NCBI RefSeq assembly: GCF_006345805.1
Contig: NC_043017.1
Coordinates: 9,610,001 to 9,674,000, forward strand
Length of the DNA stretch: 64,000 nucleotides
Direction: 5' to 3'
Origin: Octopus sinensis
Taxonomy: Eukaryota
Shown in pieces: positions 1 through 64,000 of this stretch. The position numbers and the translations under genes were made by a program. Position 1 is the stretch's first letter, and each line of letters opens with the position of its first letter. The notes under the pieces were generated by a model. The model was not told the origin of the DNA. It searched no databases and was given only the letters and a program-made list of their open reading frames with translations.

Positions 1-581
1 ATGTGTATTTATATGTATGTGTGAGTATGTCAGAGTGTGTTTGTATGTGTGCGTATTTATATGTATCGATGTGTGTGCGTCAGTGTATGTGTGTGTCAGT
101 GTATGTATGTGAGTGTATGTCAGAGTGTGTTTGTGAGTATGTATGTGTGTGTGTGTGTATTTATATGTATCGATGTGTGTGTGTCAGTGTATGTGTGTGT
201 GTTTTTTAGTATATGTGTCTCTATGTGTGTGTATGTATATGTATAAGTATGTGTGTCAGTGTGTGTAAGTATATGTATGTGTGTATGTCAGAGTGTGTTT
301 GTGAGCATGCATATGTGCATGTGTGTATTTATATGTATCAATGTGTGTGTGTTTCTTAGTTTATGTATCTGTATGTGTGTGTGTGTGTATGTGTATGTAT
401 AAATATGTGTCAGTGTGTGTAAGTATATGTATGTGTGTGTATGTCAGAGTGTATTTGTATGTGTGCGTATTTATATATATCGATGTGTGTGCGTCAGTGT
501 ATGTGTGTCAGTGTGTGTGTGTGTCTGTAAGTATGTGTATGTAATTATGTGTGTGCGTGTATGTGTGCGTATGTGTGTGCA

Positions 582-619
<38 letters not shown>

Positions 620-996
620 TGTATTGACTCAGTATCTGTCTGGCTGCGAGAGCCAGACTGTCTGTCAGTGCTTGTGTTCAGCTCTATGTATATATATATG
701 TATGTGTGTGTATGTGTGTGTGTATGTATGTGTGTGTGTGTGTATGTGTGTGTGTATGTATGTGTGTGTGTGTGTATGTGTGTTAATGCATGTATGTCAA
801 TACATGTGTGTATATGCATGTGCATGTGTATGTGTGTGTGTGTCAGTATATGTATTTGTGCATGTGTATGTTAATGTGTGCATGTATATATATATATATA
901 TGAGTGTATATATATATATGAGTGTTTGTGTATATGTGTGTATTTGTATGTAAGTATATGTATATGTGCATGTATTTTTGTATTTATGTATATATA

Positions 997-1029
<33 letters not shown>

Positions 1030-1122
1030 GAGTGTTTGTGTGTGTATATATATATGAGTGTTTGTGTATATGTGTGTATTTGTATGTATGTATATGTATG
1101 TGTGTGTATTTTTGTATCTATG

Positions 1123-1165
<43 letters not shown>

Positions 1166-1255
1166 ATGTATCTGTGTTTGTGTATATGTATACATATATG
1201 TGTGCGCGTGTGTGTATATGTATATGTATTTATGTGTATCTATGTGTATTTGTAT
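1..1255. repeat. Compound (TG)n/(TA)n/(TATG)n microsatellite field
   Basis: Near-continuous alternating purine-pyrimidine repeats. The block ATGTGTATTTATATGTATCGATGTGTGTGCGTCAGT recurs at about 46, 155, 320 and 465. Confidence 0.95.
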
Positions 1256-1274
1256 GATATTACTGTTAACTGTT

Positions 1275-1500
1275 GTCCTTAGTATTTAGCCCTAGGTCAA
1301 CCCAAGACGAAAAGACCTATGATCAAAGGCATTCCAGCCACGACCAACCCATTTTTTTCCTGGAGACATAGTGTTACCAGCACAACATTATCCGATGGAT
1401 CCTTCCACTTTCCTTAAAGACAGGATGCAGTGTATGTAATTCAAAAGAGATCTTTGCTGCTATTTCTAGCACGTCGAGAAGAACACGCAGAGGGTCCTCA
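1275..1500. mobile_element. Unclassified interspersed repeat fragment
   Basis: TTTAGCCCTAGGTCAACC...TATGATCAAAGGCATTCCAGCC and GCTGCTATTTCTAGCA motifs recur in diverged form at about 10840-11020, 12500-12640 and 15250-15325. Confidence 0.45.
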
Positions 1501-1819
1501 GCTGTTGCCTTGTATGTTTGTGTATCAGCTGCTTGATATGTGAGAGTTTATATATTGCTTGCATGTGTGTGTGTGTGTGTGTGTGTGTGTGGATGCGTGG
1601 GGTGTGTGAGATGAGAGCGTGGGTTGGGGTTTTGGGGGGGGGTGGGGGGTTATTTATCTGTCTGTTTATACGTTTCTCAGATTGGTTAATTTTCCGACTC
1701 GTGTCCGGGAAAGCGACGGGGACCAACCATGTGGATGAATAAAGGAAAGCGAGCAATGATAAACCATGTTTTAGACGATAAATGATGAGGATGGGAGGGA
1801 GGGAGGATGGGTGGAATGC

Positions 1820-1825
1820 AGAGAG

Positions 1826-1865
<40 letters not shown>

Positions 1866-2134
1866 AAGAGAGAGAGAGATGGAGGCGAAGAAGAAAGAAA
1901 GAAGGACAGTAATGTGTGCATCTTTATGCACAGGTGTGTGTTTGTGTATGAGTGTGTGTATATATGTGTGTGTGTGTGTGGATAGGAGGGGAGGGGGAAG
2001 GTGGAGGAAAAGAAAAGGATATAGAAAAATGTGTGTACAGGTAGGTGTATGTGAGAGAGAGAGAGGGGGATGAAGGAGAAGGGGGAAGAGAAAGAGATAT
2101 AGAGAAGACAAGGTGTTTGTGCATGTTTTTGCAG

Positions 2135-2168
<34 letters not shown>

Positions 2169-2226
2169 TAGAGGAAGTGATGAAGAGAGACATTAGGAGA
2201 GCAAAAAATAGTCAATAAGGAGTGTG

Positions 2227-2258
<32 letters not shown>

Positions 2259-3270
2259 CACTAAAAAGAGACAATGGGAGAGAAAGAGATAATAAGCAAG
2301 AAGTGTGTGTGTGTGTGTGTGTGTGCAGGAGTGTGTGGACATATGTGTTAGAGAGGATGACAGAGAGGGAACGAGAGAGAGAGATGCAGTGAAATAGTGA
2401 GTAAGAGAGAGAGAGAGAGAGAGAGTAAGATAGTAAACAATGTGTATATGAGTGTGTGGGTGTGGTGGGGTGGGGTGAATGCTTGTGTATAAAGGGTAAC
2501 AGTGAAAGAGAAGAAGAAAGAAACACCTAGTAAGAGGGGGAGAGAGAGGGAAACAATAGAAGGAAGAGAGAGGGGAGCGAAAGCGAGCAAAACAGTGAGA
2601 GAAAGAGAAGCAGTGAGAGAAAAAGAGGAGGGTAGAAAAGTAATGAGAGAGAGAGAGAGAGAGAGGGAGGGAGAGAGAAGAGAAAGTGAGGAGAGTACAA
2701 TATATCTGTGGAATGTGCATTTGTGTTTACCAATGCATATGTATGCACATATGCACAAACACACACACAGACAAACACATACAGACATCCACACAGAGGA
2801 AAACACACAGAGAAACATGCACACACATATACATGTATGTATGCATGCATGTATGTATGTATGTATGTATGAATACATATGCCTGTATATGTATGTATGT
2901 ATGCTTGCATATGTGTATGTATGCTTGCATGTATGTGTGTATGTATGTATGTTTGTATGTATGTATGTATCTATGTATGTATGTATGCTTGCATGTATGT
3001 GTGTCTGTGTATGTATGTATGTATGTATGTATGTATGTGTGTATATGTATGTATGTGTGTATATATGTATGCATATATGTATGTATCTATGTATGAATGC
3101 ATGCATGTATGTAAGTATGTATGTATGTATGCATGCATGCATGTCTGTGTATGTATGTATGTATGTATGTATGTATGTATGTATGTATGTATGCATGTAT
3201 GTATGTATGTATGTATGCATGTATGTACGTACGTACGTACGAGTGTATGTATGCATGAATGCCTGTATAT
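1820..3270. repeat. (GA)n, (TG)n and long (TATG)n microsatellite field
   Basis: Directly visible; produces the RERE, HTYI and MYVC pseudo-ORFs. Confidence 0.95.
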
Positions 3271-3664
3271 GCATGTAAATAACTCAAGAGACAAAACTTG
3301 AAGTCTCTGTGAACACCTTCATATAATATATTCCACTTTGTCACAGGTATTGAGTCCTTTTATCTCTAAGTGTTGGTTCTTATCTGTCACTTAACTACTA
3401 CAATACACACTCGCACACATTTACATATCCATATGTTTATATGCATGTGCGTGTATGTGTGTGTGTGTGTGTGTGCGTGCATGTGCACATTATCAATTTG
3501 CATCACACACACATATACATACGAACATACATACATACGTACACATACATACATACATACAAACATATATACATACACACATGCACACACACACACACAC
3601 ACATACATACATACATACATACATGCAGGGGCTGACCAAACATTAAATGGTGATGATGAGGATG

Positions 3665-3694
<30 letters not shown>

Positions 3695-3696
<2 letters not shown>

Positions 3697-3838
3697 TGTG
3701 TGTTTGTGTGTATACATACATTACACACATGTATGCAGATACACCGGCTGATCAAACATCAAATGATGATGATGTATATGTGTATGCATGTGTGTGTATT
3801 TGTGGGGGGTATACATACATTATATATATATATATGTG

Positions 3839-3871
<33 letters not shown>

Positions 3872-3884
3872 GTGTATATATTAT

Positions 3885-3935
<51 letters not shown>

Positions 3936-4390
3936 ATATATAATATAATATATATATATATATGTATGTATGTATGTATGTGTGTATATATATATATATA
4001 ATATTTATATATATATATAATGAGTGGAAGGATGGGGTGGAAGTGGGTGTCAGTGTTGTTGTGTTGGAGCAATGAAATGTCAGTAAATGTTAAATGAACT
4101 GTAAACAAGTTTAGTAGAGAACAGGTGGTGGGGAGAGGAGGGGAGGAGAAAGAAAGCCAGAGGCTTATCATAGATGCTTGCATGTAATCCAATACACTGT
4201 CCTCTGTGCATGTGTGTGTGTGCGCGCGTGTGCATGCATATGTGTGTGTGTGGTGTGTTTGTGTGTTTGTGTGTATACATACATTACACATGTATGCAGA
4301 TACACCGGCTGATCAAACATCAAATGATGATGATGTATATGTGTATGCATGTGTGTGTTATTTGTGGGGGGTATACATACATTATATATA

Positions 4391-4433
<43 letters not shown>

Positions 4434-4448
4434 GTGTATATATATTAC

Positions 4449-4537
<89 letters not shown>

Positions 4538-4810
4538 GTGTGTATATTATATATATATATATATTATATATATATATATAATGAGTGGAAGGATGGGGTG
4601 GAAGTGGGTGTCAGTGTTGTTGTGTTGGAGCAATGAAATGTCAGTAAATGTTAAATGAACTGTAAACAAGTTTAGTAGAGAACAGGTGGTGGAGGAGAGG
4701 AGGGGAGAGAAAGAAAGCCAGAGGTTATCATAGATGCTTGCATGTAATCCATACACTGTCCTCTGTGCATGTGGTGTGTGTGCGCGCGTGTGCATGCATA
4801 TGGTGTGTGT
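3695..4810. repeat. Tandem duplication of about 560 bp (2 copies)
   Basis: TATACATACATTAC at 3711 and 4274; CTCTGTGCATG at 4202 and 4761. The copies differ mainly by small indels, and the breakpoints lie in (TG)n. Confidence 0.9.
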
Positions 4811-4892
4811 GTGTGTGTGTGCGTGAATTTATGTGGCATGTGGAGGCTGTAGATGTGTGTTCATCTGCACGAGTGGACTTGAATGGTATAAG

Positions 4893-4935
<43 letters not shown>

Positions 4936-4938
<3 letters not shown>

Positions 4939-5139
4939 TTTTCTTTACTGTTTCAGTCATTTGACTGCGGCCATGCTGGAGCACCACCTTTAGTCGATCA
5001 AATCGAACCCGGGACTTATTCTTTGTAAGCCCAGTACTTATTCTATCGGTCTCTTTTACCGAACCGCTAAGTGATGGGGACGTAAACACACCAGCATCGG
5101 TTGGCAAGCAATGCTAGGGGGCCAAACACAGACATACAA

Positions 5140-5196
<57 letters not shown>

Positions 5197-5352
5197 TACG
5201 ATGGGCTTCTTTCAGTTTCTGTCTACCAAATCCACTCACAAGGCATTGGTCGGCCCGGGGCTATAGTAGAAGACACTTGCCCAAGATGCCACGCAGTGGG
5301 ACTGAATCCGGAACCATGTGGTTAGTTAGCAAGCTACTTACCACACAGCCAC
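4936..5352 (-). mobile_element. SINE family A (tRNA head, CORE-like domain, LINE-derived tail), full length
   Basis: On the minus strand: TGGCTGTGTGG A box, GGTTCCGGATTCAGTCCC B-box region, CTTGGGCAAGTGTCTT CORE-like block, internal (TA)/(TG) tract, and tail CCAGCATGGCCGCAGTCAAATGACTGAAAC. More than 15 homologous copies occur in the window. Confidence 0.88.
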
Positions 5353-5602
5353 ATATATATGTATATATATGTAAAAGTAGAACGTTGGAATGAGTGCTCA
5401 ATTTCTTTATTTGTGAATTAAGGCTATCATTGGTTTCATGTTAAGAAAAGTGGGAAAATATCCAAATATCTTAACAATTTCTCAAGCCAATCACCCAGAG
5501 AACGGTGTTCGCCTCTGTGATTGGTTTGAAAAATTGTTAAGATACTTGAATATTTTCAACTTCTTAACATGAAACCAATGGTAGCCTTAATTTACAACTA
5601 AA

Positions 5603-5645
<43 letters not shown>

Positions 5646-5786
5646 TATGTATATATATATATATATGTATGTGTACATATGTACGTATGTAGTATGTTTG
5701 TATGTGTATGTGTGTGTGTGTGATGTATGTATGTATGTATGTATGTATGCATATATGTATGAATATACATGTATATATTTTGTGTG

Positions 5787-5824
<38 letters not shown>

Positions 5825-5841
5825 TGTACGTGTATATATAT

Positions 5842-5998
5842 ACTCTTTTACTCTTTTACTCTTTTACTTGTCTCAGTCATTTGACTGCGGCCATGCTGGA
5901 GCACCGCCTTTAGTCGAGCAAATCGACCCCGGGACTTATTCTTTGTAAGCCCAGTACTTATTCTATCGGTCTCTTTTGCCGAACCGCTAAGTGACGGT
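5842..5998 (-). mobile_element. SINE family A, 3' half
   Basis: CAGTCATTTGACTGCGGCCATGCTGGAGCACCGCC...CCGCTAAGTGACGG is nearly identical to other copies; (CTCTTTTA)n tail. Confidence 0.88.
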
Positions 5999-6374
5999 AT
6001 ATATATATATATACATATGTACATATATACATACATATATATACATATATATGTATATTTATATGTATACACTCACACATACACACACATGTACATAATA
6101 TATATGTATTGTATATCACCAATCACCATCATTGTATTAACGTACACTATAGTATACTTGCATGGGTGGGAAGGGCTTTGCAGAGACAGATTTCCTATGG
6201 CTGGATGCCCTTGCTGTTGCCAACCCTCGCCTATTTTCATGCAAGTTAATATTTCCCCCATAGCCTGACATATTTTCATGGAAGACTGGAATGAAGGACC
6301 CTGTTCGGTTGTTAAGCAGTGATAGGTGGTGGTGGTGGGGAGACAAAAAATGCCATCCATAAGCACATATACAT

Positions 6375-6540
6375 TTTCTGTATATATATTGGCTTAGGAA
6401 GGGCATCCAGCCGTAGAAACACTGCCAGATTTGACTGGACCTGATGAAGCCTCTTCTGGCTTCACAGACCCCAGTAGAACCGGCCAACCCATGCTAGCAT
6501 GGAAAACCGACGCTAAACGACGATGATGATGATGATGATA
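6375..6540 (+). mobile_element. RTE-type retroposon 3' region with (GAT)n tail
   Basis: TTAGGAAGGGCATCCAGC...CCAACCCATGCTAGCATGGAAAA...CGATGATGATG, matching copies at 11183, 39810, 41975 and 46838. Confidence 0.65.
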
Positions 6541-6667
6541 AATAAATATGTATATATATATTTATTTGACAATTATGACATCATGTCAAGAGAGACAGGT
6601 AGGCATGCACGCACACACACACAACCACAGAGGCACATTCACAAACAGGCATGCTCATGGACTTGTA

Positions 6668-6915
6668 TTGACACCACTACCTATTTCTTTACTACCCACA
6701 AGGGGCTAAACATAGAGGGGACAAACAAGGACAGACAAACGGATTAAGTCGATGACATCGACCCCAGTGCGAAACTGGTACTTAATTTATCGACCCCGAA
6801 AGGATGAAAGGCAAAGTCGACCTCGGCGGAATTTGAACTCAGGACGTAACGGCAGACGAAATACGGCTACGCATTTTGCCCGGCCTGCTAACGATTCTAC
6901 CAGCTCGCCACCTTA
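6668..6915 (-). mobile_element. SINE family B (tRNA-like head, GTCGACTTTGCCTTTCATCCTTTCGGGGTCGATAAA central domain)
   Basis: Reverse complement of the family-B sequence at 15538, 20041 and 61125. Confidence 0.85.
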
Positions 6916-7254
6916 TTGACACCACTACCACCACCACCACCACCACCATCACTGAAAATGCATGTTGTGGTATAAGCATGTGAACTGAAGTGTGTTTATA
7001 TATTATTGTGTGTGTGTGTGTGTGTGTGTTGTATGTGTGTGTGTGTGTTGTGGTGGTGAATGTAATTGTGTATTTGCTACATCTGTGTGTGTATTTACTG
7101 TGAGTGACCAGTCCCCATAAAGCGAATGGTCAATATATTGAATAAACCTATATCAGCGACCGATGGTCAGCTGTCCACTGATGCTGGACAATCACCATCC
7201 ATCGATGTCAATGAGTCCAGTGTAGAAATATGTTTACTCTGGCCACAACTGGCC

Positions 7255-7700
7255 AGTGCTTTGACCCTTTTGATGCCAATCCACTTGAGACTACCACTCC
7301 TCATTCTGTGATGCAAACCCCTTGTTTTAAAAAAGTGATCTGAATTCAAAGCTTCCATCAATGATAATTTATGCTTCAAACATCAGTTTAATTAACGACA
7401 AAATTATTTTATGAAATTCTTTGTTATTTTCAAAATTAATTGAAACAAAAGGAAATTATTCCTACAGAAATTTGGTAAGAAATGGGTTAAGTATTTCTTT
7501 GAAATGCTGGACAAAGCCTTTTTTGAACCTTTTGATACCAACCCATCTGAGACCATCACTCTTAGTTCTATGACACAATCTTTCTGGTTTAACCCTTTCA
7601 ATACCAACCCCGCTGAAACTGCCTCTGGCTCTGTAGTACAAATGGCTTGTTTTCATAAGTTTTGAATTGAAATCTTCCACCAAACCTTAGTCACTTTACA
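7255..7700. mobile_element. Fragments of a non-autonomous DNA transposon (piggyBac-like TTAACCC ends)
   Basis: Repeated (TTAA)CCCTTT(T/C)(G/A)ATACCAACC motif at about 7262, 7527 and 7590; internal sequence is homologous to 35185-35380. Confidence 0.4.
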
Positions 7701-7891
7701 GTGTGGTGACTGTCTAATTGAGAGAAGTTTGATCTTTTTCTCTCTCCATTTTTCTTGTCCGTGAAAAAGCAAATGCTTGAAACGTAAAAGACTTTTCTTG
7801 CTATTTTCCCTATGCATAAACCTAATACACTTTGTGTGTGTGTTTTTTTACCTCACCTACTTTTTTTATTTTGACATCATATACATATATA

Positions 7892-7961
<70 letters not shown>

Positions 7962-7970
<9 letters not shown>

Positions 7971-8101
7971 AGTGTGCCTGTGTGGTAAGAAGCTTGCTCC
8001 CAAACACATACTTTTGGGTTCAGTCCCACTGCATGACACCTTGGTCAAGCATATTCTACTATAGCCATGGGTCAGCCAAAGCCTTGTGAGTGGATTTAGT
8101 A
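7962..8101 (+). mobile_element. SINE family A, 5' half, cut by the mariner insertion
   Basis: Head and CORE-like block end at GTGAGTGGATTTAGTA, where the mariner TIR begins. Confidence 0.75.
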
Positions 8102-9340
8102 TCAGATCATCCCATAAGTAATGTCCGGATTTTAAATAAGGAAAACAAGCAATCGAATCTTATATTTTAATGAAACTTAATCATCAATATAGTTTCCATG
8201 ATTATCTATGGCGTCTTTCCATCTACTCATAAGCTTTTTAATCCCATTAGTGAAATATTTCGGTTTCGAAGAGAAGAACTCTAAAAGGTTAGTTTTGACT
8301 TACTTAGTAGTTTCAAGAGTTAATCTATCCGAAAGATTCTGTAAACTACGGAACAAATGGTAATCAGAAGGAGCAAGGGCTGGGAATAATGTTGTTGAAC
8401 AATTTTTTCCTAGTCAAGTTCGTGATCTTTGCAGTGTGGGGGGTCTTGCTTTGTCCTGACGAAACAGCACTCCCTCTCAGTTCACTAAAGCAAGACTATT
8501 TTTTCTTCAAAGTAGCATACAAAAGCTCTAATTGCTGACAGTAGATACGAGCATTGATTGTTGCATTAGTTGGTAGCAACTCAAAGTGAATGCCTCCTAT
8601 GGAATCCCACCAGACAGAGAGAAGAGCCTTTTTCACATGGAGTTCCTATTCTGGTTGTGGTTGGGCCCTTTTCCCCTTTACCAAGTCAATATCTAGGACT
8701 CTTAACATTTTGGTAGTGGACCCATTTTTCATCACTGGTCACTTCTCTATGCCACGAGAACGAAGAGAAGAGCTGAAGTCCACTTGGGATTTGCGGTTGG
8801 CTTCAAATACTTCATGAGGCACCCATTTGCAAGTTTGGGGGCCTCCCCAAGCTGTTGAAGATGGCTGCAAACAGTTGTATGACATGAACGAAGCTTGCTT
8901 CCCAATTATTCAACTGAAACTGCATGATCTTTTTCAAGTTCTCCCAAAAGGAGTTAGTCATCATACTCAATTGGACGTTCTGTTCTGGCCTCATCTTCAA
9001 GCTGGAAATTTCTAAATCTGAATTTTCCAAAACATCTTCTGCAAGTTCTTTTATTCATGAACTCTTGTCCATAAGCAGGGTGAATATTTTGAGTCATTTC
9101 AGTTGCAGAGTTCCCTTTTGTAAACTCATAATGCATTATATGCCTCAAATGCTCCTTAGACTATTCTATGTTTAAAGAGCTTTGATTAATAAAATTTCAA
9201 TTACATTATCCTGCAAAATGAAATTTAATTAGTCAAAATATGTCCAAATACACATGTTACTTGATGTCATTAGACATTCTAAAATACTGTTAAAGCATTT
9301 AGAAATTGACAATAAAGAAGTCCTGACATTACTTATAGTG
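8102..9340 (-). mobile_element. Near full-length degenerate mariner (DD34D) transposon
   Basis: Minus-strand fragments: HTH-like RHIMHYEFTKGNSATE...LEDEARTERP, then IVTSDEKW, LLSVWWDS and PALAPSDYHLFRSLQN, with stops and frameshifts. TIR remnants CCCATAAGTAATGTCCGGATTTT (about 8110) and AAGTCCTGACATTACTTATAGTG (9318-9340). Length about 1.24 kb. Confidence 0.92.
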
Positions 9341-9701
9341 TATGTGTGTGTGGTGTATATATATATATATATATATATGTGCGTGTTATGAAGTACATTG
9401 ATGAACTGGTAGATGGTTCAAACATTGGAATAGTCAATCATTAATTTTATTAGTAAAATGGCCTAGAAAAATGGTTATGGACAAGCACTGACTCTCCTTC
9501 TGTTTCTAATTATTTAAAAAAACAGAAGGTTGGCAATGTCTTTAAATGGGTGATTAGTATTAATGACATCATGTTTGGTCACTCTGGTCTGAAAGGGTCT
9601 GCGAAGATCAGGGACACAGCCCCTTTCTCTTGACACATCCAATATCGTAATAAAAGACAGGAAGGAAGAGTGAGAGGGAATGTGTGTGCTTTGTATGTAT
9701 T

Positions 9702-9736
<35 letters not shown>

Positions 9737-9755
9737 GGAGAGAGAGAGAGGAAGA

Positions 9756-9788
<33 letters not shown>

Positions 9789-9959
9789 ACAAACAAAAAG
9801 AGAAAAGAAACATGATTAGTATTGATCGTATTGATTGATAGATTGCAATTTTTATAGTTCTACAGTTAAGAAGATAATTTGTATTATGTTGTTTGTTGTT
9901 GTTGCTATTATAATTGTTATTGTTGTTATTGCTGTTACTGCTGCTGCTATTGATGTTGC

Positions 9960-10327
9960 TGTTGCTGTTGAGCGAAGCAGTCTTCATCCCAGAGTGGGAG
10001 TAGTCCGAAACGTGGTCCTTTGCTATTCGTAAGACCCGCAGAAGAGAAAGCAGGTCAACCCCCGACACCGAGAGCATCGACGGATGGATGAATGTACATC
10101 CAGGCTCAGCGGTTGCGTAGGAAGCCGGGGACAAGAAACAGGAAGAAAGAGAGAGAGAAAGTTGGAGCGAAAGAGTACAACAGGGGTCGCCACCACCCCC
10201 TGCCGGAGCCTCGTGGAGCTTTAGGCGTTTTTGCTCAATAAACACACACAACGCCCAGTCTGGGAATTGAAACCGCGATCCTCCGACCGCAAGTCCACTG
10301 TTCTAACCATTGGGCTATTGCGCCTCC
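9960..10327 (-). mobile_element. SINE family D (tRNA-Arg-like head) with (CAA/CAG)n tail
   Basis: Minus strand begins GGAGGCGCAATAGCCCAATGGTTAGAACAGTGGACTTGCGGTCGGAGGATCGCGGTTTCAATTCCCAG, with A and B boxes. A non-tRNA body follows and ends in simple repeats. Confidence 0.75.
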
Positions 10328-10439
10328 ACTGCTGCTGCTGTTGTTGTTATTATAATTGTAGTTGTTATGGTTGTTGCTGTTGTTGTTGCAATTGTTATTG
10401 TTGCTTCTCTTGATGTTGTTGATGTTGGCATTGTTAGTG

Positions 10440-10775
10440 AAGGTGTGTGGCTCAGTGGTTAAGGCAATCAGCTCAAGATCGTTAGGGTGTGAGTTCGATT
10501 CCTGGTGAAGCATTGCGTCCTTGAGCAAGACACTTTACTTCACATTGCTCCAGTCCACTCAACTGGCAAAAATGAGTTGTACCTGTAATTCAAAAGGGGG
10601 CCAGCCTTGTCACATTCTGTGTCATGCTGAATCTCCCTGAGAACTACATTAAAGGTATGTACATACGTCTGTGGAGTACTCAGCCACTTGCATGTTAATT
10701 TCACAAGCAGACTGTTTCATTAATCAGATCTACTGGAACCCTCGTCACCGTAACGAATGAAGTGCCAGTTGTTGT
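10440..10775 (+). mobile_element. SINE family C variant (tRNA head, CORE-like block)
   Basis: TGGCTCAGTGG A box, GAGTTCGATTCC B box, CCTTGAGCAAGACACTTTA. Confidence 0.8.
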
Positions 10776-11139
10776 TGATGTTGTGGTTGTTATTGTTGTT
10801 ATTCTTTTACTTGTTCTTTTAGTTTTGTTTTTCTTGTTGTTTAGCCCAAGGTCAGCCATGATCCTGCAGAACGATGATCAAATTCATTTCACATCTTGTT
10901 TATCAGGCACAGGAAACCTTGGACTACATTATCCAATGGAGCCAACCTTAAGACGGTAGGGTGTAGCCTGTTATAGATCTAGCTGTTATTTCCAGCAGGT
11001 CAAGCAACCATAAAAAGCTCTTTCATTGGCATGCATTGTGCATTGTTATAATTGTTGTTGTTGTTGTTATTGTCAATACAAGTTTCTTATCAGGATGTGA
11101 GTTATTATTATTATTATTATTATCATCATCATCATCATC

Positions 11140-11182
<43 letters not shown>

Positions 11183-11184
<2 letters not shown>

Positions 11185-11625
11185 GAGTGAGAGAGCAGTG
11201 CATGCCATCAAAGTGACACTGGGTAAAATATACAAAGCCCAGTATACCCATCATGACTACCTGTCTGATAAGAGTACACCAGGCACATGCATCACAACCA
11301 TATGTGTGCGGCATGGCAATCTCATATCAAGATAAACAGTGCCACCTGACTGGCACCTGTGCCGGTGGCACGTAAAAAGCATCATTCAAACGTGGCCAAT
11401 GCCAGTGCCCGTGGCATGCAAAAAGCACCATTTGAGCATAGTTGATGCCAGTACCACCTGACTGGCTCCCAAAACACCATTTGAACATCCAGCTGTAGAA
11501 ACTTTGCCAGATCAAATTGGAGCCCAGAGCAGCCTCCTGGCTTGCTGGTCCTCAGTCAAACCATCCAACCCATGCCAGCATAGAAAGCGGATGTTAAATG
11601 ATGATGAAAATGATGATGATGATCA
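11183..11625 (+). mobile_element. RTE-type retroposon 3' region with internal GTGCCGGTGGCACGTAAAAAGCACC subrepeats and (GAT)n tail
   Basis: Homologous to 41975-42510 and 46838-47400. Confidence 0.65.
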
Positions 11626-12097
11626 TCATCGTCATCATTATCATCATCATCGTCATCATCATCATCATCATCATCATCGTCATCATCATCATCATCATCG
11701 TCATCATCACCATCATCATCATTGCTGCTGTTGTATTTGTTGATGTTGTTATTGTTGTTGATGTTTTTCTGATATTGTTTTTTTTTGTTTTTGTTTTTAT
11801 CACTGTTGTTGTTGTTGCTGTTGTGACGTATTCCCATTTTTTTCTTTTTTTATTGCTTTAACGATGTCTCTTGTCTTTGCTGCTTCACCCTCTCTAAACG
11901 GCCCATCCTATTCTAAACCTGAATCGGCAAGTCCAGGCATGTGCTTTACAGCTGCACAAATATCTTTGCCCTACTTGTGTGTGTGTGTGTGTGTGTGTAT
12001 GTGTGTGTGTGTGTGTCTGTATGTGTGTGTGTGTGTGTGTGTGTATGTGTGTATGTGTGTGTGTGTGTGTGTAAATTTGTATGTACACTCATACATT

Positions 12098-12129
<32 letters not shown>

Positions 12130-12155
12130 CATACAAATATACATGCATATTCACA

Positions 12156-12193
<38 letters not shown>

Positions 12194-12373
12194 TACATAT
12201 ATAGATTAATAAACAGATTGATAGATCAATAGATAGATAGACATAGATCGATAGATAGATAAACAGACAGACAGACAGGATGACAGACAGACAGGATGAT
12301 AGACAGACAGATAGATATGCATACATACATATGTACATAAACACACAGATATATATTCTATTTGTGATATGCA

Positions 12374-12418
<45 letters not shown>

Positions 12419-12839
12419 TATGTGATTGTGTGTATGCATGGTGTATGCATGTTTGTGTATATGTGTGTGGGTGTGTGTGTATACATTTGTATTTATTATT
12501 GTTGTTTACTGCTAGGTCAGCATGACCCACTGATATATAGCCACTATAAGACCATGATTCCAACCATGATCATCCTGTCTCACCACCAGAGAGAGTGTCT
12601 TTTCTGAGACCATATCACCCAACATCCTTCCTTTCTTTGTAAAACTAGAAGACACGTACACACGCACGCACACACGCACACAGACTTTCACACACACACA
12701 TACAAACACACGCACACACACATACACGCACACACACATACACGCACACACACATACACGCGCACACACGCACACACACGTACGCACACACACACACACA
12801 GACTTTCACACACTTTCACACTTTCACATACACACACAC

Positions 12840-13000
12840 GATAGGTTTCATTCAGTTTTAGTCTACTAAATTCACTTGCAAAGCTTTGGTCGGCCTGAAG
12901 CTAGAGAAGACATTTTCCCACGATGCCACACAGTGGGACTGAAACCAGAACCATGTGGTTAGGAAGCAAAATTCTTACTGTGCAGCCACACCTGCACTTG
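12840..13000 (-). mobile_element. SINE family A, 5' half (diverged)
   Basis: AAGCTTTGGTCGGCCTGAAGCTAGAGAAGACA...CAGTGGGACTGAAACCAGAACCATGTGG. Confidence 0.75.
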
Positions 13001-13454
13001 TTGTGTGTGTGTATGTGTGCATGTGTGCATATGCATATGCATATATACACACACAAGTAAATGTCTTTCAGTTTCCCGTCGACAGTTTTCCCCCCTGCAG
13101 CATTTACAAAATGCTTAGCATCAAAGGGTGCAGGAGTTGGAAGGCCATCAGGTTGGCTTTGGAAGTAGTAGAGGTATCCCCAAGGTGATAGTGGATCCGG
13201 AGGTGTGAGACCTGGAAGGAGCCGTGCTACCATGATAGTGCTAACTGGATGCAAAATGGAGCTTGATCAACTCTGGCTGGGTCACCTGGGTGTCGGGTGT
13301 TTGATTGTGTGGAAAGACTTGAAACACCGCATGACCCCAGGAAACATCATAGGATTATGTATAGAAAAGACAAATATTTTAGGGTTTCAAATGGCAGGGA
13401 ATCAGAGGCATGGTCATCATTTTGGCTTTGCCTCTTTGGTGTTGTTGATTCAGT

Positions 13455-13690
13455 GCCAACTTGTTTGACATTGTTGTCATCGCCATCATTGTCATGTACC
13501 GTAGGACTGTAGTGTATCGATGACATTGCAACGAAAGTCTTCTTGATTAAGTTTGAGCTCTCCAACTGCTTTGTCACTTTTGTCCGGCCAGTTCTTGCTA
13601 TTGTCCAGCTATTGCGTCCTTTGCCTGCCTCTTCATCTAATGCCCTTTATTCTTCCTTCCATCTTGATGTTTTCCACATCTGAGCATAAT
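13455..13690 (-). mobile_element. RTE LINE ORF2 C-terminus and 3' end (degenerate)
   Basis: The minus strand resembles the RTE motif G-K-I-E-G-R-x-x-RGRQR-x-x-WLDN and ends in (GAT/GAC) repeats. Confidence 0.6.
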
Positions 13691-13749
13691 AGAATATGGC
13701 CATAATACAAAGTTCAGCTCACCAAGATACTCTCACAGAGTCTGACCAA

Positions 13750-14105
13750 ATGAGGGTATTTCTCAACATCTTCTCCCTTGCGATCCACACACTTCTTCCA
13801 TTGGTATTGCAGTGCTTGGATCCTATTGCCGAAGAAGCCTTCATCTTGTTGCTCAAAAAATTCAGCAGCAGATATGACTTCATAATCACTGCGTTACTGT
13901 TTCTCAGCCAAGAATTTTTTTTATGTTGGGGAACAGATGATAGTCAGATGGGGCCAAATTAGGAGAATAAGGACAGTGATCAGCCAGTTCAAAACCACAC
14001 TTATATACCACAGCCATTGAAACAAAGGACTTGTGTGCTGAAGCATTGTCCTGATGAAACAAGACCCTTTTTGTCAGTTTTCCTGTGCGTTTGGTCTTGA
14101 TAGCC
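13750..14105 (-). mobile_element. Mariner transposase C-terminal fragment
   Basis: Minus-strand KRVLFHQDNASAHKS...HCPYSPNLAPSDYHLFPNIKK...WKKCVDRKGEDVEK. Confidence 0.92.
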
Positions 14106-14609
14106 TTTCGTAACAGCTGACAATTTTGCTGCTATTTCTAGTACGTAGAGAAACGATGTATCGGTTTCGACTTCGTTGTATATGCTGATCTCCATGACCA
14201 CGTCAGCATTGACGCTTTTCGATTGGGTAAAATTGCATAACACCAAATACTTTTACTAATTAATTCTTAGAATAAATAAATGAATGCAACGTTCGTCATA
14301 ATTACATCTTTTGGAGGCAACGTTCGTCAGAATTACATTTTTAAAAAAAATAATCAGGGAAAAATTTGAAAAACTTCAAGAGGTCGGATGAAAATGACAA
14401 GATCTCTCCCTTCTTATCAGCAAGCCAAGTCTATAACCACAATATAATCACAATTATCACGCTCTTGTTTAAGATCGATGAGAAAATTTAAGAAACAAAG
14501 CGAAGAGAACAGTTAAAGGTTAAAGGGAGATAACTCTAAAACTTATATTTGGGATGGCTTTTTTTCCCCTTCTTTTCTTGGCAAAGAAGCACACGCACTA
14601 TATATTTAT

Positions 14610-14764
14610 TTATTCTTTCTTTTATTCTTTTACTTGTTTCAGTCATTTGACTGTGGCCATGCTGGAGCACCGCCTTTAGTCGAGCAAATCGACCCTGGGA
14701 CTTATTCTTTGTAAGTCCAATACTTATTCTTTCGGTCTCTTATGCCAAACCGCTAAGTGACGGT

Positions 14765-14765
<1 letters not shown>
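14610..14765 (-). mobile_element. SINE family A, 3' half
   Basis: Tail block CAGTCATTTGACTGTGGCCATGCTGGAGCACCGCC. Confidence 0.85.
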
Positions 14766-14814
<49 letters not shown>

Positions 14815-14825
14815 ATTATTATTTT

Positions 14826-14950
14826 ATCTTATGTCCATTGTTTGGAAATCTTTCGTCACACACCAGTGACCTCTTCAGCGACTCTTTCATCCCGCGTGTC
14901 TTTTACTATTCTCTAAAACTTGTTTAAACATTATTTCAAGACCAATGTAA
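14826..14950 (-). mobile_element. Penelope-like element end with a hammerhead-like motif
   Basis: CTGAAGAG-GTCAC-TGGTGT-GTGAC-GAAAGATTTC; homologous to 61365-61510. Confidence 0.55.
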
Positions 14951-15537
14951 ATAAGCACCGCGAGAACTTTTTTTATGCTGCTCTAAAGAAGTCCAAATGA
15001 ATTAATAGTTAATATTTTCAGGCGACGAGTTCGCAAAATCGTTAGCACGCCGAAAAAAACGTTTAACAGCATTTCGTCCGTCTTTACTCCGCCCCGGGCG
15101 ACACTTTTTATGGTGAGAAATAATGGCATTTTTGGATCTGAACCTGTATATAGGGCACACGCGCCGGTAGTAGGAGGCACCGCAAAGCTCAACTATTCAG
15201 CGCGGCACACACACTCTATGCCACTGGATGTGTCCTTATTTTATTTAAGACGGTAATTTTTGCTTTCAGGGAGATTTAGCTGCTATTTTCAGTAGCGTGT
15301 GTGACCACGTAGAGGTTCCTATGTGCTAACATTAACTCGTAATGGATATAGGGGCAGTAGTTTAATAGTTTGGACATAGAGCATTTTCTGCTACCGTCCA
15401 TCTTATTCCTGTACATCTACATATTCGGATGGTAGTTACAGAGGAAGTCAATGTGGTGGGCTCGGCCAGAACGCGGCAGATTTTGCTCCACTTCATTTAC
15501 TGTTCGTGACATGCATCCCATCACGATACTGTACTTG

Positions 15538-15770
15538 CAGGCGAGCTGGCAGAACCGTTAGCACGCCGGGTGAAATGCTTAGTGGTATTTCGTCTGCCGC
15601 TACGTTCTGAGTTCAAATTCCGCCGAGGTCGACTTTGCCTTTCATCCTTTCGGGGTCGATTAAATAAGTACCAGTTACGCACTGGGGTCGATATAATCGA
15701 CTTAATCCATTTCTCTATCCTTGTTTGTCCTCTCTGTGATTAGCTCCTTGTGGGTAGTAAAGAAATAGAT
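15538..15770 (+). mobile_element. SINE family B, full monomer
   Basis: GGCGAGCTGGCAGAA...GAGTTCAAATTCCGCCGAGGTCGACTTTGCCTTTCATCCTTTCGGGGTCG...GTAAAGAAATA. Confidence 0.88.
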
Positions 15771-16130
15771 AATTAAGTGATGGCAGAAGAATACGCCAAA
15801 TAAAGATTCTAATGATTTTGAGGTGCACAAGAGGGCGGGGTGGGGGGAAACCAATAATGCTTACTTATCAATGTTCTTTTAAAATATACTGATCGAGTTA
15901 TCTCCTGCTCCGAGATAATGAGTGATCGAGTTATCACTCGTGAAATAGTCTAACGAAAACAGAAAAATCGGTAGGAAAAGTTTAAGAGTCTTAATTTTCA
16001 CCTTTAATTGTCATACGGGCGAATTGGTGATTGGATAGATGGTTAGTCATGGAAGGTATAGTCATGCGGGTTCAGTCGCTAGGTCAATCACACAAGGCAG
16101 TGAAGGCAGTTGTTAAAACTTGTCCTTCAT

Positions 16131-16524
16131 GGGATCTTTTCGGTTTGAACGGCAGTTTTTTCTAGCGGTATCACCCATAATTATGACCATAGTATCGATC
16201 TATTGCATTTCAATCTCGGCTAGGGTTAGAGGAAGGGTATCTTTTTTTTTTCACAAATGTAAATAAACCCAATCTGTTTCTTAAACGAGGGACATATTCA
16301 TACGGCACAGAATGTTTTTTTACGTCAATAGACGTCATTGATTGGTTGAAATTGCAGAAATTGAAGAAAAAAACAACAAATATCTTACAAACCATAGAAT
16401 TTTCTCAATAAAGCCAAGAGAAAAAGATATTTTATAAACACATTCTACCAGTATACGAAGTTTAAAAGTGTTTAGTTAGGTGGAAATTATTTTTAAAAAC
16501 TGCCGGTCAAACCGAAAAGATCCC
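16131..16524. mobile_element. MITE with 30-bp TIRs
   Basis: GGGATCTTTTCGGTTTGAACGGCAGTTTTT at 16131 and AAAAACTGCCGGTCAAACCGAAAAGATCCC ending at 16524; CTTCAT flanks both sides. Confidence 0.9.
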
Positions 16525-16832
16525 CTTCATGTATTTGTCAATGGCATTAACCGCACTGTGTAATTTCTCTTATGTAAATAACTAAGGCTATAAATGTGCT
16601 CTACTATTTTTTGTATTGAGATAAGATCAGACAGTTGCTGTGTTGATGATAGCTACTGAGACAGAAACACGTACCCTCAGCTCTTATCTCCCTGAAACTG
16701 TGTGTGTGTTTGTATGTGAGTATATAGGAGAGGGTGGACACACGAAAAAGGTATTCCAGAAGGATCCGGGCCCCCGTCAGGCCTGCGAAACTTGAACACG
16801 GAACCAAATACGAAGTAGCTTATAACCAAATG

Positions 16833-16868
<36 letters not shown>

Positions 16869-17322
16869 CATTTGGTTATGTGCTATATATATATATATAT
16901 ATCTGTGTATGTGTGTGTGTATAAATATATACACACACACACACACGCACAATCATACACACCCGTGTAGATATAGAGAAAGAAAGAGAGACAGATAGAC
17001 AAACAGGCAGTTAGATACATACATACATACATACATACACACACACATACATACACACATACATAGATACATACATACATGCGTGTATATATGTATATAT
17101 ATATATATATACAGATACACAGTGAGAAGGTGCGACATTGAAAAAGACAAAAAGAAAAGAATACAAATAATATATTCATATTGTTTTGATGTTTCTGTTG
17201 CTTAACTGCTAAGCTTTGTGTGTTTGCGTGCGTGCGTACATGTGTGTGTGTGAGTGCGTATTTGTATACATATATGTGTGTGTGTGTGTATGTGTGAATA
17301 TATTCATGCAATATATGTTTGT

Positions 17323-17358
<36 letters not shown>

Positions 17359-17649
17359 ATATATATATATATATGTATATGCATTTTGTGTATGTGAGTG
17401 CGAGCGCAGATTGTGAAGCAGATGAGGTCGGGTGGGAGGGGAGGGGGTTGATAGAAGAGGAGATAAAGTAGGTAAGTGTTATAAAGTGACTCTGTCGACA
17501 TCAAAGGATGCCAGCCAAACTACCTTGCTCCTCCACCGCCTCCTCCTCTGTACCATCGTCATCACCGCCACCACCATCTTCAGTCAACAATGTAACCTCC
17601 ATCTCCCATCATCACAACCGCTACCTCCATCTCACCACACGCCTATGCT

Positions 17650-17652
17650 CTA

Positions 17653-17684
<32 letters not shown>

Positions 17685-18591
17685 ACACACACATCACACA
17701 CACACACATACACACACACACATACACACACACACACACACACATACACACACACATACACACACACGCACACATGCACACAGACACACACACACACATA
17801 CACACACACACATACACACCACACACACATACACACACACACATACACACACACACACACACCCTGTCTACCCAGCAAAGACAACTCCCTACCCGTTGCT
17901 TTCCTCTCTATATAATCGCAACACCTGTCACACTCACACGCCGATACACACACACACGCACACACACAGACACATGCACACACACACACACACACAGACA
18001 CATGCACGCACACACACACACACAAACACACACACGTAGACACACACAGACACATGCACACACACACACACACACAGACACATGCACGCACACACACACA
18101 CACAAACACACACACGTAGACACACACAGACACATGCACACACACACACACGCACAGACACATGCACACACACACACATACACACGCACACGCACACACA
18201 CACACATGCACACACAGACCCGCACATACACCCGCAGACGTACATACACAGGTGCATGTACCCACGCACCCAGAAACACGCACACACATGCACCCATGGA
18301 GCACCGCTCTCATCTCTCTTCCTCTCTCTCTTACCCCCACCCTCTCTCTCATTATCATACATTCTCTCTATCCCCCCTTCTCACTCTCACTCCCTCTGTC
18401 TCACTTATCACTCTATCGCTTTCTCACTTTAGCACATTCATTCTCTCTCTCCTTCCCTTCCTCCCTCTCTCTCTCTCTCCCTCTGTTTCAGTATCACTCA
18501 TTCTCTCTCTCCCTCTCTCTCTCTTTCTCACACACTCCCTCTCTCTCTCTCTTTCATATCACATTCTTTGACTCTATCATACACTCTATCA

Positions 18592-18632
<41 letters not shown>

Positions 18633-18885
18633 GCACACACACACGTCACATACCCACCACCCGACCACCCGACAAACACTAAATGCCCTGATTTTTCTAA
18701 TGTAAATAAACACAGTCACTCATATATCGCGAAGATGAAGAAAAGAGCCAGATGAGGCCGGCTGTCTCTCTGCCTCACCTCCAAGTGACATGTACTCATG
18801 TACTCTCTCTTCTTCTCTCTCTCTCTCTCTTCTCTCTCTCCTTCTCTTTCTTTCTCTCTTTCTCTCCCTCTCTTATACGTTTATA

Positions 18886-18919
<34 letters not shown>

Positions 18920-18965
18920 CATACATACATACATACATACATGCATACATACATACATACATACA

Positions 18966-18997
<32 letters not shown>

Positions 18998-19284
18998 CTA
19001 TTTATACATATACATGCACGTGTAAGCAAACGCGCGCGCACACACGCACACATACACATGGATTTTACTACGTACATATATGTGAATATATCTGTGCATG
19101 TGTATATACATACATGCATATATATATATATATATATACACATACATAAATACATACATAAATACATATATATATATGATTATCAATTTATATAATATAT
19201 ATATATATATATATATTAACAAATATAAATATATACATACATACATACATATATATGTGTGTGGTGTATGTGTGTGTGTGTTAC

Positions 19285-19338
<54 letters not shown>

Positions 19339-19399
19339 GAGAGAGAGAGAGAGAGAGAGAGATTGGGTTACATTGATAACCCCTATCTTACTTTGTACC

Positions 19400-19430
<31 letters not shown>
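17650..19430. repeat. (CA)n, (CT)n, (ACAT)n and (TA)n microsatellite field
   Basis: Directly visible. Confidence 0.95.
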
Positions 19431-19431
<1 letters not shown>

Positions 19432-20040
19432 ATATTAATATATATATATAATATATTATATATATATGTATATAAAAATTTATTAATAAATAAATGTTAA
19501 CCAGTAACTCTCCATATTCTTCTCTTAATCTAATACGGATTATATGTATATATGTATATATACATATATATATACAGACGGACATGCGTGCGCGTATATA
19601 TATATTTGTACCCACAGTATTTTTGTGTGTCTGAATAGGTGTATGTCCGTGTATGCATGACTGTATCTACGTCTCTATATGTAACTGTGAAGCACTGTTT
19701 GTGTATGTATGTATGTGTGTAGGAGGGATGGTGAGTTTGTATGCGCGCGCGTGTTGTGCGCTTCATGTACTTGTGTAAAATACGCGACTGAAATATCGTT
19801 CAACCATTGTGATTTCTGCAGTTTGATGTATATCGAGATCCTGAAATGCCGGCGTGTTCCTTCTACACTGGGTTCAAGATTGTTTCTAGATTAATCTTGG
19901 ATATACGAGCGATTCTACATGAAACTGGTTCATCGACCAGCACTTTTCTTTTGCATTTATTATATATAGTAGACTGTTACCTGTCATATGACGAGCAACT
20001 TCGAAAGTCGGCTTCTGTCACCGTTGATAATGAAAGATGA

Positions 20041-20605
20041 TGGCGACAAGCTGGCAGAAACGTTAGCACGCCGGGCGAAATGCTTAGAGGTATTTCGTCT
20101 GTCGTTACGTTGTGAGTTCAATTTCCGTCGAGGTCGACTTTGCCTTTCATCCTTTCGGTGGTCAATAAATAAAGTACCAGCTACGCACTGGGGTCGATGT
20201 AATCGACTTAATCCGTTTGTCTGTCCTTGTTTGTCCCCTCTATGTTTAGACCCTTGTGGGTAGTAAAGAAATAGGTGTTTCGACTGTCTTTACGTTCTGA
20301 GTTCAAATTCCACCGAGGTCGACTTTGCCTTTCATCCTTTCGGGGTCGATAAATTAAGTACCAGTTACGCACTGAGGTTGATATAATCGACTTAATCCGT
20401 TTGTCTGTCCTTGTTTGTCCCCTTCTGTGTTTAGCCCCTTGTGGATAGTAAAGAAATAGGTATTTCGACTGTCTTTACGTTCTGAGTTCAAATTCCACCA
20501 AGGTCAACTATGCCTTTCTTCCTTTCGGGGTAAGAAATTAAATACCAGTTGTGTACTGGAGTCGATGTAATCGACGGGCCTTGTGCTTAGAGCAGAAAAG
20601 AATAT
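20041..20605 (+). mobile_element. SINE family B, head-to-tail trimer
   Basis: One full head plus two units of about 190 bp that start after the A box; junctions read AAAGAAATA|GGT(G/A)TTTCG. Confidence 0.88.
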
Positions 20606-21000
20606 TTTATCGAATCGCGATCATATTCTTTAGGGGTCATTTGGCATCGAATGAAGTGACTCTAAGTTTTGCAATTGCTAAATATTCCCTCTACAGCACG
20701 AAGAAATTTGGTGAAAATTATTGTATCTTCTTATACTTGTTCGAAACATGGGACTGTGTCCATGCAGAGGCACCTCCTTGAAGGATTTTAGGTAAAGAAA
20801 TCGATCCCAGAATTTGTGCTTTCTTTACAAATTTGGTACTTATTCCACGGGTTCTTTTGCCGTCGTAAACAAACATTACTGGTTGTCAAGATATGGTGGA
20901 TACATGAGTGGAATACTTTAACCGCTAGGCCATGCGTCCCCGCATACATACATACATACATACATACATACATACATACATACATACATACATACATACG

Positions 21001-21510
21001 TTCCACAGAAGGAAAATATGTTCTGTTGTGGAAATCAGCTGTCCCCTGGGCACCAATGCAACTCGCAAAATGCAAGAGAAAGAGGGCATCTGTGGACCAT
21101 TTCAAATCCAGTGCCCAAGATACAGCTTCAGTTCTGTACCCATTGTTATTGGAACAACCGGGTCACTGGAATAGCTGGCAGGGGAGGCGGCACTTTGGGG
21201 TCTGCTGTAGGGAATATGTGTTTTTTGTGGGGTCCAGAGGCGGCAAACGGAAGGACCTCCCCGGGCGGCACATGCTCTAGCTACGCTAGTGAACAGGCTA
21301 CATACCGACCCGTCTGGAGCAAAGTATGGCTAAACTTGGGTTCTTGTGGAGAGAACACAAATCCTTCACTCATACAATATTTGGAACTATAAAGATCTGC
21401 AAGATATTTTTAAGATTTAAAGGTTGATGATCACAACAAGATACTTTCCTTCACAATCTGGCTATCAAGGTTATGGCCGGTCAGAATTTATTCTAGATTA
21501 AAAAAAGAAA
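21001..21510 (+). mobile_element. 5'-truncated RLE-type (R4-like) LINE, interrupted by a MITE
   Basis: KICSVVEISCPLGTN...EKEG...VPIVIGTTG, then the MITE, then YIPTRLEQSMAKLGF...GTIKICKIFLRF; A-rich tail AAAAAAAGAAAGAG. Confidence 0.8.
21164..21291 (-). mobile_element. hAT-type MITE (CACTAGCGTAGCTAG TIR family)
   Basis: TIRs CACTGGAATAGCTGG and CTAGCTACGCTAGTG; 8-bp TSD-like flanks AACCGGGT and AACAGGCT; homologues at 27940 and 37048. Confidence 0.8.
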
Positions 21511-21514
21511 GAGT

Positions 21515-22142
21515 ACCTACCTACTTACCTACCTACCTACCTAGCTACCTACCTACCTACCTACTACCTACCTACCTACCTACCTAACTACTACCTACCT
21601 ACCTACATACTTACCTACCAACCTACCTACTTACCTACCTACCTACCTAGCTACCTACCTACGTACCTACCTACTTACCTACCAACCTACCTATTTACCT
21701 ACCTACCTACCTACCTACCTACCTACCTACCTACCTACCTACATATCTACCTACCTATTTACCTACCTATATATTTACCTACCTACCTACATACATACCT
21801 ACCTTCCTACCTACTTACCCACTTACCTACCTACCTACCTACCTACCTACCTACCTAACCACCTATTTACCTACCTACCTATTTACCTACCTACCTACAT
21901 ACATACCTACCTTCCTACCTACTTACCTACCTACCTACCTACCTACCTACCTATTTACCTACATACCTACCTATTTACCTACCTACCTACATACATACCT
22001 ACCTTCCTACCTACTTACCTGCTTACCTACCTACCTTCCTACCTACCTACCCAACCACCTACTTACCTACCTACTTACCTACCCACCCGCCTACACACAT
22101 ACATACATACATACATACATACATACATACATACATACATAC
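21515..22142. repeat. (ACCT)n tract of about 575 bp grading into (ACAT)n
   Basis: Directly visible. Confidence 0.95.
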
Positions 22143-22209
22143 GTAAAAAAAAAAAATCCATCCATCCGACCATCCGTCCAACTATTCAAACAAACAAGCA
22201 ATAATTGTA

Positions 22210-22480
22210 GTTTCTGCGAATAATTACCAAAGTGTTTGGCTACGTGATGACTGCTTCGACACGAATCTTGAGAAGCTGAGATTCACAAAACCAGAAAGAA
22301 CACGCCTAATCAGAAGATTACACTTACAAACTGTCAAAGGAACTTTCGTAAAATGTAAGACATTCGTCAAGTTTCGTTGGTAATAAGATCCACGTTAATC
22401 ATATCCGTGGCGTCTGCACGCATGTGTGCGTGTGCACAACATACGTCGTATATGCGTCTACGTGTACAGAAATACATGCA
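22210..22480 (+). mobile_element. RLE-type LINE 3' fragment
   Basis: FGYV...NLEKLRFTKPERTRLIRRLHLQTVKGTFVKCKTFVKF*, homologous to the C-termini at about 21350 and 26880. Confidence 0.65.
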
Positions 22481-22987
22481 TTCATAATATATATATATAT
22501 ATATAATATATATATATATTATATATATTATATATATATATAACATACACTCATACATACATACATGCATACATACATACATACATACATATATAATACA
22601 TACATACATTCATACTTACATACATACACACACACATATATAATACATACATACATACATTCATACTTACATACATACATCCATACATATCTACGTACGC
22701 ACAGGCACACATACATACATACATACATTCACATATACCTTCAAACATAGAAACACGTACAAAGACACATGCTTACACAAACACATATACATACATGCAG
22801 GTATACTTGCACGCGCGCACACACATGTACACAAATGCGCCCGACCGGCGTTATGCACCTTTTCCACTTACCAAATTTTACTGAACTGTCGACACCCCCT
22901 TTGCCATTCTTTCTTTTTGAGGTCGATAAAATGAAATACCAGTCATATACGGAGGTCGATTGAATGCCAAGCTAAGATTTAACTCTC

Positions 22988-23388
22988 TCTCTTTTACTCT
23001 TTTACTTGTTTCAGTCATTTTGACTGCAGCCATGCTGGAGCACCGCCTTTAGTCGAGCAAATCGACCCCGAGACTTATTCTTTGTAAGCCCAGTACTTAT
23101 TCTATCGGTCTCTTTTGCCGAACCGCTAAGTGACGGGGATGTAAACACACCAGCATCGGTTGTCAAGCAATGCTAGGAGGACAAACACAGACACACACAT
23201 ACATATACATATATATACATATATACGACAGGCTTCTTTCAGTTTCCGTCTACCAAATCCACTCACAAGGCACTGGTCACCCCGGGGCTATAGCAGAAGA
23301 CACTTGCCCAAGATGCCACGCAGTGGGACTGAACCCGGAACCATGTGGTTTGTAAGCAAGCTACTTACCACACAGCCACTCCTGCGCC
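22988..23388 (-). mobile_element. SINE family A, full length
   Basis: Head AGGCGCAGGAGTGGCTGTGTGG through to the (GTAAAAGA)n tail. Confidence 0.9.
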
Positions 23389-23689
23389 TACTGTTATATT
23401 TATCAGTAACTTTTCTCTTAATCTCTGTCCCACCCCATCCCCAACTGACGAAGAGCTCCTGGACTGCAGTCCGTCAATACCATGTCTTAATCTGGCACCA
23501 AGCTTTAATCCGGTACCGAATGGATTTAATATTCCAACAAGAGCACTCAGAGAGCGCAAACCTCCGCCAAGGCAACATCAACGTCCTCTCAATGATTAGC
23601 AAGAGATGATTTTTAAAATGAGAATATCTGAAAAAAAAACTCGACTTCTCTCACAAATGAGAATACTAAAAATGAACCCGACAGCTCTC

Positions 23690-23910
23690 AAAAATTAAGT
23701 ATACAAAAAAAAAAACAGAAAATAATCCAGAATCCTTGTCCGGTACTGGATCGATCCCAAAATCTAATCAGTTGGTGCCAGTCACGAGGCCAAACATCCC
23801 TGAAAGTTTCATCCAAATCCATCCAGCAGTTTTTGAGATATCTTGTCCATGGACAAACAAACAAACATGACTGCAAACAATACCTCTGCCTTCGCTATGG
23901 CGGAGGTAAT
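23690..23910 (+). mobile_element. Non-autonomous Helitron-like element fragment
   Basis: AAAGTTTCATCCAAATCCATCCAGCAGTTTTTGAGATAT...ACAAACAAAC with terminal hairpin TACCTCTGCC-TTCGCTAT-GGCGGAGGTA. Confidence 0.5.
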
Positions 23911-24021
23911 AGAGTATTCTAAATATGAATGGGATTATAATGCGAGACCCTTCAAATCATATTCTTCCGCTTAAACAAGTAAGGACCTAGGGCTGTATTA
24001 AGACTCATCGAGGCTCTAAGC

Positions 24022-24222
24022 CAGTGGTTTTCAACCAGGGTTCCGCCAGTACAGTCTAGGGGTTCCGCAAGAAGTTACAAAGCTGCTAAAATCGGCAGTA
24101 ATTTTTAATTCTTCTGTGCTGATATGAGTGCATAAGACTATTAAATCATTGCACAGGGGTTCCTCGAGCCAGTGGAATGTTTCCTTGGGGTTCCGCTCCA
24201 GCAAAAAGTTTGAAAAGCACTG
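24022..24222. mobile_element. hAT (Charlie-like) MITE with a perfect 8-bp TSD
   Basis: CAGTGGTTTTCAACC...TTTGAAAAGCACTG; CTCTAAGC at 24014-24021 and 24223-24230. Confidence 0.92.
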
Positions 24223-24521
24223 CTCTAAGCGCTTAAAAAATTTTGGTGACCCCCCCCCACATATATAAGTAATTTGAAATATAAACAATAATAAACCATA
24301 AAATAAATTTTTAGTTTACAAAATGAAACAAAACTAACAGCAAGAGGGAAAATAATGTTTATTTTTTGTATACTTCATTTTATATTTGAAAAGTTTTCCT
24401 TTTTTTTTAATTGCAAAATCTTTGATCAGATCCTTACTGTGACACCATGAACACTTCGAAATTAAATTTCTGATCATATTAACCACTCTGGATATTATTT
24501 TTGTAAGTTTAAATCGATTTC

Positions 24522-24885
24522 TGATACTTTTTTGTTATCTCACCCCCATTAAAAAACAGGGTTACCTCCCCACTACAAAATTGAGCTTGTGGCGACAAGA
24601 GATTGGATTAAAAGATTTAAGTCCTTTTGATTCAATTCTTCAACAAATTGTTAACGTTTGGCCTCCTTAATAGATAGACATTGTATGATTTGTTATAAAA
24701 ATGTTATCAGATTCAATAAGACGTTTAATTTTTTCAGTTTTCATGTTTATTAATTTTTCCTTCTTTTTATTGACGGTTAAACAATTTGTTTAGTTGAGGG
24801 AGCTGACCAAAAGTACCAATATTTCTTGTAAAACGGGGGAGATGACCCAATTTTTTAATGGGGGTGAGATAACCAAAAAGTACCC
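24522..24885. mobile_element. MITE with TIRs of about 33 bp
   Basis: TACTTTTTTGTTATCTCACCCCCATTAAAAAA and TTTTTTAATGGGGGTGAGATAACCAAAAAGTA; no clear TSD. Confidence 0.8.
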
Positions 24886-24947
24886 GACATGGCGATCATA
24901 ACTGGTAGTTCTTTGCTCAGGTCTGGTCGATCAAATTAAATAACAAC

Positions 24948-25335
24948 ACAACACTCAACTCCACTGAGCGCAACATTCAGTTGCACTTAGTATAAAACTC
25001 AACTCTGTTGAACACGACACTCAGCTCTATGGAGCACGATACTCTGTTCAACTGAATACAACAATCAACTCCTCCTGAACACAGTACTCAGCTCCATTGA
25101 GCGCTACACTCAGCTCAAGCGTACAAAATACTTAACTCGACAGAGCACAGCTCTCACTTCCACCGAACTCAACTCTATCGAACACAACAGCCTGCTCAAC
25201 TGGGTACAACACTCAGTTCCATTGAGCACTGCACTCATCTCCGCTGAGCATAATATTTAAACTCCATTGGACACAATGTTTACCGAGTACAGCACTCGAC
25301 TCCACTGAGCACCAACACTCAACTCCACTCAATTC
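24948..25335. repeat. Degenerate 22-bp minisatellite (about 17 units)
   Basis: Consensus by eye ACAACACTCAACTCCACTGAGC. Confidence 0.85.
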
Positions 25336-26597
25336 CACGCAGCTTCAGAACCGTTCTTCGCACTTACAGTATTGCAGAGCAACTACAAAGGAACCTTACT
25401 GTTGTATCACCGTTCTTGGTGATGCTGGTGGTGGTGGTGTGGTGGTGGTGGTAGTGGAGGTGGCGGGTAATGGTGTGGGTGGTGACCGGGGTACGATGGG
25501 GGGATTCAGGGCGTATATCTGTCTGACTGTCAGACTGTCGATCTAATCTCTGTCTCTACGTCTCCTCTCTCACTCAACTACTCCCTACTCTCTCTCTTTC
25601 TCTCCCTCTCTCTCTCTCTCTCCCCCCTCTCTCTCTCCAAATACGAATGAGATGCAAGTAGCCTACTATCTTATTACTAAACTAACTAATTATAGTAACA
25701 CGTGCTCTTCTTGCCTACCTATAGAGCTAAAGGCTGCGGTTGAGCAGTCGGCCCAGTGTTCGCGCATACACACCCACACACACACACACACACATATATA
25801 GTATATATATATATAGGTATATATATATATATATATATACATATATATTATATATACATATATATATATATATTATTAAACACATATATATACATATATA
25901 TATACATATATATAACAATGTTATATATATATATATTTATGATATATGTATATATATATATACATATATATATATACATATATATAACATTACATATATG
26001 CATGAATAGTATATATCTTGTATATAACATCATCTATCTATCTATCTTTTTTCTAACTGTCTGCCTGTCTGCCTGCCTCCTGTGTCTGTGTGTGTCTGTG
26101 TGTGGGTGTGGGTGTATTGCGGATAATTCGAAATGTCTATTATGGTAAACCTAATGTTTTTCACTGACACTGTGAGATTGGAACAAACATAAACAAACGT
26201 CTGCTGTCAGGTCTTCCGTAGTAGACACAAAATGGGGGATCAACAACAGGTATTTGTTTACATTCAGCCAAACTTTCATAACTACATGCGCGCGTGCGCG
26301 CACACACATACACACGCGCGCGCGCATATATATCTCTCTCTAGTTTCTCAAGGCCTTAAAGGGTGCGGTCGAACAGATCGATCCCCGGTACTTTACTTTT
26401 AAATCTGGTAATTTTTTTTCCATCAGTCGCTTTTGTCGAACCGCTAGTTTATTGGGCCGTAAACAAACCAACACCGGTCGTTAAGCGGTGGTGGTGGTGG
26501 TGGTGGTGGTGGTGGCAGTGATAGTGGTGGGTGAGGGACAAACACAACCACAAATATACTCAGACTTTTCAATATATATATGCACGTATACATACAT

Positions 26598-27098
26598 TCA
26601 GACATTATGGAATATTCCCCCTCAAAATTTCTGTCAAATGTAAACATAACGGGTCGGATATTGTTGTGTGGGACAGAGGGGCAAAGCTATGTACCGTCAT
26701 AGAGGTCAGCTGCCCTGCAGATATAAATATCTCTTTGAAAATCAAAGAAAAAGAGGATATCTATGGACAACTGCTTCGAAACCTCCAGCTTCTATTTCCA
26801 GACTAAGAATTCATATTCATACCAATAATAAATAATTGGAGCACTAGGTTTTTGTTAGTCAATGCTTAAAGGAGAATCTGGATAAACTGGGATTTTCAGA
26901 AAGAGAAATCGACCGGCTGATCCGTTCATAACAAGTGCAATCTGTGAGTGGAACAGTAAAAATATGCAAGACAATTCTCAAGTTCCAAATGTGAATTTGT
27001 CTGTGTTAACTACATCCCAAAGATGGAGCTTTGTATCTTTGTTGCAAACCGGTTCCCTCCTCAGTTGAAGATTTATAATGATTAAAAAAGAAGAAGAG
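26598..27098 (+). mobile_element. 5'-truncated RLE-type (R4-like) LINE with an 8-bp TSD
   Basis: CKHNGSDIVVWDRGAKLCTVIEVSCPADINISLKIKEKEDIYGQL...IIGALG...LDKLGFS...SGTVKICKTILKF* (PD-(D/E)xK-like). Tail AAAAAAGAAGAAGAG; ACATACAT at 26590-26597 and 27099-27106. Confidence 0.88.
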
Positions 27099-27147
27099 AC
27101 ATACATGTGGATTGGTATACGTGTGTTGTATGTATGTGTGTGAGTGT

Positions 27148-27195
<48 letters not shown>

Positions 27196-27599
27196 ATGCG
27201 TTTATTTACGTTTCGGTATCGTTTCGTTCATCAATGCAAGGTATACAATGTCTGCCTAATATCTACAAATGAATGTTCTTAAAAAAATCCTCAGATTTTA
27301 ATAGAAATAGACAACATTGGCACCCAACCATTTTTAACGTATGGATGTCTTTGGTTCCTGTTCTACACTTACTGGACCCTCATAGCCATTCGATGTTTTA
27401 AAAATAAAATCCTATCATAATTAAATATTATTAATTATGATAATAATTAATAATAAAAAACTGTTAAACTATTTTGTCTTTTGTAGAATTATAAGCAATT
27501 TAAGCAAGAAAATCTGATACGGACCCCCGAGGGCCATAAGGACCATAGTTGAGAAAAACTGATATAAACCTTTTGTTTTCTATAAGAGACAGCTGGAAA

Positions 27600-27912
27600 G
27601 AAGGTGGGTTCACAACCATGAGGTAGCGAGTTCGATTCCCGGATCGGGCTGCGTGTTGTGTTCTTGAGCAAGACACTTTATTTCACGTTTCTCCAATTAA
27701 CTCAGCTGTAGAAATGAGTTGCGACGTCACAGGTGCCAAGCTGTATCGGCCCCTTTGCCTTTCCCTTGGATAACATTGACGGCATAGAGAGGGGACACTG
27801 GTATGCATGGACGACTGCAAGTCTTCCATAAACAACCTTGCCCGGACTTGTGCCTCGGAGGGGAACTTTCTTGGTGCAATCCCATGGCCATTCATGTCCA
27901 AAGGGGGTCTTT
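27600..27912 (+). mobile_element. SINE family C
   Basis: GAGTTCGATTCCCGG B box, GTTCTTGAGCAAGACACTTTA, end GAAGGGGGTCTTT; homologous to 43973 and 53618. Confidence 0.85.
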
Positions 27913-27939
27913 ACTCCTTACTAGAATTATACATACTTA

Positions 27940-28082
27940 TACTAGCGTAGCTAGAGTATGTGTTACCTGTGGTGGCTCTTCCGTTTGCCACCCCGGGATC
28001 CCACAAAAAATACGTACTGCCAACGGCAGACCCAAAAGTGCCGCCCAAGGCGGATCGTCTCTAACGCCCTCTTTAGCTACGT
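27940..28082 (+). mobile_element. hAT-type MITE (CACTAGCGTAGCTAG family)
   Basis: ACTAGCGTAGCTAG...CAGACCCAAAAGTGCCGCC...TAGCTACG. Confidence 0.75.
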
Positions 28083-28193
28083 ATGTATGTATCTATGTAT
28101 GTATGTATGTATGTATACGTGCATATTAATATATATATAATATATATATTATATTATATATATATATATCTATATATATATAATATATATATA

Positions 28194-29214
28194 CTAGCAT
28201 ATCGCCCGGCGTTGCTCGGGTTTGTAAGGGAAATAACTATATAAGCATTTTTAGAGAGTTACTTCCCTTATAGATGCTAATTCGGGCTTTCTAAGCCATT
28301 TCTGTTTTGGTGTCTTCAAGCCATGAAGTCGTTCTTCTAAAAGAACGCTGGTCTCCTTGACAACGCTTTACGACGTTGATTTCCTTACACTCCCTTCCCC
28401 ACAGCTTCACGAGGGAGGGAAGAGGGGGAGAAGCAAACAGGTGCAGGTGTGACCATGGACGCCAACTCCGCCGCCATCGACATACGAAAAAATATGCATT
28501 AAAATGGAATAAAAAATGATGTTAAATTATTTTTAAAATCGTAGACTCATCGTAGACGCGCGCTAATACCCAGACGGGCTCGATATGAATCACGATTATA
28601 AGATACCCGAATTTGGTTAAACTGCACCGCAAAATGTGGGAGTAGTTAGGAATCTAAATCGAAGGGGACAGACACTCACACAACTACAGTTTTATATATA
28701 TACTATGAGTATCGCCCGGCGTTGCTCGGGTTTGTAAGGGAAATAACTATATAAGCATTTTTAGAGAGTTACTTCCCTTATAGATGCCAATTCGGGCTTT
28801 CTTAGCCATTTCTGTTTTGGTGTCTTCAAGCCATGAAGTCGTTGTTCTAAAAGAACGCTGGTCTCCTTGACAACGCATTACGACGTTGATTTCCTTACAC
28901 TCCCTTCCCCACAGCTTCACGAGGGAGGGAAGAAGGGGAGAAGCAAACAGGTGCAGGTATGACCATGGACGCCAACTCCGCCGCCATCGACACACGAAAA
29001 ATTATGCATTAAAATGGAATAAAAAATGATGTTAAATTATTTTTAAAATCGTAGACTCATCGTAGACGCGCGCTAATAGCCAGACGGGCTCGATATGAAT
29101 CACGACTATAAGATACCCGAATTTGGTTAAACTGCACCGCAAAATGTGGGAGTAGTTAGGAATCTAAATCGAAGGGGACAGACACTCACACAACTACAGT
29201 TTTATATATATAGA
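28194..29214 (-). mobile_element. Head-to-tail dimer of a non-autonomous Helitron of about 510 bp
   Basis: On the minus strand: A|TC 5' end (29214), 3' hairpin CCCGAGCAACGCCGGG, CTAG|T end (28194). The two near-identical units span 28194-28702 and 28703-29214. Confidence 0.88.
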
Positions 29215-29585
29215 TATATATATATATATTGACGCGTTCAAGTGTCTTTGTGGTTGTGTTTGTCCCTCCACCACCCCTATAACCATCACTGCTTAACATA
29301 CGTACGTATGTAGGTATGTATGTTACATAATATTTATCTCCCACCAGACGGAGCGCTATTTTTGTTGATCTTACTATCACCGAATAGTACATTACACACA
29401 CACACACACACACACATACACACATTAATACTTGATTTTAAATCAAAATAAAATCAGTTTCACATTGAATCAAAGGATAACTCAATACATTTGGTGGAGC
29501 CCAAATCTATTATTCTTTAACAAGAATAGCATTGACAATGATTTCGAAGTTTCAACCAGCTAACCCATCACCGGACTCTGTGTGT

Positions 29586-29629
<44 letters not shown>

Positions 29630-29727
29630 GCCGTCTAAGAAAATTCATAAGTCAGGAAAAAATACTCTCGTATATCTGTCAGTAGAGTGAGTATATTAAT
29701 CGAAGTGTACAATATTATATATCCATT

Positions 29728-30130
29728 AAGGCGGCGAGCTGGCAGAAACGTTAGCACGCCGGGCAAAATGCTTAGCGGTATTTCGTTTGTCTTTATGTCC
29801 TGAGTTCAAATTCCGCCGAGGTCGACTTTGCCTTTCATCCTTTCGGGGGTCGATAAATTAAGTACCAGTTACGCACTGGGATCGATGTAATCAACTTAAT
29901 CTGTTTGTCTGTCCTTGTGTGACCCCTCTATGTTTAGCCCCTTGTGGGTAGTAAAGAAATACGTATTTCGTCTGCCGCTACGTTCTGAGTTCAAATTCCT
30001 CCGAGGTCGACTTGCCTTTCATCCTTTCGGGATCGATAAATTAAGTACCAGTTATGCACTGGGGTCGATATAATCGACTGGCCCCCTCCTCCAAAATTTC
30101 GGGCCTTGTGCCTAGAGTAGAAAAGAATAT
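29728..30130 (+). mobile_element. SINE family B dimer with an alternative tail
   Basis: Junction AAAGAAATA|CGTATTTCG at about 29960; the second unit ends CAAAATTTCGGGCCTTGTGCCTAGAGTAGAAAAGAAT. Confidence 0.85.
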
Positions 30131-30139
30131 TATATATCC

Positions 30140-30226
30140 CATTACGGCCGATCTTACCAGTCTGTCTCACACAAGGGGTTTCAACGGAGTGTTAGGTTAC
30201 ACTCCGTTGAACCCCTGGCCGTAATG
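30140..30226. mobile_element. Small fold-back element (MITE-like)
   Basis: CATTACGGCC and GGCCGTAATG outer inverted repeat, plus an 18-bp inner stem. Confidence 0.6.
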
Positions 30227-30706
30227 TACGCTTCAATTAATATATACATATATATAAATCCGATAAAGCACCGGCACACAGCTGTTGCTGAACCAGTTTT
30301 ATTTGTGTAACCAGATTTATTTGTGTAACTGTTAATAAAACTATTTTATTCAATAGTAAATAAATGAATGAAAACTCAGCAGCTTAAATCTGGTGTCTGG
30401 CGTAGAAACAAATTTGTAATTTGCAATTAAAGCCTGTTCATTATATCTTCGCGTTGTGTGCGCACGCGTACACAGGCATGTATATACATACATATATGAT
30501 GGCTGCCCCCTCGTTATCGAGTATGGCCATTGCACGAAGCTGAACTGTTATTGGTGCTGTGATCGAATGTGACTTTTATTTGCTTTTTAAGGCTACAGCC
30601 AGCCATTCAGTTGAGACTCACAGCACCATCAACAATCATGAACAATGTTGTTATCGTGAAATGCCTGTGCAAGAAGATTTTTTTTAAGTGAGGAAAGGCA
30701 CATACA

Positions 30707-30737
<31 letters not shown>

Positions 30738-30869
30738 GTGTGCGTGTATATATATACACACATATATATATATACACATATATATATATATATATATACA
30801 CACACCCACACATATATATAGGGGGAAGAATTCCCCCTCCCCCCAAAAAAAGACGAAGACAGGTGGTAT

Positions 30870-30985
30870 AGACAACAAACAGATGTATTAGTTTAACGCT
30901 CGGGAAGTGAAAAAGTCTTTAACGTTTCGAGCCTACGCTCTTCCACAGAAAGGAACAAGGAGAGAAAATAAGGAATGTGTAGTGG
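30870..30985 (-). mobile_element. Penelope-like element end with a hammerhead-like motif
   Basis: CTTT-CTGTGGA-A-GAGC-GTAG-GCTC-GAAA-CGT-T-AAAG; homologous to 45960-46165. Confidence 0.6.
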
Positions 30986-30991
30986 CTAGCG

Positions 30992-31055
<64 letters not shown>

Positions 31056-31166
31056 GTCTGTCTGTCTGTCCGTCTGTCTATCTATCTATCCTTCTATCTA
31101 TCTATCTATCAATCTGTCTATCCAACTATCTATCTATCCATCTATCCATCCATCCATCCTTCCATC

Positions 31167-31227
<61 letters not shown>

Positions 31228-31520
31228 GCGTGCGTGCGTGCAGACATGCATACATACATACATACACACACACATACATACGTACGTACATACATACATA
31301 CATACACGCACACATACATACATACATTCATACATACATACACACACACGCACACACATATATACATGGGTGAGAGAGCCGAGAAGTGGAGCGGTTCGAC
31401 GTGAGGCCTGTGGAACCACGCTGTGTAATCTGCTATTTGTTTCTCTAAGACTTGTCATCTTGTAGATAAAAGTGTGTGTGTGTGAGCGCGCGCGCGCGCG
31501 CGTGTGTGTGTGTGTGCGTG

Positions 31521-31863
31521 TGTGCAGACGTGAAAATGCGCATGTGTTTGTTCACGTATGTAAGGTACATTGAAAAGAAGTGCTAGTATTAATAGTAGTA
31601 GTAGCATTACTTGGTAATACGTTGGTTGGTTGGTGGTGATAGAACCGAGGCCAGGCTACCAGCTTACCTGTTCTTCAGATAAACTAAAGATAAACTTTGA
31701 GAGTTTCTAGCTCTCGACGTGCTTCCGTAAATTCGCTTTTTACCAAAATATATAACAAGTCTTGCCTCGAGACAGACGCATCAACCTCGTTGGAATACTT
31801 ACTATATACATACATTTTAACCTCACCAACCATCTATCTATCTGTCCATCTATCTATCTATCC

Positions 31864-31939
<76 letters not shown>

Positions 31940-32057
31940 CTCCATTTACCATTCTGTTTTGTTTATCTCTCTCTTTTTCTCCGTCTCTGTCTGTCTCTCT
32001 CTCCCCTTGTCTGCCTGATCGCCTGCCTATTTATATATCTATCAACCTTCTATTTCC

Positions 32058-32094
<37 letters not shown>

Positions 32095-32328
32095 ATTTTA
32101 CAACCCCCGTCTATCTTTATCTCTCAACAGTTCTTCCTTCCCTCTCTCTCTCTCTCTCTCTCTTACGAAATACATAATATGCCTCTGTTAACGACTGAAA
32201 ACCTGGCACCAAAAACGGTCCTGGATACATAAACGGTAGGGACCAGTTTATTGTATTTCTTTCGTATTGTTTTTTTTTTTTCATTGTCACAGACTCTCTC
32301 TCTTTCTCTCTCTCTCTATCTATCTATC

Positions 32329-32395
<67 letters not shown>

Positions 32396-32871
32396 CTGTC
32401 TTTACCTTACTTTTTCTTATTTTGTATATTCACATTTGCGAATACACATGAATTCTTGTACGTAAAATATACCCGAACACTCATTAATATATACACAATA
32501 CACGTGTGTGTGTGTGTGTGCAGACGTGAAAATGCGCATGTGTTTGTTCACGTATGTAAGGTACATTGAAAAGAAGTGCTAGTATTAATAGTAGTAGTAG
32601 CATTACTTGGTATACGTTGGTTGGTTGGTGGTGATAGAACCGAGGCCAGGCTACCAGCTTACCTGTTCTTCAGATAAACTAAAGATAAACTTTGAGAGTT
32701 TCTAGCTCTCGACGTGCTTCCGTAAATTCGCTTTTTACCAAAATATATAACAAGTCTTGCCTCGAGACAGACGCATCAACCTCGTTGGAATACTTACTAT
32801 ATACATACATTTTAACCTCACCAACCATCTATCTATCTGTCCATCTATCTATCTATCCATCTATCTATCTA

Positions 32872-32921
<50 letters not shown>

Positions 32922-33068
32922 CTATCTATCTATCTGTCTGTCTGTCTATCTCTCCATTTACCATTCTGTTTTGTTTATCTCTCTCTTTTTCTCCGTCTCT
33001 GTCTGTCTCTCTCTCCCCTTGTCTGCCTGATCGCCTGCCTATTTATATATCTATCAACCTTCTATTTC

Positions 33069-33103
<35 letters not shown>

Positions 33104-33354
33104 TATATATATATTATATATATATATATATACACATATACAATTTTACAACCCCCGTCTATCTTTATCTCTCAACAGTTCTTCCTTCCGTCTCTCTCTT
33201 TCTCTCTCTCTTACGAAATACATATAATATGCCTCTGTTAACGACTGAAAACCTGGCACCAAAAACGGTCCTGGATACATAAACGGTAGGGACCAGTTTA
33301 TTGTATTTCTTTCGTATTGTTTTTTTTTTTTCATTGTCACAGACTCTCTCTCTT

Positions 33355-33435
<81 letters not shown>

Positions 33436-33547
33436 CTGTCTTTACCTTACTTTTTCTTATTTTGTATATTCACATTTGCGAATACACATGAATTCTTGTA
33501 CGTAAAATATACCCGAACACTCATTAATATATACACAATACACGTGT

Positions 33548-33560
<13 letters not shown>
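31521..33560. repeat. Tandem duplication of about 1.0 kb (2 copies)
   Basis: CAGACGTGAAAATGCGC at 31525 and 32521 (period 996). Unique sequence is nearly identical, microsatellite lengths differ, and breakpoints lie in (TG)n. Confidence 0.93.
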
Positions 33561-33579
<19 letters not shown>

Positions 33580-33851
33580 TTAACTTGGTAGAATAACACG
33601 ATAATCAGAACTTAACACATGAGTATATGTGTGTATATTATTATTATTATTATTATTATATTATTATTATTATTATTATTATTATTGGCAGAAGTTACAA
33701 AGTGACTCAAGGGACGAGAGTTCTGTGTGTGGTACTAATCAAACTTCACACACACACACACACAATTATGTTTACGTGTATGTGTGTTCACATGTGTGCA
33801 TCGTGCATGGTACTTATGAAATTACTCATGTACACACACGCGTGCACACAC

Positions 33852-33912
<61 letters not shown>

Positions 33913-34524
33913 TATATATGTGTGTGTGTGCCTGTGTATGAGGAGAGAGAAGGGCAGTACCCAATGACCTTTTGAAGGGCCTTTGCGACTGGTTTAGAAG
34001 AAGGAAGAAATTTCTCGAATACATGCAACAGAATGAACTTCACAAAAGGAGGCACCCAAGGGCCAGAAGTTGGTATTAAACCAGGTGACCACCCAACAGC
34101 AGATACAATCCACCCAACGATGTTCTACATCTTCCCTCCCGAACCCAAAATTACCCCACAAGGATTTGCTTGGCACCGAAACTATGGTAGAATATTTTCG
34201 CCCCTAGGTAGCACAGACATAGCTGTTTTAAAAACGTTATACAACCCCAGGCAATGTAATGCACTGGGGGCCCTTACATACACAACCGCAGCATATATAG
34301 ATTAGAATTAGCCCCCACCCTTGTCACTTGTGGTCCTCGGGTAACAGCCATGTGTACCCATGTTTTTAGACGGTACTGGTCGCAGAACCACTCGGTTACG
34401 AAGTGAACTTCCTTACCACGTTAACATTCCACCCTGTTAACCCAACAGGTTGATGTTGATATTTCCTTGCTCTGTAATTCTATAGCTGCACCACCTCCCG
34501 AGTTGTGTCGCGTGTTTGCCCCCC

Positions 34525-34686
34525 ACCCCAAGGCGAGGCTGTGTGCTTAAGAAGCTTGCTTCCTAACCATGTGATCTCGGGTTCAGTCCCACTTTGCAGA
34601 ACCTTGGGTGCCTTTTGCTATAGTCCCGAGCCAACCAAAGCCTTGTGAGTGGATTTCATACGCAGAAACTAAAAAAAGCCTGCACA

Positions 34687-34690
<4 letters not shown>
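34525..34690 (+). mobile_element. SINE family A, 5' half
   Basis: GGCTGTGTGCTTAAGAAGCTTGC...GGGTTCAGTCCCAC...CAAAGCCTTGTGAGTGGATTT. Confidence 0.75.
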
Positions 34691-34745
<55 letters not shown>

Positions 34746-34817
34746 CATCCATCCATCCATCTTTCCATCCATCCATCCATCCATCCATCCATCCATCCAT
34801 CCATCTATCTATCTATC

Positions 34818-34864
<47 letters not shown>

Positions 34865-35384
34865 GTTTGTGTGTGGTGTGTGTGCATGCGTGTTTGTGCG
34901 TATCCCTGTCTAGACATCACGTGATGGTTGTAAAAAGCATCTTCATACAAGCGAAGTTGTTCGTTTCCAGTCCTCTAAGAAATACTTGTCTAGTTATGGG
35001 AAGATATTATCTTGCATGGAAACAGGTGTGGGTTGGTGACAGGAAGGGCATCCGACTGTGGAAAATTTGCTTCAACAATTTGTCTGGCCCATGCAAGCAT
35101 GGAAAAGCAGGTGGTAAATTATGATGGTGGTGGAGATCACTAGATCTGAGGGGGTTGGGATACCAACCCACCAGAAACTTTCAATAAAAACTTTCTTTTC
35201 ATTTTGTTCCAAACGCCAGCTTTAAACGACAAAGTTATTTTAATAAGTTCTTCAAAGCTTTCAAAATTAATTGAAACAAACGCAGTGAGGGTTTAAGTTA
35301 TCTAAATCAAAACTTTGCATCGAAATTTCGTGTTAATTTCTGTTCCAAATATCAGCTTAATAACGGTTTCAAATTTTGGCACGA

Positions 35385-35762
35385 AGCTGGCAATTTTGGT
35401 GGAGGAGACTAGGTCGGTTACATCGACTCCACTGCTCAACTAGTACTTATTTTATCGACCTCGAAAGGATGAAAGGCAAAGTCGATCTCGGCGGAATTTG
35501 AGCTCAAAAGGTAAAAACGGACCAAATACCTATTTTTGTTTCTTTATTACCCACAAGCGGCTAAACACAGAGAGGACAAACAGACGAACAGATTAAGTCG
35601 ATTATATCGCCGCCAGTGCGTAACTGGTACTTATTTAATCAACCCCGAAAGGATGAAAGGCAAAGTCGACCCCGGCGGAATTTGAACTCAGAACGTAACG
35701 GCAGACGAAATACGGCTACGCATTTCGCCCGGCGTGCTATCAGTTCTGCCAATTCACTGCCT
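35385..35762 (-). mobile_element. SINE family B dimer
   Basis: Two GGATGAAAGGCAAAGTCGA blocks, at 35467 and 35651. Confidence 0.85.
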
Positions 35763-36262
35763 TAAATAAATGCCTTACTAGCTTAATAACTTATTTTTCT
35801 TAATTCCATTCTTTCTTCCTTTTTCTTTTTCTTCAAAATTTATTGAAACAAAAGCAGCGTATTTCAATAAAAAATACCGTAATGGTTAAAGGCCTCCTAG
35901 TGGTGATTATCCCATCGTTATATATAGAATGGTGTTGTTCTATATATGAGGTGAATTGAGGGTGTTACGGTGCGTCGTCTTGCAAATCGTGTGAATACGT
36001 AGAGGCTTCTTCTGTACTGATTGATGACTGTCAGGAAGATTCCCTCCCCACACACACACGTACACGGTGGCACACATGCACATATGCATGCAAACAAATA
36101 TACGAACACACATTTATGTACACACAAACACATATACATACGCGTATAATTATGAACATTCACATACACAGTCGTATGCACACACATGCACAGAGGCACA
36201 CACACACATATACACACATGCAAAAATATATAAATACACACACACACACACATATATATATA

Positions 36263-36738
36263 CTAGCAGTATCGCCCAGCGTTGCTCAGGTGTGTTTCGA
36301 CCGTTTAGAATTGGAATTTTTGAAAAGTAAATATTTTGCATTATGTAGCTTTAAGTGAACATTTTTTCTGGTTGAAATACACCGAAAAATGGCGACACAG
36401 CAGTCAAAAAATCGTAAAAAATAGGGATTTTCATAGAAAAAAAGCACCTTTTTGATGTAAATAATTTTTGGTGTTAACACGGTCCGATTTGAATTTTTTC
36501 TTCTACGGAAGGAAGAGCATGAAAATCCCTATTTTTTACGATTTTTTGACTGCTGTGTCCACACTTTTCGGTGTATTTCAACGAGAAAAAATGTTCACTT
36601 AAAGAGAATAAATAACAAGCTACATAATGCAAAATATTTACTATCATACTCCCAGTTTTGGTCAACTTGCGCCGCAGGGTCTCGGAGGAGATAGTGTTAG
36701 TTGAAGGCTACCAAACCTACCATACACAGACAACGTCA

Positions 36739-36755
<17 letters not shown>
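36263..36755 (-). mobile_element. Non-autonomous Helitron (subfamily 2) with an internal inverted duplication
   Basis: A|CTAGCAGTATCGCCCAGCGTTGCTCAGG 3' end; body homologous to 48567-48960. Confidence 0.85.
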
Positions 36756-36791
<36 letters not shown>

Positions 36792-36900
36792 AACCTTTAC
36801 ATAAATAAATAACGTGAAATACACGAAGGGACGAACATAAGAGACAGACGGGTCATTCAAAGCCTTCGTTCTTCAGTCAGAAACCGATTCCTCATCGCAG

Positions 36901-37028
<128 letters not shown>

Positions 37029-37047
37029 CACACACACACACACATAT

Positions 37048-37200
37048 TACTAGCGCAGCCAGAGTGTGTGTCGTCCGGTGCGGCCCTTCCTTTGCCGCTC
37101 TCGGACCCCTTCAAAAAAACACATTGTCTACAGCAGACCTAAAAGTGCCGCCGGGGGCGGACTGCCCCTACGGGCCCCACCCCCGCTAGCTACGCTAGTG
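37048..37200 (+). mobile_element. hAT-type MITE (CACTAGCGTAGCTAG family)
   Basis: ACTAGCGCAGCCAG...CTAGCTACGCTAGTG; flanks ACACATAT and ACATATAT. Confidence 0.8.
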
Positions 37201-37539
37201 ACATATATACATACACACAAACATATATACACACACGTACGATTATATAGCAACGTGCGTGTTTAGGTGGAGTAGGGCATGGTAGGCGTGGTGAGCGTGT
37301 GGGAGGGAAGCAGTGAAAATATCAACTTGTTATCTCTTCCCTTCTATCATTCAACAACATCGGTGTCTTCCCCATGGACTCCCTTCGCTTTCCCCGCCAC
37401 AATATAAACACAAATGAGCGAACACGGGAGCTCCTATGTGGTCGCACGAGATACTAGTAATAACAGCAGCATCTACCTAAAATCACAAATCCACTCCCCT
37501 TTCAATGCAGAAGGAAATATTTTTTTTATAAGGTAACAA

Positions 37540-37710
37540 GGCGCAGGATTGGCTGTGTGGTAAGTAGCTTGCTAACCAACCACATGGTTCCGGGTTCAGT
37601 CCCACTGCATGGCATCTTGGGCAAGTGTCTTCTGCTATAGCCCCGGGCCGACCAATGCCTTGTGAGTGGATTTGGTAGACGGAAACTGAAAGAAGCCTGT
37701 CGTATATACG

Positions 37711-37741
<31 letters not shown>

Positions 37742-37962
37742 GTTTGTGTGTCTGTGTTTGTCCCCCTAGCATTGCTTGACAACCGATGCTGGTGTGTTTA
37801 CGTCCCCGTCACTTAGCGGTTCGGCAAAAGAGACCGATAGAATAAGTACTGGGCTTACAAAGAATAAGTCCCGGGGTCGATTTGCTCGACTAAAGGCGGT
37901 GCTCCAGCATGGCCGCAGTCAAATGACAGAAACAAGTAAAAGAGTAAAAGAGTAAAGAGTAA
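37540..37962 (+). mobile_element. SINE family A, full length (best reference copy)
   Basis: GGCGCAGGATTGGCTGTGTGG...GGTTCAGTCCC...CORE-like block...internal microsatellite...CCAGCATGGCCGCAGTCAAATGACAGAAAC(AAGTAAAAG)n. Confidence 0.92.
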
Positions 37963-38632
37963 CAATGATGCCATCAAGAGGTAGGCCTTGAAACAGAATG
38001 CATTCTCCCCTGATGACCCCATAAACTTGCTAGCTCCTGGTATGTGGAGTTTTCAACTGGTAGCACTTGCATATGCAAGTTGCTCGATTAAAGGCGGTGC
38101 TCCAGCTTGGCCGCAGTCAAATGACTGAAACAAGTAAAAGAGAAAGAGAGTATGTTATGTATTGACTACAGACCGTTATACATTGGCCACAAGAAATGAT
38201 CCATTTCTGTTTACTGTCTACACATGTCAGCAATGATATAAGCTGTCAATACAACATGCCTACATTGTCATATACTCTCGATACAACATGCCCAGCCTAT
38301 GATATTCATGTTTATACTGTTATTTAGAGCCTACACAACACTGTTATACACCATCTCTTCAACATGCCCTCATTGTTATGTACTGTCTGCGCCACATGTT
38401 CATACTGTTATATGCTGTCCACACAAAATGTCCACATTGTTCTATGCTGTCCATACCACATGTCCACACCAGTATATAGAGACTGCACAGCACATGTCCA
38501 TGTTTTTATATATGCTGTCCACACAACAAGTCCACCCTGTTATATAGTGTCCCTACAACATGACCCCACCGTTTATGTTCTGTCTATATAATATGTCCAC
38601 ATAATCCCACTTCTGACAGATAAAGTTAAATT

Positions 38633-38700
38633 TAATGGCGGTGCCCCAGCATGGCCACAGCTCGTGAGCTGAAACTAGATAAAATATAAAATATATAAAA
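38633..38700 (+). mobile_element. Short LINE 3'-end insertion
   Basis: TAATGGCGGTGCCCCAGCATGGCCACAGCTCGTGAGCTGAAACTAGATAAAATA, identical to the copy at 43202. Confidence 0.8.
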
Positions 38701-38998
38701 CTAGCAGTATCGCCCAGCGTTGCTCGGGTTTGTAAGGGAAATAACTATATAAGCATTTTTAGAGAGTTACTTCCCTTATATAATAGCAAAAAATGCATTA
38801 AAATGGAAAAAAATTATGGTAAATTTGTTTTTAAATCGTAGACTCATCGTAAGACGCGCGCTAATACCCAGAAGGGCTCGATATGAATCACGACTATAAG
38901 ATACCCGCTTTTGGTTAAACTGCACCGCAAAATGTGGGAGTAGTTAGGAATATAAATCGTAGGAGACAGACACACAACTTGACTTTTATATATAAAGA
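38701..38998 (-). mobile_element. Non-autonomous Helitron (subfamily 1, internally deleted)
   Basis: A|CTAG with hairpin at 38701; GA|T end at 38998; body homologous to 28194. Confidence 0.87.
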
Positions 38999-39196
38999 TA
39001 TAATCATGTCCTCTCTACTGAACATGTCCACCCTGTTATGTGCTGTCTGTATGCCATGTCCATCCTGTTGTATATACACCTTTACCGACACAGCAGGTTC
39101 ATGTTTTAATGCGTTACAGGGGTGGGGGTCTACTAATAGTTTTGCTGCATTCGGGTCCAGAGGAACTGAATGTATTAGGGGCTTTTCATTAGTGAC

Positions 39197-39230
<34 letters not shown>

Positions 39231-39809
39231 GAAGATGTGACAGGGCATGGGATAGGGGTGGGATGGAATAGGTGGGGTGGAGCAGATGAGTGTGTGGGTG
39301 GGAGAGTTCACAATACTGTGAAACGAGAAAGGTTAGATGGAAGGATGGAACAACAACAACAACAACAACAACAACAGTAACAACAACAATAACTGAGTCA
39401 CTTTCTCTTTCGACAGAAACAACAAGGTATTAAAGTATTCAAAACAAAAGCACATCACTTCACGTCATTTGCGTTTTGCACATCACTTCACGTCATTTGC
39501 GTTTTGCTCATCTGTCAACAGGATGAGGGCCACTACATCATGCTGTATCATTACTCTTGCAACCGCATGCTTTGGGAGGTTCAGTTCCACCCTGCAGCAC
39601 CTTAAATGAATGTCTTCTACTAAATTTCCAGCTTGACTAATGCCGTGTGATGAATCTAGTAGAAGGAAACTGTGTGGAAGCCTATCTCTCTCCCTCACTG
39701 GTTGGGTGTCCATGTACCTCCTCTACAGCAGGACGTCCTGTTTCTGTCTCTTTATCTCACTATAACCTTTCATCATCTGACACGAGATCACCCCCTCCAG
39801 TACCGCCTC

Positions 39810-40150
39810 CCCCTCTCAAAGGATCTTTGTCTTACAAGTTACTTGGTGACCCTGCCAGTGCTGATGCCTTGTATAAAAAGCATTCAGTCCACACTGTAAA
39901 GTGGTTGACATTTAGAAGGGCATCCAGCTGTAAAAACCTTGCCAAAACTGACCTCTCCTGTGCTCATGTCACGTGAAAAGCATTCAGTCCACTCTGCTGG
40001 GTGGTCGGTATTAGGAAGGGCATCCAGCTGTAAAAACCCTGCCAAAACAGACACAGAAGTCTGATGCAGTCTTCTGCCTGGTCGGCTCCTGTCAAACCGT
40101 CCCATCCATGCCAGCATGGAAGGCAGATGCTAAATGATGACGACGACGAT
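39810..40150 (+). mobile_element. RTE-type retroposon 3' region with (GAT/GAC)n tail
   Basis: Two AGAAGGGCATCCAGCTGTAAAAACC blocks; CCCATCCATGCCAGCATGGAAGG. Confidence 0.65.
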
Positions 40151-40407
40151 GATGATGATAGATAGACAGATATAATTTTGGTTTCAAATTTTGGCACAAG
40201 GCCAGCAATTTTGGGGAAGGGTTTAAGTTGATTACGTCAACCCCAGTACTTAACTGGTACTTTTATCGACTACAAAGGGGTGAAAGGCAAAGTCAACCTT
40301 GGCAGAAGTTGACCTCAGAATGTAAAGATGGACGAACAGCTGCTAAGCATTTTACCCAGCATGCTCATGATTCTGCCAGCTTGCCATTTTTTATAGACAG
40401 ATATACT

Positions 40408-40775
40408 CTTTTACTCTCTTTTCCTCTTTTCAGTCATTTGACTGCAGCCATGATGGAGCACCGCCTTTAATTGAGCAATTCGACCCCGGGACTTATTCTT
40501 TGTAAGCCTAGTACTTATTCTATCGGTCTCTTTTGCCGAACCGCTAAGTGACGGAGACATAAACACACCAGTATCGGTTGTCAAGCGATGTTGGATGGGA
40601 CAAACACAGACACACAAACATACACGCACACATACATACATATATATACATATATACGACGGGCTTTGGTCGGCCCGAGGCTACAGTAGAAGACACTTGC
40701 CCAAGGTGCCACGCAGTGGGACTGAACCCGGAACCATGTGGTTGGTAAACAAGCTACTCACCACACAGCCACTCC
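40408..40775 (-). mobile_element. SINE family A with an internal deletion
   Basis: Head and tail blocks are both present. Confidence 0.85.
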
Positions 40776-41024
40776 ACAGTAATATCAACAGCATCTTTTT
40801 GATATCTAATTTTCCATACTACTATTTCCCCACACCCAGACATGCTCTCACTGAAGACTGGAAGTAAAGGACACCACTCTTGTTATGGCAACACTCCTTT
40901 CACCGCTACTGCCAAGGCAAAGAGACAGTGACGCACACACTCACACACACATACAAACACATGCACATATACACATACATATATACAAACATAAATACAT
41001 ACATACGTATATATATATATATAT

Positions 41025-41380
41025 ATCCTTAAATCCTTAAATCCTTAAAAATGTTTCAGCCCGAAAGCCGCGGCCATGCTGGGGCACCACCGCTGAATGA
41101 GCTACACTAATATGTGAATCCACCTCTGATACGTGGCACTTGGTCAACAAGGGAGTTCGATGCCGCTGCCCGCATCTGTGTCTCCTGTCGTGAGGTAGGT
41201 TCATCTGGGACCCCCGACAAGAAGAGATCCAGTTTAGTTTTAAAGAAACCCACATCCACAACATGCAAGTCTCTCAGGCATTTAGGGAGGATGTTAAAGA
41301 GCTGTGGTCCTCTGAAACCCAAGCTGTTGCAGTATCTGGATCTGTATTTTGATGGTGATGTTGGAATCTTTGGCACCATT
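41025..41380 (-). mobile_element. 5'-truncated CR1/L2-group LINE: ORF2 C-terminus, 3' UTR and (TTAAGGAT)3 tail
   Basis: ORF 41107-41379 reads NSLGFRGPQLFNILPKCLRDL...FKTKLDLFLSGVPDEP...SNSL, followed by GCGGTGGTGCCCCAGCATGGCCGC...GCTGAAAC. Confidence 0.88.
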
Positions 41381-41460
41381 ATATATATATATATATATAT
41401 AATAAGGAGTAAATGGAGAGGTAATTAATAAAATTATTTATTAATTATAAAATATGACAG

Positions 41461-41550
41461 CATCTCTGACAGCTGTTTCGATTCAGAAATCTTTATAAAA
41501 TTAATTTATAAAATTAAAATCATTATACGGTGAATCTCTTCAGAGGTAGC
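41461..41550 (-). ncRNA. Minimal type-I hammerhead ribozyme candidate in a Penelope-like end
   Basis: CUGAAGA (41537-43), stem II GAUUC/GAAUC, GAAA, palindromic ACAGCUGU, GUC triplet; stem I is weak. Confidence 0.55.
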
Positions 41551-41974
41551 AGAGACATACCGATTAGAATTACACATTGAGATAATGGCCATAAAACTGT
41601 TAACTCACAGTTTATATGGTTACCTTATAGTCGAACTGTCTATAGATTGGTAACTAACCAGTATTTTCAGTGGATTTATGATCCCTTAATGAGGTTTATT
41701 ACCTCTACTTGATTATACACACACACACACATATATGTATATATATATATGTGTATATATATAAAACATTTAAATAATGAGGGAGATAAATTGAATATTA
41801 ATTTAATTAATATCAATTTAAAACCAGTAGCCTAGCATACAAAAATCTGAAGAATCAGAGAAAATTCTAATACATGTGTATTACTTCTAGCATATGGCTG
41901 ACCACATAGTGGTTTTTAGCCCTTTAAATATACATATGTATATATATATATATATATATAGAAGACCAGGCAGG

Positions 41975-42510
41975 ACAAGTGAGCCCAGCCCACTTATGCA
42001 TGCCTTTCCTCCCTTGGACACAAAGACCTGTTGAGGCAAGCGAAGTCGATATAGTACCTCATCCGACGACAGGCACCCATGCTAACCCCCTTTGCTTGCG
42101 AAGACATGTTGGGGCAAGTGAAATCGAAATCAAAATCAAATTGAACCAATCCTATGACTGGCACCCGGCAGATGCCAGGACACCTTGACTGGTGGTACGT
42201 AAAAAGCACTATCCGACTCGTGGCCGATGCCAGCGCTGCCTCGACTGGCTTCCGTGCCGGTGGCACGTAAAATGCAACAATCCGACCATGGCCGTTGCCA
42301 GCCTCGCCTGGCACCTGTGCAGGTGGCACGTAAAAAGCACCCACTACACTCACGGAGTGGTTGGCGTTAGGAAGGGCATCCAGCTGTAGAAACATTGCCA
42401 GATAAGACTGGAGCCTGGCGCAGCCTTCTGGCTTCCCAGATCCCCGGTCGAACCGTCCAACCCATGCTAGCATGGAGAACGGACGTTAAACAATGATGAT
42501 GATGATGATG
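41975..42510 (+). mobile_element. RTE-type retroposon 3' region with (GAT)n tail
   Basis: GTGCCGGTGGCACGTAAAA subrepeats; CCAACCCATGCTAGCATGGAGAACGGACGTTAAACAATGATGAT. Confidence 0.7.
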
Positions 42511-42514
42511 ATAT

Positions 42515-42546
<32 letters not shown>

Positions 42547-42640
42547 GGGAATCAGTTGATGATTCACTCCATTGCTACTTTGAGTTTCATGCATGTAAAG
42601 TGAATGTATGATTGGCCAGGTAGTATTTAGTGAATGGTAT

Positions 42641-42678
<38 letters not shown>

Positions 42679-43093
42679 AGCAGAAAGAAAACAAGAAAGA
42701 GAGAGAGAGAATACGATAAATAGTTAAACAGATTAGATGGATGTTACAGACATCCAACAAGAAAAATAGACAGACAGACACACAGAGATACATGGAAAGT
42801 GGTAGCAACTCAGCAATAGGGTGTGCGCCATTCTAAGCTAAAATGTCATGGCATCAGTGAATCCTCTCACCAACACCACCACCACCATCACCGCTATTAC
42901 CGCTCACTGTGCTCTTTCAACCACTAAGTATGTGTTGAGAGTGTAGCAGCAGAAGGAGGCCTAGTTAGGTGTCAGTAAGGGAACCTGAAGTCACCAAAGT
43001 GTGTTAAATGAGTTTGTATACTTAGGTCTGTACTGTTTCCTTTGGTTTTTCTTTTTCTTTTTCGTTTTTTTTTTTTGTTTTTTTTTTTTGCAG

Positions 43094-43105
43094 TTAAAAC
43101 AGATG
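43094..43105 (+). other. Candidate 12-nt microexon (or start of a short terminal exon)
   Basis: About 55 nt of pyrimidine tract ending TTTGCAG|TTAAAACAGATG|GTAATT. Confidence 0.4.
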
Positions 43106-43201
43106 GTAATTTAGTAAATAATCATGGCGACACCCAATCTTAGCTATTTTGTTTTCTGTTAATTCTTCACAAAAAAAAAAATAAAAATAAAAATAAAAAT
43201 A

Positions 43202-43270
43202 TAATGGCGGTGCCCCAGCATGGCCACAGCTCGTGAGCTGAAACTAGATAAAATAAAAATAAAAATAAAA
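43202..43270 (+). mobile_element. Short LINE 3'-end insertion in an A-rich target
   Basis: Identical over 54 nt to the copy at 38633; (TAAAAA)n on both sides. Confidence 0.8.
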
Positions 43271-43515
43271 TATAAACGTGTGTGTGTGTAAAAGAAAAAC
43301 AGGAAAACAAGCAAAATGGGGAAAGTATCGAACAAGCGGAGACTAAGATGGAAACGAAAATAGTTGGTTTGGGTGGGGTTGTGAAAATAGAATTTAAAAA
43401 GTTATAAATGTATAATTTATAATTTTTGAAATGTTACCAAAATAGGATTTAATGTGTCCTGTTTTGTTTTGTTTTTTTAATTAACTATGTTGTGGAAATA
43501 TAATTTTTGGAATTA

Positions 43516-43920
43516 CTCTTTACTCTTTTACTCTTTTACTTGTTTCAGTCATTTGACTGCGGCCATGCTGGAGCACCGCCTTTAGTCGAGCAACTCGACC
43601 ACGGGACTTATTCTTTTGTAAACCCAGTACTTATTCTATCGGTCTCTTTTTGCCGAAACGCTAAGTAACGGGGACATAAACACACCAGCATCGGTTGTCA
43701 AGCAATACTAGGGGGACAAACACAGACACACAAACACACACACACGCATAAATATATATACATATATACGACGGGCTTCTTTCAGTTTCCGTCTACCAAA
43801 TCCACTCACAAGGCTTTGGTCGGCCCGAGGCTATAGTAGAAGACACTTGCCCAAGGTGCCACGCAGTGGGACTGAACCCGGAACCATGTAGTTCGTAAGC
43901 AAGCTACTTACCACACAGCC
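43516..43920 (-). mobile_element. SINE family A, full length
   Basis: Homologous to 37540-37962. Confidence 0.9.
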
Positions 43921-43972
43921 AATTTTTATATAAAAATATTATTTATACATAAATAATATAATAAAAAGGATA

Positions 43973-44295
43973 AAGACCCCTTTCTGTTATGAATAACCAT
44001 GGCATTGCACCTAGAAAGTTCCCCTCTGAGGTACAAGTCTGGGCAAGGTTGTTTACGGAAGACCAGCTGTTGCCCGTGCATGCCAGCCTCCCCTCTCTAC
44101 CCCATCGATGTTATCCCAGGAAAAGGGGAAAAGGGGTAATACAGTTTGGCACCAGTTTCTAGAATTGAATGAACTGGAGCAACGTGAAATAAAGTGTCTT
44201 GCTCAAGAGCACAACATACAGCCCAGTCCAGGAATTGAACTTGCTACCTCATGATTGTGAGCTCGATGCTCTAACCACTGAGCCAAGAGCCTTCA
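43973..44295 (-). mobile_element. SINE family C
   Basis: Reverse complement of the 27600 and 53618 family. Confidence 0.85.
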
Positions 44296-44309
44296 CCTCA
44301 ACCCATTAT

Positions 44310-44520
44310 TCACATGCTATTAGCACATTGGTCAAAATGCTTAATGGCATTCCATCCATCTTTACATTCTGAGATTGAACTCCACTGAGGTCAACTTTGC
44401 CTTTCATCCTTTCAGGGTCGATAAAGTAAGTACCAGTTGAGTACTGGGGTTGATATAATCGATTTAAACTCTCCCCTGAAATTACTGGCCTTGTGACAAA
44501 ATTTGAAATCATTATTTACA
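44310..44520 (+). mobile_element. SINE family B (diverged)
   Basis: GGTCAACTTTGCCTTTCATCCTTTCAGGGTCGATAAA. Confidence 0.78.
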
Positions 44521-44644
44521 TAGAAGGTAAAAAGAGAGAAAATAGAAAGTTTCTGACAATGCAGAAAGTTTCAAAAACTTTGTATTTCAGGCACAAAGGC
44601 CCACTCTTTATATATATATACATACATACATATATATATATATT

Positions 44645-44825
44645 ATGTGAACGCGTGTGTACCATTGGCGATTTTTTTTCCTCTGTCTTCCCTTCTCTGG
44701 ATCTTTCCTTCTCCTATGCTTCCGACAAAGAGCTCCGCTCGAAACATTAAACCCTCCTTCTTTCCTTCTTTCCCGAGCGTCCAATAATACTATATTTGTT
44801 CCACGTCCCCCCAAATTTCTAAGTT
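44645..44825 (+). mobile_element. Penelope-like element end with a decayed hammerhead-like motif
   Basis: CCGACAA-A-GAGC-TCC-GCTC-GAAA-CAT-T-AAAC at 44718-44752. Confidence 0.5.
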
Positions 44826-45683
44826 TGTTTATAAAAATATATTGTATCAAATTCACTCATCAGGCATTGGTCAGCCTGCAGCTATAGTAGCTGACACTTG
44901 TCCAAGGTACTGGGTAGTGGGACTGAACCTGAAACCACGTGGTTGAAAACTGAGCCTCTTAATAGCTTCTCTTTGATATCTAATTTTCCATACTACTATT
45001 TCCCCACACCCAGACATGCTCTCACAGAAGACTGGAAGTAAAGGACACCACTTTTGTATTGGTGAGACTCATTTCACCGCTACTGCCAAGGCAAAGAGAC
45101 AGGCAAGTACCAGTGAAACACTGTTAGCTTAAATTTTGTTTTGTTTTTGTTTTCATTTAAGGAAGGGAGCCATGCAAATAGCAACAAGCCCCTCTTTAAC
45201 ATTCCAAATCCTGGACTGATATACCGGCTGAACCCCCATCATTTATAGACCCTGAGGATGGATCCCTGTGGTATTCTATTTACGAAATTGCAGGTTCTGG
45301 AAATGTTTTTATTATGCACTCCACAAGCTTGGCAACCTGACAAGCAGAGGTTGGTGTTCTTTCTTAAAGGGGTGTTGAGTATTTTCATGTATGATTGTAT
45401 AGCAGGGAAGAGAGTCGGAAACTTTGCCAATGTTGATGGTTGTTAAAATGTTACGTGTGGGAGGCTATTCTTTGTTAATAAAACCATCATGTGTTTTACG
45501 TTTAAGGTTCGTGTCTAGCTTTGCAGGCACAGGTATGGTTTGCCTCCCAACCACATGGTTTCAAGCTCAATTGCACTGCATGACACCTTTGGCAAAGTGG
45601 GTTTTATTCCAGTCTCAGGCTGATTAATGCCTCATGAGTAAATTTGATAGGTGGAAACCAAAAGAAGCCATTGTATGTATATA

Positions 45684-45889
45684 TAGAAGGGGTTGCTGAA
45701 AAGATCCTGGCTATATGCAAAAGCAAATACAGGAGGATCAGTGAATTAGGATTTTGTTCAACATATTCCCCTTTCAGATTCACACACTTCAATTTTTCTA
45801 AGCCTTGTAAAAGAACTGGGAAGGTTGCACCTCCAACCAGATCTTTCATGACACCCTTAAAGCCAGGAACTTTTCAACACACCCTCGTA
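45684..45889. mobile_element. Internally deleted mariner (MITE)
   Basis: TIRs GAAGGGGTTGCTGAAAAGATCCTGGCT and AGCCAGGAACTTTTCAACACACCCTCG|TA; the minus strand retains the transposase end KCVNLKGEYVE. Confidence 0.85.
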
Positions 45890-45899
45890 CATATATACA

Positions 45900-45959
<60 letters not shown>

Positions 45960-45962
<3 letters not shown>

Positions 45963-46165
45963 CGGGAAGGTTTACGAAAATAAACAAAAGACGAAGGCAG
46001 GTGGAGTCCAAACAAACAAATGTATTAGTATGGCGCTCACGCTCAGGAATAGAAATAAAACAAGTCTTTTACGTTTCGAGCCTATGCTCTTCGACAGAAA
46101 GATACACAGAAAAAAAACAAGGAGAGAAAAAATGCGTGTAGGAGCTAACGATCTATCATGGCGTT
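45960..46165 (-). mobile_element. Penelope-like element end with a hammerhead-like motif
   Basis: TCTTT-CTGTCGA-A-GAGC-ATAG-GCTC-GAAA-CGT-A-AAAGA at 46065-46102. Confidence 0.62.
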
Positions 46166-46458
46166 ATATATATATATATATATACATATATAATTTTAAC
46201 ATGTATTCCATTAGCAACATAGAAAAGTACAAAATAGAACTCATTCACCCTTAGAATTACCAAATACCTGGTAGTATTACAGTATACTTCCAAGTCTAAG
46301 TTTAGGTATTCTTCGTGTATGAAAATGAAAATGAATAAGATAGGGTACGGTTACACAGAAGGAGTATGGTTACACAGGAGTATGGTTACATAGTTATTTA
46401 ATAATCATTACACTCATTTCCATACAACATAGATCCACATATATACAGGATTTAAATC

Positions 46459-46550
46459 ATGCTTACCTGTATAATGCTTACCTGTATATGCTTACTTGTA
46501 TAATGCTTACCTGTATAATGCTTACCTGTATAATGCTTACCTGTATAATG
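46459..46550. repeat. 15-bp tandem repeat x6 (ATGCTTACCTGTATA)
   Basis: Units start at 46459, 46474 (14 nt), 46488, 46503, 46518 and 46533. Confidence 0.95.
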
Positions 46551-46837
46551 GGATCCAGTTGTATTTCTTCAGGTGATATACAAATGCTGTCCCCATTAGT
46601 TACAAAACCTTCGACTTTGATGCTAACACATCCATCTGCCTCATTTGAAAATATATATATATTTAGGTTAGTTAAAATATGTTTATGACATATTTCAACT
46701 GCTAAAGGGCAAATTCTCTGCAGTCACCATAGAGAAAATATTTCTCTTACGGTAAAAAGGTGTGAAAACAACCATTTGTTCAGTGTCACCTTCTATCAGG
46801 ATTCCCACACATCACTGTTTCAAGTTAGTTGGCCTAT

Positions 46838-47400
46838 CATCATCATCATCATCGTTTAATGTCCGCTTTCCATGCTAGCATGGGTTGGACGATTTTGACT
46901 GAGGGCTGGCGAACCAGAAGGCTGCACCAGGCTCCAATCTTGATTTGGCAGAGTTTCTACAGCTGGATGCCCTTCCTTACGCCAACCACTCCGAGAGTGT
47001 AGTGGGTGCATTTTAAGTGCCACTGGCATGGGGGCCAGTCAGGTGGTACTGGCAACGACCTCGCTCGAATCCTTTTACAAATGCCACCAGCACAGGTGCC
47101 AGTAGGGTGACATTAGTAATGATCACGCTCGAATGATGCCCTTTTACGTGCCACTGGCACGGAAGCCAGTTGGCTGCTCTGGCAACTATCACGCTCGGAT
47201 GGTGCTCTTGGCACCCTATTAGCACGGGCACAAGTGCCAGTAAGGTGATGTGGTAATGATCATGCTCGAATGGTGCCCTTTAAGTGTCACTGGCACGGAA
47301 GCCGGTTAGCTGCTCTATCAATGATCACGCTCATATGGTGCTCTTTGCACCCTGCTAGCACAGACACCAGTCATCGAATTTAATTTTGATTTTGCTTTTG
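46838..47400 (-). mobile_element. RTE-type retroposon 3' region with expanded internal subrepeats
   Basis: (ATC)n-GTTTAATGTCCGCTTTCCATGCTAGCATGGGTTGG; repeated GTGCCACTGGCACGG...ATCACGCTC units. Confidence 0.7.
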
Positions 47401-47732
47401 ATATATATATATGTATATGAATGTGTATGTGTGTTTCTGTCTCTTTGTCTTGAAATCACATGATAGTTGTAAATGAGCATCACTGTCATACAAGCAGTGT
47501 TGTTTATTTTTCAATATTCTGTGAGAACATGTCTGGCCATGAGGGAGTATTACCTTGCTTTGGAACAGGTGACATTTAGTGACAAGAAAAGCATCCAACT
47601 GTAGAAAATCTGCCTCAAAGAATTCCATTCTACCCATGCCAAACATGGAAAAAGAATAGACGTTAAAATGATGATGACGATGATGATGGTGATGATAATG
47701 ATGGTGATGACAATGGTTGTGATGACAATGAA

Positions 47733-47768
<36 letters not shown>

Positions 47769-48566
47769 ACACACACACACACACACGCACACACACACAC
47801 ACATATATATATAAGAAATATATATATAATAAATAAAAAAAATGGAGAAAAAAGACAAGAATAAACAACAACGCAAGGATGTGGTACATACAAAGTATTA
47901 ATAAGCTGCTCAGGGAAGAAAAGAAAGGTGATTTTACATTTCAAGCAAAACTCTTCTTCAGAAACAGGAGACTGATAGATAAATAGATAGATATAATGAG
48001 CTTCTTTCAGTTCCTGTCTACCAAATAAATTCATAAGGCTTTGGTTGGCCTGAGGTTATAGTAGAAGACACTTGCCCAAGGTGTACCGCAGAGTTGAATC
48101 GAACCCAGAACCATGTGAGTGGGAAGCAAGCTTCTTACCACACAGCCATGCCTGCGCTTATTTTTTATTCTTTTTTATCTATTTATTTCTTAGATGTGCC
48201 TAATAATTATTTTGTACAAATCTCCAGCGGTTTTTATGTCGGTGATTATTGCACTGTTGTTAAATCCAAGCAAACTTTGACTCTCTTTCTTGGTGGAACT
48301 CCTTCTTTTGTAGAAGTTTGTAAAAATAGTTTTGCTTTCTTTGTTCTTGTGTGTGTGTGTGTGTTGTGGTGATGCTTGGTTGATGGCATAAGGAAAGCTG
48401 GGGGGAATTGTATCTTAAAGAGGTGTTGAATATTTCTTCGTATGATTGTATAGCTGGGAATAGAGTTGGAAACTTTGCTGACGTTGATAACAGTTAAAAT
48501 AGTACACGTGGGAGGCACTTTTGTTAATAAAGTCATCATTTATTCAATCATTTATTTTATGTTAGA

Positions 48567-48960
48567 CTAGCAGTATTGCCTGGCGTTGCTCGGGTTTGTT
48601 TCGACCCTTTAGAATTAGAATTTTTGAAAAGCAAAAATTTTGCATTATGTAGCTTGTTATTCTCTTTCAGTGAACATTTTTCTGGTTGAAATACACCGAA
48701 AAATGGCGACACAGCAGTCAATAAATTGTAAAAAAATAAGGATTTTCATAGAAAAAAAAGCACCTTTTTGATGTAAATAATTTATGGTGTTAACATGGTC
48801 CGATTTGAATTTTTTCTTCTACGGAAGGAAGAGCAAGCCTTCTTCTATTATACTCTCAATTTTGGTCAACTTGTACCGCAGGGTCTTGGAGGAGATAGTG
48901 TTAGTTGAAGGCTACCAAACCTGCCATACACAGACAACTTCAGCTTTATGTATAGAGAGA
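48567..48960 (-). mobile_element. Non-autonomous Helitron (subfamily 2)
   Basis: A|CTAG with hairpin at 48567; GA|T end at 48960. Confidence 0.87.
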
Positions 48961-50210
48961 TTTGTTGAGTAGCATGGCTGTTGAATGAAGTGGACTAAAT
49001 CCAAGTTGAGGTTTGGATAGGAGGATGTCAAGGGTTAGTGATGTCCTTTCTGCGATGTTGTACATAGGAAGAAGAAGAGTCTGCATGATGCTAATTCATC
49101 TGTATTTTATTTAGCTTTACAAATGTTATAATTATGCTCCATTTCCAGTTTCTGGTTTGGGTTTTTTTCTTAACCAAAATCTTCAAAGTGCTTAGGACCT
49201 TTATGGTTATCTCTGCTTTTTATCAAGTTGGATATTTCCAGTATGACATTGGGGTCATATTTTTTTATGTTGTCTCCTATATGGGACATGTTTTTTCCTT
49301 CTTCTTTTTGTCTCTTTTCTTTTACTTTTTCCAGCCATCAGACATCAAACTATGGCCATGCTGGGGCACCACCTTGAAGAATTTTAGCCAAATGAATCAA
49401 CCCCAATACTTATTAAATTTTTTAAAGCCCGTTCCTTTTTTTTATTGGTATCTTTTGCCAAACTGCCAAGTTACAGGGATGTAAACACACCAGCACCTGT
49501 TGTCAAGCAGTGGTGGAGGACAAACATATGCACAAAGACAAACACACACACACACATATACACACAGGCATCTTTGTGAGGGTGTTAAAGTATTGTTGTT
49601 GGGGGTATATAACCCAATGATAACCTGATGGAACAGCTGTAGAAGTCCCTGCCAGATGGCTGCATAGTTAAGATGCTTGCTTGTAAGCAAGTGGTTTTGA
49701 GATTAATTCTACTGCATGATAACTTAGATGGCTCTTCTTATAGCCCTGGGTGGGGATCAATGCCTTATGAGAGAATTTGGTAGACAGAAACATATAACCA
49801 GGAACTAAATGTGTTTAGCGGGTACAAACCCAGGTCTAAAATTTTTTACAAACGAGGTCAATTTTTATTTCTATCTTTATATCAAAACAAACATAGGTAT
49901 AATAATAATAATAATAATAATAGTCATTTCTACTGAAGGCATGAGGCCTGAAATTTGTGGGGAGGGGACCAGTCAATTATATCAACCACAGTGTTTTACT
50001 GTTACTTAATTTATCAACCCTGAAAAGATGAAAGGCAAAGACAACCCCAGCAGAATTTGAACTCAGAACGTGGACAAAATACTGCTAAGCATTTTGCCTA
50101 GTGTGCTAACGATTCTGCCAGCTCGCCACCATGATAATAATAATAGTAATTATTATATTTGTACATCAATGAAGCCAGATATATCCAAAAATGGAAAAAT
50201 TCTGTTTCAG

Positions 50211-50263
50211 ATCAGTCCCAAATCATTTCTAGGCTCATTTGTTTTGGTGATGAAGTTCTTCAG
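50211..50263 (+). other. Candidate 53-nt internal exon
   Basis: TTCTGTTTCAG|ATCAGT...CTTCAG|GTAGAT; open in two frames (DQSQIISRLICFGDEVLQ or ISPKSFLGSFVLVMKFF). Confidence 0.25.
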
Positions 50264-50589
50264 GTAGATATTCAAAGTGCTTTCATTACACAAATTTTTA
50301 TGTACATACATTAGTTAGTGGGGCTTTGAAAAGGGTTTCAAGGAGTAGTGTTCCTGCATTCCTGAGTTACTTTTCCACCACATTTCCAAAAAAAATTGTG
50401 GTAGAGGCCTTGGTCTCAGGACCACTCATGTCTAGAAACTGAGGTGGGAGGTAAGCACGGGCATGCTCCCCATAGAAAATCCAGCTCCAAAAAAGCCTCA
50501 TGATAGCAAAGGAGAATGGGCATTAGCCAGCCCAAAGGTAGGAGTTGTGCAAGCATGACTGGGTGTGAGGGTGGTTGCTATGACATTGA

Positions 50590-50744
50590 GGTAGATCCAG
50601 CTACCCCCATTAACGGGAACAAAACCCCCAATTTTTACATGAATTGTTATCCCATTATCGCCCCAGTTTTCTTTGAGACCCTCTTGGAACTTTCCACTGC
50701 CCCCGGGGGTAGGGGTGCAATACCACCCACTTTGGGAACCACTG
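50590..50744. mobile_element. hAT MITE right end
   Basis: Ends CCCACTTTGGGAACCACTG, a Charlie-like TIR; the left TIR was not found. Confidence 0.6.
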
Positions 50745-50879
50745 ACCTAGTGGCTTTGAGTGTTGTAAAATTAGAGAGCATCATGTGTTGGAGTGTAGCA
50801 GATAAAAATATTCTGCAATAACAATTCCTGGACTGCAATATAAAGAGGCAGTTTATCTTTTAGCAATTCAAGCAGCTAC

Positions 50880-51776
50880 ATAGTCTTTCTCTTTCTCTCT
50901 TTCTTTCTCCTTTTCTCAGACACCCTCTCTCTTTCTCTCTCCCTCAATATTTCTCTCTCACTTACACTCACTCATTCTCTCCCCTCTCTCATTGTCTTTC
51001 TCTTTCTCTCTCTCTCTCTCTCTGTTCTGTCTCCCCTCTTTCTCTCCCACATTCTCCTCTATCTCTCTTTCTTTATCCCTCTCTCTCTTTTTCTTGCTCA
51101 CCCTCTCCTTTGCTCTCTCTTTTTCTTGCTCACCCTCTCCTTTGCTCTCTCTAACTTTCTCTCACTCACACTCACTCACTCTCTTTCTCTCTCTCACTGT
51201 CTCTTTCTCATTCTCTCGCTTTTTCTCTCTCGCCCTCCCCCTTACTGTCTCTCACTTTCTCACTCACTCACTCACTCTTTCTCTCTCACACTGTCCCTCT
51301 CTCTTTCTCACTCACACCCTCTCTTGTTCTTTGTCTTTCTCTGTCTTTCTATCTCCTCTCCCTCTGTCCACCCCCACCGCTCTCTCTTACAATATCTTTG
51401 GTTTTCAAAAGAAAAAAAAACAACCACAAAAAAACAATATGAGTATTCAGATTTTAACCTCATTGCAATGCCCGAGAGTCTGTGAGAGGGAGGCTGAGAG
51501 AGATCGGCCAAGGGAGGAGGAATCAGGAAGATGCTCCTTAGATTAGACGTGAATTTAATGTCAGAGTTCACAGATGAGCAGATTGTAAAAGCTGCATGTC
51601 GGATGGGTGTGTAGGTGTATGTGTGGGTGGGTGTGAGTGTAGGTGTGTGTGTGTGTGGTGTGTGTGTGGGTGTTGTGTGTGTGTGTGTGGGTGTGGGTGT
51701 GGGTGTGGGTGTGTTTGTGTGTGTGGGGGGGTGAGTGTAGGTGTGTGTGTGAGTGTGTGTGTGGGTGTGAGTGTGG

Positions 51777-51823
<47 letters not shown>

Positions 51824-51830
51824 TGTGCAT
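50880..51830. repeat. (CT)n and (TG)n microsatellite fields around a unique island of about 220 bp
   Basis: Directly visible. Confidence 0.9.
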
Positions 51831-52281
51831 ATACTGTAATTAGCTAGAGCAGCAAAGGTTATATCTTAGATTTAAATTATATGTTCCATGTGGCTTCTCC
51901 AACATGTGACTTTCAGTTGAGCTCCACACAATGCCTCAGTAATGTATTCAGCTAACCCATGCTAGCTAGAAAGTCAGACGTAAAACAGACAAACGTGTGT
52001 GCATGTATGTCTTTCATCTTTTACTTGTTTCAGTCGTTAGAGTGTAGCCATGGGGGGCCACCACCATGGAGACTTTGTAGTAGAATTAATCAGCCCCAGT
52101 ACTCGTTCTTTTATTTAAGCCTGGAACTTATTCTATTGGTCTCCTTTGCTGAACCACTAGGTTACAGGGAGATAAATACACCAACACCTGGAAACAAGTC
52201 GTTGGAAAGCAAGTGTCTTGCCCCACAGCCATGCTTATACATACATACATACATTCATACATACATACATACATACATACA

Positions 52282-52317
<36 letters not shown>

Positions 52318-52324
52318 TATATAT

Positions 52325-52361
<37 letters not shown>

Positions 52362-52908
52362 CAGGTAGTAAATAGACACCTTTAATTTTCAAAATCTTTT
52401 ATTTGATATTAATTGGTTGAAAGAGAGGTTTTCTTCTAGCTGCTCGTCCATAATACCCAAGCTTATGCAGATATGTAATACATGTTCTTGGACTCACTTC
52501 TAGCTGTTTTGCAATGTCAGAAGCCTTCGAACGGGGTTCGTTTTCGACAAATCTCTTCAAACATAGAAGCTTCCTTTCCAATGGCCCAGGTCGGCTGGGA
52601 CGAAAATCTGTTGATTCTTTTCCTTGACTTTTGAATTGCACTATAATTCTTATTAACAGTAGCAAGAGGAATTTTGAAGATTTTCAACAATTTTTCACTG
52701 GCTCAGACCAGCCTCAGATTGCCCAACAATACAACCTCTTTGTTGTGCTGAAATTTTGTGCATGGCATGGTTAATCTTCACAAATGTTTAATATAATGGC
52801 ACCTGGAATGAAAAAGAATAATTACATTGTAAATTCTACACCGCTGAAAACATATTAAGATGCTTAGATCAGAAATTTTGAAAATTAAAGATGTCTATTT
52901 ACTTCCTG
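52362..52908 (-). mobile_element. Internally deleted Tc1-type transposon
   Basis: 37-bp inverted repeats (35/37) at 52359-52395 and 52875-52911. ORF 52399-52665 resembles the Tc1 HTH: LKRFVENEPRSKASDIAKQLEVSPRT...LHKLGYYGRAARRKPL. Confidence 0.9.
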
Positions 52909-52934
52909 CATGTCTGTGTATATATTCCTTTTAT

Positions 52935-53169
52935 ATTTCACTTGTTTCAGTCATTTGACTGCGGCCATGCTGGAACACCACCTTTAGTTGAGCAAATTGA
53001 CCCCAGGGCTTATTCTTTGTGAGCCTAGTACTTATTCTATAGGACTCTTTTGTCAAACCGGTAAGTTATGGAGACGTAAACACACCAACACCAGTTGTCA
53101 AGCAATGGTTGGTGGGGGGATAAATACAGACACACAAGCATATACACGCACATACATACATATACATAT

Positions 53170-53230
<61 letters not shown>

Positions 53231-53470
53231 CTTCAGGCTTCTTTCAGTTTCCGTCTACCAAATCCCCTCACGAGGTTTTACAAACACATGCACACATACA
53301 CATACACATGCACATATGACAGGCTTCTTTCAGTTTCTGCCTACCAAGTCCACTCACATGGCTTTGGTCAGCCCAGTGTTATAGAACAAGACACTTACTG
53401 AAGATGCCATGCAACGGGACTGAACCTGGAACCATGTGGTTGAGAAGCAAACTCCTTACCACACAACCAC
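52935..53470 (-). mobile_element. SINE family A (diverged, with an internal duplication)
   Basis: Tail at 52940 and head at about 53465; CTTCTTTCAGTTTC occurs twice. Confidence 0.8.
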
Positions 53471-53617
53471 ACCTAAAGAAAATATACTTCACAAATGTGC
53501 ATGTCTTCCCAGCACATTTTTGTTACCTGTACAAATACAAACAGTAAAGATTTTATTATATGTGTGTAAACACCTGTGTGGGTGGTTTATTTCTTATCCG
53601 TGTCACCTTCTCATGTA

Positions 53618-53955
53618 ATGGGCCATGGCTCAGTGGTTAGAGTCTCAGGCTCACAGTCATGATGTAGTGAGTTCGATTCCCTGACCAGGCTCTGTGTTGT
53701 GTTCTTGAGCAAGACACTTTTATTTCGTGTTGCTCCAATTCACTCAGCTGTAGAAATGAGTTGCGATGTCACTGGTACCAAGCTGTATCGGCCCCTTTGC
53801 CTTTCTCTTCAATAACATTGGTGGCATGGAGAGGGGAGACTGGTATGCATGGCTGACTGTTGGTCTTCCATAAACAACCTTGCCCAGACTTTTGCCTCAG
53901 AGGAGAACATTCTAGGTGTATCCCATGGTCATTCATGATCAAAGGGGGTCTTTAA
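53618..53955 (+). mobile_element. SINE family C, full length
   Basis: TGGCTCAGTGGTTAG A box, GAGTTCGATTCCC B box, GAAGGGGGTCTTT end. Confidence 0.87.
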
Positions 53956-55084
53956 ATGTGTGTGTGTTGCTCATACATTTCAATTTTGGCTTGTTTTTAT
54001 TTTTTATAGGGAAACCTTTCCTTTCAGAAATCTCTTTTTTACAGAATGTACTGGGTGCATTTTATCATAGCACCAGCACTAGGGAGGTTGTCACATCCTC
54101 AGCAAGACTGAAACGTCTTCCAGGTGCTCTTATCTCCACGGCTTTTGCTGACTACCTTGCAGGGTGTACCAGGTGCATATTACCATGGTACTGACTCTAA
54201 TGAGATTGTTTTGTAATCTCAAGAGATTTAGAGAATCTTCTCGACTCAATGATGTGTTTGTTCATTCAAGGTATCATGTTTGTAAAAATGAGTTGAAGTG
54301 AGAGTGATTACAAAGAAGAATGCAGATGAATGGGTGAATGTGAAGGGGGTGGGGGCTGGCAATGGTAGAATGTTTACTGACTGAAGAAAGAGGGTGGTAG
54401 AGAGAATGAGGGATATACAAGTGTGTTTATATATATACAGTAATAAAAAAAAAGAAACATAATTGGTATTTTTAAGATTTATATGATATACACGTGTTTC
54501 TACAAGCTTATTGGCACTGTTAAACAAACCAGTTGGCTCACTTCCTCGAATATATATATACATGTGTGTGTGTGTGTGTATCAAGATATATATAGATAGA
54601 TGCAGGAATGGTTGTGTGGCTATGAAAGTCATTACCCAGCTGCATATTTTCAGAGCACCCTAAGAAAATGTTTTTTACTATAGCCCTGGGTCAACTGAAG
54701 TCTTATTTGTTGTTTTTTGTACACATCATCATCATCATCATCATCATTTAACATCTGCCTTCCATGGGTTCAATGGTTTGAGAGGGGCTAGTAAACCACA
54801 GGACTGCATCAAGCTCCACTGTCTGTCTCTCTGTCTTAGCATGGTTTCAATGGATTGATGCCCTTCCTAATCCTAACCACTTTACAGGGTGGACTGCATG
54901 CTTTTTGTGTGGCACCAGCACTGTCAAGGTCTGTTTTGGCTTGGCTTTTATGGCTGGAGGCCCTTCCAAATGCCACCCAATTCACAGTGTGCACTGGATG
55001 CATTTTTCATGGCACCAGCAATGGCAAGATCACCAAATAACTATATATATAATATATTATATATATATATATATATTTATATAT

Positions 55085-55350
55085 ATAATATATATATATA
55101 TTATATTATATTCAATTAGAGATAAAACCACTATTAGGCAAATCAAACAATGAAAAACATAAGCCAATACATAAAATTAATTAATTTATATTATCTTAAA
55201 TATATATCAAAAATATTAAAAGTTTAATAAAAGATAAGGAGTAAAACACTACGATCGTTTCATGGCTGTACAATTTGTAATAATTCGAGTTATGGTTACA
55301 GTCAATCTTCAGGTTAATTGAAATATTTATCTTAGCGAGGTTTAGCAATA
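55085..55350 (-). mobile_element. Penelope-like element end with a hammerhead-like motif
   Basis: CTGAAGA-TTGACTGTA...TACAGCCAT-GAAA, palindrome ACGATCGT, GUA triplet. Confidence 0.5.
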
Positions 55351-55354
55351 CATA

Positions 55355-55541
55355 GGCACAGACATGGCTATGCGGTAAGAAGCTTGCTTCCCAACCACAT
55401 GGTTCTGGTTTCAGTCCCACTGTGTGGCCCCTTGGACAAGTGTCTTCTACTATAACCTCGGGCTGACCAAAGCCTTGTGAGTGGATTTGGCAGACAGAAA
55501 CTAAAAGAAGCCTGTTGTGTGCATATATATATATATATTAT

Positions 55542-55595
<54 letters not shown>

Positions 55596-55798
55596 ATGTG
55601 TGTGTGTGATTGTGTTTGTACCCCACCCATCGCTTGACGATTGATGCTGATGTGTTTATGTCCCCGTAACTTAGCAATAGAATAAGTATTAGGCTTAAAA
55701 GAAGAATAAGTCCTGGGGTTGATTTCTTCATCTAGAACCCGTTAAGGTGGTGCTCCAGTATGGCCACAGTCAAATGACTGAAACAAGTAAAAGGAAAG
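55355..55798 (+). mobile_element. SINE family A (diverged)
   Basis: Head, CORE-like block, internal (TA)n and tail are all present. Confidence 0.82.
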
Positions 55799-56139
55799 CA
55801 AATGAAATATATATATATTTTTATATACATATATATATATATATATATATAGACAGAGAGAGAGAGAGAGCACTCTGTGTGTGCGTGTATATATATAAGT
55901 GTGTCTGTGTATATATATATGTGTGTGTGTTTAAAGAAAAAGGAAGTGTTGGGTTGAGTAGTCTGGAGTATTATCAACTGGGATTGCTTTTTGGATGAAC
56001 CCTATACCCCATCAAAAGATAAATACGCAAGATAAGTAGAAAGGGTCTGGAAAACGAAGGAAGCAAAATAAAGTAAGACCCTGGGTCTTCCAGACTAAAC
56101 AAAATATGAGATAAGATTAAATATAATATATAACGGATC

Positions 56140-56265
56140 TTATCTTTATTTATGTTTATATGTGTGGCTATATTTATACATACACATCAGCATTTCCTTA
56201 TACATACACACACATATACTGATGTGTATGTGAATATATTTATATATTATATATATATACATGCA

Positions 56266-56318
<53 letters not shown>

Positions 56319-56445
56319 TTAATATATATATTATATATGTATATACTTATATATAATATATATATATGCATTTATATATATACACACACATATACAACCA
56401 TATACGTATATCAATGTGTCTTCTATCTATCTATCTATCTATCTA

Positions 56446-56501
<56 letters not shown>

Positions 56502-56877
56502 CACATATATATATACATACATACATACACACACAGAGTTTATCTCTCTAACCATCAATGAACAAGTGAAAAGCAAAAAGAAAATAAAACTCCTGGAAAG
56601 GAAAATCAAAAACAATAGCAACAAAGCAACAACAAACAAAAAACAAAGATATGTAAAATATAGACACACATACTTCCCCCACCCCCAAAATCTAACACAA
56701 CACCCACCTAAACAACACACCTCCCCTCAAAACGACCATTAAACTCTTGCAAGATCTTCCATTTAAATTAATATTCCTTGTTAATATGACAGTGAGTATA
56801 CATATATACATTATACATACATACATACATATATATATATACATATACATACATATATATATATACATACATATATA

Positions 56878-56917
<40 letters not shown>

Positions 56918-57122
56918 CATACATACATACATACATATATATATACATATATTCATATACATATATATATATATAAATATTGTATGAGTTTGTGTATGTA
57001 TGTGTGTATATATGCACATATATATATATATTATATATTTAATATTAAAAATATATATATATGTGTGTATGTATATTATATATATATATATATAATACTA
57101 AAAGTATATATATATATGTGTG

Positions 57123-57175
<53 letters not shown>

Positions 57176-57200
57176 TTATGTATTTATACACACACACACG
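56140..57200. repeat. (TA)n/(CA)n/(ATCT)n microsatellite field
   Basis: Directly visible. Confidence 0.93.
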
Positions 57201-57359
57201 CACACACACTCTACTCTCTGAAACATACTCATTACTTAAATATGGCAGCCGCCAGTCTTTTCATCTTTTCACTAAACATTATCAATGTAGGAAACACCAA
57301 CAACACAAACCAAAACCCAAAATATAGTGACACACGCCCTAACTGTGAATAATATTTGG

Positions 57360-57885
57360 ATGAATCCCAAACTGCTTCATTCTTCATTCTTCATTCTTTA
57401 TTCTTTATTCTTTATTCTTCTTTTGCTTCATCTGTTTTTTTCTTTCTGTTTTTTTCTTCAGTTTTCTTTTTCTTTTTATTTTCTCTTTTCTTTCTTCTAG
57501 TCTTTTCTGACTTCTGTCTGTTTTCCTTTCTTTTGTTTTCTCTTTCTTTCTTTCTTTCGTTCTTTCTTTCTTTCTTTCTTTCTGTCAGCCTCTCTGTCTC
57601 TGTCTGTCTTTCCTTCCTTTCTTCTTGCCTCCTCCTCTTCCTCTCTTCCTTCTGCACCTCCCCACTCCCCTTTCTTCTTCTTCTTCTTCTTCTTCTTCTT
57701 CTTCTTCTTCATTTTCTTCTTCTTTTTTTTCTTCTTCTTCTTCTTCTTCTTCTTCTTCTTCTTCTTCTTCTTCTTCTTCTTCTTCTTCTTTTCTTCTTCT
57801 TCTTCTTCTTCTTCTCTTCTTCTTCTTCTTTTTCTTCTTCTTTTTCTTCTCTTCTTCTTCTTCTTCTTCTTCTTCTTCTTCTTCT
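57360..57885. repeat. Polypyrimidine tract with a long (CTT)n
   Basis: (CTT)n is nearly continuous over 57672-57885. Confidence 0.95.
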
Positions 57886-58019
57886 AAGCACAAGGCCTGT
57901 AATTTTGAGGGGAGGGGTTCGTAGATACCACAATCCCAAATACTGAGGTCACTGTAATCTACTACTACCACCACTACTACTACTGTCTGTCTCTCTGTCT
58001 GTCTCTCTGTCTCTTTCAA

Positions 58020-58200
58020 TATTGAAAAGGTTGCAAGACACAGCGAAAATTTTAGGACAATAAAAATAAGAAAAATGTGGAAATTTTACCAGTGAGAGTG
58101 TTACATAATAAGGCACAAAAAGAAAATGACTCTCCCCAGACACAACAGAATATGCTTCAACACACGAACCCACATAAAGAATCTTGCAAACCATATCCAA
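58020..58200. mobile_element. Unclassified interspersed repeat X
   Basis: ATTGAAAAGGTTGCAAG...GGCACAAAAAGAAAATGACTCTCCCCAG; its first 120 bp are homologous to 62789-62908. Confidence 0.65.
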
Positions 58201-58254
58201 AAATGAAATATTCTATTATTATAATATTGTAAAATCATAAAAATTATCAATAAT

Positions 58255-58470
58255 GGTTTCAAATCTTATCACAAGGGCAGTAGTATTTTGGGGGAAGGGA
58301 TGAGTCAATTACATCAACCTCCAGTGTTCAACTTTTACTGTATCAATTTTACTGACCCCGAAAGGATGAAAGGCAAAGTCAACCATGGGGAATTTGAACT
58401 CAAAACGTAAAGACAGACAAAAGCATTTTGCCCAGCGTGCTAACAATTCTGCCAGCTTGTTGCCTTCAAT
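58255..58470 (-). mobile_element. SINE family B (diverged)
   Basis: CCCCGAAAGGATGAAAGGCAAAGTCAAC...GAATTTGAACTC. Confidence 0.78.
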
Positions 58471-58509
58471 AATAACAATAATAATTCTACACTTTAACAC
58501 TTCCTTTTT

Positions 58510-59170
58510 TTTTCCTGGCTTTAACCCTCCAATGCAGAGTATAGGCCACTTATAGTTGAATTCCATGACGCATAATTTTTCGCTTCTGTACTTATACTCT
58601 GCCATGAATGTCCCCCTTTCTCTAGTTCCTTCTGTGTTGATCTACGCCATGAGTTCATAGGCCTACCTCTCTTTCTATATCCAACCGGTTTCCACTTTAA
58701 AGCACTTTTCGCTACATTTGGTGTGTCTTTTCTAATTGTGCTACCAATCTACTTCCACTTTTTCTTAAATATTTGCTCCCTAATCAAAACTTCATTTGTT
58801 CTTTGCCATAGCTCCATATTGCTTATGTGTTTGGGCCATCTAATTTTAAGTATACTACACAAGCATCTGTTGAAGAATGATTGTATTTGCTTATTCGACT
58901 TAACTGTTGTTCGCCATGTCTCAGCCCCATACAAATGACACCGCTTTTACGTTAGTGTTAAAAATTCTTATTTTGTTCTTTATCGAAATTACACTTGCGC
59001 TCCATACTTTTTTTTAACAGGTGAAAAGCGGTCTTTGCCTTACTTGTACTCGCCTTAATATCTTCATCGGTGCCACCTGAAAACATTATCTTACTACCTA
59101 AATACGTAAACTCGGCTACATCCTCTACTTCCTAATGTATTGTAAATCATGGGAATTTTGTTATTTTTCC
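58510..59170 (-). mobile_element. RTE-clade LINE ORF2 C-terminal fragment
   Basis: EDVAEFTYLGS...DEDIKAR...YGAETWRTT...IQSFFNRCLCSILKIRWPKHISNMELW...RGRP..SWRR, with stops and frameshifts. Confidence 0.92.
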
Positions 59171-59318
59171 TTGTGTAAGGAAACTCATAGAAAACACACA
59201 GAGATACACACAAAAGCAAAAAAAAAAAAAATTAGGTGGGTGGAGAGAAAAAATATCATTGAAATAAACCTGTTTTAATTTCCACTCCCATTTGTTTGTG
59301 AAATCTTGCTTTTTTCAG

Positions 59319-59333
59319 TCTTTCTGAGGATTG
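59319..59333 (+). other. Candidate 15-nt microexon
   Basis: ATCTTGCTTTTTTCAG|TCTTTCTGAGGATTG|GTAAGA. Confidence 0.45.
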
Positions 59334-59805
59334 GTAAGAATTTAAATCACTGTCTATTTGGGGTTTTTCCATTTTCCTTTCTGTACACCCCATAATTATC
59401 CTCGATATTTTAGATAAGATATACTTCTGGGAGAATCTGTGTTCTTTGCATTGTGCCCTAATCCTTACCTTACCTTTATCACCTCTCCTCCCACCACCAC
59501 CACAGCCATCACCACCAACACCACTGCTACCATCACTACCAGCATGCCATTACTGTTTGTCTAAGTTCACCAATGTTGTGTAAAAACATAAAGTAAAATA
59601 AAATTTGATTGCCCCTTCACCCAAAAGTTTTGCAACGACTTATTTTCATTATTGCAAAGTTGTATAACAATGTCTTCGTTATTATTATTATTATTATTAT
59701 TGCATTGTATTTCTTTTGTATCATAACAATGAAATGATATTGTATAATTACTGATTTGTACTACACACACACACATAGACATATATGTATATATGTATAC
59801 ATACA

Positions 59806-60110
59806 TCTATTATATAAAAGTCAATGTCTTTATGTGTGTTCGTGTGTAACTTAAAGACTCGAAAACTACTGCACCGATCCTGATGAAATTTGGAACACAA
59901 AATTCAAGCCTAGGGAGAAGGATAATGCCGTATGTTTCATACAACTTCATGGACCAAAATTACTGAATGGATCCTTATGGTATTTGGAACTTAGACTCAA
60001 TGCATATGGGCGGGTATAATGCAGTATGTTTCGTTTGAATTTGAGGTGGCTTAAAGGGGGCAGACCCCCCCATCCATGAAAATTCATAAATTTCCCATGT
60101 TGTGCCTGTC
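59806..60110 (+). mobile_element. Non-autonomous Helitron 5' fragment
   Basis: A|TCTATTATATAAAAG start; CCGATCCTGATGAAATTTGGAACAC body, as in related Helitron-type elements. Confidence 0.55.
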
Positions 60111-60229
60111 ATCTGTATGGTGAGGAATCCTACATTGGGAAATGGTAACAACTAGGTTAGTATAGCTGACTGCTATTGTGATCATTTCTCTTTTGATTTC
60201 CTGTAGCTTTGCTCTCTTTTACAAACCCA

Positions 60230-60720
60230 ATGAACATTCATATATTTCCAATTTAAAAGAAATTTGAACAATAGATACAACTCCAATGACTTTTGGAAAC
60301 ATTTTTTTCACGCTAAGAGTTTGTTGAAGCATGGAACAAACATCTTACAAACAATAACTCTGAGCACCTTTTCAAACTCCACCTGTCTAACACTCGTGGA
60401 CATGTTTACAAAGTCAGAAAACAGCACAGCTCCCATGACTTTTGGAAACATTTTTTCATGCTAAGAGTTGCTGAAGTATGGAACAAACTGCCGGCATCAG
60501 TTGTTAGTTGTCTGAGCACTGCATCCTTCAAAAGTTCTATGCTTCCAGAGATTCGCCAACACTACACCTGATTTTCTCTCCTCCATACACATGCAAGCAT
60601 GTATCTCTGACTCATACACTGTTCACTTTCCAGACATTTCTACATTACTGCATATGCTTTATAAGCACTTTTGACAAGTTGTGGTGCACCTGAGCACTGT
60701 ATAGAATAATTTCATTATTA
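60230..60720 (+). mobile_element. CR1/L2-group LINE 3' fragment with an internal duplication
   Basis: HFF-x-LRV-x-E-x-WNKLPASVVSCLSTASFKSSMLPEIRQHYT*; the block ATGACTTTTGGAAACATTTTTT occurs at 60285 and 60435. Confidence 0.75.
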
Positions 60721-61124
60721 TAAGACTCATATTAAAAAAGATTCCCAACAATTCAACTTCTCTGGTTGATTTTAAGATCCATCCACCCACCCAATAGGAG
60801 CCTTAACTCCCACATTTTAGAGCTCCATGTGCTCCATTTTTCAGGAGCAAAAACCTTTGAATAGGTTTTATAAGATTTGGATTTTGGAATCTGGGCATAA
60901 AGATGAGTAGTATGGGATAAATGTGCCATGATTAGAATTTTTGTTAGGATGTGTAAAGAGAGAAAGAACCCTCATTAAAATTCTTAATCTCCAATTTTAA
61001 TGAAATTCAAATCATAGGTGTTCCAGTTCACTAGAGAAAATATAAAAGAAAAGTCTAATTCTTCAATTCCATGTGACACAGGCAAAACTGGGTATCTCTG
61101 CTAGTATATATATATATAGATCTT

Positions 61125-61355
61125 CGGCGGCGAGCTGGCAGAAACGTTAGCACACTGGGCGAAATGCTTAGCGATATTTCGTCTGTCGTTACATTCTGAG
61201 TTCAAATTCCACCGAGGTCGACTTTGCCTTTCATCCTTTCAGGGTCGATAAATAAAAGTACCAGTTTCGCACTGGGGTCGATGTAATCGACTTAATCCCT
61301 TGTCTGTCCTTGTTTGTCCCCTCTATGTTTAGCCTCTTGTGGGCAATAAAGAAAT
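61125..61355 (+). mobile_element. SINE family B, full monomer
   Basis: GGCGGCGAGCTGGCAGAAACG through to GGCAATAAAGAAATA. Confidence 0.88.
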
Positions 61356-61364
61356 ATATATATA

Positions 61365-61510
61365 GAAGAGAAGAAGGAAGTAAATGGAGAAAGAGCACAC
61401 ACAAAGACGAAAAGTGTTGCTGAAGAGGTCACAGATGTGTGACGAAAGATTTCCAGGCAATGGACATCAGTTAGAATAAGAACAGAAATAAAAGAGTGAA
61501 GAATAAATAT
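61365..61510 (+). mobile_element. Penelope-like element end with a hammerhead-like motif
   Basis: TTG-CTGAAGA-G-GTCAC-AGATGT-GTGAC-GAAAGATTTC-CAG at 61417-61456. Confidence 0.55.
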
Positions 61511-62575
61511 ATAGTGCCTGTGTTTACTTGGCAAAAAAAAAAAAGACCATCCTGAAATACAACAATATCTGTTTCAACACACAACTTCACATCAGGAGAC
61601 TTGTAACACAAATTCATATATATATATACAAAATAAGAAAATGGAGAAATACACCTTAATCAATAATCAACTACCAGATAATACCCATTCACATAATTTA
61701 TTAACCAACTACATATGAACAATAAGGTCTGGCAGTATATTGGATATATGTTATCCCATGGTGGGTTGCACTCACAACCCCTATCTCAATTTGTATATAT
61801 ATATATATATATATATATAAATATATATAAAAATACAAAATGGGACAAGAACGCAAAACACTCAAAGAGATGACACAAAAAATGGACGGGTCACTCGAAG
61901 CCTCCAATCTTCAGTCAAGAACCGGATCATCCTCGCAATTTCGGCTGATTAATCTTGAGATCGCTCCGATCCGGCCAGCCCCAAGGAAAAACTAAGCTAA
62001 TATATATATTGATCAAAGGCATTGATCAACCCAGGGCCATAGTAGAAGAAGACGCTTGCCCAAGATATAGTGTTGTGGGATTGAACCTGAAGTCACATAA
62101 TTGGAAAGTAAGCTTCTTGATCTCACAGCTATACCTGCATGTCAAAGTTCTTTTAAAAAAAAGCTAACCTTTTAAAAACAGAGAATCAAGAATTTACCAT
62201 TCTGTTAGGCAGCAGTAATTAAAAATGATGTTGATTACATTATTGATAAACAGATAATAATAAAATTTTTACTCGTATTTTGTAAAATACCAGTACAAAT
62301 TTTCCTCTCTTTTCTTTGAAAAAATATGCAATTACTTCTAAACACCCTTATGTATGTATGTATGTATGTATGTATGTATGTATGTATGTATGTATGTATG
62401 TATGTATGTATGTATGTATGTATATACATATCTATCTATCTATATATATATATACCGGAGTAAACACATAAATGTGAAACAGGGTGGAAAAAAGAGTATT
62501 CAAATACCAGTGGTAGAGTAATATGCTTTATTTAAAGCAGCAGAAAATTCTACAAAACCTGTATATATATATATG

Positions 62576-62719
<144 letters not shown>

Positions 62720-62909
62720 TAGTTCTAAAACAGCCTTGGTTTTTTATCTCATTACGAATAAAAAAATTTCATATATACGTATATTGACTATTGAAAAGGT
62801 TGCAAGAAGCAACGAAAATTTTAGGAAAATAAAAGTAAGAAAAAAGTGGAAATTTTACCGGTGAGTGTGATACATTATAAGGCACAAAAGCAAAATTACT
62901 CTCTGCAGT

Positions 62910-62981
62910 TCCCATGTGGTCTAGTGGTTAGGATTCCTGGCTTTCACCCAGGCGGCCCGGGTTCGATTCCCGGCATGGGAA
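62910..62981 (+). tRNA. trnE-UUC: tRNA-Glu (anticodon UUC)
   Basis: 72 nt. Acceptor stem TCCCATG/CATGGGA 7/7; anticodon stem CCTGG/CCAGG with loop CT-TTC-AC; T stem CCGGG/CCCGG with loop TTCGATT. A and B boxes are intact and the sequence closely resembles animal tRNA-Glu. No encoded CCA. Confidence 0.96.
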
Positions 62982-62985
62982 CGTC

Positions 62986-62992
62986 TTTTTTT
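62986..62992 (+). terminator. RNA polymerase III oligo-T terminator (T7)
   Basis: TTTTTTT begins 5 nt after the tRNA discriminator base. Confidence 0.8.
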
Positions 62993-63047
62993 CAGCGGTG
63001 GTGCCCCAGCATGGCCGCGTCCTTTGGGCTGAAACATTTTTAAGGAT
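62991..63047 (+). mobile_element. 3'-terminal 57 nt of the CR1/L2-group LINE
   Basis: 54/57 identical to the reverse complement of 41041-41097, including one TTAAGGAT tail unit. Confidence 0.9.
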
Positions 63048-63756
63048 ATACATATATATAAATGTACATATATACACACATATATACCTATGCACACTCA
63101 CACATATATATACGTATATACACACACACACATATTGTTGTTCTTATGTTAAATTGTCGTATGTCCAAATGCGTTTTTTTTTTTTCAATATTTATATTTT
63201 CTTGCAATAGCCGGTTCTTTTGGTCAAATTATCGTATCTCCAGTTGCTTCAGATGCCAAGATATCAAAAACTGTCAAAGTGTCGTACAACGGTTTTGTTA
63301 TGGAATGGTGAAACTATTTTTTCGTTTTCTGAAAAAGCAGCGTTTTGGACTTACGACACTTTTGCATTATACCAACGATATATATATATATATATCATCA
63401 TCATATATATATATGCATGAACATTCATATATGTAATTAACTCATATTGTAAACTCTTACTTCCTTGGGTATTTTGCCGTTTTTATTGATACGCATGCAT
63501 GTATATGTTTATATACTTATATTATATGTTCGTAGATGAATGTACACACACATGCATGTATGTACGCACATATTCACACACACATATACACACCAATCTT
63601 CCTCCTGTCTGTCCGCCTTCACTCCCCCCCCCCCTATTCTCTTTGACACTCTTTCACTCCCCCATATTACTCATACTCTTTTCCCATTGTCACTCTTTCA
63701 CTATACACACACAAACACATGCATCTACACATGCCAAATACATATATATATATATA

Positions 63757-64000
63757 TCTTTATATATAAAACTCTAGTTGTGTGCGTGTCTGTCTCCTAC
63801 GATTTAGATTCCTAACTCCTCCCACATTTTGCGGTGCAGTTTAACCAAATTCGGGTATCTTATAGTCGTGATTAATATCGAGCCCGTCTGGCTATTAGCG
63901 CGCGTCTACGATGAGTCTACGATTTTTAAAATAATTTAACATCATTTTTTATTCCATTTTAATGCATAATTTTTCGTGTGTCGATGGCGGCGGAGTTGGC
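63757..64000 (+). mobile_element. Non-autonomous Helitron (subfamily 1), runs off the window end
   Basis: A|TC start; near-identical reverse complement of about 28970-29214. Confidence 0.88.

What the first reader, a model, noticed from the sequence alone, without database searches (positions are those of the whole stretch)
62789..63047. Intact tRNA-Glu joined to a LINE 3' end: candidate pre-tRNA/LINE chimeric retrocopy or proto-SINE
Seen: (1) the 120 bp upstream are a copy of repeat X (58020-58139), and the homology stops within 1 nt of the tRNA 5' end while the 58-kb copy continues; (2) the tRNA has no CCA but has a CGTC-T7 trailer; (3) the last two Ts overlap the start of a 57-nt LINE 3' end (54/57 to 41041-41097) that ends in its TTAAGGAT tail unit. 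Established: LINE machinery makes chimeras of oligo-U-ended Pol III RNAs and LINE 3' ends (U6/L1), and many SINEs are a tRNA head plus a LINE tail. Inference: a 5'-mature, 3'-unprocessed tRNA was co-inserted with the LINE end into repeat X, producing a new and possibly functional tRNA gene with the same tail type as SINE A. Caveats: I see no TSD, and repeat X does not resume downstream.
Basis: partly seen in the sequence, partly recalled or inferred. Interest (0 to 1): 0.7.

Follow-up and report, generated by a model that had tools for sequence, protein, structure and literature searches.

The report
tRNA-Glu gene fused to LINE tail
A perfect glutamate tRNA gene sits directly between one copy of a local repeat and the last 57 bases of a jumping gene (LINE); this most likely records the LINE's copying enzyme switching onto an unfinished tRNA transcript and pasting both in together, but one locus cannot prove it.

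Summary
The parts are:
- an intact tRNA-Glu(UUC), 62910-62981, the only tRNA in the window;
- no encoded CCA, then a CGTC-T7 trailer;
- a 57-nt LINE 3' end (62991-63047) whose first two Ts are the last two Ts of the T-run, 54/57 identical to the copy at 41 kb;
- a 120-bp repeat X upstream (105/120 identical to 58020-58139) whose homology ends 1 nt before the tRNA.

The 41-kb copy is a real 5'-truncated LINE. It carries an ORF2 C-terminus, a two-hairpin 3' UTR and (TTAAGGAT)n tail repeats. The 57 nt are exactly that hairpin module plus one tail unit.

My best reading (about 0.5) is a one-off chimeric retrocopy. The LINE reverse transcriptase would have switched from its own 3' end onto the oligo-U end of a 5'-processed, 3'-unprocessed pre-tRNA, as in U6/L1 chimeras.

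Several things are unproven:
- there is no target-site duplication;
- X does not resume downstream;
- X has only two copies;
- no DNA from the same genome could be reached.

The main rival (about 0.3) is a resident tRNA gene next to an independently inserted tail-only LINE fragment. Such fragments are common here (4 of 16 tail-bearing copies).

The proto-SINE idea is not supported. T7 and an internal T5 would stop Pol III before the tail. SINE A shares the hairpin module but not the tail repeat.

The parts
62789..62908 (+). Repeat X, copy next to the tRNA (120 bp). The homology to the 58-kb copy ends at 62908.
   Evidence: It is 105/120 identical to 58020-58139. Both ends of the homology are sharp in both copies. 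There is no further copy in the window, no Rfam match and no protein-level relative.
62909..62909 (+). A single T between X and the tRNA. It could be an extra or untemplated base, or the last diverged base of X.
   Evidence: Read directly from the sequence: T here against A at 58140.
62910..62981 (+). Intact tRNA-Glu(UUC), 72 nt, with canonical A-box and B-box regions and discriminator A. No CCA is encoded.
   Evidence: Found by ARAGORN and by Rfam RF00005 at 66.5 bits. It is 72/72 identical to tRNA-Glu genes on L122-L130. All stems pair in the cmscan alignment.
62982..62992 (+). Trailer CGTC plus T7, a Pol III terminator. The last two Ts (62991-62992) also match the LINE.
   Evidence: Native trailers of identical tRNA-Glu genes elsewhere are CG-T4, CC-T6 and CGC-T4.
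62991..63047 (+). The 5'-truncated LINE 3' end. It comprises hairpin 1 (62995-63018), hairpin 2 (63019-63029), GAAAC, a T5 (63037-63041) and one TTAAGGAT tail unit (63040-63047).
   Evidence: It is 54/57 identical to 41041-41097(-). The core 17-mer at 63000-63016 is an exact match.
63048..63135 (.). TA/CA-rich microsatellite directly after the tail unit. It is the probable priming target, or a microsatellite born from the tail.
   Evidence: TRF output. By my reading, 5-6 of the 16 tail-bearing copies are followed by TA-type tracts, against 14.6% of the window in such tracts.
58020..58139 (+). Repeat X, second copy, without tRNA or LINE end. Unrelated sequence follows it, then a SINE from about 58250.
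41025..41379 (-). Reference copy of the same LINE, 5'-truncated. It has the ORF2 C-terminus (41379-41110), a TAG stop (41109-41107), a two-hairpin 3' UTR and three TTAAGGAT units (41048-41025).
   Evidence: The translation is. It is 68% identical to P0001, a LINE ORF2 C-terminus on L001 that is followed by the same hairpin module.

Best explanation
This is a single-event chimeric retrocopy.

Proposed sequence of events:
1. A LINE with a structured 3' UTR and octamer tail repeats started target-primed reverse transcription on its own RNA in a TA-rich microsatellite. I take it to be CR1/L2-like, from memory of its ORF2 C-terminal motif.
2. It copied only the 57-nt module that its reverse transcriptase recognises: two hairpins plus a tail unit.
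3. It then switched template onto the 3' oligo-U end of a nuclear pre-tRNA-Glu(UUC). That pre-tRNA had already lost its 5' leader to RNase P but still carried its trailer (CGUC-U5-7).
4. It copied the pre-tRNA to its 5' end, and the cDNA was joined to the upstream DNA at the edge of repeat X.

The TT shared by the T-run and the LINE start would be the microhomology of the switch. The copy keeps the internal A and B boxes and regains a T7 terminator. It is therefore probably transcribable as an ordinary tRNA gene, and it is not a SINE.

Shown: the anatomy, the identity of each part, and the junction positions. Inferred: the order of events, the RNA intermediate, co-insertion, and function.
For: - Sense orientation: a full-length tRNA is joined through its oligo-T directly to a LINE 3' end that retains its tail unit. 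This is the layout of U6/L1 chimeras.
- No CCA but a gene-type trailer, so the template would be a precursor, not a mature tRNA.
- The only repeat in the 5' flank breaks 1 nt from the mature 5' end. A cDNA that ends at an RNase P-processed 5' end predicts this.
- The 57 nt are a genuine LINE end and the whole two-hairpin module, with compensatory changes across families.
- Both edges coinciding by chance is unlikely. My rough estimates are about 3-5% for a repeat boundary within 1-2 nt of a given site, and about 0.1-0.2% for the 5' edge of a tail-bearing element in the same orientation within about 12 nt of the tRNA end (16 elements per 64 kb).
- The three differences from the 41-kb copy all lie in hairpin 2 and still allow a hairpin. 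The insert therefore need not be old, which fits an unmutated tRNA.
- Established knowledge: 5'-processed, 3'-extended pre-tRNAs with oligo-U ends are normal nuclear intermediates.
- LINE-1 forms chimeras with U6 and, rarely, with tRNAs (bioRxiv 10.1101/2025.02.02.635956; PMC4476161, listed).
Against: - There is no target-site duplication around tRNA plus tail.
- X does not resume after the insert within 950 nt. A clean insertion into X is therefore not shown, and a target deletion or a natural end of X must be assumed.
- X has only two copies with identical 5' and 3' limits, so its end at 62908 may be its own end.
- The tRNA is 72/72 canonical with a normal terminator, exactly as a resident, selected gene would look.
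- Tail-only fragments of this LINE group are common (38080, 38628, 43197), so independent insertion is a realistic source of the 57 nt.
- No second example and no source gene could be sought.
- Known tRNA/L1 chimeras are mostly half tRNAs in antisense.
Confidence: 0.5

Rival explanations
1. This is a resident, functional tRNA-Glu gene. A severely 5'-truncated (tail-only) copy of the LINE later inserted by ordinary retrotransposition into the TA microsatellite that began right after the gene's terminator. The end of repeat X next to the tRNA is a coincidence. Nothing was co-inserted.
For: - The tRNA is 72/72 identical to conserved tRNA-Glu genes and has a typical short trailer plus T-run.
- There is no TSD and X does not resume, as expected if X simply ends there.
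- 4 of 16 tail-bearing copies in the window are tail-only and start at the same place, just upstream of hairpin 1.
- Tails of this group often lie next to TA tracts, and such tracts cover 14.6% of the window.
- Repeat boundaries are dense: about 3-5% of sites have one within 1-2 nt.
- In DNA saturated with insertions, only the constrained gene and its terminator are protected, so foreign DNA can come right up to their edges.
Against: It needs two independent coincidences at both exact edges of one 83-nt unit. My rough joint estimate is 1e-5 to 1e-4 per tRNA gene. The LINE fragment would have to start precisely in the T-run, in the sense orientation.
Confidence: 0.3
2. The inserted unit is larger and includes X (about 62785-63105). 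It would be either a three-part chimera (LINE end, then pre-tRNA, then a third RNA X) or a twin-priming product. In the latter, a 5'-truncated X element in minus orientation was primed from the left and joined head-to-head to the tRNA/LINE cDNA primed from the right.
For: - Both X copies share the same outer end (TATTGAAAAGG...), as for the natural end of an element. In both loci that end abuts microsatellite-like DNA.
- The 14-mer ATATATACGTATAT occurs on the + strand only at 62771 and 63106, bracketing the whole unit like a TSD.
- This reading removes the need for X to resume downstream.
Against: - A shared 14-mer or longer between such flanks arises at 4.6% of random positions in this microsatellite-rich window, and more often in TA-rich flanks.
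- It lies 58 nt beyond the tail unit and 4 nt before X.
- X resembles no known RNA or element.
- X contains T4 runs on both strands, so it is not a Pol III RNA.
Confidence: 0.08
3. The insertions were aimed at a Pol III gene. X and/or the LINE fragment belong to elements that integrate preferentially at tRNA genes, as Ty3 and the Dictyostelium TRE5, TRE3 and DGLT-A elements do. A resident gene would thereby acquire mobile DNA at both edges.
For: Both edges of the gene are occupied by repeats. The two X copies are direct repeats 4.77 kb apart, which superficially resembles a pair of LTRs.
Against: - X lacks TG...CA ends, a TSD, a primer-binding site or polypurine tract, and any internal coding capacity.
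- The other 15 LINE or SINE tails in the window are not next to tRNAs.
- A position 1 nt from the mature 5' end is closer than known tRNA-targeting elements integrate (from memory).
Confidence: 0.07
4. This is a proto-SINE: the tRNA head plus LINE tail is, or was, a transcribed and mobilisable unit that founded or belongs to a SINE family.
For: A tRNA head with internal promoter, followed by the recognition module of a LINE, is the classic SINE layout. SINE A in the window uses a related module.
Against: - A T7 terminator lies between head and tail, and a T5 lies inside the module before the tail unit. Pol III would stop before the tail.
- The head is an unmodified canonical tRNA.
- There is no second copy in the window or in the metagenome collection scanned.
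Confidence: 0.03

Closest known systems
U6 snRNA/LINE-1 chimeric retrocopies (template-switch chimeras; PMC4476161, bioRxiv 10.1101/2025.02.02.635956)
   Same: A full-length Pol III transcript with an oligo-U 3' end, in sense orientation, is fused to a 5'-truncated LINE 3' end that keeps its tail. The junction has A/T microhomology.
   Different: The LINE here is not L1. It has a structured 3' UTR and octamer tail repeats instead of poly(A). The partner is a pre-tRNA rather than U6. There is no TSD, whereas L1 chimeras normally have TSDs of 9-19 bp.
tRNA/LINE-1 chimeric insertions in mammals (21 loci)
   Same: A tRNA sequence and a LINE 3' part are inserted in one event.
   Different: Those are mostly tRNA halves in antisense orientation, ascribed to twin priming, and have TSDs. 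Here the tRNA is complete, in sense orientation, carries its genomic-type trailer, and has no TSD.
Tailless retropseudogenes of tRNAs and other small RNAs (PMC5322556)
   Same: Retrocopies of small structured RNAs, made by LINE machinery, that lack a poly(A) tail of their own.
   Different: Those are truncated at single-stranded positions, carry no LINE segment, and the curated set has TSDs. This copy is full length and carries a LINE end.
tRNA-derived SINEs with LINE-derived tails, and SINEU (snRNA head plus LINE-type tail; PMC3747384, PMC4494074)
   Same: A small-RNA head is followed by the 3' recognition module of a partner LINE of the 'stringent' type.
   Different: SINEs are multi-copy and their transcript runs from head into tail. 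Here the head is an unaltered tRNA, two Pol III terminators precede the tail unit, and only one copy is known.
tRNA-gene-targeting retroelements (Ty3, Dictyostelium TRE5/TRE3, DGLT-A) - from memory
   Same: Mobile DNA lies immediately up- and downstream of a tRNA gene.
   Different: Those elements integrate at characteristic distances from many tRNA genes. Here there is one tRNA, X has no element features, and the other LINE and SINE copies are not near tRNAs.

Membership tests
LINE-mediated chimeric retrocopy (U6/L1 type) | A complete small Pol III RNA, in sense orientation, is joined at its oligo-U/T 3' end to a 5'-truncated LINE 3' end | tested here: met
   tRNA 62910-81, then CGTC-T7, then the LINE end from 62991. 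The two overlap by 2 nt.
LINE-mediated chimeric retrocopy (U6/L1 type) | The LINE part is a genuine LINE 3' terminus with its own tail | tested here: met
   The 41-kb copy has the ORF2 C-terminus, a stop codon, the hairpin UTR and (TTAAGGAT)3. The fragment ends in one TTAAGGAT unit.
LINE-mediated chimeric retrocopy (U6/L1 type) | Target-site duplication flanks the whole chimera | tested here: not met
   The 30 nt before the tRNA and the 160 nt after the tail share no repeat of 6 nt or more. SINE and LINE copies of this group in the window show no consistent TSDs either, so this weighs less than it would for L1.
LINE-mediated chimeric retrocopy (U6/L1 type) | An empty site (paralogue or orthologue) lacks both parts together, with the flanks continuous | tested here: inconclusive
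   The X copy at 58 kb lacks both parts, but its downstream sequence is not found after the insert. No orthologous DNA is available.
LINE-mediated chimeric retrocopy (U6/L1 type) | A source gene with the same trailer but different flanks exists elsewhere in the genome | not testable with these tools
   No DNA from this genome is in any reachable collection.
tRNA-derived SINE | The Pol III transcript can run from the head through the LINE-derived tail | tested here: not met
   T7 at 62986-62992 and T5 at 63037-63041 precede the tail unit.
tRNA-derived SINE | Many dispersed copies | tested here: not met
   There is one match in the window and none in the metagenome scan. The genome itself was not searchable.
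Nuclear tRNA gene (tRNA-Glu-UUC) | Canonical cloverleaf, internal A and B boxes, no encoded CCA, T-run terminator within a few nt | tested here: met
   It is 72/72 identical to tRNA-Glu genes of other eukaryotes.
Nuclear tRNA gene (tRNA-Glu-UUC) | Transcribed and aminoacylated in vivo | not testable with these tools
   This needs Pol III ChIP or tRNA sequencing.
CR1/L2-type ('stringent') LINE 3' end | Conserved 3' UTR stem-loop(s) followed by short tandem tail repeats, shared with partner SINEs | tested here: met
   The two hairpins are conserved in 12 sequences, with 2 pairs showing compensatory changes. The tails are (TTAAGGAT)n, (GTAAAAGA)n and (AAAAT)n.
CR1/L2-type ('stringent') LINE 3' end | The reverse transcriptase falls in the CR1/L2 clade | not tested
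   No RT domain is in the window or on L001. The assignment rests on my recollection of the ORF2 C-terminal motif ...LE.IQR..TR.I...SY.ERL..L.L.SLE.RR... seen on L001.
tRNA-gene-targeting retroelement (Ty3 / TRE type) | The flanking repeat is an element with LTR or LINE features that recurs at a fixed distance from tRNA genes | tested here: not met
   X has no TG..CA ends, TSD, PBS or coding capacity, and has only two copies. Recurrence is untestable with one tRNA.

The most novel reading that the evidence does not exclude
A LINE that needs its own structured 3' end for priming can still duplicate host Pol III genes. It would do so by jumping from that 3' end onto oligo-U-ended pre-tRNAs. The product here is a new, intact and probably functional tRNA-Glu gene carrying a LINE 'tag'. 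If such tagged tRNA genes recur in this genome, that would be a retroposition route for tRNA gene dispersal in an invertebrate. It would also be a directly observed first step of the long-postulated 'tRNA head plus LINE tail' origin of SINEs, needing only loss of the T-run.
Probability: 0.35. Interest if true: 0.6.

Novelty: new variant of a known kind. Interest (0 to 1): 0.42.

Why it matters
Chimeras between small Pol III RNAs and LINE 3' ends are well documented for mammalian L1. They are hardly documented for LINEs that recognise a structured 3' UTR, where template switching may be the only way for host RNAs to be retrocopied.

A complete, sense, trailer-bearing tRNA fused to such a LINE end would show three things:
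- nuclear pre-tRNAs can serve as templates for these enzymes;
- new tRNA genes can arise by retroposition;
- what the raw material of a tRNA-derived SINE looks like before it loses its terminator.

If it is instead a resident gene with a neighbouring insertion, the locus is ordinary. It then mainly illustrates how densely this genome is packed with tail-only LINE fragments.

Tried and rejected
- **Finding more DNA of the same genome.**
  - The LINE ORF2 C-terminus gave one relative only, P0001 on a 746-bp contig of GCA_024449705.1.
  - Ten window ORFs are not in the protein collection.
  - The 65-aa ORF spanning X, tRNA and tail found 160 proteins. All are translations of tRNA-Glu genes of other eukaryotes, and none extends into X or the LINE end.
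  - A translation of X found nothing.
- **DNA scans.**
  - The tRNA-to-LINE junction pattern had 0 hits in metagenome contigs.
  - The LINE 17-mer gave 120 loci, none of which carries the longer hairpin-2 pattern, so I take them as chance matches.
  - The gapped LINE pattern gave only bacterial chance hits in GTDB genomes and none in viral contigs.
- **X as a known RNA or element.** There was no Rfam match even at E up to 10. I saw no TIRs and no LTR hallmarks. The open minus-strand frame has 11 of 39 amino-acid differences between the copies, so X is not coding.
- **X resuming downstream, or a decayed tRNA at 58 kb.** Sensitive BLAST found nothing.
- **TSD searches.** Neither the chimera model nor the tail-only model has one. 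The 14-mer flanking a larger unit is only weakly above chance.
- **Small-RNA partners upstream of the other tail-only fragments.** None was found.
- **Literature strings.** Searches for the repeat sequences and for the assembly accession found nothing.
- **Helenus/Ajax-type LTR elements with tRNA-like LTRs (PMC10886601).** Rejected, because only one X copy is followed by the tRNA.
- **Sub-threshold mir-297-like hits at 63043-63113.** These are microsatellite artefacts.

Full report
**What is there**

The window is AT-rich (38% GC), full of microsatellites and of short interspersed repeats, and has no convincing protein-coding gene. From memory the SINE type suggests a cephalopod, but I could not test this. 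The window holds one tRNA gene. ARAGORN calls tRNA-Glu, anticodon TTC, at 62910-62982. Rfam's tRNA model matches 62910-62981 end to end at 66.5 bits against a gathering score of 29, with every stem paired.

The 72 nt are identical at all positions to tRNA-Glu(UUC) genes on nine contigs of unrelated marine eukaryotes. I reached those contigs through a protein-level trick, searching with the translation of an ORF that runs through the gene. The tRNA is therefore canonical and unmutated, with normal A-box and B-box regions. It encodes no CCA. The discriminator A is followed by CGTC and seven Ts. The identical genes elsewhere have comparable native trailers: CG-T4, CC-T6 and CGC-T4.

**The downstream piece is a real LINE 3' end**

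62991-63047 matches the reverse complement of 41041-41097 at 54 of 57 positions. The match begins at TTCAGCGG, so its first two bases are the last two Ts of the T-run. It ends in one TTAAGGAT unit.

Read on the minus strand, the 41-kb copy has these parts:
- a 90-codon open frame (41379-41110);
- a TAG stop;
- a UTR of about 55 nt;
- three TTAAGGAT units.

That peptide is 68% identical to P0001, the only relative in 5.8 billion proteins. P0001 lies on a 746-bp contig (L001) in which the stop codon is followed at once by the same conserved sequence and by (GTAAAAGA)-like repeats. Upstream frames of L001 show the motif ...LE.IQR..TR.I...SY.ERL..L.L.SLE.RR.... I recall this motif from the ORF2 C-terminus of CR1/L2-type LINEs. 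That clade assignment is from memory and was not tested.

**The 57 nt are the LINE's whole 3' module**

The 17-mer GGTGCCCCAGCATGGCC occurs 16 times in the window with up to 3 mismatches, against 0.04 expected. Aligning twelve of these ends gives two adjacent hairpins followed by GAAAC and tail repeats. The twelve comprise both (TTAAGGAT) copies, L001, SINE A copies, two short copies and two other elements.
- Hairpin 1 is nearly invariant.
- Hairpin 2 shows compensatory CG to UA changes at two pairs.
- The tail repeats differ by family: (TTAAGGAT)n, (GTAAAAGA)n and (AAAAT)n.

The fragment next to the tRNA contains both hairpins (62995-63018 and 63019-63029) and one tail unit. Its three differences from the 41-kb copy all lie in hairpin 2 and still allow a 4-bp hairpin.

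SINE A shares the module at about 76% identity but carries the (GTAAAAGA)n tail of an L001-like partner, not (TTAAGGAT)n. 'Same tail type as SINE A' is therefore only partly right.

**The upstream piece**

62789-62908 is 105/120 identical to 58020-58139. The last matching base is 62908. One T follows, then the tRNA. At 58 kb, unrelated sequence follows instead.

Both copies also begin at the same base. There is no third copy in the window, even at low stringency or with an nhmmer profile. X matches no Rfam family and no protein. It has T4 runs on both strands, so it is not a Pol III RNA. It lacks LTR or TIR features (read from the sequence). Its open minus-strand frame differs at 11 of 39 residues between the copies, so it is not coding.

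Nothing resembling the 58-kb continuation is found in the 950 nt after the LINE end. No direct repeat of 6 nt or more flanks either the tRNA+LINE unit or the LINE fragment alone.

**Weighing the explanations**

The layout is [flank][full-length sense Pol III RNA with oligo-T][5'-truncated LINE 3' end with tail]. This is the signature of template-switch chimeras such as U6/L1. tRNA/L1 chimeras are now also known in mammals, though mostly as antisense tRNA halves with TSDs.

The absence of CCA and the presence of a trailer point to a precursor as template. A flank break 1 nt from the mature 5' end fits a 5'-processed, 3'-unprocessed intermediate, which is a normal nuclear species (established knowledge).

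Two rough chance estimates bear on this:
- about 3-5% of sites in this window have some repeat boundary within 1-2 nt;
- with 16 tail-bearing elements per 64 kb, a same-orientation 5' edge within about 12 nt of the tRNA end has a chance of about 0.1-0.2%.

Both together come to about 1e-5 to 1e-4 per tRNA gene. That is lower than a plausible prior for a chimeric retrocopy. These are my own estimates, and the scan may have looked at many tRNAs.

Four points count against the chimera:
- there is no TSD, although the SINE and LINE copies of this group in the window show no consistent TSDs either;
- X does not resume downstream;
- X may simply end at 62908;
- the tRNA looks exactly like a selected resident gene.

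Tail-only fragments are also frequent. 38080-38152, 38628-38700 and 43197-43270 all start a few bases upstream of hairpin 1, two of them at the position of the LINE stop codon. By my reading, 5-6 of 16 tails abut TA-type microsatellites, which cover 14.6% of the window. An independent insertion into a TA tract that started right after the terminator is therefore a realistic rival.

My estimates are:
- chimera, about 0.5;
- resident gene plus independent insertion, about 0.3;
- a larger unit that includes X, about 0.08. This is hinted at by a 14-mer, ATATATACGTATAT, found on the + strand only at 62771 and 63106, but such matches arise at 4.6% of random positions;
- tRNA-targeted insertion, about 0.07;
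- proto-SINE, about 0.03.

**Why not a proto-SINE**

Pol III would terminate at T7 (62986-62992). The (TTAAGGAT)-type module also contains a T5 (63037-63041) just before the tail unit. The head is an unaltered tRNA. No second copy exists in the window or in the metagenome collection.

**What could not be done**

No DNA of this genome or of a close relative could be reached by protein look-ups or by DNA scans. The decisive tests are therefore left as next steps: the source gene, other junctions, an X consensus, and an orthologous empty site.

**Verdict**

The chimera interpretation is the best single explanation but is unproven. The SINE-precursor extension is not supported.

If the chimera is real, it is a new variant of a known kind: a Pol III RNA/LINE chimera made by a LINE with a structured 3' end, with a complete pre-tRNA as partner. 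Interest is moderate.

Noticed in passing
window 38080-38152, 38628-38700, 43197-43270 (all +), with 62991-63047: Four of the 16 tail-bearing LINE/SINE copies are 'tail-only' fragments of 57-75 nt that begin a few bases upstream of hairpin 1. Two of them (93% identical to each other) begin at TAATGGC, the position of the LINE stop codon on L001. Either reverse transcription often ends right after the hairpin module, or a tail-only RNA is itself being copied.
   Followed up: partly
window 41025-41379(-), 37886-37950(+), 38626-38690(+); L001 527-590: One conserved two-hairpin 3' module is shared by several LINE and SINE families that differ in their tail repeats: (TTAAGGAT)n, (GTAAAAGA)n and (AAAAT)n. 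Hairpin 2 has compensatory changes. This suggests a family of related LINEs with distinct tail specificities.
   Followed up: partly
window 63037-63041 and 41051-41055(-): The (TTAAGGAT)-type LINE 3' module contains a T5 run just before the tail repeats. That is a Pol III terminator, which should make this subfamily a poor SINE partner. SINE A's module has no such run.
   Followed up: no
window 62771-62784 and 63106-63119: An exact 14-nt direct repeat, ATATATACGTATAT, is found only at these two + strand positions. It brackets X, the tRNA, the LINE end and 58 nt of microsatellite. It is a weak TSD candidate, since matches of this length arise at about 5% of random positions here.
   Followed up: partly
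window 3671-4835, 28184-29212, 31508-33560: Three large tandem duplications, with units of about 0.5-1 kb and 93-97.5% identity between neighbours.
   Followed up: no
window 5405-5603, 12018-12197, 16816-16885, 18974-19331, 36326-36642: Segments that match their own reverse complement (palindromic or inverted-repeat structures, 65-94% identity).
   Followed up: no
window 58020-58139 and 62789-62908, minus strand: One minus-strand frame is open across all 39 codons of repeat X in both copies, but 11 of 39 residues differ, so this looks like chance rather than coding.
   Followed up: yes
window 63043-63125: Sub-threshold Rfam hits to mir-297, mir-466 and mir-3149 (52 bits or less against gathering scores of 85-100) fall on the TA/CA microsatellite and are composition artefacts.
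   Followed up: yes
L122-L128 (marine metagenome contigs): Seven contigs from different marine samples carry the same tRNA-Glu gene with the same 40-nt upstream flank. Six of them also share the downstream flank, and L127 diverges right after the T-run. This presumably reflects one abundant planktonic eukaryote. Its tRNA is identical to the window's.
   Followed up: no
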